Below are positions 1-64,000 of a stretch of DNA of 64,000 nt, one piece after another. Each line of letters starts with the position of its first letter. The stretch's first letter is position 1. This stretch comes from Mytilus californianus (Eukaryota): NCBI RefSeq assembly GCF_021869535.1, contig NW_026262723.1, positions 99,448,001 to 99,512,000 on the forward strand, given 5' to 3'. The translations under genes and the position numbers were made by a program. The notes under the pieces were generated by a model. The model had not been told where the DNA came from and searched no databases. It saw nothing but the letters and a program-made list of their open reading frames with translations.

Positions 1-348
1 TGACCCTGGAGACGGGATTGCGAACTTGGCATCCACTGACACAGGTTTTTAGAGCTTTTTGATAGATTATATCGTTTTTTATCTCTAGTTGTTCCTGGCC
101 GGCCCTGACCGTCTATGAAGGGGTGCATTTAGTCAAAGTTGTTTTTGGTGTATTTAGGATAATATATACATAGGAATTGTATGATGTTGAATTATATATG
201 CTTTGTAATAATGATAATAATAATATTTGTGAATATTTATAATACAATCTGGCGTCCATCGAGCATGACGGGCTGTCGGCAAACTAAGATTATATTTGCG
301 TTGTTTATATTAGGCACGAGTATGTAGTTAATACTTACTAGTATCTGA

Positions 349-1240
349 TTTAAGATGGTGACGTTCCCTTAGCACCATCGTATGGTGTTTACTTGATATA
401 TCTCAACTTGTTCGATTCGCTCGTAACAACGTATTTGATTTTAAAGAAAGAGACCCCTGTATTACTGAAAAATGATTACACCAGGGTTTTCGGTATCACA
501 AATTTGTCAATAATCAAACGTTTAACTAAATTTTATCGCCATCATTCGAAAATATAAATCAACATGCAGACATCTTTTACGTTCAGGTATTTTACATCCC
601 ATTTTTTATGGTAATATTCTATACAAAACACAAAAATGTCGTCACTCATATCTAACAAAACCTTTAAACAGACTTATTCACAAGTGATATAGTTACGATA
701 ATGTTGTCAAGTCATTAAAGATGGCATTTTTTAAAATTAATATTTATTCACTCATATATAGGGTCTTTGTATCGGTAATAAACACATTTTTTCTAAAACC
801 AGCTGTTGGCATGATACGGGTTATGTTCTCGTATAATTTATGATGGCATGATACTAAACCTGGGAACAGTATGGATTGTGGTTGATTTTCATATGTTGAC
901 GACATAATCTTTCGATCAGTTTAACCATGAAAGTAAAATATAATACTTCCATGGGTTAACTGACGTCTGGGACTGGCATGTCAGTAACTGTTAGTAGTAC
1001 TTTGTTAATTTATATTGATCATTGTCATATTGCTTAGTTTCGTCTGTCTACTATTTTAACATCGGACTCAGACTTCTTTTAAACAGAGTTTTACTGTGAG
1101 TATTGTTGTGTGTTTGTTTATTCCACATTGGCTAGAGATATAGGGGGAGGGTTGAAGACTCACAAAACATGTTAAACCCCGCCGCCTTTTTGCGCCTGTC
1201 CTAAGTCAGGAATCTCTAGCCTTTGTTACTCTTGTTTATT
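349..1240 (+). mobile_element. Decayed retroelement copy: Penelope-like RT C-terminal remnant plus non-coding 3' body
   Basis: Interrupted translation reads DGDVPLAPSYGVY..ISQLVRFAR..FDFKERDPCITEK*LHQGFRYHK..FTKFY, matching the 'P.APSYGVYISQL.R' RT tail also seen at 14165. The 3' end carries the aaacatgtt(t)aaccccgcc...gcctgtcc(t/c)aagtcagg motif shared with repeat family R1. Confidence 0.65.
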
Positions 1241-3388
1241 TTATTATATAGGAAAACTTCTGTTTACTAAGATTGTGTGATAGTGTAGTATTAAGGGTAG
1301 AGAAATCATAACAATTGAGATATACTGAACTATAAAGAAGCTAATCCAAGACTCCAAAATATTTTTTTCACACTCCAAATACCACTAAGCTTTGGCATAG
1401 TATTTCATAACGAGTAACGTAATGGTTGTTAGTGCATAAGTCAAAACGGGTGTAGAACACTTACTGGAATGGATAATATGGTACAAGATGTCTTTACCAG
1501 TAAAGTGTTCTGTTTGTGGTTATTGATTAGTCTAGTTCATTATGCCGTTAGTCTATCTCGCTCGCTTAAAAAGATGTGTTGGTCAATTAAACTGAATTTT
1601 TGCTATGGTGTTGGTTGAGTTTATTCCAGCATACTGTGCTTTTAGCGGACCCTGATTTTTTAAAATAATACTATTTAGTTTGCTATGCTGTTGACCAATA
1701 AAACTAAAAGCATGCCGTGGTGTTGATATATCAAGCAGTAATTAATAAGGTGGTTTTTCTGCAAGTTTATAGATGTGTCATAATATTGTGTTCATCTATC
1801 AAAGTTAGGCTAAACAATTGTGTTCATTTATCAAGTTTATTCTAATTTATATATTTATATCGTTGATATATGACATTATTAAGGTTTAATTTAAGCTTAC
1901 AATATACTTTTCAGTCAGTTCTTCCTTATGGATTCATATAGTTTAGTATGTCGGTGAATAAGTATTGTGACGTAAGACTGTTCTTTATTTGGAAAATTGC
2001 GTACTTGTACAAATTAATTATTGTTTAATGTTGTTATTGCATGTCTTTATATTCATATATTATAACTTATTATACTTAGGAGAGGTCCGACTATCTAAGT
2101 TGTAATAACTTGTGTCTGATCCTTTTGTGATATGTAATAGTAAATATAAAATGTTAAAATGAATGAAAATTTAATAATATTTATTTGCAATCTTTTTTAA
2201 AGAGATCTTTCCCAAAGAATACACGTTTCATTATTTTAGCAAGGAATTGTATATCGTACATATCCTATTCTAAGAATCCCTGATTTTAGCTAACGTACTC
2301 TTAAAGGTATTTTATCTTTTTTAACTATGACATTATTAGAAAGTATCAATATGATACTTTCATGTTTTAGCAAAGAGACTGGATAAAAGGACCTTGTCAA
2401 TATAATAATTCCATGAACGGACCGAGACCCCCAAAAAAGTTTATTGATATCCAGTTTGGATCTCGATTAATTAAGCAATCATTGTTGCATAAAGAATTGT
2501 AACGCATTTCTATCAAGATGTGCGTTCTCTAATCTATTTAATGTCATTCATATAAGTACGAAAGTGTGACGTAAGTTGAAAAATATCAAAATTATAAATT
2601 ATCAAAGCTGTGCATTAAATTTTTGCGTACTCAGATTAGGAGCTGCATGGTGGTGACAGAGTTAAACAGGATGATCCAATGTCACCCCTTTCGTTTTGAT
2701 TGTTTATCAATGATACATATTTACAACAATAATGAAATGATAGATACACATCCAGCGAGGCAATGAAAACATTTTCAAACTCAACAATTATATATTTGTT
2801 TTAACTGTTACTCAGATTCTAATTTCTTCTATAATCAATCAAAATTAGTCATCATGAAAGCGATAGACGATGCTGCATTGGAATTTCTGGTAAAACTGTC
2901 CATAGATAAATTTCAGTATTTTACAGCAATCTAATAAACGTTTTGTCAATTAACTCAGAATACAGTGCCATTGTTGTTATCAAGAAGTTTTAGGAATAAA
3001 TCACAGACCACCAACATAATACATACAATTGTCATTAGACTTTTGAAATTTGATTATTTTTTTTACAGATATGTAGATAAATACTAAAAGAAAAAATACC
3101 ACAAGGACTATATAAATTCAAGATGTCAAAAAGATAGACAACCATGGCCAAAAAAAAAGACAAAAAGACATACAACAGCGAATCAACAAAATATCACGAA
3201 TAAAACTAAAGATAAAATGTTAATAGTTAATAGTTATTTCTGGAATTTGTTAACAGCGTTGAGTTATTATATTGTTGATCAATCAAGATACAAACGTTAT
3301 TTAAAATTCTGTGCATATGACTTGTATCCAAGGACAAGTTAGTGCATGATACAAACATGTACATGTAATTTGAAATATTTAAAATATA

Positions 3389-3432
3389 TCTATATATATA
3401 TATATATTTTGAACGTTGTTTTCAATTTAGAC

Positions 3433-3466
<34 letters not shown>
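3389..3466. repeat. (TA)n microsatellites
   Basis: Two TA runs, about 3389-3407 and 3437-3465. Confidence 0.9.
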
Positions 3467-3469
<3 letters not shown>

Positions 3470-3534
3470 ACTGTTGCTTTAATGAGTTCCACCTATATTA
3501 CTTGAGTATCTCCGAATCTGAATAACAATAACAA

Positions 3535-3636
3535 CGATTATGATCATCATCATAATGATAATTAAATAATGATGATGATAATGATGATTATAATGATGAT
3601 AATAATGATGATGATAATGATGATTATAATGATGAA
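3535..3636. repeat. (GAT/AAT)n trinucleotide low-complexity tract
   Basis: aatgatgatgataatgatgattataatgatgat... about 290 bp upstream of the KirA ATG. Confidence 0.85.
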
Positions 3637-3919
3637 CAAAATAAGAAAAGGAGTCCACTCAAAATTTTTACCAAAATGTTTTTATTATATAGGTCATAAT
3701 GCATTTTCAATCTTTCGATTCTTTTTGTGATTGAAAGTACTCATAAGAAAATACAACAAAACGTAAAATTGTAACACATTTTGATAAAACCAATAATGAC
3801 CGTTTAACATGTTTATCTGTCCTAGGTAAATTGAATACAAGTACATACATGGATTGTAATTAATCATAAACATAAATGACATTACAACAAGTCAAAGTGC
3901 GTGTATTATAACAGTTGTG

Positions 3920-5284
3920 ATGCGCACGTCTATTCCTTGTCGCACATTAGATGGAAGAAAAACACCGAGAAAATTTGAAATTATGACTGTAGTTAGTGAA
4001 AATTCTGACGAAAATCAACAACAAATGGAAAATGGGGATCGCAGTCAGCAGGTTCTTCCTACTAAACGTGAGAAGAAAATTTCGACTGTTAGTAGAGTTT
4101 CAAAAAAGAGCATTCAGCAGAAAATTTATAAGAAAGGAAAGGTGAAATTTGACAAATCCACCAAATCTTACACCAAAAGTACACCTAGACTTGTAGAACG
4201 TAGTGGCAGTTGTAACATAGTGTCAAGGACTATCAATGGAAAACAAACATCCATCTTCACGGATTTTTTCACAACTCTGATTGAAACTAAATGGAGACTT
4301 GTTCTTCCTGTTTTTGGTATGAGTGTTATTATTTCTTGGATTGCTTATGCTGGAATATTTTACGGGATATCATCAGCTCATGGTGATTTTAGAGAAGACT
4401 TAGTTGCTGGTCATAAAAACTGTATTGCTAATGCCCAAGACTTTTTCGCTATCTTATTGTTTTCTATGGAAACCCAAACCACGATTGGATACGGTTCAAG
4501 GTATGTAACTGATGATTGTCCGGGGACTATATTTTTTATTATGCTACAGTCAATATGGGGTGCATTATTACAGGCACTTTTAACAGGATTAGTAATCGCA
4601 AAAATTCAGAAACCATCAAAACGAGGAAATACTATTTTATTTAGTAAATATATTTGTATTTCTCAGGAACACGATGGAAAATACCTGTCTATTCGAATAG
4701 CCGACCTTCAAAAGTCTAATATGATTGAAACAAGCACCCGTGCTGTTTGTGTAGTGAGTACTCTGACGACGGATGGCGATTTTATATCACACTTCCGACA
4801 TGATATGGAGTTTAAACTGGACAAAAAGTACAGTAGGATACAGCTACAGTGGCCAGTAGTGCTTACACACCGCCTACAACCACATAGTCCATTATACAAT
4901 ATGGATGAAGACGATTTGAGAAATTCTGACCTTGAACTCATTATTTTAATGGATGGTATAATAGAATCAACTGGAATGACCGTTCAGACAAGGACCTCTT
5001 ATATACCAAGCGAATTTCAATGGCAGCATAAATTTAAGCCAATGATTGCAAATATAAATTCATCGGGAGTTTGTGAATTTACTTTGAAACTTTTTCATGA
5101 AACAGAAGAAATTGTGGAAGAAATTAGCTATGAGCCATATCATAAACTAAGAAGAATAAATAAAAGTCAGTCTTCGAAATGTTCCGATTATGGAAGGACC
5201 GAGTCTGGGTTTAGTGAAGGTATAGATACTGATGTATCTTCATGTTGTAGTGATTTTTCAGTATTTGATGCAAAATATATTTGA
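3920..5284 (+). CDS. Inward-rectifier potassium channel (KirA), intronless coding region
   Basis: Slide helix DFFTTLIETKWR, M1, turret Cys, pore FSMETQTTIGYGSR..C, M2 ending AKIQKPSKRGNTILFS, and cytoplasmic domain WP..H..SPL and G-loop DGIIESTGMTVQTRTSY. The first ATG is at 3920 (the ORF track starts at GTG 3917). A candidate splice acceptor ends at 3914. Confidence 0.95.
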   Translation: MRTSIPCRTLDGRKTPRKFEIMTVVSENSDENQQQMENGDRSQQVLPTKREKKISTVSRVSKKSIQQKIYKKGKVKFDKSTKSYTKSTPRLVERSGSCNIVSRTINGKQTSIFTDFFTTLIETKWRLVLPVFGMSVIISWIAYAGIFYGISSAHGDFREDLVAGHKNCIANAQDFFAILLFSMETQTTIGYGSRYVTDDCPGTIFFIMLQSIWGALLQALLTGLVIAKIQKPSKRGNTILFSKYICISQEHDGKYLSIRIADLQKSNMIETSTRAVCVVSTLTTDGDFISHFRHDMEFKLDKKYSRIQLQWPVVLTHRLQPHSPLYNMDEDDLRNSDLELIILMDGIIESTGMTVQTRTSYIPSEFQWQHKFKPMIANINSSGVCEFTLKLFHETEEIVEEISYEPYHKLRRINKSQSSKCSDYGRTESGFSEGIDTDVSSCCSDFSVFDAKYI

Positions 5285-6254
5285 CTATACATATTTCTTG
5301 TGACGTTTTCAAATAAAAAAAGTAATAAATCAGTAGTTTTAATTTTGTTAAAAAAAGAAGTAAGCATCTTGCCCTCAAATGATCTTTATAACAAGATTAA
5401 AATCTTACTTTATAATTACAGTTGTTGCAATGTGTTTTAAACAGACCATTTTGCTTTTCCCTGTTCATTTATTGTCAGAGGAAGAACAAATCCAAGTGAA
5501 ATATAGAGAAGAAGGTGACTATACATCAAGAAAGTTATTTATTTATATACATCTATATACCCTGTAGGTTGATATTATTTATGAATTAAATATTACTTAT
5601 TTGGGTCACCTTAAACTATTCATCATCTTAAGTGAAATTATTCCAATGTCAGCAGTTCATCTTAATCACATTTGTACATGATTTACCTTAAAAGTAAGCC
5701 AATACTTCATAGCACTCTCCTTTTAACATATTAGGGAAATTTGGTGGAAAACTAAATATATTCTGCCCATTGTACAACTATAATGAGATGTGGTTTACAT
5801 AGTAGAGAATAATGGCAAAAAAAATAATAAATAGGGAAAAAATAGCAACAAATAAAGATAGAGAATAATGGAGTGCAGAAATATAAAGAATAATTGTGGG
5901 GGGGGGGGGGGGAATAGGCAATACAATAGTGATTACAAAAACGAGCGATTTACAGAATAAAGAAATCATATAATTGCAGATAAATTTAATAGTAAAATAA
6001 TTTTCATGAGCATTTTGCAGAATAAGCATTATTTTCAAAGAAAAAAAAATGCCCCAAAAATTCAAGAATACAGAAATGAAGAACGCCCATCCAGACCGTC
6101 TAAAGTCATACATACCTGAATATTTTATTTGGTTGAAATATATAATCTCGCATAATACCAAACTTCAAACATCACAGTTTATTTGCCGTTATTGGAAACT
6201 CATTTTGTTGGTGGTTTTGGTTAGAAAACTTGAGTCCACACATTAATGTAACTA

Positions 6255-6432
6255 GCAGGGGGGGGGGGGGGGGGGGGGGGGGGCGCAAACTTAAATTTTT
6301 TGCCTCGCTCCGCTCGGCAAAATTTTTTCTTGAGGGTAAAATTATCGAAATATTCTTTATTAAGCCGAGGAAAACCCATGCTTTGCAAATTTTAGGGGGG
6401 CTCACGCCCCCGCCTGAATCCGCCAATGGGTC
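6255..6432. mobile_element. Partial MITE of the CAG(T/G)GGCGGAT(C/A)CAG-TIR family
   Basis: Right end ctgaatccgccaatg resembles ctggatccgccactg at 40265-40279. The left end is a long G run. A related left end (caggggcggatacagg) occurs at about 8480. Confidence 0.5.
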
Positions 6433-8728
6433 ATTAAATTAAGTCTGGAGTTCACAACACCATAAAAGAAAGAAAGTTCATTCCAGTTTCAATATTTTGC
6501 TACACCTTTCGTATTACCACATACATACAACAGATGATCATTATAATATTACAATTCAAAACAGCACATTATTTGGCTGCGCTGGTCACATGATCGAAGC
6601 AAGGGCGAAACCATCCTTTTTCAGCTTTTACATTCTATTATCATTGCGTTCTCAAAAGTTAATTTCTATAATCGTTTACAAAAGTTTAAAAAAGACAAAA
6701 TAAACTGGTCATTCAATATAATCTTTAAAAGAGAAATGCAAGAATGCAAAAACCCTAAAGCTCATATATATTTAATCACTTCTCAGTGGCGTAGCTGTTA
6801 TTATGAAATTATATTTATTTATGTGCCAGTTTATATCAACTACAAAAGTAACACATGTTTGGTAATTGTATTGATGTCCGTTGTTTCGTCTGGTATTTGA
6901 TTGTCAAATGAAAGATATGGGTTGATTAAACGTTTCAGTCTCGTTGAAATCTCGTTCTGGAATTATTTCCAAAATATGGGATACAAGTGGAAAATATCAA
7001 TGAATTTGAAAAATGTTATAATCAAACTTAACTCTGTGAAAGAATTGTGTATTTACAATAAGTAGTTTTTGAGTAATCAATTTTTCAAATTTTATTACCA
7101 ATCAAGTCAGTCTTTTTAGCCAAAATTTTGAGAAAATGGATGAGGGATATAAAAATTGATTTTACCAGAAACATGTACATTCCATATCCCTGTTTTGTTT
7201 TCAAATTTCTTAGATATAAATTTTTTCAATCATTTATAACAAAGAAGTTGAAAAAATATGCACTTTGTTCTTAAAACAGAGAAAAATCACAAATTTACAA
7301 AATTGACATCATGGTAAATTTGACACAAAAAAGCACCAAAATATGATAAAACTTTCTTATATTAACACCTACCTATAGTTTTTTTTAATTTAAATTTATT
7401 CAGATTGGCCCACTTCATCTTTATTGAAAGTATGAAAAAAAATTTAATTGTGGAACTGTGATTTTTTTCACGATAATAGCCCAAAAACAGGTAAAAATTG
7501 ATGAAAAATGTGAAAATCATCAAAATTGGGTACTTTTAAAGGGCCGTAGAAAAAAAAGAAGTGCACCACCATATGATTTTTTCTTCGCCAATTATTTTTT
7601 TAAAGTCATATAAACCCAAAAATCGGGTGAAGAAAAAAAGTTTAATTCTAGAAATTTTTGGCTCCTCAGAGGTGTACACCCTTAGCTCAATAACTGTCGA
7701 TTTCGTTACGTCGTGCGGCAATATTTAATCAATATTCTGATCAATCCAAAGATATACGGGTATTATCAGAATATATTTTAAATAAATTAATGCATTAGTG
7801 CAATTTTTAATATTTACAAAACCCATAAGAATAGAATCGATATGCTAGGAATAGGTTTTCTTTATACTGTTCTTATCGTTTAGTCTAACTCCATTCTAAT
7901 AAAAAATTAAGGAGGTATACAGTTATTCCGTCTATCTCTATAGATGGATAAATGATGCACTGATTTCCTATTATAAATGACGAACGTAGACAATATCCAG
8001 TAAATTATGAAGTTTACACCAACGTGCACCCGCCCAGTTCAATAGCCATGTTTTAAATAATTTATTATGTCTGTAAATTTTCAGCTTACAAAACGGTGTG
8101 CATTGTAATTGGTATAAAAACTAAGGTTGCAGCTCCCTCAGGCAAATTTGACTTAGACGGATTGACCTTAGATGGGTTTGCCTATTCTGCTGATGTTAGC
8201 GGGATTTGCTTTCTATTTTTCCTCTCATAAATACATAGTAACATTCGTGGGTTAACTTTGAATTAAAAATATATTCAACTAAACTGCATTTGTGTTTTTG
8301 TATATCTTAACCTATGGGTAATACACTTGGAAAACCTTTTATGTGGGTGCTTTCCCGTAGTGAGTAATCACATAAATAAGATCAAATGAACCATCGTTAC
8401 CGTTTTTTGTCAATATAAACATCACTTCGTCATATATATGGTTTACATGTTGCTATATTTGATTATGAATAGTGCTATTCAGGGGCGGATACAGGATTTG
8501 AGGTTAGAGGAGGGCGAAACCATTATAGTTTTTGGACGTTTTATATGGCAAAAAAATGATATTTTTTTCTGATTTCTGAGGCGTGTGAACCTTGTCCTAA
8601 AAATAAAACAAAAAATACTGAGCATAAACATTTTTTTGAATAAGATTTTAGAATAAGTTACAGAATATTGTTCATTCTGACGATATGCTTTGAAAATTAC
8701 CTCAAACCGTTCGTAATGGTCCAACAGT

Positions 8729-8729
8729 A

Positions 8730-8761
<32 letters not shown>

Positions 8762-8957
8762 AGGAGGGGTCCTGATCCCGAAATCCCGGGCTAAAAAACA
8801 TGTAATCTCAAGGTCCCGAATTTAAACATTTTAAATCCCGACATCCCGAAATTCGAAAAAAAGAATTCCCGGATCCCGAAAGGATCAATCCCGAAATCCC
8901 GAGTTAAAAACACCCGATCCCGGAGTCCCGATAAAGGTCATACCCCCCCCCCCCCCT
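8729..8957. mobile_element. MITE with poly-G/poly-C termini and 7-bp TSD
   Basis: Begins AG(n) and ends C(n)T. Flanked by the direct repeat caacagt (8722-8728 and 8958-8964). The interior is built of repeated atcccga(a) units. Confidence 0.75.
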
Positions 8958-9387
8958 CAACAGTTAATAAGGTTTTCCTTGTTTCTGTAGTAGAAATAGA
9001 CATAACTAAATAATACGCTGTTGCGTCATGTATAAACAGTGATATACACTTTGAACATTCTACTGAAGCAAAGTAACGAAGATATTTAAAGTATGAAATA
9101 AATTACAGATTCGCAATATTCGTTCTTATAATACCTTCTAATTTATATCACCAAATAGCCATGTCTATCCTGCATCAGTAGCATACAATTACATAACAAT
9201 AAAATACGTGATGCGTCATTCGTATACAATGAAGTAACATAAAAATATGTCATACGTCATTTATATACAATGACGTCCTTACTACTGATGCAAAGTAACA
9301 AATATATATTTATCATTGAATCACCATGAATGACAGTTCTATGGATATCCAGGTAATACATGGTCAAGCCATTCCCAACTGATTACA

Positions 9388-9755
9388 GTGTCCCAGGTTA
9401 GGGGAGGATTGAGCTCTTGCAAACATGTTTAACCCCGCCACATCCTGAATGTGCCTGTCCTAGGTCAGCAGCCTGTAATTCAGTGGTTATCGTTAGCTGT
9501 TGTTTGTCATGTTTTTTTGTCTTTATTTTTTTGTCGTAAATCAGGCCGTTGGTTTTTTTCCTCATTTAAATTGTTTTACATTTGTCATATCGGGGCCTTT
9601 TATAGCTGACTGCTAGTAAATGTATATGGTATGGGGTTTTCTCATTGTTGAAGGCCGTATGGTGCGGACCTATAGTTGTTTAATGCCGCTTCATTTTGAC
9701 TCTGTCAGATAGAAAAGTTGTCCCATTGGCAATCAAACCATATCCCCTTATGTTA
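9388..9755 (+). repeat. Dispersed repeat family R1
   Basis: Contains aaacatgtttaaccccgcc, aattcagtggtt, ctcattgttgaaggccgta and cattggcaatca(a/t)acca. These are shared with copies at 15044, 22300, 25008, 27120, 30375, 30920, 41790, 50800 and 53110. Confidence 0.85.
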
Positions 9756-10711
9756 TATCAAGTGAAAGACTATACATATATGTGATGGCTTAAACAGTTC
9801 TAGAAACGTTTATGTTATCAGCCTTTCTGTCAATAGTTTGTTTTTGGTGTACAGCTTTTTGAAGAATATGATACATTTGTACCCATAAAACTATGTTATA
9901 TTTTTGGCCACACCAACTTCCAATCATTCAACTTCTAGTTCTTTGGAATCCAGGACGCAAATAAGGACGGGAAAGTGTTATTTTTTTTATTATATCTTTT
10001 CCCTCTAGCAGGATGTTTAGAAAAAGAAGAAATTTTTTTTCCAATTAAGGGCCTCAAAGGGCATACACATTTGACTTGACAATAACATCAATATTTCGAG
10101 ATTAAAACATTCAATAAAATCAAGCGATATATATTTGGGGAACAAAATCATCTCAACAACAGAAACTGGAGGGTTTTAGTTCCTTTTCTATTGTAAAAAG
10201 TTTGCTAAATGGGGGACAAAAAAAATAAAATTGAGAAGATATATGAATGAACAAACAAAACAGATATGCATGCACAATGAACTCTAAAGATTGATATCGT
10301 GTGCTCCAGTAGGGTGCGTATAACCTGAAGTGGTCAAACTGAACGACCAGTCAAATCAGGTTATACTCAAAATCGTTAAAAGATCGGGAAACATTCGTTA
10401 AATATCTCTGTGGCTATTTGTGACATGTTTCACTGATAATTATCTACAAATTTGTTATTGCACAAAGTCGGACAACGAGTTGAAGTGAAGTACTAAAACT
10501 AAAAAGAAAAGCAACAATTACCAAGAAATTAATTTCATGTGATCTTCATTCGTCTCTTCGGATCACACAACAACGAGTTGAAGTGATGGGCTCACAGTTG
10601 ACAACCTTGACTAATATCTCAAAGTAAAATAAAATTCATTTTAACCAACTAGACCTCGGGATATAGTAACAAGTCCCCGTTTCCCGCCTGGGAGGCATAA
10701 TTCTTGTATTT

Positions 10712-10778
10712 TTGTTATCGTCCATAATATGCATGAAATACTTGCCACAGGACGTAAAGTAAACAACAACCAATTAAC
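10712..10778 (+). repeat. Short SINE-like 3' tail repeat (family R3)
   Basis: tatgcatgaaatacttgccacaggacgtaaagtaaacaacaaccaat. Homologous copies lie at about 25710-25765 (reverse), 36125-36187 (reverse), 51318-51375 and 63730-63785 (reverse). Confidence 0.65.
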
Positions 10779-11361
10779 GCGTGTGCAAATTTTATAACTT
10801 GCAAATATATATCAAATAGTGAGATAAAAAAAAAATTGCAAAATTGCATATGTATTACAATAAAGACAATATTTCATACCGTATGCATAAATTTATGATT
10901 AGTTATAAATACCGCCGACAATGCTTAATAAACTTTAGAAATCTGAAAAAAATATATCGCTAATGGAATATTTTAACTTAAAACAGAAAACCACAAACCG
11001 ATGCACAATTTTCCATAATAAAATTAAAAAGAAATTTAAAGATCTTCTGGTCTTATATGTAAAATGTTTGCGCAAGTGACCTTTTACACGTGCCATTATC
11101 ATAGCTGTCGTTATTTCGCTTTCTTGTTTTAAAGTTCATTTTTACTTTTAAAAACATGTAAATAACGTTCTGGTGTATTATGAAATTACTTGTGTACAAA
11201 CAATGACAATTTGTCATCTTTTACATGTAATTTATGATCCCTTTAATGTCACTGTACAGGTGATTATTCATTTTCTATATATGTCTGACACGCATACGGG
11301 ATACTTGGTGTTGCTTAGATAGGAATAAACATGAATGTCTTAAGCAAAGCTGGATGTTAAA

Positions 11362-12387
11362 ATGTCAAAAAAGGACGAAAACATTATATTTTCTAATAGT
11401 CACAATAGAATTGTTAGCAAACAGGGAAGTTATAGGGTGAAACTAGAAACTCCGAGGAAAACAATATTAAAACATTACTTGAGAGATACATTTACTACTC
11501 TCGTGGACGCTAAATGGCGATGGTCAATATTATTATTTGTTAGTGGATTTTTATTGACATGGATCACTTTTGCCGTAATTTATCTCGCATTTGCTCGTAG
11601 TCATGGTGACTTAGAAAATGAAGATGCAGAAGTCTGTGTGGAAAATGTTTATGATTTTACTACTGCACTATTATTTTCAGTTGAAACACAGCATACAATT
11701 GGATATGGTTTTAGACATGTGACCACAGACTGTCCCCATGCTGTATTGGTAGTATTTATTCAATTCATTCTTGGCATAGGAGTGCAATGTCTCACTGCAG
11801 CGATTGTCTTTTCAAAGTTAATCCGCTCAAAGAGGCGAGGAGACTCTGTTGTATTTAGCCAAAAAGCTTGTTTGGCTGTCGTTGATGGACAATGGCGTCT
11901 TATGGTCAGAGTCGCAGACTTTAGAAAATCAAAGCTCGTCGGTGTAAAAGCCAAGGGAATACTGATAAAGCGTTCTGTAATCAACAATAAACACCATCTT
12001 GAACAAACATTCATTGATTTTGTTTCAGAAGGAGGAAGTGATACTTTGACACTGTTATGGCCTGCTGTCATCTATCATACAATAAACAAAGATAGCCCAT
12101 TGTGGCCACCGATGACATTGCGAAGGTTAGGGGGATATTCTGAAATTGTTGTAAGTCTGGACGGTGTAATTGAGAGTACAAGTCGGGTTGTTCAGACAAG
12201 AACATCATATATCCCCGAAGAGATTCATTATGGTTATAAGTTCCAAAATATATGCCCACAGATAACAGAAGATGGGAAATATCAATGCAGCTACTTTGAA
12301 ATTAACACAGTTTCTCCAGTGGTAACCCCACAATTGAGGAAAAGAATATCTGTTACATCCGTATCTTCAAAGGAATCAATGTATTGA
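11362..12387 (+). CDS. Inward-rectifier potassium channel (KirB), intronless coding region
   Basis: DTFTTLVDAKWRW, pore FSVETQHTIGYGFR..DCP, M2 ending SKLIRSKRRGDSVVFS, RVADFRKS, WP..YHTINKDSPL, G-loop DGVIESTSRVVQTRTSY. An in-frame TAA at 11341-11343 precedes the ATG. Confidence 0.95.
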   Translation: MSKKDENIIFSNSHNRIVSKQGSYRVKLETPRKTILKHYLRDTFTTLVDAKWRWSILLFVSGFLLTWITFAVIYLAFARSHGDLENEDAEVCVENVYDFTTALLFSVETQHTIGYGFRHVTTDCPHAVLVVFIQFILGIGVQCLTAAIVFSKLIRSKRRGDSVVFSQKACLAVVDGQWRLMVRVADFRKSKLVGVKAKGILIKRSVINNKHHLEQTFIDFVSEGGSDTLTLLWPAVIYHTINKDSPLWPPMTLRRLGGYSEIVVSLDGVIESTSRVVQTRTSYIPEEIHYGYKFQNICPQITEDGKYQCSYFEINTVSPVVTPQLRKRISVTSVSSKESMY

Positions 12388-13073
12388 CAAAATTGATTTT
12401 TTATATTAAATGACTCAGAAAATGGATGAATATTACAATTAACTGAGTGCATATCTACTTAATGACATCATCCATTGAAGAAAGAAATAAATCAAGATAA
12501 CATGTGATTTCCCATGTATTTGCGTGAAATATCTGCACATATTCTTTTACTACCAGTTATGTAAGTAAACGACACTTCGCCCGCAGCAGAATACCATTTA
12601 GACATGTTAAACTACTTTTTATTAACTTAAACGTAATGTGTATGCAGTGATCTACATTAGCTTGTATATTGTTATTACTTTCTATGACAAGTGTATTGAA
12701 TTCAAGTGAAAACAATTATGATCATCCTTCATTACTATGACATGATAAAGTTAATGTTTGGTGTGATGTCACAATTACTTGCTTGGTCTATGCATGTCCA
12801 TCATATTGTCAACAAATATAAATCATAAATGATGGCAGATTCAAGTTTCTCTTTAATGTATCACCACAATAAAGTAACCAAAGTTAGTCATATACAATTT
12901 ACGTACATTTTCGAAAATGAAATTTTATTTGTACTATAGCTTTAGAAGCAAGAAGAAAATCAAAGCAGGATGATCCTTTCTCCAGTTTAGAAGGGAGAAT
13001 CGAGTTTCGTATTAGTTATATTTCACGTGCTTTAGAAAATTGTTTTATTCTTAAATTTAATATCCTTACTTAA

Positions 13074-13470
13074 GGCCCGTGACTCTAAATTGGATGCCTG
13101 TTTTTAAACTTTTATGTACAAATATTGGAGCGAGAGAATCAGAAGAACTAGGAATCAATTTGAAGTGGCCTTTTAAATACTGTCTTAGGAATCGACACTT
13201 GTTGAACGCATGTACCGAGAAGAGAACACCAATATTTATATACTAAACATTAAAAGAAGACAAAAATTTGTATTTACAGAAAAGCTCTTGCTGGCTGGTA
13301 TCTTTATATTTTAAAAAGTTACTTAATTTGGATGCACTTCAAGTATCATATACTGTGTTTGAGGATTCACAATATTAAATATTAAATATTAAATCTAATA
13401 ACACAGGTAAACTCAGATTTTATACTAAAATTTGCACCTCGTTTAACTTAAAAAAAAACTTACCTGAGCC
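13074..13470. mobile_element. Possible TTAA-flanked non-autonomous DNA element (Kolobok-like ends)
   Basis: TTAA|GGCCC... and ...GAGCC|TTAA. The terminal match is only about 5 bp. Confidence 0.3.
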
Positions 13471-13479
13471 TTAATATAC

Positions 13480-13850
13480 AAAAAATGAGAGGTCAGGTCT
13501 GACAAAAATTAGAATTAGTGCACATTCATATGCTATTGAAACAGGGATGTACAGTAAACCAAAGACGTTAGCAACTGAAAGATTCTGAAGCATATTTTGC
13601 AGAGGCAAAGTGGAAGATGAAGTGCGCTTCCTTATATATTGTCCCCTATATAAAAACCTTCGAGAGAAGTTAAGTATGATGATATCAAATCAGTAATATA
13701 TTTATTTAATCTGGAAAATTTGTTAATGCCAGACAGATATGTAATTATTTGAGTCAAGCTTTTGAAGTTCATAATAACACATAATGTCAGTTGGTCTACC
13801 CAGAGACATATATACATAGGAAATGGAAGTAATAAAATGTACTTGTGGTT
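13480..13850 (+). pseudogene. LINE ORF2 3' remnant (zinc-knuckle tail)
   Basis: RSGLTKIRISAHSYAIETGMYSKP...ERF*SIFCRGKVEDEVRFLIYCPLYKNLR resembles the LTK.RISAH.L.IETGRY...C..C..VEDE.HF...C..Y..R tail of non-LTR retrotransposons. It has an internal stop. Confidence 0.75.
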
Positions 13851-14164
13851 ATAGCATATCATCAATTTTAACTTGTTGTGTATGATGTTTTACTTATATT
13901 ATTTGTCATCGTTTTTATATGTTGTACACTTTGATCACGCATTGTCATATATATAAAATGTGCTTTTTCCAATAAAATATTTAATTTGATGTTAATGTGT
14001 ATAGTAAAATGCCCTTGTAATAGATATGTACGTCTGAATTCATGTAAAACAATACACATACAAGGACCACATTATCACAACAAAACAAAATTTGAATCAA
14101 AATACAAGTACGCTTACTACATACCGCGTGCATGGCACAAGCGAAGGTCTGTTGAGATATTTGA

Positions 14165-14615
14165 ATTAAAACGACAAAAGAGAGGACTTTAATCTCAGCA
14201 TTTTTATTTAAGCAACATTCCAGCTGCACCTGCCTATGAGGCATATATCTTTCAGTTAATACGATATTCCAAAGTTGTAACCAACTAAAGTTCACTCATC
14301 TTTTCCAAAGTTTTCAGATCGCCGTCATGACTTGGTTAAACGTTACTGAACATCTGTGTATCGATTTATGACTATTGAACAGCGGTATACTACTATTGCC
14401 TTTATTTACAGATGACCATGCATGGACAGGTTCTATTTGTCGTTGTCATTTCCTCCTTTTTCCATTAGTACTATCGAATACGACTGAGGTCGAATTTCAG
14501 TTTTCTTGTCATGAGGAACCTTATATATTCCACTAATGGAGCTGGAATTATTATACTATTCGGAGTACCTGAGTTCACTCAAAGATAATGTTTATTGGAG
14601 TGCATGTTGCGTATG
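14165..14615 (+). mobile_element. Decayed Penelope-like RT tail continuing into an R2-like segment
   Basis: DKREDFN..(shift)SNIPAAPAYEAYIFQLIRYSK, then degenerate ggagctggaattattatactattcggagtacctgagttcac, which resembles the R2 core ggagcaggatctgcttacccttccggagcacctgagatcac. Confidence 0.6.
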
Positions 14616-15043
14616 AAAAAATAATGAAGATATCAAGTTTGATTCATAGTCCAAAATGACATCAACATATTTCATAAAATATGAAATAAAGTGATCCTAA
14701 ACTATTACGGTAGGGTTTGAAAAAGTAGAAACAAAAGCTTCATGTGTGAAAAACAACCAAAGCAACGGTACGAATAGATATCCAGGTCTTCTGCATATTG
14801 CTGTTGTGCAACTGTAGCTTCTTTTGAAATAACACATATATCTTTTTTGACATATGATGCAGCTTGTGTGGCAATAAATTCCTGTGATTGGATTAACAAT
14901 AATAAGTTTGATGTGAAACGACAATTCTTCGTATAGATTCTTGCGATATAATTCATCTATGATCTAGTATTGGTATATGATCCTCGTGATACAGCCATAT
15001 TAAGAATGATCATTGATATAGTTTATAGTTGGTTCTTATTGTG

Positions 15044-15340
15044 TGCTGTTACACCCCCGTATCAAGTTAGGAGCATGCAATTCAGTGGTTGTCGTTTGTT
15101 GCTGTATATCTTATTTGTTTTTCGTTTGTTGTTTTGTACATAAAACAGACTGTTGGTTTTGTCTTTCGAATTGTTTTACATTTTGTCATGTCGTGGTCTG
15201 TTATAGCTTGCTATGCGGTATGTGGTTTGTTCATTGTTGAAGGCCGTACGGTGACCTGTAGTTGCTTACATCTACATCACATTGGTCTCTTTTGGATAGT
15301 TGTCTCATTAGCAAACATACCACATCTCCTTATTTTATAT
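15044..15340 (+). repeat. Dispersed repeat family R1
   Basis: Same core as 9388 (aattcagtggttgtcg, ttgttgaaggccgtacggtgacc, ataccacatct). Confidence 0.85.
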
Positions 15341-18300
15341 TAATATATCTAGCAATTACATGGAAAGTATATGATACATGCTTTTTTTTCCAAAGAGCAT
15401 GATACTTGTCACCTAAAAGTGACAGAAAAATCAACCAAATGACGGTAGTCATTCAACGGTAGAAGTACTTCTCTACACGAGGCATCTCTATTCCGATCTG
15501 ATGTGGCTGCGTATTTATACATCCCGCCAAACGGACAACTATTGGGAGAGATTCGTACCCTTTAGTCGGAGAAACAGGCACTTATTTGTTTATCTCTGGA
15601 TACTATCGGTGATAAGCACATAAAGAAAGTGTCTTCTAGTTCTGTCCAGAACAAATACATTACAGTTTGTTATTATTTTTGCCTCCTTTTAAGTCGAACT
15701 TGTATGGAATTATTTGTATAAAGTCATACGTACCTGGTCTTTAAAAAAGTTTACTCATTACCAAAACCAAAAAACCAATGCAAACTTCAGAATGAAATGA
15801 GCCGAAAGGTTTCGAACTCGTAGCATCAATCAGCCCGATTTCACCCTTTCATCCTACATGCAATTATCTCTGAAAAAAAAACAATTGCCTATATACATTT
15901 GTATAACACGTGTTATATTAAGGTATATGGGATTTTTTTTCAGAGACAAGTGCCTGTGTTTCATCCACTTCGATCCAATCTGAAGTACACTTGTCATATT
16001 TCATTAGATATGTTGTATACGAATGCGCATTTTGTATACACCAAAATCAATTACCAACACGCATTGCCTGCTGTCCATTTCTTCATTGAATCACATGGCT
16101 AGATATTTTATATTTGGTATTAATTCGTGGTCAATATGAAACCCTTTACTAATATCATTTTAGTAAGTGCTGATTGGCACACATGATAGTAATGTTGGTA
16201 CATAGATTTCCGTTGGTTCTTTTAGAAATGTATCGTCATCTCACTTGAAACAACTTGAAACAGCAGGAGCAAATTTTTGCATATATAACCAAACAGGCCC
16301 TAAATTACAGGAATTTTGACAATATCTTCTCTTATTTTTATATTTAATAAGGATATTTTATTTGATGGAATGCACTGTTTTATATTGATGAAACAAAATA
16401 TTATATCTGAGGAACGAAACATTTAACGACCATAAAATAACGTCTTGTGTATGTGTTTTCGAAAATTTCCAATTCACTGCACTTTAAAGAAACTGTGCAA
16501 CAATTGTTTATAATAGTCCATATGTGGCTTATTCAAATGTTATTTTAAGACATAACATTAAATTTACCCACCCACTTTTCACGTGTTTTTCAGTGGTAAC
16601 GCGCCCTTCTCTAAGTCAATAGAGATTTCAGAATCTAATACCATTTCATATATTGTCCTAAATAAGTTTCTTGAAACATTTTGTACTTGATGAATTTATG
16701 CGTATTTTAACACAGTAATGAACATCCCTACAATTCCTACAAAAACAACTACCATTACCGCAAAATTTCAGTTACGCGCATCTTTCCAATTTTTCTGGCA
16801 TATTTTTTTTTATTGTAGGGAATAAGCCTATTGATGTACACAACTTTTATAATACTTTTCTCTCGGATGGGAGCATAAATTAGTTGAATCAAAAACTCCA
16901 TTCATCAGTTTCAGCGTCTTCCATCTTGAGATGCTGGTAAATTAAGTTAAGCGCACCTCCCTCTCCCTAGTGCTACAGGGGGTATCGGATTTAACGTCCC
17001 TGCCGAGATGTGGAAATGTTTTTAGTGAAATGATATCTAAATAAGTTGAGTATTTGAAGAATCAGGCAAGTCACTCATATCATGGATGTATTATATTGAT
17101 ATATAAACTAATACTTTCATGCTCATGTCGATACAAATTATTATTGTAGATCATTGTATACATATACGAAAATTTCAAACAGTATCTTTTAACTTTTATG
17201 TGAATATACTCTTAATATGTTTGCTAGTTCGGTGACCGAGTGAGGAAAAGTCGCATATTTACAGTGTTTAATTGTCATTCTGACTATATGGCTATAAATC
17301 TCAACATTGGTAGTTAAAAGTCTAAACTTTACATTTTGACTTGTCGTCAAAAAATCGTATGGTGCAATTTTTGTAAAATGGGCTTTAAAGTACGTGAGCC
17401 GTTATTTTAAAGAATAATTGACATTAACAAGTTTTTAGGTTTGCATTGTAAAAGAACATTCGTGATATGCTTTCTGTTATGATTATTTACACTGCTGTTC
17501 CACTTTATTTTAACGATTTCAAATAAAGTTTGACCAATTTATTCGTTTTTGGAGAGTTTTTATAAAAGTTCAACACTACGAAATATTTTGCATTTAATAA
17601 GAGTACGTTTCGATTCAATTTCATAATTGTTTTTTATGTTAAAAGTAGAAAAATTGACATTAATATAATATTTTATACCTTAATTAAACAACAATATTAA
17701 ATTCATTTATCTCAGAAACATAATTTCGACTTGGAATGCTTTGTTGGAGTTTCACAGTGGTATTGCCAACAATTCAAGCCAGATACAAGGCCTAACGCCT
17801 AATCTGACGGAGTTATTTGAAGTTCATATACATCCTCTTATAGATACATATAAGCAAGGTGGATGTGCTGCATAACCTACATTCAAATACTGAGATATGT
17901 TTCCTGAAGCTGTAGAAATTTTGCTGTCAAATGTAAGAGCAGAACGAGAAGGTAATTGGTCACTTCCTTTGAGATCGTCATCTCAAATGTTACCTATTTT
18001 TTTTGTCATCAACCGTACCAATTACTCTAGGTGGATGCCAGTGTACAAACTCGATATGCTTCAACTTCCAGAGAAAATTCTGGCTTGAATTGTTGGCGAC
18101 TTTGCTTCTAAACAGACTCCGGGACATTTTAACGGTATATGGACCGACATGGCAACAGAAAAGACCACTATAAAAGATTCAAAGGGATCAGGTGACATTT
18201 TAGGTATAACAAATCAAAAGTCTGCACTAGTTAGATTGACACTAAAAAGACATTTCTTAACATCCTTTAGTTGATTTATGGCTGGTATTGCTGCAAATAA

Positions 18301-19168
18301 TGCAAATTCACACGAGGAAACAAGACCAACAGCAATGACAAGAGACGAAGAACATTGTATTGTCATTGTAAACCATCTGGATCAAATCATGACTGATCCC
18401 TTTGGTGTCGAATGCCATCCTCCATGTCTTATCAATATCTCATCTGGAATGCATACAGTCGAGGAAAACGTGAACATTTCTAAACATTTAATAACTAGTG
18501 ATCTTTATTAAGGTCTACCAAGGGGTTTATAGTCCAATATCAAAGTTAAAATTAAAAACGTTTGAAAATATGACCTCAAAAACAAACCTTAAATATAAAT
18601 CGGGGGAAATAATCTTAGTTACATAAATCCAGAACTTGTATTCAGACGTGCATTGATTTTGGCAAACTGCATATATGATGTTACAATAGAATATGTGCTG
18701 TCTCGACCTGTCGGTTCCATTCTAGTTACGATGACGGCACCTTGAGGAAATCTCCAAGTCTGATTTGGTGAAGCAATTCGAATCTAAAGTCTCTTCTGCA
18801 CTTTTTATACCTTCCTTTGGTTCAATGTATTGATGCTAAAATAAATAAAACATTATGTGACCTTGCAGCGGACTATTTGAACAATGCTTTACTCTGTCGC
18901 AGCTCACAGCTGCAGACGTTTTTGACCGCTACGACACAAAAAACTCTTTGAAGTCTGCTGAACGGGAACGCCGCACAAAGATAGGTTATAAAAGGCAGAA
19001 GTATTCTTAACGGGAAGAAATTCCTGTCTGATAAACAAAACAAACAGGCTCTCCTTAATTTCTTTGGTTGTTTTTTTTCCTCCAAATTTTGGTGGCCTTA
19101 AGCCTTTGTATGTGTAAAAAAGTTAGTTGCAAAGCTTTATGATCAGAAAAAATAAATTATTTCACCAT

Positions 19169-20017
19169 AATGGGACTGCCCCTGATTATCTCTGCGATTT
19201 AATGCCCCCACTTGTTGGTCAAATATCTAATTACGATTTGCGAAACAGTAATAATTATGTAGTACCAAGTTTTAGACTAGATATAACCAGAAAATCCTTT
19301 TTTCCATCTACTACTATTGAATGGAATAGCCTAAACCCCGACATACGTACGTCCAAAAATATAAATATGTTTAAACGAAAGATGAAGTCTAAATTGATAC
19401 AGCCACCTACCTATTTCAGTTGTGGTGATAGAAATCTTAATATCATTCATACACGTTTGAGAAATATGTGCAGTTCTTTAAATTCAGATTTACATCGTGT
19501 TAATATTAAACCCAGTCCCGCATGCAGCTGTGGCCACCCTGTTGAGGATAGTATTCACTATTTTTTGAGTGCCCTTTTTACAACGAAGCAAGAGGAATAT
19601 TGTTTTCAAAATTAGAAAGGTATGCTATATCCATTGATCTTCTATTGGCTGGTGACGGTGACCTTTCTTTTCAGCAAAACAAAGAAATTTTTGAGTCTGT
19701 ACAAGCATATATCAGAATAACACAAAGATTTAAAACAATCAATTAACATTCCGAATTCCAACTTTCCAACTCTTCACTCCAGTCCAGTTTTATATATTAT
19801 ATTCCATATTACATTGTATTTTTTGTATTTTTTTGTTTTTTGTTTTTTTGTTTTTGTTTGCAGTTTGTATTTATACATGCATTCCTACTATGTTTTTCGT
19901 CATTATCTAATGTACTTTGTGTTTATATTTAAATAGGGAGAGGACGTCACTAATGTTGGTATAACTTGTGTCCAATCCCTTTTGCTAATTTTGCAAATAA
20001 AATATGTTTAAACTAAA
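19169..20017 (+). mobile_element. 5'-truncated LINE (CR1/L2-like) inserted into the CXC ORF
   Basis: Open ORF2 tail NGTAPDYLCDLMPP..Y.LRN..SFFPST..EWNSL..HTRLR..CSSLN.DL..CSCG..ED..HYF, ending aataaaatatgtttaaactaaa. Flanked by CACCAT at 19163-19168 and 20018-20023. Confidence 0.85.
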
Positions 20018-20281
20018 CACCATGATATGAATAAAATGCGCGTCAAGCTTACCACCAGTAAAGATGTAAGTCTAGTCAGGTTGCCTCCCCGTGATGCGGC
20101 ACTGAAACAACATGTTTTATGTGCTTTTTCAAACTAAAATATGGACCGCATCACACATTGCTAAACCCCCTATTCCATCACCTTTAGAGTATGGATGGCG
20201 AGAGAATAACAATACATTGCACCCCATGTATTTTGAAAGGCATATGTCAACAAATTCTTTCAGGATCTTGTGTGTTCATGT

Positions 20282-20368
20282 TTCCCTCGGTTTTGGTTTG
20301 AGACCCGGATTTGTTTTCGCTTAGTCGATTTATGAACATTGAACAGCGGTATACTACTGTTGCCTTTA
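20282..20368 (+). mobile_element. 87-bp insertion (3' end of a repeat family) with 7-bp TSD
   Basis: Flanked by TTCATGT at 20275-20281 and 20369-20375. Its 3' half tcgatttatga..attgaacagcggtatactact(g/a)ttgccttta also occurs at 14360-14405. Confidence 0.8.
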
Positions 20369-22299
20369 TTCATGTAAGGGGAAATCTCCATGTAAAAGGT
20401 CATGATTGTGTTTGTTCACAACTCAACCTTACATGTACGGAGCTGTGCACTTGTCAGGGGTCAAATTATGCAGAAATTCCCAATCATATTCCACGACAGA
20501 TGAAACAGAACAAACTCCTTGCTCAATTCTGTTGTTTGGACCTCTTCAATGGTATTGGCTTTATTGTAATTGTTTGCGAGCTATTTAGTGGTTTGGGTTT
20601 TATGAATTACATGCATGAGCTTTTGTCAAATACGCGTTCAGGGTAGTAAGTAATCTTCAAGTAAAAACAATATTTATAATTTATTGCAAAGGCTGAAACT
20701 CACCAAGCAAGATAACTACTGTAAGTGTAACGGACTATGTATTGATCTTGCCAGTTGGATAGTAGAACAAGTGTGTGAAAAACGTCAATTTTCATAAAAA
20801 TCGAGGTTTTGAAAGGTTTTTTTTTACGCTTTCGAGATAATTCATTGGTATTTGATATAAAAAGATGTCTGTATCTGAAACTTAACATAAACTTCTACAT
20901 ATATCTTTACATTTTGAAAATAAAGAAGAAGAAAAAATGAACACAGTATTTGATCTTTGACCTTATTTTATCCAAAACTGTTACCACATATCTTTTTGAC
21001 GACATTGATATTTCGAAAGTACTTATTTTGATGAATCCAACGATATATAATATAGCTATATAGTATGTTTGACGATTAATTTTTTTAAATATTGAGTCTG
21101 GTCACCGTGCTAAGAACCTTTCGACATAAAAAGCTAACGAGGTCAATAAGTCGTTGCTGAACTTGACAAAAGAACAAGGTACCTGTATATGTTATTTTTG
21201 ATATTTGTTTCTTTACAACTGAAAACGAGTAGCGGAAAGAATAGAACAAATATGTGGTATTATAAAGTATTGGCGTACAAAATGAAATTTAATACACTAT
21301 TTACATCTGTGGAGATATTTAAATAGTACAAAAGTTTATAGCCGTCACATGTCCCCATTCAAGCTGATTTAAACTCGTTGTTGACACTGAAATATCTGTG
21401 ATTGCAGGTAAGGAAATGATTTTTAATGTGTATTTTATATTTTTACTCAAATAACACAATATAAAGTCACTTGAAACATAATTTCTCGAAAGTATTGACT
21501 GTAAACGGTTCTGTTTCATGAAGTTTACACTATTCTCAAACATCATCATTGTTTCAACCTTCATTACGCAGGGACATCCTTCCTCGCTTATCCTCGAAAC
21601 AAATCTCAATACATTTTGGAAGCACACTAACAAAACACATCTAAAATCTAAGAACATCTTTGTTTGTAATATTGAGGGAGTTCCAGCAAGTTTTAAGTTA
21701 TAAATTATTTGATAAACACAGCCATTGTCAATATTTAGTATAATATAATTTACATTAGCATATATTGATATGGACCATTGGTATTAAAATAAGCGATCAT
21801 ATTTAGGTAACCGTCCAAGTGAAAATATTGGCTTTGTTGTTTTGTTATTAGGCACGGTAAAAAAGAAGATAAATAGTTTTTGACAAAATAACACTAAGAA
21901 AACTTTACGATAAAGGGGAAATAAGCAAATTGGAATACAGAGGATGATATCAGAACACAATAAGACAGGTATATATGAACCATAATGGAATAAAAAAAAA
22001 GGAACGTAAGTTTGTGATCTTCTACACAGAAGCTAAGAGAAAATGCATGGGTTCCTCAGAAGTATAAGTTTGTACAAAATAAAGAGATGTGGTATGATTT
22101 CCAAACAGGTATGCCATACAATGCACCACCACATCAAGGCTGCTTTGCCGGTTGATACAAACACAAAACACTTTGCTTTCCAAATATTTTAAGTTTATTT
22201 ATGATTCTAGAAATGGGAGTATTTTCAACACTAATAATAATTTCTAAAATAAATTATTTTCGAAATGTGATATGCAAATAACCACTATATTCATATAAC

Positions 22300-23000
22300 A
22301 ATAAGATGTGGTATAATTGCCAATGAGACAACTCTACACCAGAGACCAAATGACAGAAGTTAACAACTATAAGTCACCGTACGGCCTTCAACAATGAGCA
22401 AAACCCATATCGCATAGTCAGCTATAAAAGGCCCCGAAATGACAAATGTAAAACAATTCAAACGAGAAAACTTACGGCCTGATTTATGTAAAAAGCAATG
22501 AACGAAATACAAATATGATATATAGCAACAAACGACAACCACTGAATTACAGGCTCCTGACTTGGGCAGGCACATACAGAATGTGGCGGGGTTAAATATG
22601 TTAGCGGGCTCCCAACCCTCTCCTAATCTGGGACAGTGGTGTAACAGTACAACATATGAACAAACTATAAAAACCAAATGAAAAGGGCTTAACTCATCTG
22701 ATCGATACAAAGCAGAAAAACAAGTAACAAAAACACAGATCGGACGTGGCAGGGTATTTATACATCCCTACAACAAAAAAGGACACTAAGTGCAGATCTG
22801 AGAGTACTCGCAGTTACTGACAGCTAGTTCAAAGCCAATAACAACTAATAAAAAAAAATCAAATCAGTATACACATCCAACATCCAATGGATTTAGCGTA
22901 AAGACGTCATTTACAGTCAGAGAAATACATGATCTTGTGAAATGCCAAAATACAGGTATCGACAGAATGTAGAATCGTGAATGTGCATATGTATATGTAT
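22300..23000 (-). repeat. Long copy of repeat family R1
   Basis: Reverse orientation of the 9388 and 15044 core, extended by about 350 bp that is also shared with 51090-51290. Confidence 0.85.
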
Positions 23001-23910
23001 ATAACAATAATATTAGTTTGGTTTCAATTAACTGATTAAGAAATCAATATTTATACCAATAAAAACAATATTTAAAGATTTAATTAGAGTGTTAAATTGG
23101 TAACCTTTACCTTAATTTGATTTCACCCGTTTACACCAATTTTAACAATAGGACAAAAGAGAACCTTTAAAAAACTGTCGACACTCTTTCCTATTTATTT
23201 TCGATGGACGGCAATATTTGTTTTCCTTTTTTTCTGAAATTTTATAACCGCTCGGTCTTGGACTATTTTTAGGTCCCCTGTAATAACATGGCTTTAGATG
23301 TCATATTTAAACTACGATGTTTTATAGTCTTATTTTGAAAAGGGATTATTTTTCTACACTGGCGTCTGTTGTCATCGACGTATATATATAAAATGATAAA
23401 TTTAATTTCTTCTTGGTTTTTTATACGCATACGAAATAATACTTGGCTATATGTTATCAAAATAGAGAGGTATATATATATACATTTTTGAACGGTATTT
23501 GTTATTCATCATATATACTATATAAGTTAATAAAATCATTACCTCTGTTATAGTGTTATCTTAAGAAATGCGTTTTATGATCCTCATTGTCAATACTAGG
23601 GTACAACCTGCGGTAACAAAAGGCTATAATGATACACGTACACTCATAACGTGGATAAAATATTGTCTAACACTCTGAAAATTATTTTGTAATTTACAAA
23701 TAGGTACTACACCCAGTTTGATATTTTACAGTTGATGTCTACCATTGTTCTTGTTCTTAGATATAATGTAAAGATCATCACGTGTAAAATAAGTTTTGGT
23801 GTTCAATTCTTTTATTACGGTTGATACGTTTGTCTTGACACCTATGGTAACGTTGTTTTTTACTAACAATACTCATGATATAAAAAGAGAAAGTGTTAAG
23901 ATATGGTCCC

Positions 23911-24603
23911 CTGTTCCATGATACTATCATTTAGACCGATGGGATAAGCTGTCTGTTCCATGATACTATCATTTAGACCGATGGGATAAGCTGTCTGTTC
24001 CATGATACTATCATTTAGACCGATGGGATAAGCTGTCTGTTCCATGATACTATCATTTAGACCGATGGGATAAGCTGTCTGTTCCATGATACTATCATTT
24101 AGACCGATGGGATAAGCTGTCTGTTCCATGATACTATCATTTAGACCGATGGGATAAGCTGTCTGTTCCATGATACTATGATTTAGACCGATGGGATAAC
24201 TATCATTTAGACCGGATGGGATAAGCTGTCTGTTCCATGATACTATCATTTAGACCGATGGGATAACTATCATTTAGACCGATGGGATAACTATCATTTA
24301 GACCGACGGGATAACTATCATTTAGACCGATGGGATAACTATCATTTAGACCGATGGGATGACTATCATTTAGACCGATGGGATAACTATCATGTAGACC
24401 GATGGGATAACTATCATGTAGACCGATGGGATAACTTTCATTTAGACCGATGGGATAACTATCATTTATACCGTTTGGATAACTATCATTTAGACCGATG
24501 GGATAACTATCATTTAGACCGATGATGATCTGCTAGCTCTTACATTTTGATGAATGGTGATCTGCTAGCTCTTACATTTTGATGAATGGTGATCTGCTAG
24601 TCT
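23911..24603. repeat. Compound minisatellite (42-bp, 24-bp, then 32-bp units)
   Basis: About 7 copies of ctgtctgttccatgatactatcatttagaccgatgggataag, then about 12 of ctatcatttagaccgatgggataa, then about 2.5 of tgatctgctagctcttacattttgatgaatgg. Confidence 0.95.
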
Positions 24604-24679
24604 TCGTATTTAATTACCTGGTTGCTCTAAATAATAGGGAAGCGGTATACATCTTTATATTGCAGATCATCCAATTGCA

Positions 24680-24915
24680 AAAAGAGGCGAAAAGTACCAA
24701 ACGAAGAATCAAAACTCATAAGTCAAGAATAGTCTGACAAAATCATGGCAAAAAACGAGAAAAATTCAAACAGCAGTATACAATAGTACTACAAAACACT
24801 ACATAAAAAAACTAAGGACTGAGCAACACGCACCCCACCTACAACAAGGGGTGATATCTGTTGTTGCAGAAGGGGTTAGCACATCTTGCTTCAATGTGAC
24901 ACGGTCGTGTTACTT
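24680..24915 (-). repeat. Degenerate R2 copy
   Basis: aaactaaggactgagcaacacgcacccca...ggggtgatat...gcagaaggggttagcacatcttgc resembles 30735-30830. Confidence 0.6.
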
Positions 24916-25007
24916 CAGTAAAATATACGTTTATTTCACGAAAGAATTACACAACATACACATCTTGTATCTATCTGGCATTAGTGATATAAAATTTAAA
25001 ATAGTCT

Positions 25008-25122
25008 TTTTTCTCATTGTTGAAGGCCGTACGGTGACCTATAGTTGTTAATTTCTGTGTCATTTGGTCTCTTGTCGAGAGTTGTCTCATTGGCAATCAT
25101 ACCACATCTTCTTATTTTTATA
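25008..25122 (+). repeat. R1 fragment
   Basis: ctcattgttgaaggccgtacggtgacctatagttg...cattggcaatcataccacatcttctt. Confidence 0.85.
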
Positions 25123-27119
25123 TTTAGTCTGAGAATTTTTATTAACTCCCATGGTACTTCCATATTCACGCATTTTAATTATTTATTGCACCTGTGACAA
25201 TTGACGATATCAATGCACTTGAGAGTTTTCCAATCTATTGGAAAAAGATTTTTACTGTATATTTCTTGAATGTAAGAGGTATATTGCATAAACATAGAAA
25301 ATCTTACTTACTGTGTAAACTGGATATTATAACTTTATAGAACGAAAATGTTAACTTATTTACTGTAATTTTGTCAATAATTTAGTCTTTGAAAAAGATG
25401 TTTTCGAACTGTGACGACAAACATTTTATCACAGCTGAAATTCAAAACGGGACTCGATTATATTACTGCCGTAAATCGATTTTCCACGACGTCCATGCAT
25501 TGTCATCCTTCATTGTCGTCTCATGTGTTCTTGCTTACATTGTGTACGTTTACGCAGCGTGTAATGGAATGTTGATGAATAAAAAGCAGGAGGGAATTTC
25601 TTTTAGATGAGTCAATAACTTTGAATAAACTTTGTGCAACTTTATTTAAGTAAAAATGTTTTTTTTTTTTTCATTTGGGCATTGTTACAGTACTGTCACT
25701 CAGGGCTGATTTGTTGTTGTTTGTGTAACGTCCAGGTGCAAATATTTAGCATATTCAGGACAAGAAAAATTAACATTCTAATATGAGGTTCATTTTTTCG
25801 CTCCAAAAGAACATGGGGTGCACGTGATTGACGTCATGACTAAAAGGTTGCAACGTTATTTCTAGTTTGAACAGTGTCAGATATCAAGAAAAATCTATGG
25901 ATTTGAAATTGGAGATTTGATGACTTTAAGACAAATCTAAGAACATTTTTTGGCCGATATTATGTGCTTTCTATACAAATGTTCACCTATTGTGAACGAA
26001 TTCATTTAGTAACATTTCAGAATATTTTTTCTAGGATTATTGTCGTAAACTTATATGTGTATTCTACTAACCGATGTATGTATTAACATTTCAATCATTA
26101 ATTGATAAATTCATGGAATAATCCTATTCATTGTTGAAAATAAATGAACTCGTGTTTAAAACAATGGTTAACAGCAGTTTGTTATTTTCCTTAGCTTTGT
26201 GTGTAATCATATCGACTTGATTATCAATATTATAGAAAAGTACTATCATTAAAGTCTATAGGATTATTATTGTACTTATTACATGACATTATAATGAAAC
26301 ATAGATGATAATCAATAACGTCATTTACCTGATACAGGTACATGTAATAACTAATTACTATCAGACGGCTGGTTATATTTACTATATGGATATATCACAT
26401 GGCTTTCAGAGAGGTAATTTTTTCTCTTTATTTTTTTTTTAGCGTATAGTTTGATTTTATGAAATTAATAATAATTTGTAAGATTGATTTTACATCAGGA
26501 ATAAAAATAATCATTTAAATTAAGAATGTAGCAGATTCAACAAGCTTGTAAATGTGGATTTCTCATGAATTTCCACAGCTAGAATAATGTAGGATTTATC
26601 AGACAAATGATGAATTGTAATATATTGTTTCGTTTTGGATACAACAGATCTATATTATCTATCTGTTTTGGTCTGGTAGAGTTCCTTGAAGTATGTATCG
26701 AGTGCACTGGAAATGTACATCATACTGTGGTTCGATCAACCAGTTATCTTCAAAATGATTTTAAATATTACAGTGTGTATGAAAATTTTACAAAATTCTA
26801 TAGAAAAGTGCAAAGCTAGAGATGATCGTCAACTAAAAACTTTTTTTCAATATAAAATCGTAAGTAGTATGAATAAAATGAATGAATTAATGAATAAATA
26901 AATAAAATAGAGAGGTGAACATTTTATTACAACGAATTAATCTTGGTTTTAAACATTAGCATTTACACAAGAAAGAAAAGAAATTGTTATGTCATGTGTG
27001 CTTTCCCAGAAACATACTAGTACTTTATGGGTGGCGTTTTCATTTGTGTATTCTTTAATATTTAAGCCATTATTATCTATTCTTCTCTTTACTAGCAATA
27101 AACCCCATTCAGTATAAAA

Positions 27120-27315
27120 ATGAGGAGCTGGGTATGGTTGCCCATGAGACAACTATCCACCAGAGTTAAAATGAAATAATAGTAAGCAGCTACAGGCCAC
27201 TGTACGGCCTTCAACAATGAGAAAACCCATACCGTATAGTCAGCTATAAAAGGCCCCGACATGAAAATGTGAAACAGTTCAATTGAGAAAACTAACGGCT
27301 AATTTATAACAAAAA
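27120..27315 (-). repeat. R1 fragment
   Basis: tacggccttcaacaatgagaaaacccataccgtatagtcagctataaaaggcccc. Confidence 0.8.
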
Positions 27316-29626
27316 ATTACATTTAATAGATGAGATAACTAAGAATGTCTTACAGAAAAAATAATGCAATGTTTAAATTATTAGATGGATGTTAGAACAG
27401 TTTGATTCACGCAGGTACAAAACATTATGTAAATCGAATTCAGAATAAATCTTTATTGTAGAGCGACATCAAAGATTTCAACAACTAACGTCTTTTTCTT
27501 TTTTTCTCTTACTACTGTATCAACATCCAATAAATGAAGACATATCTTATCTTGTCATGGTAATTCCAACAAATATCTGCAAATTTATAACTTAATGTTA
27601 ACTAAGTGTAAACGCGACTAATATACAGAAAATACTTGCTTGACATTCAGTCTCTGAAGACTAGTTATTACCAAGTTTATTTTTTCATCTCAGGTCGAAT
27701 GCTTGTGAAAACGTTTTTCAACTTTACCATGAGTTATGTAGAAAAATTATTCATATGCTTAATAATGATATATTATGGAATATTGAACCCCTAATTCCAT
27801 CAGGGACCAGTTATATATAGAGATAATTGATCACGACATATTAGTTCTGTTATAGTATGTTTGAATAATGTTTAATTTTTGATCTGAGATAATAAAGGGG
27901 ACTGGCATATTAATTATGCAGGTTTGCTATGCTTTCTGTTGTAGTTAGCCTGAAAAGGGCTAACATCCAGTTTAAGGGGTGTAAACTTCCAAAAACATTT
28001 AAAAAGAATAGCCAAAACCATTCAAAATTAAAATAAGGAAAAGTGGCATGTTTGATAATCACTACGAAGTCAACTCTGCCTTTGGAAATTACAAAACTTA
28101 GTTCTATTCAATTTCAAATTCATAAAATTAGAAATGTAGGGTACCATCACGTGATTGACGGTTTTTTGCTATTACAAGAAAATTGTTGAACCTTTGCTTT
28201 CATAACTATGTGGGGAAAAACCTTGCCTAAACAGTCAAAATGTTAAGTAATGAAAATACCAAAAGAAAGACTGTTTACATATATAGCAATCCTCACATGC
28301 AGTACGATTGTTTTGGAGACAACTTGAACGGTTACGAATTCAACAGTTAAAAGGGATAATTATTAGAAATGTTCAACTTTTTTCAACAAAAGAATCCGAA
28401 AATAAACTTATCGGTAGATTTTTTTCTGTTTCAAAAAATTCGACAAGTTTGTTTATATACTCAATGTCATCTCTTGTTTTTGAGTTGGGTACTCCTTACG
28501 CCTTTCGCGACATATGGCCATTGTCAAGCTCTTCATGTCTTTCTCAAATAGCGTTTCTTCTATATTAAGCAATTTACAACGGACTAGTTTCATAGGTAAG
28601 CCGTAATGTCGGCCGACGCTTTTCTCTCTACTGCCAGACGGATAACTTGACTCTATACTTTTCGAGAATCAAACTCATTTGGCATGGCTGTTGAATGTTG
28701 ATAAGTTTTGATCCATCGCACTCTATTAGAAATTGTTGCCCCCGATTTGTTACTGACAATCGAAATACCGCGTTTGTGCGTTCTATTAACTATTCAGTTT
28801 TATTTAGGAAACAGAATACTATTCAATCTTCAATATTCCCAGTTAAGAAGGTAATCAGGTCATGTTTGGGGATTTTTGTCAGAAGTTCGGACTCCTTGGG
28901 TTTTTTCCTATGAAGCAGAGTAAAATATTTATCCCAATATCACCCAGTTTTCTTTTCATAGAAGACTTCAATAGCTCATAAAAGGGTCATTACCAAAATT
29001 TAAGCAGATTCTAGATTTTTTTTCTTACGATTTGAGACCCAAATAATGATAATGCTAACTATAAGGAAAAGTCGGAGTCAGCCTTTTCCCGCCATTTTAA
29101 AAAATTAAAATGTCTCACTGAAAAGGAGTTCCATAATCTCTCAATATTTTAGCTTATTTTGTTCTTTAACTAATGCTCTTCTGACTTATAGTATCAATTT
29201 TAAATTCTAGATTTTTTTTATTTCACCTAACTTCATCCTTAAGTTATGTGTATGTCTTTAAAAGGTTTACGGGATTTTTCATTATCACCTATCACCTCGT
29301 GTATATATTTTTTTTTTAAATTCAATTTGAAAAATATATAATTCAAAATTATAATTATATTCAAAATGAAAACCTTTCGACATATTTATTATGAATTATC
29401 TTTATCTTTACCTGTATACCGGTATTAACTGTAAAATGAATGCGCGCGAATGTTATAAAATATTGCGCGTAATCGTAAAAAAAATATCCCCAAATGCACG
29501 TAAATTCAAGGCGCCCATTCAACTAAATTTCCTTTCAAATTCTCATTTGCCGTCACGAACCTTTACCAAGACAAACACACGAATAATCGTCGTTCAAATA
29601 TAATTGCGTTTTACTTTTAGGATAAT

Positions 29627-29651
29627 TATATATATATATATATATATATAT
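29627..29651. repeat. (TA)n microsatellite
   Basis: About 12 TA units. Confidence 0.9.
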
Positions 29652-30374
29652 GAACTACTGAACAGCATTGTTTATCAAGTTACTTCCTATATAGCTTGTA
29701 TAATTTATTACCCTAGAAATAGAACTAGCTTATTTCCATCGTCATGGAAAACATGCCATTTATAGGTATTCCTGTGATACAATTGATTTAAGTGAGGGAC
29801 AAATTTATCTGAATAAGATGTTAAACACTCACAGAGCCACGAAGAGCCCCAAAGGTTGCAATTCTTGACGGAGACCATGTTTCAAAGAATATCAAAAATC
29901 AAAAATTAATTCGTACCAGAGAGATTATTGATTTTGATCAGATTTTTAATCATCCAGAAAATTAAGCTTAAAAGGACACTGGAAAATCATCAATGAGAAA
30001 GAAAATATTTTATTAAGGTGTTTGATCTCTCCACTTAAAGCGAAATTACCACCAGATAAGTTTCAATCAAGTTTAAGTTCTCTTACGACTATAAGATGAG
30101 ATCTTAGATCGATTTTTTTTAATTGACATAATATACTGTACAATCTGAATATTTGCAATTGTGGAATTATTTATAGATAATATTCTAGGCATGTGTTCAA
30201 GCACATGGTAAGTACAGTTTTACTTGACAGAAAATGGCGAATGCTGTTAGAAGTGTCTGATTTGTTCTTAGTTCTCCCTGACGACACACTTGTAATGATT
30301 GATCTTAGGTTGGTCCACGTTGACTTGACTGGAGTTACACGTTTGATTGTGTCCTTCTTAAACCTGTATGCTAT

Positions 30375-31255
30375 ATAAAATAAGATGTGGTATGATTGCC
30401 AATGAGACAGCTATCTATTAAAGACCAAATGACAAATATGTCAACAATTACAAGTCATCGTACGGCCTTTTACAATGAGTAAAACAAATACCGTATAGTA
30501 AGGTGTAAAAGGCTATGGGATGACACAATTTTCGAACAATTTAAAACGTGTTCTATGTTGTTTATATATTTTTTTTATTATTAACCTTGGAAGAATTAAC
30601 GATTTTAATGTAGAAAAGGGACGAAAGATACCGGAGGGACAGTCAAACCCACAGATCGAAAACAAACTGACAACGCCATGGCCAAAAATAAAAAGACAAA
30701 CAGACAAATAATAGTACAGATGACACAACATAGAAAACTAAAGACTAAGCAACACGAACCCCACCAAAAACTGGGGGTGATCTCAGGTGCTCCGGAAGGG
30801 TAAGCAGATCCTGCTCCACATGTGGCATCCGTCGTGTTGCTTATGTTATTACAAATCCGGTAAATAGTCTTATTCGGTAGGTCACATTCGTGAAAAGTAG
30901 TTACTACACATATATAGATATAAGAAGATGTGGTATGAGTGCCAATGAGACAACTCTCCATCCAAGTCAAAATTTATAAAAGTAAACCATTATAGGTCAA
31001 AGTACGGTCTTCAACACGGAGCCTTGGCTCACACCGAACAGTAAGCTATAAAGGGCCCCAAAAATTACTAGTGTAAAACCATTCAAACGGGAAAACCAAC
31101 GGTATAATCTATATAAAAAACGAGAAACGAGAAACACTCATGAACCACATCAACAAACGACAACTACTGAACATCAGATTCCTAACTTAGGACAGGTGCA
31201 AACAAATGTAGCGGGTTTAAACGTTTTAATGGTACCAAACCTTCGCCCTTTTTTC
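30375..31255 (-). repeat. Stack of R1 (30375-30540), R2 (30611-30896) and R1-subfamily (30920-31255) copies
   Basis: Two aagatgtggtatga(t/g)tgccaatgagaca starts flank a well-preserved R2 copy that is a near-identical inverse of 62376-62663. Confidence 0.85.
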
Positions 31256-33815
31256 TGAAACAATAGTGTAACTACATGTTAACGCTATGTGCTTCAACAT
31301 TGCATCATGTACGATATGTTTGCCGTTTCTGTAGTTGTTTTGTCCGCGTACTAGTAATTGTTTTGTCAGCTTCAAGGCATTAGGCAAGATCAACATGACA
31401 ACACTTTTTTATTTCAAGGGCAGTTAAAAGAAAGTCTCCTTCTCACAAAAAAAAGCAAAATTTTAGCGGGAACATTTGTTTTAAATCTTTCAAATGTGAG
31501 AAATTTGAAAAGAACGGTAATATTCTTTTCATTAAATATAATAAATTCATAATCAAATATGCGTTATCCGTAAAATATTGTATTCTAGGAAATCCAAAAA
31601 GTATAGTAAAATAAGAGTTAAATTAAACCGTTTTTTTTTTAAATTGTCCACGTAATTTACAGGTTTTAAACCTTTGAAATATACAAACTAGAAGCCTAAA
31701 GGTGCATGTATTACTCACTTAGCCTCTATGCATGTATATATTATATTGTCTTTATATATGAGTACATGTAATTTGTTATTGTACAGTTAAAGGTCAGTCT
31801 GCATCATCCGGTTGTTACAAATTAACATGCTTGGAATGTGAAATGCCCATTTATTTTCTAAAAAAAATATTTTAGCGTACCATAATAAGCCGAGTTTGGT
31901 TCATGTGAAGTTCATGGAAATTTTAATAAGAGGTGAAGCAACGCGGTGATATATAGTGTGCCGTGCAATGCCTTGAACAGTTTATCAAATAAATATAAAT
32001 ATAAAGGTAGTTTTTATGACATTTCGACAAAATCTGACCACTGAATAAGACATGTAGCTAATCTTTAGAATGTTTGCAAGTGTAACTATTATAAATAAAC
32101 AATCTCGTTTAATATGATACCAGCACAACTTTCAAACCATTCTACATTTTTGCTTCGCATTATTACTCTTATAAAACTGGGAACGCGTCAGGGAGGGGAG
32201 AAGAAATAAGATACGGATGGTTTGACAGTATAAGTATTCGAGACCAGGTCAATGAATATGTTATATATATGATCACATATTGTTGGATAAGCGCTGATAG
32301 TCAAAATTGATACATTTATTATTGCGCGTTTCCTAAGCTTTAATCTATATAACACGATTAGTTTTATTCACATTATTTCGTATGTACGATGTATATGGTG
32401 TTAACATCATATTACAGTCATTACGTCTAATATACGAAAAGTATAGTATATTCCCTAGTGCGTTTTACTCAATGCTGGCCGATTTTTAATTATTAGAGTT
32501 AACCATACTTTGTTAAACTATCACATTATACAATTTAGAAAGCATATTGGTCTAAAAAGTCTTGACTTTGAAAAACAGTACTACCAAACAAACCAACACT
32601 CAGGTATTATATACATGTAATCCTCGAAACGTTCTCTCACAGTGTACTTTATGTGATGATGATGTTGAGAGTATCAATTTTCTTGTACCTAACAGAAGTA
32701 ATTTTGTTCATTTGAGAGAGTAAAAGTAACGATATCGTGTGTCTCTTTTCAAGGAGATCCGAATATAACGGCCTCCTTCGTCTAATGAATACTTTTTTAG
32801 TTTAAATATTTCATGTCGGAGTCTTTTCCCTGATCGCATTTTGCTTCATATTACAAATAAAACTCAAACACTCAAACTCAAATAAAATTATCCAAAAATA
32901 GAAATAATAAAAAAAATAAAAAATACACCCGAAAGAACCCCTAAAACTATCGTTTTCTCTATAAATCACAAAATAAACACAAAAACAAAGGCTGTCATTA
33001 ATTTGTCATACCACGAAGCACCCCATACCTCTTTGGGAAGGATATAGCTAAACATTTAAGTTTCAGGCTAATTAATTTCTGAAATACGTATCGTGTGTGT
33101 TGATATTGGTATTATATATTACACTGAATATATCTTATTACTTCTGAGACTGCTTTTGATATGGATAAAATTTATATTTACCTAAAATATGAATTTGAAT
33201 TATGAAAATAGTTTTTTTTAATAAATATAGATCACAAAAAGTAACCGGAGAAAATAGCCGACCAGTACAGTTCACCATATAATAATGTTATTAGTTTCAA
33301 TTTTTTTCTGTTCATGTACTATTTGTTATAGCTCACTGTCGGTCACACATTCGAACCAACCAATAAACCAGGATCTGAGTCATATCAAAAAAGAAAAAAA
33401 AATCGTAAAACCTTCTTTGGAATTCGTGCTATATCTTGAATGTGTTGTCATACTTATCATTTAATGGTTATTCAATACCACTCACATATCCAGCTGTTCA
33501 ATAACAAAAATGACAAAACGAGCATTTCTCTAATTCAAAGCTTCCACAAAGTATCACTATATTCTACACGTATTGTGTCTTCGCTTAAACCCAGACGCAG
33601 GAGTATCTTCACATCAAAACAAATTATAGACTTTTAAAGGGTTTTGAAATAGATGAATCTTAAATTGAATGTAAAACTTCAAAAGAACATTGTATTGGCA
33701 AAAAAAAAAAAAAAAAATCCTAGAAAATTGGAGTTATACCAAGTTCTTATCAAATAACTGTTACATTTTTTTTGGGAAAGATAAAGACTTGAAAAAAAGA
33801 ATTACTTATATATAT

Positions 33816-34062
33816 GAGCTGCGTCGGATAGAAATCGACCTTTTGCAATAGCACGTATACAAGTACATGTATAAAACTTTGATTGATTTTGAAACATTCA
33901 AATACGAAATAAAAGATGAATTAGGTCTGTTTTGTAGGTTTCTAAAATCAACTCAATTTTCAAGCAGTTACAGAATTTGCATAGAGATTGTTCAACCCGA
34001 AAAAGGTTAACAAACGTATTGATATTCATTTGCATAAGGTCGATTTCTATCCGACACAGCTC
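33816..34062. mobile_element. About 250-bp MITE with TIR GAGCTGCGTCGGATAGAAATCGACC
   Basis: The TIRs are visible at both ends. The interior is the reverse complement of the 57151-57398 copy. Confidence 0.9.
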
Positions 34063-34433
34063 AATTATTTGAGTGAAGTGTAAATCAAAGTATAACAATT
34101 AATGATTCATTTGCTTTATAGATGTAAAATCTAAGAATGAACATGCACCGTTTAATATATAAGAAAAGCAAATTAGCAAATTAGAGCTTGGGAAGATTCC
34201 TGCTGAAAATTGTAAATAGTCCTCCAGATTACAAGTTTGGTTATTTTTTGTCGTTTCGGGTTGCTCCTTTATTCATTTTCATTTCAAATGATAAATAATT
34301 AATAACTGATAACAAAAATCCCTGACAAAAATCATCTACAAAGAAAAAAAATATAAAAGCAGTGTCAATAAATCTGATTTGGATTTTTGTTTCAGTTTAT
34401 ACCTTGCACTGGAAATAGGTATTACACCTAAAG

Positions 34434-35624
34434 ATGATGAGCAGAATGCATCTACGAGATAGAGGGAAATTACAAAGGAAGCCGTCAGAAAGACTTGTGG
34501 ACAAAAATTCCCGCACACATATTTCCGCTAAAGGCATTCGAGGTTGGCGAAAACAATATATGTTTGACTTTTTCACCACAATGGTAGATATAAGATGGCG
34601 TTGGAACATACTAATATTCGTTGGCGGATTTGTAGTCACATGGTTGATATTTGCCATTTTTTATTGGATAATAGGATTTTTCAATGGAGATTACGAAGAC
34701 GACAACAGTGATCTTCACAAACCCTGCATTAAGAATTTACGTTCATTTTTATCAGCATATTTATTTTCAATAGAAACACAAAGTACTATTGGATATGGGT
34801 TTTATTATGTTACAGAGGAATGTTTGATGGCCTATACATGTGTTCTTCTGCAATCTATTCTTGGGGCAGCGCTACAAGCTGCATTGGCGGGACTGGTAGT
34901 TGCCAAAGTAAGGCGAGGAAGGAAAGATAATAACACAATTATTTTCAGTAGTAATGCATGCATTTTAGCTGATGGTGCACAATTAAAATTAGTGTTTAGA
35001 GTAGCAGATACTAGAAAAATTCATGCAATTAATGTCAATGTTAAAGGATATTTGTTTCGTAAAATAGTATCAGAAGAAGGAAAAAATATTCCTATCAAAC
35101 AAGAAATTGTGAATTTTAATGTGGAAGGAGGTTGTAATGGTTTATACTTAGCGTGGCCCCAGCAAATTGTTCACATCATAGATGAAAAATCGCCATTTTG
35201 GAATCTTTCTAAAGAAGACTTACAACAAGAAAATTTTGAACTTATTATTGTATTTTTTGGTGAAGTAGCAACTGTTGGGAGACCTTTTGAAACAGATGTA
35301 TCCTTTTTACCATGGGATATAAAATGGGGGTACAAATTTCAGGCTATGGAACATAAAATTGACAACGAAATCGACAGATTTTATGTAGACATTGGAAATT
35401 TTAATAAAGTTTTCCCAGTGCCTACCCCAACATGCAATGCAAAAGAGCTCAAACTTGCAATGTCGAGGAATAGTTTGAACTTGCCAGATTATATACGAGA
35501 AAATATGAAACAACCAAAATCTAGCCCTCTATTTAGTCGACAAAACAGTGTTGCTGATAAATATTTAGACGCCCCCATTTCAGGCTTCAATGAAACTGAT
35601 CAGTTTTCTGCTCTACCACAATAA
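34434..35624 (+). CDS. Divergent inward-rectifier potassium channel (KirC), intronless coding region
   Basis: DFFTTMVDIRWRW, pore FSIETQSTIGYGFYYVTEEC, M2 QSILGAALQAALAGLVVAK, RVADTRK, WP..IVHIIDEKSPFW, FELII, WGYKF. An acceptor (tttttgtttcag) ends at 34395 and an in-frame TAG at 34416-34418 supports this ATG. Confidence 0.95.
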   Translation: MMSRMHLRDRGKLQRKPSERLVDKNSRTHISAKGIRGWRKQYMFDFFTTMVDIRWRWNILIFVGGFVVTWLIFAIFYWIIGFFNGDYEDDNSDLHKPCIKNLRSFLSAYLFSIETQSTIGYGFYYVTEECLMAYTCVLLQSILGAALQAALAGLVVAKVRRGRKDNNTIIFSSNACILADGAQLKLVFRVADTRKIHAINVNVKGYLFRKIVSEEGKNIPIKQEIVNFNVEGGCNGLYLAWPQQIVHIIDEKSPFWNLSKEDLQQENFELIIVFFGEVATVGRPFETDVSFLPWDIKWGYKFQAMEHKIDNEIDRFYVDIGNFNKVFPVPTPTCNAKELKLAMSRNSLNLPDYIRENMKQPKSSPLFSRQNSVADKYLDAPISGFNETDQFSALPQ

Positions 35625-36187
35625 GTTTCAGTAGATAAACTTACAAACTGACATAATCTTTACACTTCGATATTTATAAATGTAAATACATTTTTCATTC
35701 TTTCATTCAGTCTTATGTTTTATATTCGTTTTAGGCATATCTTTCTCTCCTTGACATGAATTTATTACGTTTTTGAATTTTTATATGCATAACATACATA
35801 TATGAAAATAAAGTTGAGAAAAGGTATTTCTTGTTTTTTCATTACATAAAAAATTAAGTTCTAACAGGTTTTATTGGGTTCTTTGTTTGTCAATATCTTA
35901 TATAAGTCAATTGACAGTTTCTTTTTAATCTTGTTCATTCCCAGGGAAGAGTGTTTTCCTGTAACTGGCTCTTTATAGTTAGAGTGTGGTTTGTACCTGT
36001 GTTTCGTATGGCCGAGTAACGTTCATGAAACAAAACGAATTCAAAAAGAAATTTACGGTAATGAAAAATTGTTTCGATAAAGTTGTTTTAAAGGCATTCG
36101 GCAAGTCACAAAGACTCCATGGATTGATTGATTGTTGTTTGCTTAACGCCCAATGGCTACTATGATTATTTCATGGATATTCGGGAC

Positions 36188-36892
36188 GGCGGAGGATATA
36201 TTTTAGCGAAAACAATCTAGCGCCAAAGTATAGCCCATTTTAGCCCCAGATTTTTTATCCATTCAGTGATAAATTAAATTGTCAATGCCTGTTTTTTTGC
36301 GACACAAATTCATTCATAGCAGAATAATAAATTTTAATAGTATCAAGACAGCACAACATACAAGATGTCATGTCCATAAATATATAATTCTAAACTCAAA
36401 TGTTTAATTTTAAATTTTTGTCCAAGTGAATGTACGAAATGGTCTCTTGATATACTCCCTGTACAGTACTGTCCATAAAATTGTGATAGGACTGTTCCTT
36501 CTCTTTAACATGTCTATATTAGATTGCAGATTCATCGATACTTCATAATTTAATGTATGTTGTTGTTTGTAATTTGATGATAGTGTTCACAAAACGTAAA
36601 TCGCCAGGTGACGTTAGCCACATTTTGCATTTTTTATTTCCTCTGCTTGTTTCAACAACATTTATTTCCATGATTTACTAAATTGTAAATGCAAACAACT
36701 TAAATTTAATGCCACCATAAATTACTGTTCACGGTTTTAGTATGGTGAGTTCTATTCAACCGGGTAAGTTTTCGCAAAAATGGGCTTTCGAAAAAAAGTG
36801 AACGGATTAGTCTTGCTCTAAAATGGGCTATACTGCCTGCGCTAAAATATCCCCTAATTGCTTTAAAATTTTCGCTAAAATGTCCTGCGCCC
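36188..36892. mobile_element. About 700-bp TIR element with an imperfect 9-bp TSD
   Basis: The ends share ggcg(g/c)agga..ttttagcgaaaa and agtatagcccattttag in inverted orientation. Flanks are attcgggac (36179-36187) and attcaagac (36893-36901). Confidence 0.6.
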
Positions 36893-37734
36893 ATTCAAGA
36901 CGAGGGCAAATCAATAATTAATACTCGGATGAAGGGCGGGAAATTTGGACTGACACTTTAAAATAAGAGAAGGATGGATAGAAGCATGAATTTCGCATTG
37001 CAACAGGTTATCTTCATACTTTTAAGAGAGTTATTGTTATGGTGTAGAGGCCGTGGCATGGCAGCCTTCACGAGTCATCATACATAAAGTCCCGATTCCG
37101 ACAAAACGTTGCAGCGTATTTATACATCCATGCACAAAGCCAAACAAACGTCCTAAAGTTAAGTGATAACTCATATTTGTATATTTATTTAAACCTTCGA
37201 GTGATGTTCTATTGACCATCAGTACATACTCTCCAATTAATTCTATAACAAATATCCATGCTATGTAAACGGTGTCCTCTATGAAATGTGCCTTCGCGTT
37301 CTTGGGTACTGTTTGGTATGTCAATTTTGTTTTCTATATTGATTATTCACTTTTTAATAACATGATGTACATGTATTAGAGAATGAATTTTGCATACATT
37401 AATTGCATATTTGCATAAACATGATAATATAATTGAAAAGTATTCGGGTATATTGTCTACACATTCAATGGCGTTCCAAGATTTTTGACTATTTAGTAAA
37501 AACATTTGTTACAAATGCCAATAATGAATTAAACCCCACTTCAAAATCATCTATCTTTGATATCGAGCAAGCATGGTCTCAAATATTGCTGTATACTTTT
37601 ACATGTAATGAATATACAGTCAATCTATGCCGCAAGTGTGCTGTTTCGCGTTCATTTCAGTGCAGTGTATTATGACTTCTTGTACCGTAAAGCGATAGGA
37701 TTGTACTGTGATTTCATGTTCAACAAATACATAT

Positions 37735-37877
37735 AGAATAATACATGGCAAAATCCGTATCGCATGCTGTATCACCACGAGAAACCAATATCAGTCCCGA
37801 GGGCCGAAGGTCCCGAGGGCTGATATTGGTCGAGTGGTGATACAGCATGCGATACGGATTTTGTCATGTATTATTCT
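37735..37877. repeat. 143-nt near-perfect palindrome (hairpin/cruciform)
   Basis: 44-bp arm with one mismatch, an internal loop, an 11-bp perfect stem and a short imperfect stem capped by C-GAA-G. Confidence 0.95.
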
Positions 37878-39008
37878 GTTTATCATATATTTAAATAGAA
37901 TCAGATTAATGTGATATACGTTTTTTTTAAATCGTCCGAAAATATATATAAAAAAAAGAACATAAGGATTTTCCTGTATTTTTCCAGCTGACCTAGTTTT
38001 TTTTATAGACTTCCTTATTTGCTTAATATCCACATCGTAATGTCCCTTACAACCTTATTACATGCTCAAAATAGAGCTATGAAACTGGCAAATAATATAC
38101 TTTAAGACCATGTATTTAAAAGCATTCACTAACAATAGTGTCAACTGTTCCCTCCTGTAGAATACAAACCCACCTTCATTATACTACAATCTGAACTCAC
38201 TGTTTGTATACATAAATATGGACAACAATGTTACCAAGTATCATCTATTCATAGATTATTAACAGACAATCGGGATTCCTATATACACAGCCATTGGACA
38301 AAAGTGTATCTATTTTATAAAAATCGCTTATAAAGTTACTGGGTAATATTTTTTTTGAAAAATATCGATTTTAGTTGAAATGATATGACATTTCTTGAGT
38401 TGGAACTCACTTTTTTCCTATGCCAGGAAATACAGCAACTGGACGTCATAGGTCAAACGTTGACGTCATTTGATTTACAGTAGGACAACCGGAAGCGCCT
38501 GAGTATTGATTTCGGTGCTCAGTGATACGGTTCAATAGACGACGTTGTCAACACGTAATGGCGGCCATTGTTTGACGTTGGATTTGGCATTCCACGCTGT
38601 AAAGATACATTTATGACATTCTTGGATGCTAAAACTTAATGCCACACAACATAAAAGGTAAAGGATTATTTCAGATATACCGAGTTAATTATTTTCAAAT
38701 AAGTGGGGTCCCAGAAAATGATTTAAACGGCAAAAATAAAGTGTAAAATTATATGAAACATGAAAATTGAAATCCCATTTTTCATCATTTCCTTTTCATA
38801 TATTGAATACACTAGCTATTTACACCAACCACAGGTGAATTATATTCGAATATCGGTTTTAGGTATCCGTCCTTGTCTCCGAGAATTTTATACCCACACA
38901 AGTTGTCAACATCCGTTTTCAAACTGTTCAAAGTGTTCTTCACAATCTCCCTGGAAATTATTCACACTATCACTTCGTGCTCAGATAATAGAACATTGTA
39001 AACCTCGG

Positions 39009-39959
39009 ATCAACTGAACTTGGCGACCACAATACTCGTATACCAGTATTGTCAACAATACTCGTATACATAAAATGTATAAGTATTGTATACGAGTATT
39101 GTCCTAGTATTGTTTATATAGAAAATATTAGAAACATTTATTCATTTTGTATCCCATGATAAAGTGTATTCAAGGGAAATAACCCAAGGATTTTTAATTG
39201 ATGCACAACAATTTCAGACTCTTTTTGTACTATTTAGTTTGTCCTTAAAAGGACTGGTTGGCCACTTTGGGACTTTCCAGTTTTTCTTGGATGCGGTGGT
39301 ATGCCTTCCATTGGTCAGAGTGGACAATGGATCCTGGTCTCACAAAACGTTGTATGATTGGTAGTAGGGTGTCTACATCCCGTTTATCTACTATCTGCAT
39401 GTATGTGATGTGATACCAAAAACCCACTGCTCTTTGCTGGCCCGGTGTCCTCTGTTGTATTTGGCTTTGTGGCAATCATCTATCTCATCTATCTGTACCA
39501 CGATACCTGGACCACCTAACTGGCATGGCGTATTTAGGAGTTTGGTGGTGCAAATATCTCTGATGTACTCGTGGTACTGGTACACTTGTATGGTTGTCTT
39601 TTCAGAAATGCCTATTGTCTTGGCGGCCTTCTTCACCATTGTATCCTGACACGAAAGATACATAAAGTACAATCACTTAGCTAAGGGTACTCTAGATCTT
39701 TTTGAATAATGAGCCAGACCTGATGGATCGAGTTGTGAGTCTTTTGGTACACTTTTCGTTAATGCATCGGAAACCATAGCCATCTGTAGTGTCTTTTGTT
39801 GGTCGAAAAAACACCAACAAGTTGTTAATAAAACACATCAATGAAAATAACAAACCCTATTGATTTTTTTTTTATTTTACAATACTGGTACATTAATTAT
39901 ATACGAGTATTGTTGACAATACTAGTATACGAGTATTGTGGTCGCCAAGTTCAGTTGAT
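39009..39959 (-). mobile_element. Merlin (IS1595/ISXO2-like) non-autonomous DNA transposon
   Basis: 60-bp TIRs at 39009-39068 and 39900-39959 with one mismatch, enclosing a broken transposase. Confidence 0.85.
39245..39672 (-). pseudogene. Merlin/ISXO2-type DDE transposase remnant
   Basis: QLGGPGIVVQIDE...KYNRGH...QWVFG in one frame, then YMQIVDKRDVDTLLPIIQRFVRPGSIVHSDQWKAY in another. These are hallmark ISXO2-like motifs, with a frameshift and deletions. Confidence 0.85.
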
Positions 39960-40131
39960 TTTTCTAAACGGATAACAGCTAATACGGACCAAAATTCATC
40001 AAATTTAAAAACACGGATGATCACGTATAATGCCGACTGTAAGTTCTCTAAAAAGGGGGGTAATTTCTCACCCAAATACACATGAATTTTGCTGACCGTC
40101 TCAAATTCAACTCAAAAGTCCATTATCAAAT

Positions 40132-40279
40132 CAGAGGCGGATTTATGGGGGGGGGCCCTTTTGTGTGAAAAATTCGGTTGATTATATAGGGAATCACTGA
40201 CGCATGACTGGAGCGGGCCCCCTCTTAGGCAGTTAGTGGGCCCCTCTTAGTCTTATTAAAATTTCTGGATCCGCCACTG
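40132..40279. mobile_element. 148-bp MITE with CAG(A/T)GGCGGAT TIRs
   Basis: cagaggcggattt ... tggatccgccactg. Flanked by caaat at 40127-40131 and 40280-40284; the direct repeat extends to caaatcag. Confidence 0.75.
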
Positions 40280-42891
40280 CAAATCAGTAGAATGTAAGAC
40301 ATATTCACTTCAACTGTTGGTTATTTTATAGCTGGTCTAATATTAATAGATTCGTCCCATTTCATATACACCAAAATATCCAAATTTAATATTAAAAAAA
40401 AACTTTCATTATTACATTATCATATAATACAAAGGGAAATCAATCACAAGCACTTGTTTCTGTCAATTGGGGTGGGGGTGGGGGGGGGGGGGGGGGTCAC
40501 TATCCATACTTGTACGAACATTTTTATTTTTAAGTGGGTGGGTGGGTAGGAGGAATTTAAGGGGACATTATATTCATTTTCTTATTTTGCTATTATGGCT
40601 TATTAATTTTGTTTCAATCTGTACACTATTGTTCTTTCCTTTTTATTGGACAGAATATTCATGTTCATCCTGTGTCAGCACTCTTGAGCAATGTTTACTT
40701 TATGTTCGGTTTTTACCATGATTACATGGACATATACCAGATCTTTCCCATAAAAAAATTAATTAAGATAGCCATCCTCTAAATCATATCTCTGAAATTA
40801 TAAAAGAAATTTACACATTGAAATTAACCAATCACCCACCCATTTGAAAAGCTTTGCATTACATGAATCCCCAGAAACTAATTAATTTACAATTTCTTTA
40901 TTCATGTTATATCTGACATGTTATATTCTTCCAATGATTATATACACAATCTAATTAGAAATGATAATCCATTAATAATATTACTTTCTCAAACTTCATT
41001 AATATTGTCAAATTCAAGGTGTCAATTTAGTGACAATACAGTCATGACAGTGGTGGTTCCAGGATTTAAATTAAAATGAAACTGGGTTGTGAGTGCCCCC
41101 AAAATGTATAAAATTTCAGCTTGCATTGTACAATAGATATGTTATGATCTTATGATGTTTATGCAAACTATTAAATATAAAAATGTTATCAAAAGGTTTG
41201 GTATAACATAAATTTGCTCCTTGTAAAACCTAAAAATTATTTTTCAAGACTTTTGAAAAGTTTTCTTTGAAACTTTTATGTACATGTATTGAGCAAAAAT
41301 GCTGGGGGCATAATTATCTATAATACTTAATAAATACATATACATGTATTTTCTTGGTAATTTATTTGGCAAATTTGTATTCATGTGTTGATAATAACAA
41401 TGCAAAGTTTAAACAAAAATACTTGTACATTTAGATATTCTGTACATTTGTACATACAACAAGAAAACAGTAATCAAATGGAATGTCCAGTGATGTTGAA
41501 AGCAAAATTATTTTTGTTAACAGAAAACAATAGGACTACAATATATTAAGGGTAAGTAATCCAAAATTGTCTGTTTAGGGTTACAAAAGTGGGTTATTGA
41601 CAATGTGCTATGATTTCAATCCCCCAAATATGAAACAAAAACATAATATACATGGTATTTAAACTGTTTTCATAAGGAAACAGACTGAAAATATTCTGCA
41701 TTTTACAGTCAGACAGGAAAGTTGCCAATGGAATAAATTGGGACTAGAACTTAAAATTTAAAGGATATAGGCCAAGGAATCATTCAGACTTTCAGCCAAT
41801 GAGACAACTCTCCACCAGATACATGTACCTTATGACGGAAAGGTTAATAAATATATGTATAGGTCTCTGACAGCCTTCATCAATGAGCAGAACCAATAAC
41901 CCATAGTAAGCTACATGTATAAAAGGCCCCTAAATAACATGACACAATACAAGCTGAAAATGAATATTCTGCATCAGTGAGTATGCAAAAGTGAAAATAT
42001 ATTTAGAAAGAAAAGCATGTGTAGCAATGGATGCAAATAAAAAGTCAATACAGAAAAAAAATCCTACTACCTCACTCGTTATGGCTTATGCAGTTTATTC
42101 ACTAAATTGTCAACAAACTTTTACATATTTCATTCAACTAATTTACATTAAACCTGGGAACAGTATATCTGTCAATATATATATATATATATGTTCATGA
42201 TTAAACAAGACAAAATAAAAGAAATGAACAGGGCAAATTGGTAACAGGTGGAAAGGACCCAGAGCGAACAAGTACTAGTGCGAACAGACCAGGATTCCCT
42301 TCCCACCACCTAGCTAGAATAGCAAATGGTCCTCCCCCTATGCATAGATATATTAATACTAGTCTAATAGTCATTACACATGTTATATCAATGCCCTAAG
42401 AAACTGCACATTGATTTTTTAAAAAGTAAAGTCATGAAGAGTTTAAACCAACACTGCAAACCAGAAATTAAGAATCATGAGCCCCTAAAAATGACACATG
42501 CCTTTGACAAAATTACCCCCCCTTCTTTTTTTCAAAAAAGAAACAAAACAAAACACATAACGATAACTGTATTAACGAAAGGAAACTTATGAAGAAAAAA
42601 AACCCGATAGCTTTTCTATGGCCTATTCAGGTTAGATGTTCATAACAAACTCATCGGCCGGTAACATACTAACAATATTCACGAAATAAAATTATGGATC
42701 AACGAAGTACGATATCAACAAATCAATCCCATAATGATGTAGGCCTATAACTGTTAGTTTACCAAGCTCGGCCTGTTTTGGTATAACTTTGATATGAATT
42801 CAACATATCGCATGACTTCCTTGGCATTCAGATAAACAAAATTGCTACAAAGAAGTAAAGAATCCAACTTTTAATGACATTTACGACTTAC

Positions 42892-42915
42892 GTTGACATT
42901 TTCGTCGCCGGAAAT
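42892..42915 (-). promoter_or_regulatory. Candidate first exon/promoter of an unidentified minus-strand gene
   Basis: The minus strand reads atttccggcgacgaaaATGTCAAC|GTAAGT: an ETS-like CCGGAA box, an A-rich Kozak context and a consensus donor, in a locally CpG-rich patch. Confidence 0.4.
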
Positions 42916-44749
42916 TGACAACGTTGGGCTATATACTGACACAACATCGGTTGAGGTAGATTCCGGCAATTCTGCTTCAAAAATCTCTAGCAGTTCGAAT
43001 TTATTGATGTCTAAAAATATATTTGTTATGTTTCAATACATTTTAGTGGATAATTATTTTTGAGAGAAGAATAGCTATCGCGTACTTTAGAAACAAGGTT
43101 TAGGGAGGACCACGCCCCCATAGTGGGAACATACAAAATAAAGATGACCGTTCTCCATTTCTACTCGATAGAAGTGCCTAATTTTTTTTTAACATATACA
43201 TCATGTACCAAAGATAACTATACGAAAGTATAAAAAAAATCGAGGCGGAGATTTTTTAGAAACAGCTAATAATTTTAGCAGACCAATTGACGTAATAGAA
43301 ATATAGACGAAAATGGCGCCTTCTTCAATTTTCGAAAAAAATCTATTATTTTATAATTTATTGACACATATTGTTTATTTTTAAAGGGGGTTAATATCTA
43401 TTGATTCACTTTTCCATGAGAATTGAATGAATATTTACTTTAAAAACAGAAACTCTTCCAATTTCTAAACCTACCGACCATGCAAGGAAAAACCTATAAA
43501 AAATTGAGATCCCTACATTAAAATGGGAACAAATTTTTGCCCTGGCTTGAACACTCCTGTTCTTTACGAATTTCGATGCCAAAAACTAGCGAGAATATGA
43601 TGTAAAAAAATTTAGAAAATCGAAGGATAGGTATTTTTTTGTTCCCATTTTTAATATAGCCATTTTATCCTACAGTGCAGAAAATCAATATCCGAAATTC
43701 TATGTTCAGATATAAAAAAAATGAGATTTCCTTTTATTTTAATGTTCAAAAATGAAAATAATATGTAAATTCATATATTTTTCTCATATAGATTTGCTTA
43801 CAATCAACAGTATTTATCGTCGGTACTTTGCCGCGAACGAACGAAAAAAAAATACAAAAGCGCGCCATTTTTCAGTTGACTAAAAAATAGTCCAATTTTC
43901 GGCGTAGGACTACTGAGCGGCGCCGAATCACATTTTGGCCAAAAAGGCACATCCGGTTGTCCTACTGTTATGACGTCACGCCAGGTATGCGATACAGGGT
44001 AGGTGATACAGACTGGAAAAAAGAACCTTTATTAGATATACAAAATTGCTGTATTTTGTACTAAATATATGATAAAACGTAATATTAGTCCCTTAAAATT
44101 GTTTCATCTATTGAAGGGATATTATATGGGGTTGTCTCTTTCGACCTTTATTAGTTTTACGAATTCGAAGAATCTGTGAATTGTGACTTGTAGCATTCTT
44201 GTAATTTTTTAGTTTATTCATTTTTCAAATGTTTGTTTTGTTGAGTCCACTGTGCGAAGGACCCATTCAGTTGTTATTACTGCGATGAGAGGTCATTGGC
44301 ACAGAAAGACTTACTTGATAAAATTGAGAATGGAAACGGGGAACGCGTCAAAGAGACAACAACCCGACAAAAGAGCAAAAGACAGTTCAAGGCCACCAAT
44401 GGGTCTTCAACACAGCGAGAAAATCTCGCACCTGGAGGCGGGCTGAGCATACTACACAGGCCATCATAGATATAAAGAGTGGAGATGTAAAATAGTTGAA
44501 TTATCACCAGCCACTGATTATTATGGTATTCGGTCTTTAATCTATGTGAAGTTGAAACATATGGGAAACAGATATTAATAGATATCAATGTAAAAGTATT
44601 TACAAATCCGTCAGCTTTGAAATCGCCGTCAACTGTTAGTACAGCTCATAAAAAAATCAACAAAATAACATAACATAATTACCATCTAAACAGAAGCTGT
44701 TTGAAAGATTTCAAAATTCCTAAATTATAAAAATATTGATATGCTTGAT

Positions 44750-44961
44750 GTCGGATAGAAATCGAATACCAATACATCGGGTTGAAAAATCTCTATGCAA
44801 AGTCTGAAACTGTTTGAAAATTGAGTTGATATAAGAATATACAAAGCAGACCAAAATTCATCTTTTATTTCGTATTTGAACGTTCCAAAAGCAATAAAAG
44901 TCTGATACATGTACATGTTTACGTGCATTTGCATTAGGTCGATTTCTATCCGACGCAGCTC
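44750..44961. mobile_element. Decayed copy of the GAGCTGCGTCGG MITE
   Basis: The right TIR ggtcgatttctatccgacgcagctc|AT is intact. The left TIR is eroded (gtcggatagaaatcga) and there is an internal deletion. Confidence 0.8.
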
Positions 44962-45985
44962 ATGTTTAATAATGATGATAATGGTGATAACGAGATTGAT
45001 ATGCAAAGTAGTATTGAACTGTTATTAAAGGTCATAATTTCTTGAAAGAAAACGAACAGCTTGAAACTATAAAACAGTTTGTTTTTAAATGATCCAAGAT
45101 AAATTGTTTTTAAATAATCCAAGATAAAACTTTGCCACCAAATCAATGTTCGTATCTTTTGTTTTAGATGCAGTTAAACTACCAAGTTCATATAATGTAA
45201 GGCAAATGCGATATTTGGATAAAATTAGACAATTATGGCAAATTGGGGGTAAATTGTTCCATGGAAGATTCCTTCGGCATTTGTCTGGAGAAAAATCCAC
45301 TTATTTTTTTTTAAATGAATGTTCAACATAGTTCAACTTTGAATGTCAAAGTTATAAGCCGACCAGTTGTTACGTATAAAAGTAATAAAATGAAACTTCC
45401 GTACATGCTTGAAATTTTTTTGTGAATGGTAGACTGAACAGTTACAAGTGTAGACGGCAAAGAAACTGAATATGTCTTCTAGATCGATGTGCGACGGTGC
45501 AGGTATCAATAAATCCCATCGAAAAACTTGTTTTATTACATAAACAAAAATCTAGAATTAAATGTTAGAATGTGTATATTTTATAGATACAGAAATACAC
45601 TGCAAAAGAAAAATAGAATAATAAAATATGAATTTTAATACTTTATTTTTGAAATTTATATGACTCAATCGGACTATAATCTTTGACATTTTATCTCCAT
45701 CATCGCGGACGTAAAGCAAACAATAATGCATCTAGTATCATCGCAAACATGACATTGTCACAAATTACAACGCCATTTTGTGTTTGGTTATATATTTTTC
45801 AACAATGGACATTATTTTTGTCAATTTTTTTCCTACTCGCATCGATTTTAGACCCATCTTCATGTAACTATACTTCTTGCTAAACAAATTCCTGGTATGA
45901 TATACATTCACAATGGAGAGCACTGCTTTATGAACTGAGAATTATGAATAGAAGAAAAAAGTGGATAACAAGGAAAAACACAGCA

Positions 45986-46747
45986 AAACGATATCAAGAG
46001 GTCAACAACGATACACATAACCAAACGATATCTAAAGGTAAAAAACGATACACATACAAAACGATATCAAGAGGTCAGCAACGCTACACATAACCACACG
46101 ATGGCTAGAGGTCAACAACGATACACATAACAACACGATGGCTAGAGACCAGCAACGATACACATAACTTTACGATATCTAGAGACCAACAACGATACAC
46201 ATAACTAAATAATATCTGAGGTCAACAACGATACACATTACCAAACGATATATAGGGACCAGCAACGATACACATAACCAAACGATACACATAACTAAAT
46301 AATATCTGAGGTCAACAACGATACACATTACCAAACGATACGTAGAGACCAGCAACGATACGCATAACCAAACGATATCTAGAGGACAACAACGATACAC
46401 ATAACCACACGATGTCTAGAGGTCAACAACGATACACATAAGTATACGATATCTAGAGACCAGCAACGATACACATAACCAAACAATATCTGAGGTAAAC
46501 AACGATACACATAAACACACGATGTCTAGAGGTCAACAACGATACACAAAACTTTACGATATCTAGGGACCAGCAACGATACACATAACCAAACAATATA
46601 TGAGGTAAACAACGATACACATAACCACACGATGTCTAGAGGTCTACAACGATACACATAACTATACGATTTCTAGGGACCAGCAACGATACACATTACC
46701 AAACAATATCTGAGGTAAACAACGATATGCATAACCAGACTGTGTCT
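45986..46747. repeat. 36-37-bp minisatellite with a trimeric higher-order repeat
   Basis: Core agaggtcaacaacgatacacataaccaaacgatatct. Three variants alternate regularly from 46381. Confidence 0.9.
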
Positions 46748-47489
46748 TTACAGAATGTCAAACGCTAAATCGCTCTAGTTTTAAATGTACTTTAAAAGGT
46801 CTAACATTAACACCAAATTATCCAAATATCAAAAATTTTAAAATACGACATTAGACAACAAATGACGAAGTTCCTGATTTGGGGCCGGCACATGAACATT
46901 CTTGCGAGTTAAACTTGTTTCTGTGATCTCCACACTCGCACTATTTAATCTTGATCAGTGAACAAAGAATATGCACATTAAAAGAACATACAATAAAAAT
47001 AAGTTCAGGGATAGACCTTAACTGTATAATAACAATAGGTCGCATAAACACAAACAAAGCAATAATAAACAATTATGTTGCAAAGAATGCTTATAGTTAC
47101 GGAAAGTAAGTGCAAAGTTCTCAACCTGTATATATGAAACCATGCCGTACTTAGGTTTTTTACCCCGTAAATATTCAGCATGCCTTCGGAATATACAAAT
47201 ACCGGACGGAGACCAGACTTTATATTATATATGCCATCCTACACACTTATATCGGTGGCTTTACTTTACAGTATATTTTATACAGCAGCGCCATGAGCAG
47301 CACAGGAAGTGTACGGTCTTATGCAATTCACAAAACAAAAATGTGCAGAATTCTAATACAGAACAAGAGCGCACACGCTGAAATGTTTCGCCTGCTTTAC
47401 TTAGCATGTGTGAATTTATGCTGAAAGTCAATAATATGAAGGTTTATCTTCAGCTATCGCATCTATTAAGCATTAACAAAAATCCATGT

Positions 47490-48235
47490 AAATGAGGTCA
47501 AGGTCAGAACCTTGCCAGAGAGAAATTTACACCTGACAATTATACCAAATATAGTAAGCCTATTCCTTGATGTGTCTTAGAAACGGTCCTCGTTACGAAA
47601 ATTGAACAATGAACCATAACAATGAGGTCAATGCTAGATGAACACTGCCAGACAACACAAAAACCATAAAATCATTCCATACACCAAATATAGTTGACCT
47701 TTTGCTTATAGTATCTGAGAAACAGACATAACCATGAAAACTCAACATTGACTACTGAACCATGAAAATGAATTCATGGTCAGATTAACCAAGCCAGACA
47801 GACATGTACACCGTAAAATCATTCCAAACACCAAATATCGAAAAACAAATAACATTGTCTAATGAACCATTGAAAAAAAAATCAAGGTCAGATCAGACCT
47901 GCCAGACGGACATGTACACCTTACACTCATTCCATATGCCAAATACAGCTGATCTATTGCTAATAGTACCTGAGAAACAGAATAAACCACAACCAAACTA
48001 AACCTTTTTTTTTCTTGAAGAAGTTAAAGCATTGAAATAAGGTCAAGGAAAATGGATAAATGACAGACGGAAACTTCTTAACATACGGCATCTGCATACA
48101 AGGTATGAAGCATCCAGGTCTTCTACTTTCTGAAATATAAAGCTGTATACAAATAGTTTATGCCGCCACCGTCGCCGCTGGATAGTAATCTATTATGTAT
48201 GGCATTCTGCGACATTCGCAGACGAGACGAAAACC
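47490..48235 (-). mobile_element. Helentron/HINE-type element carrying a degenerate internal tandem array (about 130-160-bp units)
   Basis: Repeated aggtcaaggtcag...gccagacagacatgtacacc...tcattcca..caccaaatatag units, then gacagacgg, and a terminal palindrome ctgcgacattcgcag followed by acgagacgaaaa. Confidence 0.6.
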
Positions 48236-49107
48236 AACAAAATATTTCAGTTTTTATTACTACCATAAAATAGCTAATTGATGTTGATCCCAAAAATATA
48301 AGACGCAATGATTCAACAGCAAAATTATAATTATTATCTGTGTCAATAAGTCTATTAAGTCGAAAAGAAAGATGTAAAGAACAATTCATAATCTTGTTAG
48401 CTTCACATGAATAACAATGCCGTATAGAACTGTCTCTGAAATATCTCTTTTCATTGAATTATTCCAAATGGTAAAATCATACTTCTACATTAAATCTCTA
48501 TAATTTGTGACAAATTAATCATATCTATATCCCGCTGTAAAAGCGGTTTTGTAATGAAAATAATTACGTGCATTTATATCTGAGAAGTCACTGCAAACAA
48601 AGGCCAATCGAAACTATTGTGAAATGTACACTCGCAAGGATACACACAACACAGCACCACCAAAAAGCAACGGAAAATTAACAATAGGAAAGGAACAGTT
48701 TTTCCGTTTATCGTGGCTTTAGCATGAGAAATTATGATATCAAGGTCTTTTAAAAAAGGACTTGGTTCAATATTGATTTATTAAGTAAAAGACAATTGAG
48801 TAGAAACAATTTCATTTTTCTATATTTAGAAAAAAAATCTGTGGGATTTTGGTTATTTTGAATTGTCTATTAGTTTATTACCCATCTTTACAAGACATAC
48901 TGAAAGCTTAAATCAACGTCTGTTTTTATGTTACACATATCATTCCAAAAAAAAATCACCTTTTTGGATTTAAATGTTAATTCATTTTTGCAACAGTTGA
49001 AATTATTTCAGATAAGTATGCCTGAATAAAACACGCTATAAAATCTATCTTGGATTCGTTCAACCTTGATCTGGCTGGCTCTTCTAAAGTTTCTGAAAGG
49101 TAACGCT

Positions 49108-49840
49108 TTACCATGGAATTACCACATCGGAAATATCACGAAGGCAAACAAAACATTAATCTTCATACGACGGAATCTTGGTAAATGCCCAATGATTATA
49201 AAACGTCAGGCATATATAACCCTCGCAAGACCAACACTAGAATATGCTAGCAGTGTCTAGGACCCACTTCTCCAAAAACACATACAACAACTGGAAATGG
49301 TCCAAAGGAGAGCAGCCATATTTATCAGGCATAAGTAATCTCGAGACCCAGGCATAGTAACATCTTTATCAAAGGACCTAAAACTACCACAATTACAGGA
49401 GAGACGAAAAACATCACGTCTACTCTGTTTTTACAAAGTAATCAATCCACCGACTAATTGTCATCCCAATTCCAGAATACTTGATGACACCAGCAAGAAT
49501 GACGCGTCAGTTCCTTCAAAGACGATTTGTCAGATTAGGATCAAGTTCTGAACAACGAAAACATAGCTTCTTCGTAAGAACCATCACAAACTGGAATGAA
49601 CTACCGCCTAGCCTATTGGACATTGATTACTATGAGGCATTCAAGACCCACCTTACAGCACACAGATATCCGTAAAACAACACACAAATGTTTTTATTTT
49701 TGTTTGGCACCTGTATATATATTTAACACCTGTACATATGATTTTAAAGTGTACATTTTGGATGACACCACAACTTTAATTCAACATATTCGTGTGATGA
49801 GTCAACCGACTCTTTACGGATTACCCATGTAGATGTAGAT
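49108..49840 (+). pseudogene. LINE (CR1/L2-like) ORF2 C-terminal remnant
   Basis: WNYHI..ITKANKTL.FIRRNL..CP..IK..AY.TL.RPTLEYASSV*DP..K.IQQLEMVQRRAA..LQERRK.SRL..FYK..SFFVRTI.NWNELP. Stops and frameshifts are present; the 3' end has an atgtag repeat. Confidence 0.85.
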
Positions 49841-50799
49841 TCTTCTCTCCATGCAGGTTTCGTAGATCTTCCGACAAAGGATGATACGCACTATATTGCT
49901 TACTTGTTGTAAATTTTACATTTAATTCAGTACCATTTTCAACCAGTTATTTCAACAATCTTACGAATGTTTAAGGAAAATAATGAATCGTTTATTGTGT
50001 TCATGTCTTTCCTCTAGCTTATAAAAAGTCAAGTTCTTGTCGAACACAAAACAACTTTCTACGTAGCCTTTTCTTATTTTTCTTCCAATGATTTAGATAT
50101 TTTTTTTAGTTTATTGGAGTCACTTTTGGTTTGGGTCGTGGATGGTATTTTCAAAATTTATATTGCATAATGTAATTGGTTATGTCCCTAACCATGATCT
50201 CATTTTCATCAAGTTTGTCCTACCTTGGAACTATATAAGTTGTTAGATGTCGACGTCATTGGATTCCCTGAGATGACCACCTAAGAATTTATTTGCCCTA
50301 CAATCTTTAGCTCAGACATAAACCCAATGAGCTACCCTTAAATAGTTGCTTTCCAAAACTCCAAAAAAATAGAAAACATCATCGTATCAATGTGTATAGG
50401 GATTACCATTGAAAAAATATGAACAACATTTGTTCAGAAGTTTATAAGCATTTGCTATCCAATGATTGTTTACTTTCAATGAGAGACCAATACAAATATA
50501 GCCATTGTGACAGTTGCTAGTTTTCGTGTCCTTCTATATCTTCTATTGCGTATAAAATATCCCAAAATTGGCTTTGACCAATATTAAAGACATGTTCTCC
50601 TGATTAGTTTTAAACAACAGGGGGAAAAGCGCCTGATTGTAATTAATGCTGCTACTTAATTCGGTTTTTATTCCTGTTTTCCAATTTGGAAGCTCTTGTT
50701 CATTAATATTCTACACTGAATATCTTGTCATTGGTAATCTTCTTTCACGAAAGCAAAGCATCTAACTGTCATAAAATTTGTAAAGTGATTATTATAAAA

Positions 50800-51290
50800 A
50801 AAGAAGATTTGGTATGATTGCCAATGAGACAACTATAAACAAGAGACCATCTGGTTAATGTCACCGTACGGCCTTTAACAATGAGCAAACCCATTCTGCA
50901 TAGCAAGCTTAAAAAATGCATTGACAAGACGAAATGTAAAACGAGAAAACCAACGGCCCGATTTATGTACAAACCATTAAACGAAAAACAAATAGGATAT
51001 ACAGCAAAAAACGACAGCAACTGAATAACAAACTTTTGACCCTTAACAGGCACATACATAACATGGCGGTGTAGCACATGTTTGCCAGCGGTGTAACAGC
51101 ACAACATAAGAACAAAATGTAAAAATCAATTAAAAAGAGCTTGACTCATAAGATCAATACAAAGCACAAAAACAAATAACAAAAAGACTAAAGACACAAC
51201 CTGCAGACCTGAGAGTTCTTGCAGTTACTGAAAGATAGTTCAAAGCCAATAACAACTTATAAAAAAATCACGTATCCACAACAAAATATA
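50800..51290 (-). repeat. R1 copy
   Basis: Homologous to 22300-22860. Confidence 0.85.
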
Positions 51291-53109
51291 GGAATATTAA
51301 TCAGTACACATGTCTGCTCGTCCTGAATATGTATGAAATATTTGCCACTGGGTGATAAGCAAACAACAATTAATCAACTACATGTAATTAATCAAGCCAA
51401 GAACTGCAATTCAAATTTAATGTTTTTACTTAAGAAAATAACAAGTGCATGTACAATTATGTACTTTAATAAAAACAAATATATCACAGTCGTGCTATAA
51501 ATGAAAGACTTTTATATCCTTTGGATTTTTAAAAGCTGATCTTGATGTAAGAATTCTGAAAATGTGAAAAGTGATGTGAAATAACATTTAGAACCAGGCA
51601 TTCTCAGATTGATTTACAAGTAAATGTGTCTGGTCTGTTAAAAAGACACCAATAGATGGTCCAGGCTAAAACATAACAATATTTGAATGTGTTAAAAGAC
51701 AGTCAATGGTATAAATCAGACTATAATATTTGAAGCCTGTGATTTTTAACAAAGGGAAATTGTGTCGTAAAATCAAATTCTTAGAGGTTAACAACCTTCC
51801 TATAGATCGTAAATCTTAGGCACCAATAAAATTTAAATATCATGTGCGTAGTTGTTAATAAAAAGGGAGCATACTAGCATTCAATAATAAACTTATTGCC
51901 TTTTCAATGTTAAAAATAAAATTAACAATAATAATGAATTTCTGTAATCCACAGATTAGTTATTGACTTTATACCATTTTGTATGACATCGATATTCGCA
52001 CTGTTTTCAAACTGACAAAAATAACGAAAAAAGCAATGTTTCTGTCCATTTTTCATCGATAAATTACTCTGAAACGATTCTGTTGTACAATGCTAACATG
52101 TAAGCAAAATTAATGACTCTGGCTCGATTGACTATATGACCAGTTTTCTTGTGATTATAGCGCACCTCTTAAATTTTTAACAAAATAGTCGCTGTTAAAT
52201 CATTTCCAAATTAATTGTTTCAAATGGAAACATTGAGCCTCAAGTTATTAAAGAAAAGACTATTAAAAGAAACAAAACGGTAACATTTGCTCCTACGTGT
52301 ATAGAAATAATCTAAAATAGATATTTTATAGCTCATGCTATATCGTTATAGCCTAGGAAAACTATCTTTATGTAAACCTTAAAGCGCATCATACAACCAT
52401 TGTCATAAAACATTGTCGTATTATCATGGAATTGAAGTTCATCTTAGTATACTTTTCAAATAGAAAAAATATTCTGGAATATTATTTTAGCTGGAAGACA
52501 TATAACAGCATATAATATGTGTTCCAACAGGAACAGATATTCTAGTATTATTTATAAGTTGCCAAAGGAACTTCTGTTAGCAGGAACAAATATACGTCGA
52601 CAATATGCTTTATGATAATGACAATATATCATATACAGAGTGAACATTTAAATTATAAATGATAGGGCTTTCTATGGAATGTCTTTCTGACTTTTCGATG
52701 ACCTTGATGTGTATTGTGCTAATACAGAATCTACAGAACCAATACTGACATTTGATTGGTCCGAATCATGTTCTTCATTTTGATTGTTATGTACATCACT
52801 TGATGCATACATGGAGGACAAAATCTGAGAATTCTTATTTCCAGATCTTTCTTGTTCATTTCGTAGAGAGTTTAAAACCTTTTTCTTTTTCTTTTTGCGT
52901 TTTGTCTTCTTCTCGACTGTATTGTTATTACTGTAAAAAAAATTGCTATGAATGTATAGTATTGATGCATTACAATTTTTACATTTGAAAACAAAATTTC
53001 GCGATATCTAGGACCAAACGTGACTGTTCTTGTGTGTGTTTTTTTCTCTCTCTCGCATTTTTACATTGTCACTTATGAACTTCAATAATAAAGATCAAAT
53101 TTACGCAAG

Positions 53110-53420
53110 GGAACATGTTTAACTCCGCAACATTTGGTTTGTGACTGTCCCAAGTCAGGACCCCATATAAATTCAGTGTTTGTTGTTTGTTGCTGTCTAT
53201 CATATTTGATGTTCGTTTATTGTTTTATACACATAGCAGGTCGTTAGTTTTTTTAGTTACATTTGTCATGCTAGGGATTGTATTGCTGGCTATGTGGAAT
53301 GGTTTTGTTCATTGTTGAAGGCCGTACGGTGATCTATAGTTAATAAATTAATTCTGTATCATTTGGTTTCTGGTAGAAGATATCTCATTGGTAGTCATAC
53401 CACATCCTCTTATTTTCATA
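53110..53420 (+). repeat. R1 copy
   Basis: aacatgtttaactccgc...tgtcccaagtcagg...ttgttgaaggccgtacggtga...ataccacatc. Confidence 0.8.
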
Positions 53421-54134
53421 TCAAGAAATGTCAACTCCAATTTATTTTTCTAATGGCTGTATATTTCTAATCTTATTAAATTAATTTGTTTTTAAAATTT
53501 AATAAAAAAAAAGTCCAGTAAATATGATTATTCACAATTTCCGTGTTTTTTATGTATACAATAAAAGTACAAGATCAAATGAAAAAAAAACAATTTGAAT
53601 TTGCCTTCGTGACTTTATTTTGGCAAAATTGTTAATCTTTGCTACATATCATTTGATTTTTAATTTTTTTACCTCAAGCATCATTTGTATTTGGTTGTTC
53701 CTTTGATATATACAAACAATAGAAAAATAGTTGTTTTTGGTACGAGCGTATTGCACTTGCGCCAATTTTGAAAAAATCTTTTGCACCAAAACTGTATATT
53801 TTCCTTGCGCCATTTTGGAACAGGTTCTTGATAATTAACCGTTTAATATGTTAATCTAAAGACAGCAGGTCAGTGGTTGTCGAAGGTTTAGATGTAAATA
53901 CTGGAAAAGCTCATTGATTTAACAAATATTGATGCGACAAGATGGATCTTTCGCACACCGAGACAAACCGAGTTAAATATTCAATAATCTTTGGTGGACA
54001 TTCTTGTCGGTCATGAAAACGAGGAATTTGTTTATGATAAGTACCAGATGTATGGTAGAGGTGAAATTACATGGTCACGGTGTATTAGAATTAGTGATTA
54101 CAAATACTTATCAGAATCATGTTAAAACACTGTT

Positions 54135-54375
54135 TTATGTCAAACTGTTATAGGGTATAAACTGTTCTAAAGGTGTCAGGAAAAACAGTTTCTGGCAGAT
54201 TTTAAGAGAGGAAAGAACTGATTTCAACTGCAATGTCACCAATGACTCATTAAGAGTTCCCTTCACGGGGTTTACTGCCGGAAGGAAGAAGTCTAGGTGA
54301 CCATATTCAAGTGAAATTGAAATTAAGGGCGCTGCATAGACTTGAATTTCAGCCTCGTATTCCTTGAAATTGACC
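54135..54375 (-). CDS. Candidate second coding exon of the 2-TM gene
   Basis: Acceptor tttttctaagttttgagttgtcaatcAG at 54377-54376. The only open frame after it is phase 2, which matches the phase-2 donor AG|GTAAAAG at 55511/55510. It adds VNFKEYEAEIQ...PYNSLT*. Confidence 0.45.
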
Positions 54376-55506
54376 CTGATTGACAACTCAAAACTTAGAA
54401 AAATTGATCATTTCACAAACAGAGTTTTTTTTCCAATCCAAACACTACTCCTTGAATATGTGGAATGGAAAGACTGAAATTATCATTTCACAAGTTATAC
54501 CGTCTCCAACACCAATGGTTACAAGATTTTAGTTTCTAAAGTTATACGACATATTTCCACTCATTCATAGTCCCACATGTCCACTGTTTCCCATTTAGCA
54601 TTACTGCAGTCAAGAAGACTGATGTGATGCATCTTCTTATGTGATGTGGTGGCGGTATATTTATAACAAGAGAAATAATTGGCATCTTCTTATATCTATG
54701 AAACATTTATTTTGAAAATGAGTGAGCAATCAATTTTTTGGCTTTGAATTTAGGCAAATTTTTTTTTAGCTAAGGTTGCAATTTTGGACCAATAAAATTG
54801 ACTCCAAATAGCCTAATATTTGTTTTACTTAGAAATTCAGTATTTCCGGTCTTTGAATATGTAATTTCACAAAATTTTGAAGACGTATACCTCATCAGGC
54901 CAGAACATTGATAAATCCATTACGTGTGTCAAATTAGCCTACTATCTGACTTTACATAAAAAGGCCGGTGTGATTTAATTTGGTCACCTTCTTAGTAAAA
55001 ATTGAATTTAAGTATAATTATTTAAGAAAACGTACATAACATTCAAAAGATGACATACATGTATTTATCCTGATTTACCCCTGAAAACATTAAGAGTCTT
55101 GTGATTCTTCATCACGCACAATTACTCAGTCCTTAGTTGCGTCACATTCGCCACCAGCACTGTGCTGGTATAGTCATTTTATTGGCCTTGACACTACCAA
55201 CCAGATTTTATTCTGGAATCGTGTGACAGGTGGGGATTTGCTTACTCAGAATCGACACAAACTGACATGTTCATTTTTTGGCGTCATACTGGATTGTAAG
55301 ATAAATGATCATCGTCTCGTGTACATTTGAAACAGACGACCAGAAAGGAGATAAGTTTACAAAGTGCACAATGTTTGAGAAAAGGAGAGTTTACACCAAA
55401 ACTGATGACATCATCTATACTTTAAGAGTGTTAAGAGTGTAACACTTTTTCTAATGAAAGAAAATTCTTCTTACTTGAAAAATGAAGGTTAAAACTTTGT
55501 ATACTT

Positions 55507-56400
55507 TTACCTCTGTTTTTCTGTTTCCACTGGGTTGCTGGTCTCAGTTACTCTATTTTCACTTTCTTTATTTTTTTTCTTTTTCTTGTCACTTTCGCAT
55601 TCCGAATTATGGGTGGATTTAGTGTTTTGATCCTTATTTTGATTAATCTCGTAAAGGGATTCCGAAACCAATGTCTTACTAATCACTGTTTCGTTATCAG
55701 ATAGTTTTTCTTTCTGATTTCTTTTCTTGCCTCTTTTTTTCTTCCTCCTAAACTCCTGAAGAGCTTCATATGACTTCACAACTTCAAAGTGGTTTGTACC
55801 TGCATCGTTCGAATCTTCATCGAATGAGTCAGTGTTAACTGGTCTGAGGTTACGACTCCTAGGGGACGAAATTATATCAAACTTTCGCTCAATACTACCT
55901 GTCAACGATTTTCTCAGTTCAGATTCGCTAGCTGTACCATCCGTCTCTGATTCGGGTTTAACTTCTGTTTTTGGTGGAATATTGTCCATCCTATCTCGCT
56001 CTGTGGCTAAACCGTTTTGCCTGGATTTTGAATTATTTTCACTTTGAGGATCTTTCACCTTTTCACCTTTTAAACTCCCAGACCTACTTCTGTCAGACCG
56101 CAAGTGGCGAGCAGAACCCATCGGTGATAAATGCATTTCTAAATCTGGAGAAATAAACGGTTTCCAATGAAACCTTAGTAAACAACCAAGTAAAAGCAAA
56201 ATAAATGCTATTCCCAAGATTATAATTCCAACAACATGTAGAGCACCGTATTTCGGGAAGGCATTTTTTTCTGCGAAAGCTACAAACGTAATCGTAAAGC
56301 CCGGTATCATCATTGGAATTGCAATTGTTATCATACAGGGTCCAATCATAGATTTGATTTGATCACACCAATATTTCTTTTTTTCATCTTCTGTTGACAT
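55507..56400 (-). CDS. Two-transmembrane protein with a long charged cytosolic tail (PIRT/TMEM100-like hairpin); probably first coding exon
   Basis: 297-codon open frame from ATG 56400. TM1 MIGPCMITIAIPMMIPGFTITFVAFA, a 10-aa loop, and TM2 LHVVGIIILGIAFILLLLGCLL. An acceptor at 56442-56441 and an in-frame TAA at 56439-56437 lie upstream. The stop overlaps a splice donor. Confidence 0.8.
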   Translation of the reverse strand: MSTEDEKKKYWCDQIKSMIGPCMITIAIPMMIPGFTITFVAFAEKNAFPKYGALHVVGIIILGIAFILLLLGCLLRFHWKPFISPDLEMHLSPMGSARHLRSDRSRSGSLKGEKVKDPQSENNSKSRQNGLATERDRMDNIPPKTEVKPESETDGTASESELRKSLTGSIERKFDIISSPRSRNLRPVNTDSFDEDSNDAGTNHFEVVKSYEALQEFRRKKKRGKKRNQKEKLSDNETVISKTLVSESLYEINQNKDQNTKSTHNSECESDKKKKKNKESENRVTETSNPVETEKQR

Positions 56401-57150
56401 TGTTCTCAAATTTGTAATTATGTCTGATGTTACTGGTTACCTGTTTAGAAATCAAATATTTACTAGATCAATAGGGAGAAAAATGACTTCAAGTAAGTAT
56501 ATAGTAAAGTTCTTAGAAATCATTGGTAATCAATGCTGGCTGGTATAGCGAAGATAATTAATTTATATTGTTTCTCTCATTTCTACAAGAATTATTGATA
56601 ATCAATTACGTATTCATCTTTTACCCTGATAAGTCTTTGACTCATTGTCCAAAGGGGCCAGATATTTGCCTTTGATCACCAAATAAATCACGGTACTAAT
56701 CTACAAGGCTAAATAAACAAGTCATTAAGGGAATGACTTTTGGCCAAAATTTTGACTTCCAAAAGTATATAGGCTCTTAAGAGCCAATGATTAATAAGCT
56801 GGATAATGTAAACTGCTAACGTTTATTTCCATTGAAGGAACTGATGTACATATATCTTTGATTAAAAATATCCAACAAAGAGACCATTTTGGATTTTAAA
56901 TCGTCACCAAAATCATATAGTTGAGGAATAGAGTTTTTATCGTTATCAAATACGAAAATTTTTCAGGAAAATTAAAGTTGTGTGCGAGTATTTCCGGGTA
57001 CGAATATGAAACTTTTATTTCGATTCGGTTCACACATAATTGATTACAGTTCAAACATAAGCTCTTGGGAGCTTTTTACCGAATAAAGATAACATATACA
57101 TAACATAAAGAGCATGCAGATAAAATATTTATCATGTGTAGGTAGCATAT

Positions 57151-57398
57151 GAGCTGCGTCGGATAGAAATCGACCTTATGCAAATGAATATCAATACATT
57201 TGTTAACCTTTTTCGGGTTGAAAAAGCTCTATGCAAATTCTGTAACTGCTTGAAAATTGAGTTGATTTTAGAAACCTACAAAACAGACCCAATTCATCTT
57301 TTATTTCGTATTTGAATGTTTCAAAAATCAATCAAAGTTTTATACATGTACATGTATACGTGCTCTTGCAAAAGATCGATTTCTATCCGACGCAGCTC
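57151..57398. mobile_element. Intact GAGCTGCGTCGG MITE with AT flanks
   Basis: AT|gagctgcgtcggatagaaatcgacctt ... aagatcgatttctatccgacgcagctc|AT. Confidence 0.9.
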
Positions 57399-58083
57399 AT
57401 ATATTAAAATGCATAGATACAGCACAGGCATATTGAATTACATGCAAAGCACTTCTTAAAATTTTTAACCACATTTAAAAATGCTAAAACTGAAGCATAT
57501 TTAAAATTTATCTATTATTATTGCTAATGAAACTTTTTATTTAAGATGGTTAACAAAGTTGCAAACTTTAAAGTCTATCACATCACCATTAACACATTAT
57601 CATAATGCTCAAGTCATATATAAGAATCAGCTTTTTTCTCTATGAATTTTTTTTTTTACCCGATTTGTGATAATCAATCAGAAGCAATAAGTTGGCCATA
57701 AGAATGTCTTGAATTTCGACAACATCACAAAATCTGATGAGGTCCATCTAAGCAACATTTCAACTTAGTTTGGTTACAATAGCTGATGGATTCTTATGAC
57801 CAGGTGAGCTAAGAACGTCAGTGTGGTCCACAAAATATTGTTCACGTATACAGAGGGTTTTTGAGAATTTAACCTACATTGATGGATTCAATGATAGTGT
57901 CAATACTGTATGTGTGTGGTCTTAAGCTTGTTGTAACATGACAACTGTACAAATACTGAGTGATAATAGAAACGCAACACCTACTTAAATTTTCCATTTA
58001 ATAAATATTCATACATACACTACAGATCTTCCATGGAAGTTGACCAATCTTTGTAAGGTTTTATAGATTTCTTCAATCTGATT

Positions 58084-58312
58084 AAAATACAGATCCTGTA
58101 TCCAAGCTTCGCTTACAAGGTTCTGAAAACATTCAGTTCTACTTTCTGTTTTAAAGACCTTTCAGGATCCTCTGGTTTAGTCGGATTAATACACACCTTC
58201 AAACATTTGACGACTATAGAATTTCATTAGCTCATGTCATCATGTAATAATTACCAGAACAGAAAGTTGTCAGATCCGTGTAAGCAAAGCTTGAATACAG
58301 GATCTGTATTTT
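58084..58312. repeat. 43-bp imperfect inverted repeat with about 140-bp spacer
   Basis: aaatacagatcctgtatccaagcttcgcttacaaggttctga pairs with tcagatccgtgtaagcaaagcttgaatacaggatctgtattt. Confidence 0.8.
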
Positions 58313-59235
58313 TGTCAAATTCAGATTTCTTAGGACATGCATACAAAGCATGTCAACCGTATAACTAAGTCCTATATCGAACTTCAAGGTGATGAAAACG
58401 TATGCATCTGGTTACACGTTGCTTAAACGGTGAGGCCAAACTGGATGGGTATCATGTAGCAAAATATTTGAAGACTGTCTTTAAAGAACTATTTTGTTTT
58501 TCATTCAAAAAGAGGACCGTTGGGAACTAGGAATGTGATATGCTACGTTTCCAACGGCCCTCAGTATATATTTCTATATTAAACTTAAAACAAGCTTACT
58601 TCAAACTGCAAATACTTTTTCAATATCAGTTGGATTTTTCTTTTCTTTTCTTTTTTTTGTTGTTGTATATTAGAGATTAGAAAAAAAGAAAATGGAGAGA
58701 AAATGTTTAAAACCTTGTCAAAAATAACGTAGCAAAAATAACCTCAAGATCTCACACTAAATATTACACGACAGTAAAAATATCATAACAGAAAATTTAT
58801 CCTCTTGAGGTTATCACTATGATTTCACAGTCTTTAAGTAAGACAATTTATTACACTACTTACCGGTAAATGTCAACAATATACATTATGTCAGCCATGT
58901 TTCTTGTAATAGTTTTAAATTTATTTATTGAATGCAAAATTTAAATATCTCCGACAAAAAACCAGTGAAGCATACTGTAAACTGTCATTAAAAGAAAGAC
59001 AACTCTACCATCATACTAGTTTGCTATCATTTAATTAATCCATCGTCAACGTCGGACTGCTTTGGTATCAATTCGATTTCGCTTGACATTTTTGCTGAGT
59101 AAAAAAAAACTGAAACATTGTTTTTATACATTGACTTTCGAAATTGCCACACGAAATAAGTGTTAACATTTCTTATTTATCAATTTTAGTTATACAATAT
59201 ACATAAACTGACGTGAACGCTTTTCAATAATATTC

Positions 59236-59546
59236 TTTTTTATGCCCCACCTACGATATTAGAGGGGCATTATGTTTTTCGGTCTATGCGTCCGTTCGTT
59301 CGTTCGTCTGTCCGTCCGTCCGTCCGGCCGTCTGTCTGTCCCGCTTCAGGTTAAAGTTTTTGGTCAAGGCAGTTTTTGATGAAGTTGAAGTCCAATCAAC
59401 TTGAAACTTAGTACACATGTTCCCTATGATATGATCTGTCTAATTTTAATGCCAAATTAGAGTTTTGATCCAAATTTCACGGTCCACTGAACATAGAAAA
59501 TGATAGTGCGAGTGGGGAATCCGTGTACTATGGACACATTCTTGTT
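59236..59546 (+). mobile_element. Helentron-associated interspersed element (HINE/DINE-1-like)
   Basis: T-run start, short inverted pair atgcccc...ggggcat, (GTTC/GTCC)n microsatellite, and a 3' short palindrome gtgtactatggacac before attcttgtt. This is the canonical HINE architecture. Confidence 0.75.
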
Positions 59547-59819
59547 TATATATAAAATAATGTAAATGTTAACGACAGTCTGAATGTTCAAAAAAAAGAA
59601 AGAAATACAAATACAACTCAGTGAACGAAACTGCAGACACAAGAACGTCTGTTTGATCAAATGATATTTTACTAAGAGATTAACAGAATTATACGAACCT
59701 AGAATCAATGACATACGCGAGGATTTCAATGTTCATTTTCAACTTTCTCTCCGTGAAATTATGTCATCTGGTCTAACCAAAAGTATCTCAGTTGATCAAT
59801 ACGACGGTTAATTCAAGAA

Positions 59820-60132
59820 GTCAACGCATTAGATATCACTTACAAGAGGAAATGCTTACTGTGTCAACGCCTCAGATATCACTTACAGGAGGAAATACTT
59901 ACCCTGTAAACGAATCAGGTATCACTTACAACAGGAAATGCTTACCTTGTCAATACACCAGATATCACTTACGGGAGGAAATGCTTACCCTGTCGTTGCA
60001 TCAGATATTACTTATATCATAAAATGCTTACCCTATCAACGAATCAGATATCACTTACAACAGGAATGCTTACCCTGTCAACGCATTAGATATAACTTAC
60101 AGCGGGAAATGCTGACACCGTCAACGCATTAG
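59820..60132. repeat. About 43-bp degenerate minisatellite, about 7 units
   Basis: agatatcacttacaggaggaaatgcttaccctgtcaacgcatt consensus. Confidence 0.9.
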
Positions 60133-60492
60133 ATTCACATCATTTTTGGTCATGTGATTTCGACTGTTTTCACTATAACCTTATTTATCTTTCTCTATTC
60201 TGAACTAACTTTGGTACATTTCTTTCATACTTGCTTGATAAAGCAATTTGCGTAGGAATACTGAAATGGGTAAAACAATGCTTGTATTTAAAAAAAATGT
60301 CACCATCGAAGGTATAGAAGTTTTGGCGTATTATTCTACATAAATGAATGATTATACACACAGGTGATATCTGAGTGTGCTGCAAAGGAATGCTGGTAAT
60401 AAAATTATACCCTTTTTCCCATTCTTTGTGGAAAAGACATCATTGTACATCGTGTAACACTGTTTGTTATTGTTATGAATCTCTGTAACTTT

Positions 60493-61698
60493 TCAAATAA
60501 AGCCAAACTATAGTAACTGTAACAAGTTATCAAATAAAGAAGCCAGACTATAGTAACTGTACAAGTTATCAAATAAAGCCAGACTATAGTAACTGTACAA
60601 GTTATCAAATAAAGCCAGACTATAGTAACTGTAACAAGTTATCAAATAAAGCCAGACTATAGTAACTGTAACAAGTTATCAAATAGAGCCAGACTATAGT
60701 AACTGTAACAAGTGATCAAATAAAGCCAGACTATAGTAACTGTAACCAGTTATCAAATAAAGCCAGACTATAGTAACTGTAACAAGTTATCAAATAGAGC
60801 CAGACTATAGTAACTGTAACAAGTTATCAAATAAAGCCAGACTATAGTAACTGTAACAAGTTATCAAATAAAGCCAGACTATAGTAACTGTAACAAGTTA
60901 TCAAATAGAGCCAGACTATAGTAACTGTAACAAGTTATCAAATAAAGAAGCCAGACTATAGTTACTGTAACAAGTGATCAAATAAAGCCAGACTATAGTA
61001 ACTGTAACAAGTGATCAAATAAAGCCAGACTATAGTAACTGTAACAAGTTATCAAATAAAGAAGCCAGACTATAGTAACTGTAACAAGTGATCAAATAAA
61101 GCCAGACTATAGTAACTGTAACCAGTTATCAAATAAAGCCAGACTATAGTAACTGTAACAAGTGATCAAATAAAGCCAGACTATAGTAACTGTAACAAGT
61201 GATCAAATAAAGCCAGACTATAGTAACTGTAACCAGTTATCAAATAAAGCCAGACTATAGTAACTGTAACAAGTTATCAAATAGAGCCAGACTATAGTAA
61301 CTGTAACAAGTTATCAAATAAAGAAGCCAGACTATAGTAACTGTAACAAGTGATCAAATAAAGCCAGACTATAGTAACTGTAACAAGTGATCAAATAAAG
61401 CCAGACTATAGTAACTGTAACAAGTTATCAAATAAAGAAGCCAGACTATAGTAACTGTAACAAGTGATCAAATAAAGCCAGACTATAGTAACTGTAACTA
61501 GTGATCAAATAAAGAAGCCAGACTATAGTAACTGTAACTTGTTATCAAATAAAGCCAGACTATAGTAACTGTAACAAGTTATCAAATAAAGCCAGACTTT
61601 AGTAACTGTAACAAGTGATCAAATAAAGCCAGACTATAGTAACTGTAACAAGTTATCAAATAAAGCCAGACTTTAGTAACTGTAACCAGTTATCAAAT
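60493..61698. repeat. 37-bp homogeneous minisatellite, about 32 units
   Basis: aaagccagactatagtaactgtaacaagt(t/g)atcaaat, with 36-bp and 40-bp (aaagaagcc) variants. Confidence 0.97.
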
Positions 61699-62375
61699 CA
61701 GTTGATTGCTGTTACCAAATTTGAAAAAAAATACATTGGTTTATTTGAATCCGTTGCTCTCAGATCTGAGAAAAAAATGAACGATTTGTAGACACTTCTG
61801 AAAAACAAGGAGCTTATGAAGCCTATAATAAACAGCTAGGCCAAATCGCATGATACGCCCTTCTGATGCATATCAAAATTGTTGCGAGAATAAAATGGAG
61901 TATTTAGGAGGCATCTTATAAGAAAATAGAAAAATTGATCTGTTAAAAACCTTGTATGAGGTTATCCTGAGGCGTATAAATATTGGCCAAAAAATTACTT
62001 TTGAAAGTCCCAAAACTTTGTAGCGACAAACCAGAAAATTTCCAAAAATCAAGAGACAGCCTACGATTACCAATCCTAACAATAGTGTAAAGTGTGTAGT
62101 AATTGGATCCAACCATGTAATTAGCCAGAGCTAGTGCGTGGCATGTACAAAAATGCCTGAATTCTGACAGTTCAAGCCCCATTACTCTGGATTTGTAAAT
62201 CTGAAAATTTTCAAAATCAAAAGGTTTCTTACTAACACATTCCAATATTTTTGTAAAGTTTCCAATAAATGAATGCAAACATACTCAAGTTGCAATACAA
62301 CAAATGAAAATGTTACTCAAAGGAAAGTATACGTAATTGCACGGTAATTCATATTTTTAGGAAATTTTGTATGCA

Positions 62376-62663
62376 TTTTCACGAATGTAACCTACCGAAT
62401 TAGACTATTTACCGGATTTGTAATAACATAAGCAACACGACGGGTGCCACATGTGGAGCAGGATCTGCTTACCCTTCCGGAGCACCTGAGATCACCCCCA
62501 GTTTTTGGTGGGGTTCGTGTTACTTAGTCTTTAGTTTTCTATGTTGTGTCATCTGTACTATTATTTGTCTGTTTGTCTTTTTTTAATTTTTGGCCATGGC
62601 GTTGTCAGTTTGTTTTCGATCTGTGAGTTTGACTGTCCCTCTGGTATCTTTCGTCCCTCTTTT
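62376..62663 (+). repeat. R2 copy (inverse of 30611-30896)
   Basis: ggagcaggatctgcttacccttccggagcacctgagatcacccccagtttttggtggggttcgtgtt..., with few differences from the 30.6-kb copy. Confidence 0.9.
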
Positions 62664-63394
62664 AGGCTTGTTGAATGTAGAAAAAAATATATGTAGCTTT
62701 TAAAGTGTTTACAAACGAACAGACGGGCAAACGAGCAAAGAACGATATACTATAGTATATCTCGTCTAAGACTGTCGTATACAAATGCTTTTGTTAGTCA
62801 ATCATTTACTGATAAGGCGTAAGTTATTGAATACGGGAATTCATGTTTCTAGATTACTAGTTTAACAAATTCTATTTGGCCGTAAACAATGCTGAAATAG
62901 ATTGAAAATTTTCAAATAACACAATAAACTACTGGCAGTATCGATGATAGTGTACAGGGGCCCTTTAATATGCAAGGTCTATTTTTCGGGTTTTTGACTT
63001 AGGGCGTTCCTGATGCAAATGGGTCCAGCGGTGCAATTCGGATGCATGAGGTTTTTATAGTGCTGTTTTCATTTTCTTAACCCTTGTATTTATATTTACT
63101 TAATTTATACTTTGTCAAGAAGGTGTATACTAGTATGGCATTATGTTTAAATGTGTACTATCAACTACAACAACTGTTTATGCTGGCCTCTTTGTCAAAT
63201 TTATTTGTTAAACTGTGTGTATAACAAATAAATGTGTTTGTTTGAATATTTTAGTCAGTTCAGTTGCATGTCTGTGATGTATGTTTACATGCTTTGCTGC
63301 TGGATCCCAATGACTTGAATTGTCGCATTAACCAATTATGTCTGTTTGGGTTGCTCAACCAATTTTGTCAATATAACGGAACTATTAACAACTG

Positions 63395-63600
63395 TTATAC
63401 AAGAAAGAGGTTGGGCTATCTATATCTGTGTTTAACCCAAAATTTTCTTCGGAAAAGACACCCACCAAGTCAGGAATATGACAGTGATTTCCATTCGTTC
63501 CCTTGGTTCATAAAGTCTAACGTTTGATTTCGTCAGGTTTTATGGACTTTCCCCTCTTTGAATTTTCCTTGGAGTTTGGTATATTTGTTAATACTTTTTA
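63395..63600 (+). repeat. Probable R1-related repeat fragment
   Basis: ccaagtcaggaatatgacagt...gaattttccttggagtt shares the ccaagtcagg core. Confidence 0.45.
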
Positions 63601-64000
63601 AAAATTTTGTTTATAGTTGATAACAATGTAAATGGTCATTAAAACTTCCTACCCATGTGAAAATATTATACATGTATACATCTTTACTTTTCAAACTTAT
63701 GTCTCTCAGCTTTCATGATGATTGAATCATTGATTGTTGTTTACTGTAACGTCCAATGGCAAATATTTTAGGCATATTCATGGAAAGAACAAATGAAAAC
63801 GTAGGTAGTATAAAGTGGACCGACAGGGATAATTACGGGGAATTTTAACTGTCACTTGAAGAAGAGGGTATGCTGCAAAAGTGTGTAGCCCTGCAAAAGT
63901 TTGTAGCCTTGCAACAGGCAACTACGGACTACTCAAAGAGTTATTGCATTTTTCTAGAACGTGTTATTATCCCTTCACGGAGCGCATTATTTCGACCAGA

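What the first reader, a model, noticed from the sequence alone, without database searches (positions are those of the whole stretch)
34434..35624. KirC: an intact Kir ORF that has lost the filter salt bridge and charge-reversed two PIP2/gating arginines
Seen in sequence: the pore reads ETQSTIGYGF-Y, with TAT at 34803-34805 where Kir channels almost invariably have Arg (Kir2.1 R148, salt-bridged to E138). The post-M2 tether reads KVRRGRK-D (GAT 34926-34928, R189 position; P186 is Gly). The G-loop reads FFGEVATVGRPFET-D-VSF (E299F at 35256-35258, E303A, R312D at 35295-35297), and E224 is Asn. Established: these residues support selectivity, PIP2 activation and rectification in Kir1/2/3. The 396-codon frame is still open, with TIGYG, both turret cysteines and DIRWRW preserved. 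Inference: a maintained atypical subunit, either silent/modulatory in heteromers with KirA/KirB (a Kir5.1-like role), PIP2-independent, or with altered ion selectivity.
Basis: partly seen in the sequence, partly recalled or inferred. Interest (0 to 1): 0.72.

Follow-up and report, generated by a model that had tools for sequence, protein, structure and literature searches.

The report
Mussel potassium channel with rewired gating residues
This is a real, expressed and strongly conserved mussel-family inward-rectifier potassium channel gene that has naturally replaced several arginines whose single mutation has been reported to disable or destabilise mammalian Kir2.1, so it is a ready-made natural experiment on how these channels open.

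Summary
Window 34434-35624 (+) is an intact 396-codon Kir gene with IRK and IRK_C domains. Its best solved relative is Kir2.2.

It is not decaying. The same protein is annotated in four other Mytilus species. More distant orthologues (71-75% identity) come from two vent metagenomes and one other run. All lack a basic residue at R148 (Y/L/F) and R189 (D/Q), and all keep Phe275, Glu277 and Asp288. dN/dS is 0.06-0.08. Strand-consistent RNA reads cover the ORF at low depth.

Context changes the reading:
- KirC is the mussel-family member of a molluscan Kir orthogroup, not an odd extra copy. KirA and KirB are the long-branch paralogues.
- P186G and E303A are ordinary for this orthogroup, and it already varies at E224 and R312.
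- Loss of the pore Arg is recurrent (Kir7.1, KirBac1.1, a second molluscan clade).
- An acidic or amide residue at R189, Asp at R312 and Phe at E299 were seen in none of 264 other Kirs.
- The basic residues of the PIP2 pocket are retained.

Best reading: a weakly rectifying, probably low-conductance K+ channel whose PIP2-to-G-loop coupling has been rewired. This is a new variant of a known kind and has not been tested functionally.

The parts
34434..35624 (+). KirC coding sequence, one exon, 396 codons plus TAA
   Evidence: identical to protein P0277 of the NCBI-derived cluster
34387..34395 (+). Putative 3' splice acceptor (pyrimidine run plus CAG) of a 5'UTR intron
   Evidence: A contig of run X1 matches 34393-35731 with no mismatch, but its first 42 letters do not lie here; sequence. 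This is an inference from one contig. Contigs of related species are collinear with the genome.
34593..34601 (+). R54-W55-R56, the RWR motif at the start of M1 (PIP2 pocket), retained
   Evidence: role from PMC3884141
34773..34775 (+). E114 (Kir2.1 E138), the acidic partner of the lost filter salt bridge, retained
   Evidence: E in 123/123 and 143/146
34785..34799 (+). TIGYG selectivity filter
34803..34805 (+). Y124 (TAT) at the Kir2.1 R148 position; L or F in distant orthologues
34875..34877 (+). Q148 at the Kir2.1 D172 rectification site (Gln throughout the molluscan orthogroup)
34905..34925 (+). K158-V-R-R161-G162-R163-K164, the basic C-linker residues of the PIP2 pocket, retained
34926..34928 (+). 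D165 (GAT) at the Kir2.1 R189 position; Gln in the vent-metagenome orthologues
   Evidence: Arg in 146/146 diverse representatives
35013..35024 (+). R194-K195-I196-H197 (Kir2.1 R218, K219, S220, H221), CD loop; His retained, Ser replaced by Ile
35031..35033 (+). N200 (AAT) at Kir2.1 E224
35253..35297 (+). Remodelled G-loop and beta-I strand, F274 to D288: E299F, M301E, E303A, T305V, Q310E, R312D

Best explanation
KirC is the mussel-family (Mytilidae) orthologue of a conserved molluscan Kir gene. It encodes a working channel subunit that evolved a new solution at three sites. (1) Pore: the Arg that pairs with the pore-helix Glu behind the filter is replaced by a hydrophobic or aromatic residue, as in Kir7.1 (Met). 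TIGYG and the Glu are kept. The predicted result is a K+-selective pore with low unitary conductance and altered block. (2) Rectification: the three classical acidic sites are neutral (Q148, N200, F275), so rectification should be weak. A new Glu two residues on (E277, the M301 position) is predicted to put a ring of charge at the G-loop. (3) Gating: the PIP2 pocket's basic residues are kept, so the lipid probably still binds. The relay from that pocket to the G-loop is inverted in charge. That relay comprises the C-linker R189 and the H221-E303-R312 inter-subunit network. The conserved His197 would now face Asp165 and Asp288 instead of two arginines. Shown here: gene integrity, conservation, purifying selection, transcription, residue mapping, and rarity of the states. 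Inferred: conductance, rectification, PIP2 binding and the His-Asp rewiring.
For: Orthologues with the same states: Mytilus galloprovincialis, edulis, trossulus and coruscus, two vent-metagenome contigs at 75% identity and one Logan contig at 71%. Selection: NG86 omega is 0.077 against the 95%-identical orthologue (bootstrap 0.034-0.129) and about 0.08 against the 75% one. ML codon omega is 0.062 overall, 0.036 in the TM part and 0.054 in the cytoplasmic domain. Expression: in stranded RNA run X21, reads cover 34322-35679 only in the orientation expected for a + strand RNA, and there are none in the adjacent bins. Two oligo-dT runs of a close relative also cover it, rising towards the 3' end. 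Phylogeny: the KirC clade has 100/100 support and sits inside a 99%-supported molluscan orthogroup whose other members carry Arg at both the R148 and R189 positions, or Ser at R189 in three of them. Rarity among 264 other Kirs: R189 is Arg in 261 and Ser in 3; R312 is never acidic; E299 is never Phe; M301 is never Glu. Literature: Kir7.1 has Met at this pore site, and M125R raises conductance about 20-fold (PMC3254186). R189Q abolishes the activity of purified Kir2.1 with little loss of PIP2 binding (PMC3884141). R312H binds PIP2 but has Po below 1%, and R312, H221 and E303 form an inter-subunit network (PMC9506730). Other clade members have also lost R218 (Met in P0004) or K219 (Thr in P0002/P0003), which fits a relaxed need for the canonical PIP2-sensitivity residues.
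Against: There is no functional data. Each of the three Arg changes has been reported to disable or destabilise Kir2.1 when made singly, so a homomeric current is not guaranteed. RNA depth is low (0.5-3x with about 6% of each run read) and the tissue is unknown. The His-Asp rewiring rests on literature contacts, one of which (H221-R189) was seen in a simulation but not in the cryo-EM structure. No tetramer model or coordinates were available to measure distances. The claim that KirC is the only Mytilus member of its orthogroup rests on absence from the top 120 hits of one word-seeded search.
Confidence: 0.55

Rival explanations
1. KirC is an obligate heteromeric, silent or modulatory subunit (Kir5.1-like) that only works with KirA, KirB or another Kir.
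For: Three Kir genes lie on the same strand within 32 kb. Single mutations at R189 and R312 silence Kir2.1. Purifying selection is equally expected for a modulatory subunit.
Against: KirC is only 29-34% identical to KirA and KirB, which fall in other clades on long branches. KirC looks like the only mussel representative of its orthogroup. Co-expression could not be tested.
Confidence: 0.15
2. It is a channel gated independently of PIP2, or by another signal such as pH through His197, because the transduction arginines are inverted.
For: Acidic or amide residues at R189 are unique, and so is Asp at R312. Further in-clade losses of R218 or K219 occur. R189 is described as the coupling lynch-pin.
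Against: K158, R161, R163, K164, R54/R56, R194 and K195 are all retained in Mytilus, which argues that a lipid site is still under selection.
Confidence: 0.17
3. It is a pore with altered ion selectivity (Na+ or other cation leak) after loss of the Glu-Arg pair.
For: The pair is held to stabilise the pore loop (PMC6920955; PMC2585864).
Against: TIGYG and E114 are intact. The TM part is the most constrained region (omega 0.036). Kir7.1 and KirBac1.1 have Met at this site.
Confidence: 0.08
4. It is a decaying gene or a pseudogene in waiting.
For: Several residues regarded as essential are gone.
Against: Intact ORFs are found in every source examined, omega is 0.06, the derived states are themselves conserved, and RNA reads are present.
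Confidence: 0.01

Closest known systems
Vertebrate Kir2.x (Kir2.2 / Kir2.1), Pfam IRK + IRK_C
   Same: Best solved-structure match (E 3.4e-76, residues 14-340). It shares the two-TM pore architecture, TIGYG, the pore-helix Glu, the turret disulfide cysteines, the RWR motif and the basic C-linker residues of the PIP2 pocket.
   Different: It lacks R148, D172, R189, E224, E299, E303 and R312, the residues behind the filter salt bridge, strong rectification and PIP2-to-G-loop coupling in Kir2.1.
Kir7.1 (KCNJ13)
   Same: Kir7.1 is the mammalian Kir without Arg at the R148 position (Met125). That residue explains its very small conductance, and M125R raises it about 20-fold (PMC3254186). KirC-type channels carry Y/L/F there, so a similar pore phenotype is the most economical prediction.
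   Different: The loss is independent: KirC nests among Arg-bearing molluscan genes. Kir7.1 keeps a G-loop Glu (E276) and a PIP2-site Arg (R162) according to its structure paper. KirC has Phe at E299. Its Asp at the R189 position was seen in no other Kir examined here, but Kir7.1 itself was not aligned at that site.
Second molluscan Kir clade without the pore Arg (Patella/Lottia, Solemya, Sinanodonta, Octopus 'channel 10-like')
   Same: Hydrophobic or small residue at R148 (A, F, I, V). Patella and Lottia also share the HGD to NGD change.
   Different: It is a separate clade (100% support). It keeps R189 and E303, keeps R312 (Lys in Octopus), mostly keeps E299, and carries Glu at the D172 site. 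All its members are uncharacterised predicted proteins.
Kir5.1 (KCNJ16), the classical silent or modulatory subunit
   Different: There is no sequence-level link beyond family membership. Its match ranks below Kir2, Kir3 and Kir6 (E 4e-55). The analogy was not testable here.

Membership tests
Inward-rectifier K+ channel (Kir; Pfam PF01007 IRK + PF17655 IRK_C) | Both family domains above the curated thresholds, in order | tested here: met
   IRK 156.2 bits (cut-off 22.7) and IRK_C 140.8 bits (cut-off 22.5)
Inward-rectifier K+ channel (Kir; Pfam PF01007 IRK + PF17655 IRK_C) | K+ selectivity filter T-I-G-Y-G preceded by the pore-helix Glu | tested here: met
   E114 and T118-G122
Inward-rectifier K+ channel (Kir; Pfam PF01007 IRK + PF17655 IRK_C) | Pair of extracellular cysteines (Kir2.1 C122/C154) | tested here: met
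   C98 and C130 are invariant columns
Inward-rectifier K+ channel (Kir; Pfam PF01007 IRK + PF17655 IRK_C) | Glu-Arg pair behind the filter (E138/R148) | tested here: not met
   Y124; Arg or Lys in 258 of 264 other Kirs. Also not met by Kir7.1 and KirBac1.1, which are accepted members, so this feature does not define the family.
Inward-rectifier K+ channel (Kir; Pfam PF01007 IRK + PF17655 IRK_C) | Basic residues of the PIP2 pocket (RWR, K182, K185, K187, K188, R218, K219) | tested here: met
   R54/W55/R56, K158, R161, R163, K164, R194, K195
Inward-rectifier K+ channel (Kir; Pfam PF01007 IRK + PF17655 IRK_C) | C-linker Arg (R189), conserved from KirBac to mammals | tested here: not met
   D165; Arg in 261 of 264 others and Ser in 3; table in PMC2585864
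Inward-rectifier K+ channel (Kir; Pfam PF01007 IRK + PF17655 IRK_C) | Inwardly rectifying, PIP2-dependent K+ current | not testable with these tools
   Needs electrophysiology
Strong rectifiers (Kir2/Kir3 type) | Acidic residues at D172, E224 and E299 | tested here: not met
   Q148, N200, F275
Kir7.1-like pore (works-like comparison, not orthology) | Non-basic residue at the R148 position with an otherwise canonical filter | tested here: met
   Y124, with L or F in orthologues. Orthology to Kir7.1 is not supported: the PDB match to Kir7.1 (E 1.7e-40) ranks far below Kir2.2 (E 3.4e-76), and KirC nests inside a molluscan orthogroup. No Kir7.1 sequence was in that tree.

The most novel reading that the evidence does not exclude
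Mussel-family Kir channels have inverted the charge of the relay that couples PIP2 binding to the G-loop gate (R189D and R312D around a retained His). They therefore either open without the canonical PIP2 coupling or respond to a different signal such as pH. If so, they are the first natural Kir to show that the 'lynch-pin' arginine is dispensable, and they offer a template for dissecting binding from transduction.
Probability: 0.2. Interest if true: 0.75.

Novelty: new variant of a known kind. Interest (0 to 1): 0.6.

Why it matters
R189 and R312 are central in current models of how PIP2 opens Kir channels. R312 is also a human disease site (Andersen-Tawil syndrome). A natural channel kept under strong selection with Asp at both sites, and with no Arg behind the filter, gives a set of co-evolved substitutions. 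These can be moved stepwise into and out of Kir2.1 to test which contacts carry the gating signal. It also shows that the pore Arg has been lost at least three to four times in animal Kirs. For mussel biology, Kir transcripts were reported to change during larval shell formation and shell repair. Which Kir gene that was is not known.

Tried and rejected
- Pseudogene reading: rejected on omega and orthologue integrity.
- My own first mapping of E224 (to the SEGEY stretch, and then one residue off) was wrong.
- Finding a 5'UTR exon from Logan contigs of related species (L001, L005, L006) failed. They are collinear with the genome, so they say nothing about splicing.
- Searches for R148Y/R128Y and for deep-mutational-scan values at R148/R189 found nothing usable in the held library.
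- Searches for a described molluscan or bivalve Kir family found only two Mytilus expression papers that do not identify the gene.
- The insect Kir3 comparison was left open. One thrips 'Kir3-like' protein has Ser at R148. The paper read says only that AeKir3 has not been expressed functionally.
- Structure prediction was not run. The tool returns no coordinates, so it could not test the proposed His-Asp contacts, and membership was already clear from sequence.
- Scan notes near this place: none.

Full report
**1. What is there.** Window 34434-35624 (+) is an uninterrupted 396-codon ORF. An in-frame TAG lies 18 nt upstream of the ATG. It carries both Kir family domains far above threshold: IRK 5.9e-46 and IRK_C 4.6e-41. 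Its best solved relative is chicken Kir2.2 (E 3.4e-76 over residues 14-340), followed by Kir2.1, Kir3.2, Kir6.x, Kir5.1/4.1 and Kir7.1. Two further Kir ORFs lie upstream on the same strand: KirA at 3917-5284 and KirB at 11362-12387. They are only 29-34% identical to KirC. No other Kir fragments occur in the window.

**2. Residue mapping.** The mapping rests on the HMMER alignment to Kir2.2, a 123-sequence MAFFT alignment and an HMM-anchored alignment of 296 domain rows.

| Kir2.1 | KirC | Kir2.1 | KirC |
|---|---|---|---|
| E138 | E114 | R218 | R194 |
| R148 | Y124 | K219 | K195 |
| D172 | Q148 | H221 | H197 |
| K182 | K158 | E224 | N200 |
| K185 | R161 | R228 | K204 |
| P186 | G162 | E299 | F275 |
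| K187 | R163 | M301 | E277 |
| K188 | K164 | E303 | A279 |
| R189 | D165 | R312 | D288 |

**3. Organism and orthologues.**
- The 90% cluster around the best hit (P0001, 95% identity) holds annotated proteins of Mytilus galloprovincialis, M. edulis, M. trossulus and M. coruscus. They are named only 'ATP-sensitive inward rectifier potassium channel 12-like' or 'inward rectifier potassium channel 2-like'.
- The same cluster holds one NCBI entry with a masked name that is identical to KirC (P0277). That is the window's own annotated protein.
- Earlier notes of this scan call the genome a California mussel. I confirmed only that it is a Mytilus closest to M. coruscus (99% over the domain).
- More distant orthologues are P0002 and P0003 (75%; a JGI 'Abe' contig and an ENA metagenome contig, possibly deep-sea mussels, which is my inference) and P0004 (71%; a Logan contig).
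- After these, identity drops to 52% or less: oysters, scallops, ark shells, unionids, cephalopods and gastropods.

**4. The derived states are conserved.**
- All Mytilus sequences keep Y124, D165, F275, E277, A279 and D288.
- The distant orthologues have L or F at 124 and Q or D at 165. F275, E277, A279 and D288 are invariant.
- An unbiased screen looked for positions where the clade differs from a residue at least 90% conserved elsewhere. It adds HGD to NGD (N84), T141S (S117), K187R, S220I/V, L298F, T305V, Q310E, R325K/N and one Thr to Val/Ile.
- These changes cluster in the pore loop and in the C-linker, CD-loop and G-loop triad.

**5. Selection and expression.**
- Pairwise NG86 gives dN 0.020 and dS 0.266, so omega is 0.077 (bootstrap 0.034-0.129) against the 95% orthologue. 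It is about 0.08 against the 75% orthologue, where dS is near saturation.
- A codon ML model on seven coding sequences gives omega 0.062. By region it is 0.036 in the TM/pore part, 0.054 in the cytoplasmic domain, and 0.08-0.12 in the tails.
- In a stranded RNA-seq run of the same species label (X21, about 6% of the run read), reads cover 34322-35679 at 0.5-2.9x. They lie only in the orientation expected for a + strand transcript, with zero depth in the bins on either side.
- Two oligo-dT runs of a close relative also cover the ORF, rising to 6x near the 3' end.
- No listed read difference falls on the key codons, but depth is too low to exclude editing.
- One contig of run X1 matches 34393-35731 perfectly. 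Its first 42 letters lie elsewhere, and the break is at a pyrimidine-rich CAG (34387-34395). That suggests a spliced 5'UTR. This is a single-contig inference.

**6. Phylogenetic place.**
- In a 39-row tree (IQ-TREE, PMSF) the KirC clade has 100/100 support and a stem of 0.91. It sits in a molluscan group together with unionid, cephalopod, gastropod and pteriomorph genes. KirA and KirB have end branches of 2.9 and 2.7.
- In a 79-row domain tree the clade (100%) nests in a 19-row molluscan orthogroup (99%), next to ark, oyster, pearl-oyster and scallop genes (89%).
- Those neighbours carry Arg at R148 (Lys in one). At R189 they carry Arg, or Ser in three of them.
- No second Mytilus protein appears among the top hits, although five Mytilus proteomes are in the database.
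- KirC therefore looks like the mussel family's version of a conserved gene, not an extra atypical copy. KirA and KirB have their own distant relatives.

**7. How unusual each change is.** The comparison covers 118 close and 146 diverse (50%-cluster) Kirs outside the clade.

| Site (Kir2.1) | State in other Kirs | State in KirC clade |
|---|---|---|
| R148 | R or K in 258 of 264; non-basic in six representatives | Y, L or F |
| R189 | R in 261, S in 3 bivalve genes; never acidic or amide | D or Q |
| R312 | R, K, Q, S or H; never acidic | D |
| E299 | never Phe | F |
| M301 | never Glu | E |

- The six non-basic R148 representatives comprise a 100%-supported molluscan clade (Patella/Lottia A, Solemya F, Sinanodonta I, Octopus V), a thrips protein (S) and one unnamed protein (S).
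- The tree needs at least three to four independent changes at R148.
- From the literature, Kir7.1 has Met at that site and KirBac1.1 has Met116.
- The R189 equivalent is Arg even in KirBac1.1 (R153).
- P186G and E303A are ordinary in the sister molluscan genes, and E224 and R312 already vary there.
- The truly exceptional features are therefore R189D/Q, R312D and the E299F/M301E pair, not the filter salt bridge.

**8. What the literature says these residues do.**
- E138 and R148 stabilise the pore loop (PMC6920955; PMC2585864 citing Yang 1997).
- Kir7.1's Met125 explains its tiny conductance, and M125R raises it about 20-fold (PMC3254186).
- R189Q abolishes the activity of purified Kir2.1 but barely lowers PIP2 binding. 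It is described as a 'lynch-pin' that couples binding to gating (PMC3884141).
- R312 forms an inter-subunit network with H221 and E303 that links the R218/K219 site to the G-loop. R312H still binds PIP2, but its open probability falls from 70% to below 1% (PMC9506730).
- A targeted MD study adds H221-R189 and P186-E303 contacts in the open state (PMC4462750). The cryo-EM paper did not see H221-R189.

**9. Most likely mechanism (inference).**
- The PIP2 pocket residues are all retained in Mytilus: RWR, K158, R161, R163, K164, R194 and K195. A lipid site is probably still used.
- The relay residues are replaced as a set, with charge inversion around a retained His197. His-Asp contacts could substitute for the Arg-His and Arg-Glu contacts of Kir2.1, and they might add pH sensitivity.
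- The distant orthologues have additionally lost R218 (Met, P0004) or K219 (Thr, P0002/P0003). This fits a relaxed need for the classical sensitivity residues.
- With Q148, N200 and F275, rectification should be weak. E277 may supply a new ring of negative charge at the G-loop.
- With a hydrophobic residue at 124, a Kir7.1-like low conductance and altered block are the economical prediction.
- I put 0.55 on this package. The remainder is 0.17 on PIP2-independent or differently gated, 0.15 on an obligate heteromeric role, 0.08 on altered selectivity and about 0.01 on decay.

**10. Comparison and novelty.**
- Membership of the Kir family is secure. Membership of the strong-rectifier type is not met.
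- The resemblance to Kir7.1 is functional and convergent, not orthology.
- The gene is already in public annotations under generic names. I found no paper that describes this clade or its residue pattern.
- Two Mytilus papers report unnamed Kir transcripts changing in larval development and shell repair.
- I rate it a new variant of a known kind. It is of solid interest to channel biophysicists because nature has supplied a co-evolved solution at sites that are individually loss-of-function in Kir2.1.

**11. Limits.**
- There is no electrophysiology, no coordinates and no tissue resolution.
- dS to the distant orthologues is saturated.
- The species assignments of the metagenome and Logan contigs are inferred.
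- The 'sole orthologue' statement rests on absence from one search.

Noticed in passing
window 33810-34063; copies at 57150-57404 (-) and 44777-44963 (-): An element of about 255 bp with inverted ends of about 40 bp (MITE-like) lies 370 bp upstream of the KirC start. RNA and contig depth over it is very high, at 90-95% identity with many loose ends, so it belongs to a dispersed, transcribed repeat family. A second high-depth repeat patch is at 36068-36261.
   Followed up: partly
window 3917-5284 (+) and 11362-12387 (+): KirA and KirB are intact Kir ORFs with canonical R148, R189 and R312, but they sit on very long branches (2.9 and 2.7 substitutions per site). Each has its own distant relatives (P0142/P0202 for KirA; P0193, 47% identity, for KirB). 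KirA has Gln at R218 and Ser at K187.
   Followed up: partly
proteins P0183, P0269, P0212, P0223, P0249 (not in the window): A separate, well-supported molluscan Kir clade (limpets, Solemya, Sinanodonta, Octopus) also lacks the pore Arg (A/F/I/V). It keeps R189 and E303, keeps R312 (Lys in Octopus), and has Glu at the D172 site. It appears uncharacterised.
   Followed up: partly
window 34683-34691 (N84-G85-D86): The His of the near-invariant HGD motif at the outer end of M1 is Asn in the KirC clade, and also in Patella and Lottia, another lineage without the pore Arg. It is His in 97% of Arg-bearing Kirs. This may be a coupled change.
   Followed up: no
window 35538-35621 (C-terminal tail): The tail keeps a conserved SR(Q/R)NSVAD(K/E)(Y/F) stretch and the terminal FSALPQ in all orthologues down to 71% identity. 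It may be a phosphorylation or trafficking signal.
   Followed up: no
window 19127-19615 (+) and 55507-56409 (-): Two other long ORFs have no Pfam match at E 0.01. I did not test that.
   Followed up: no
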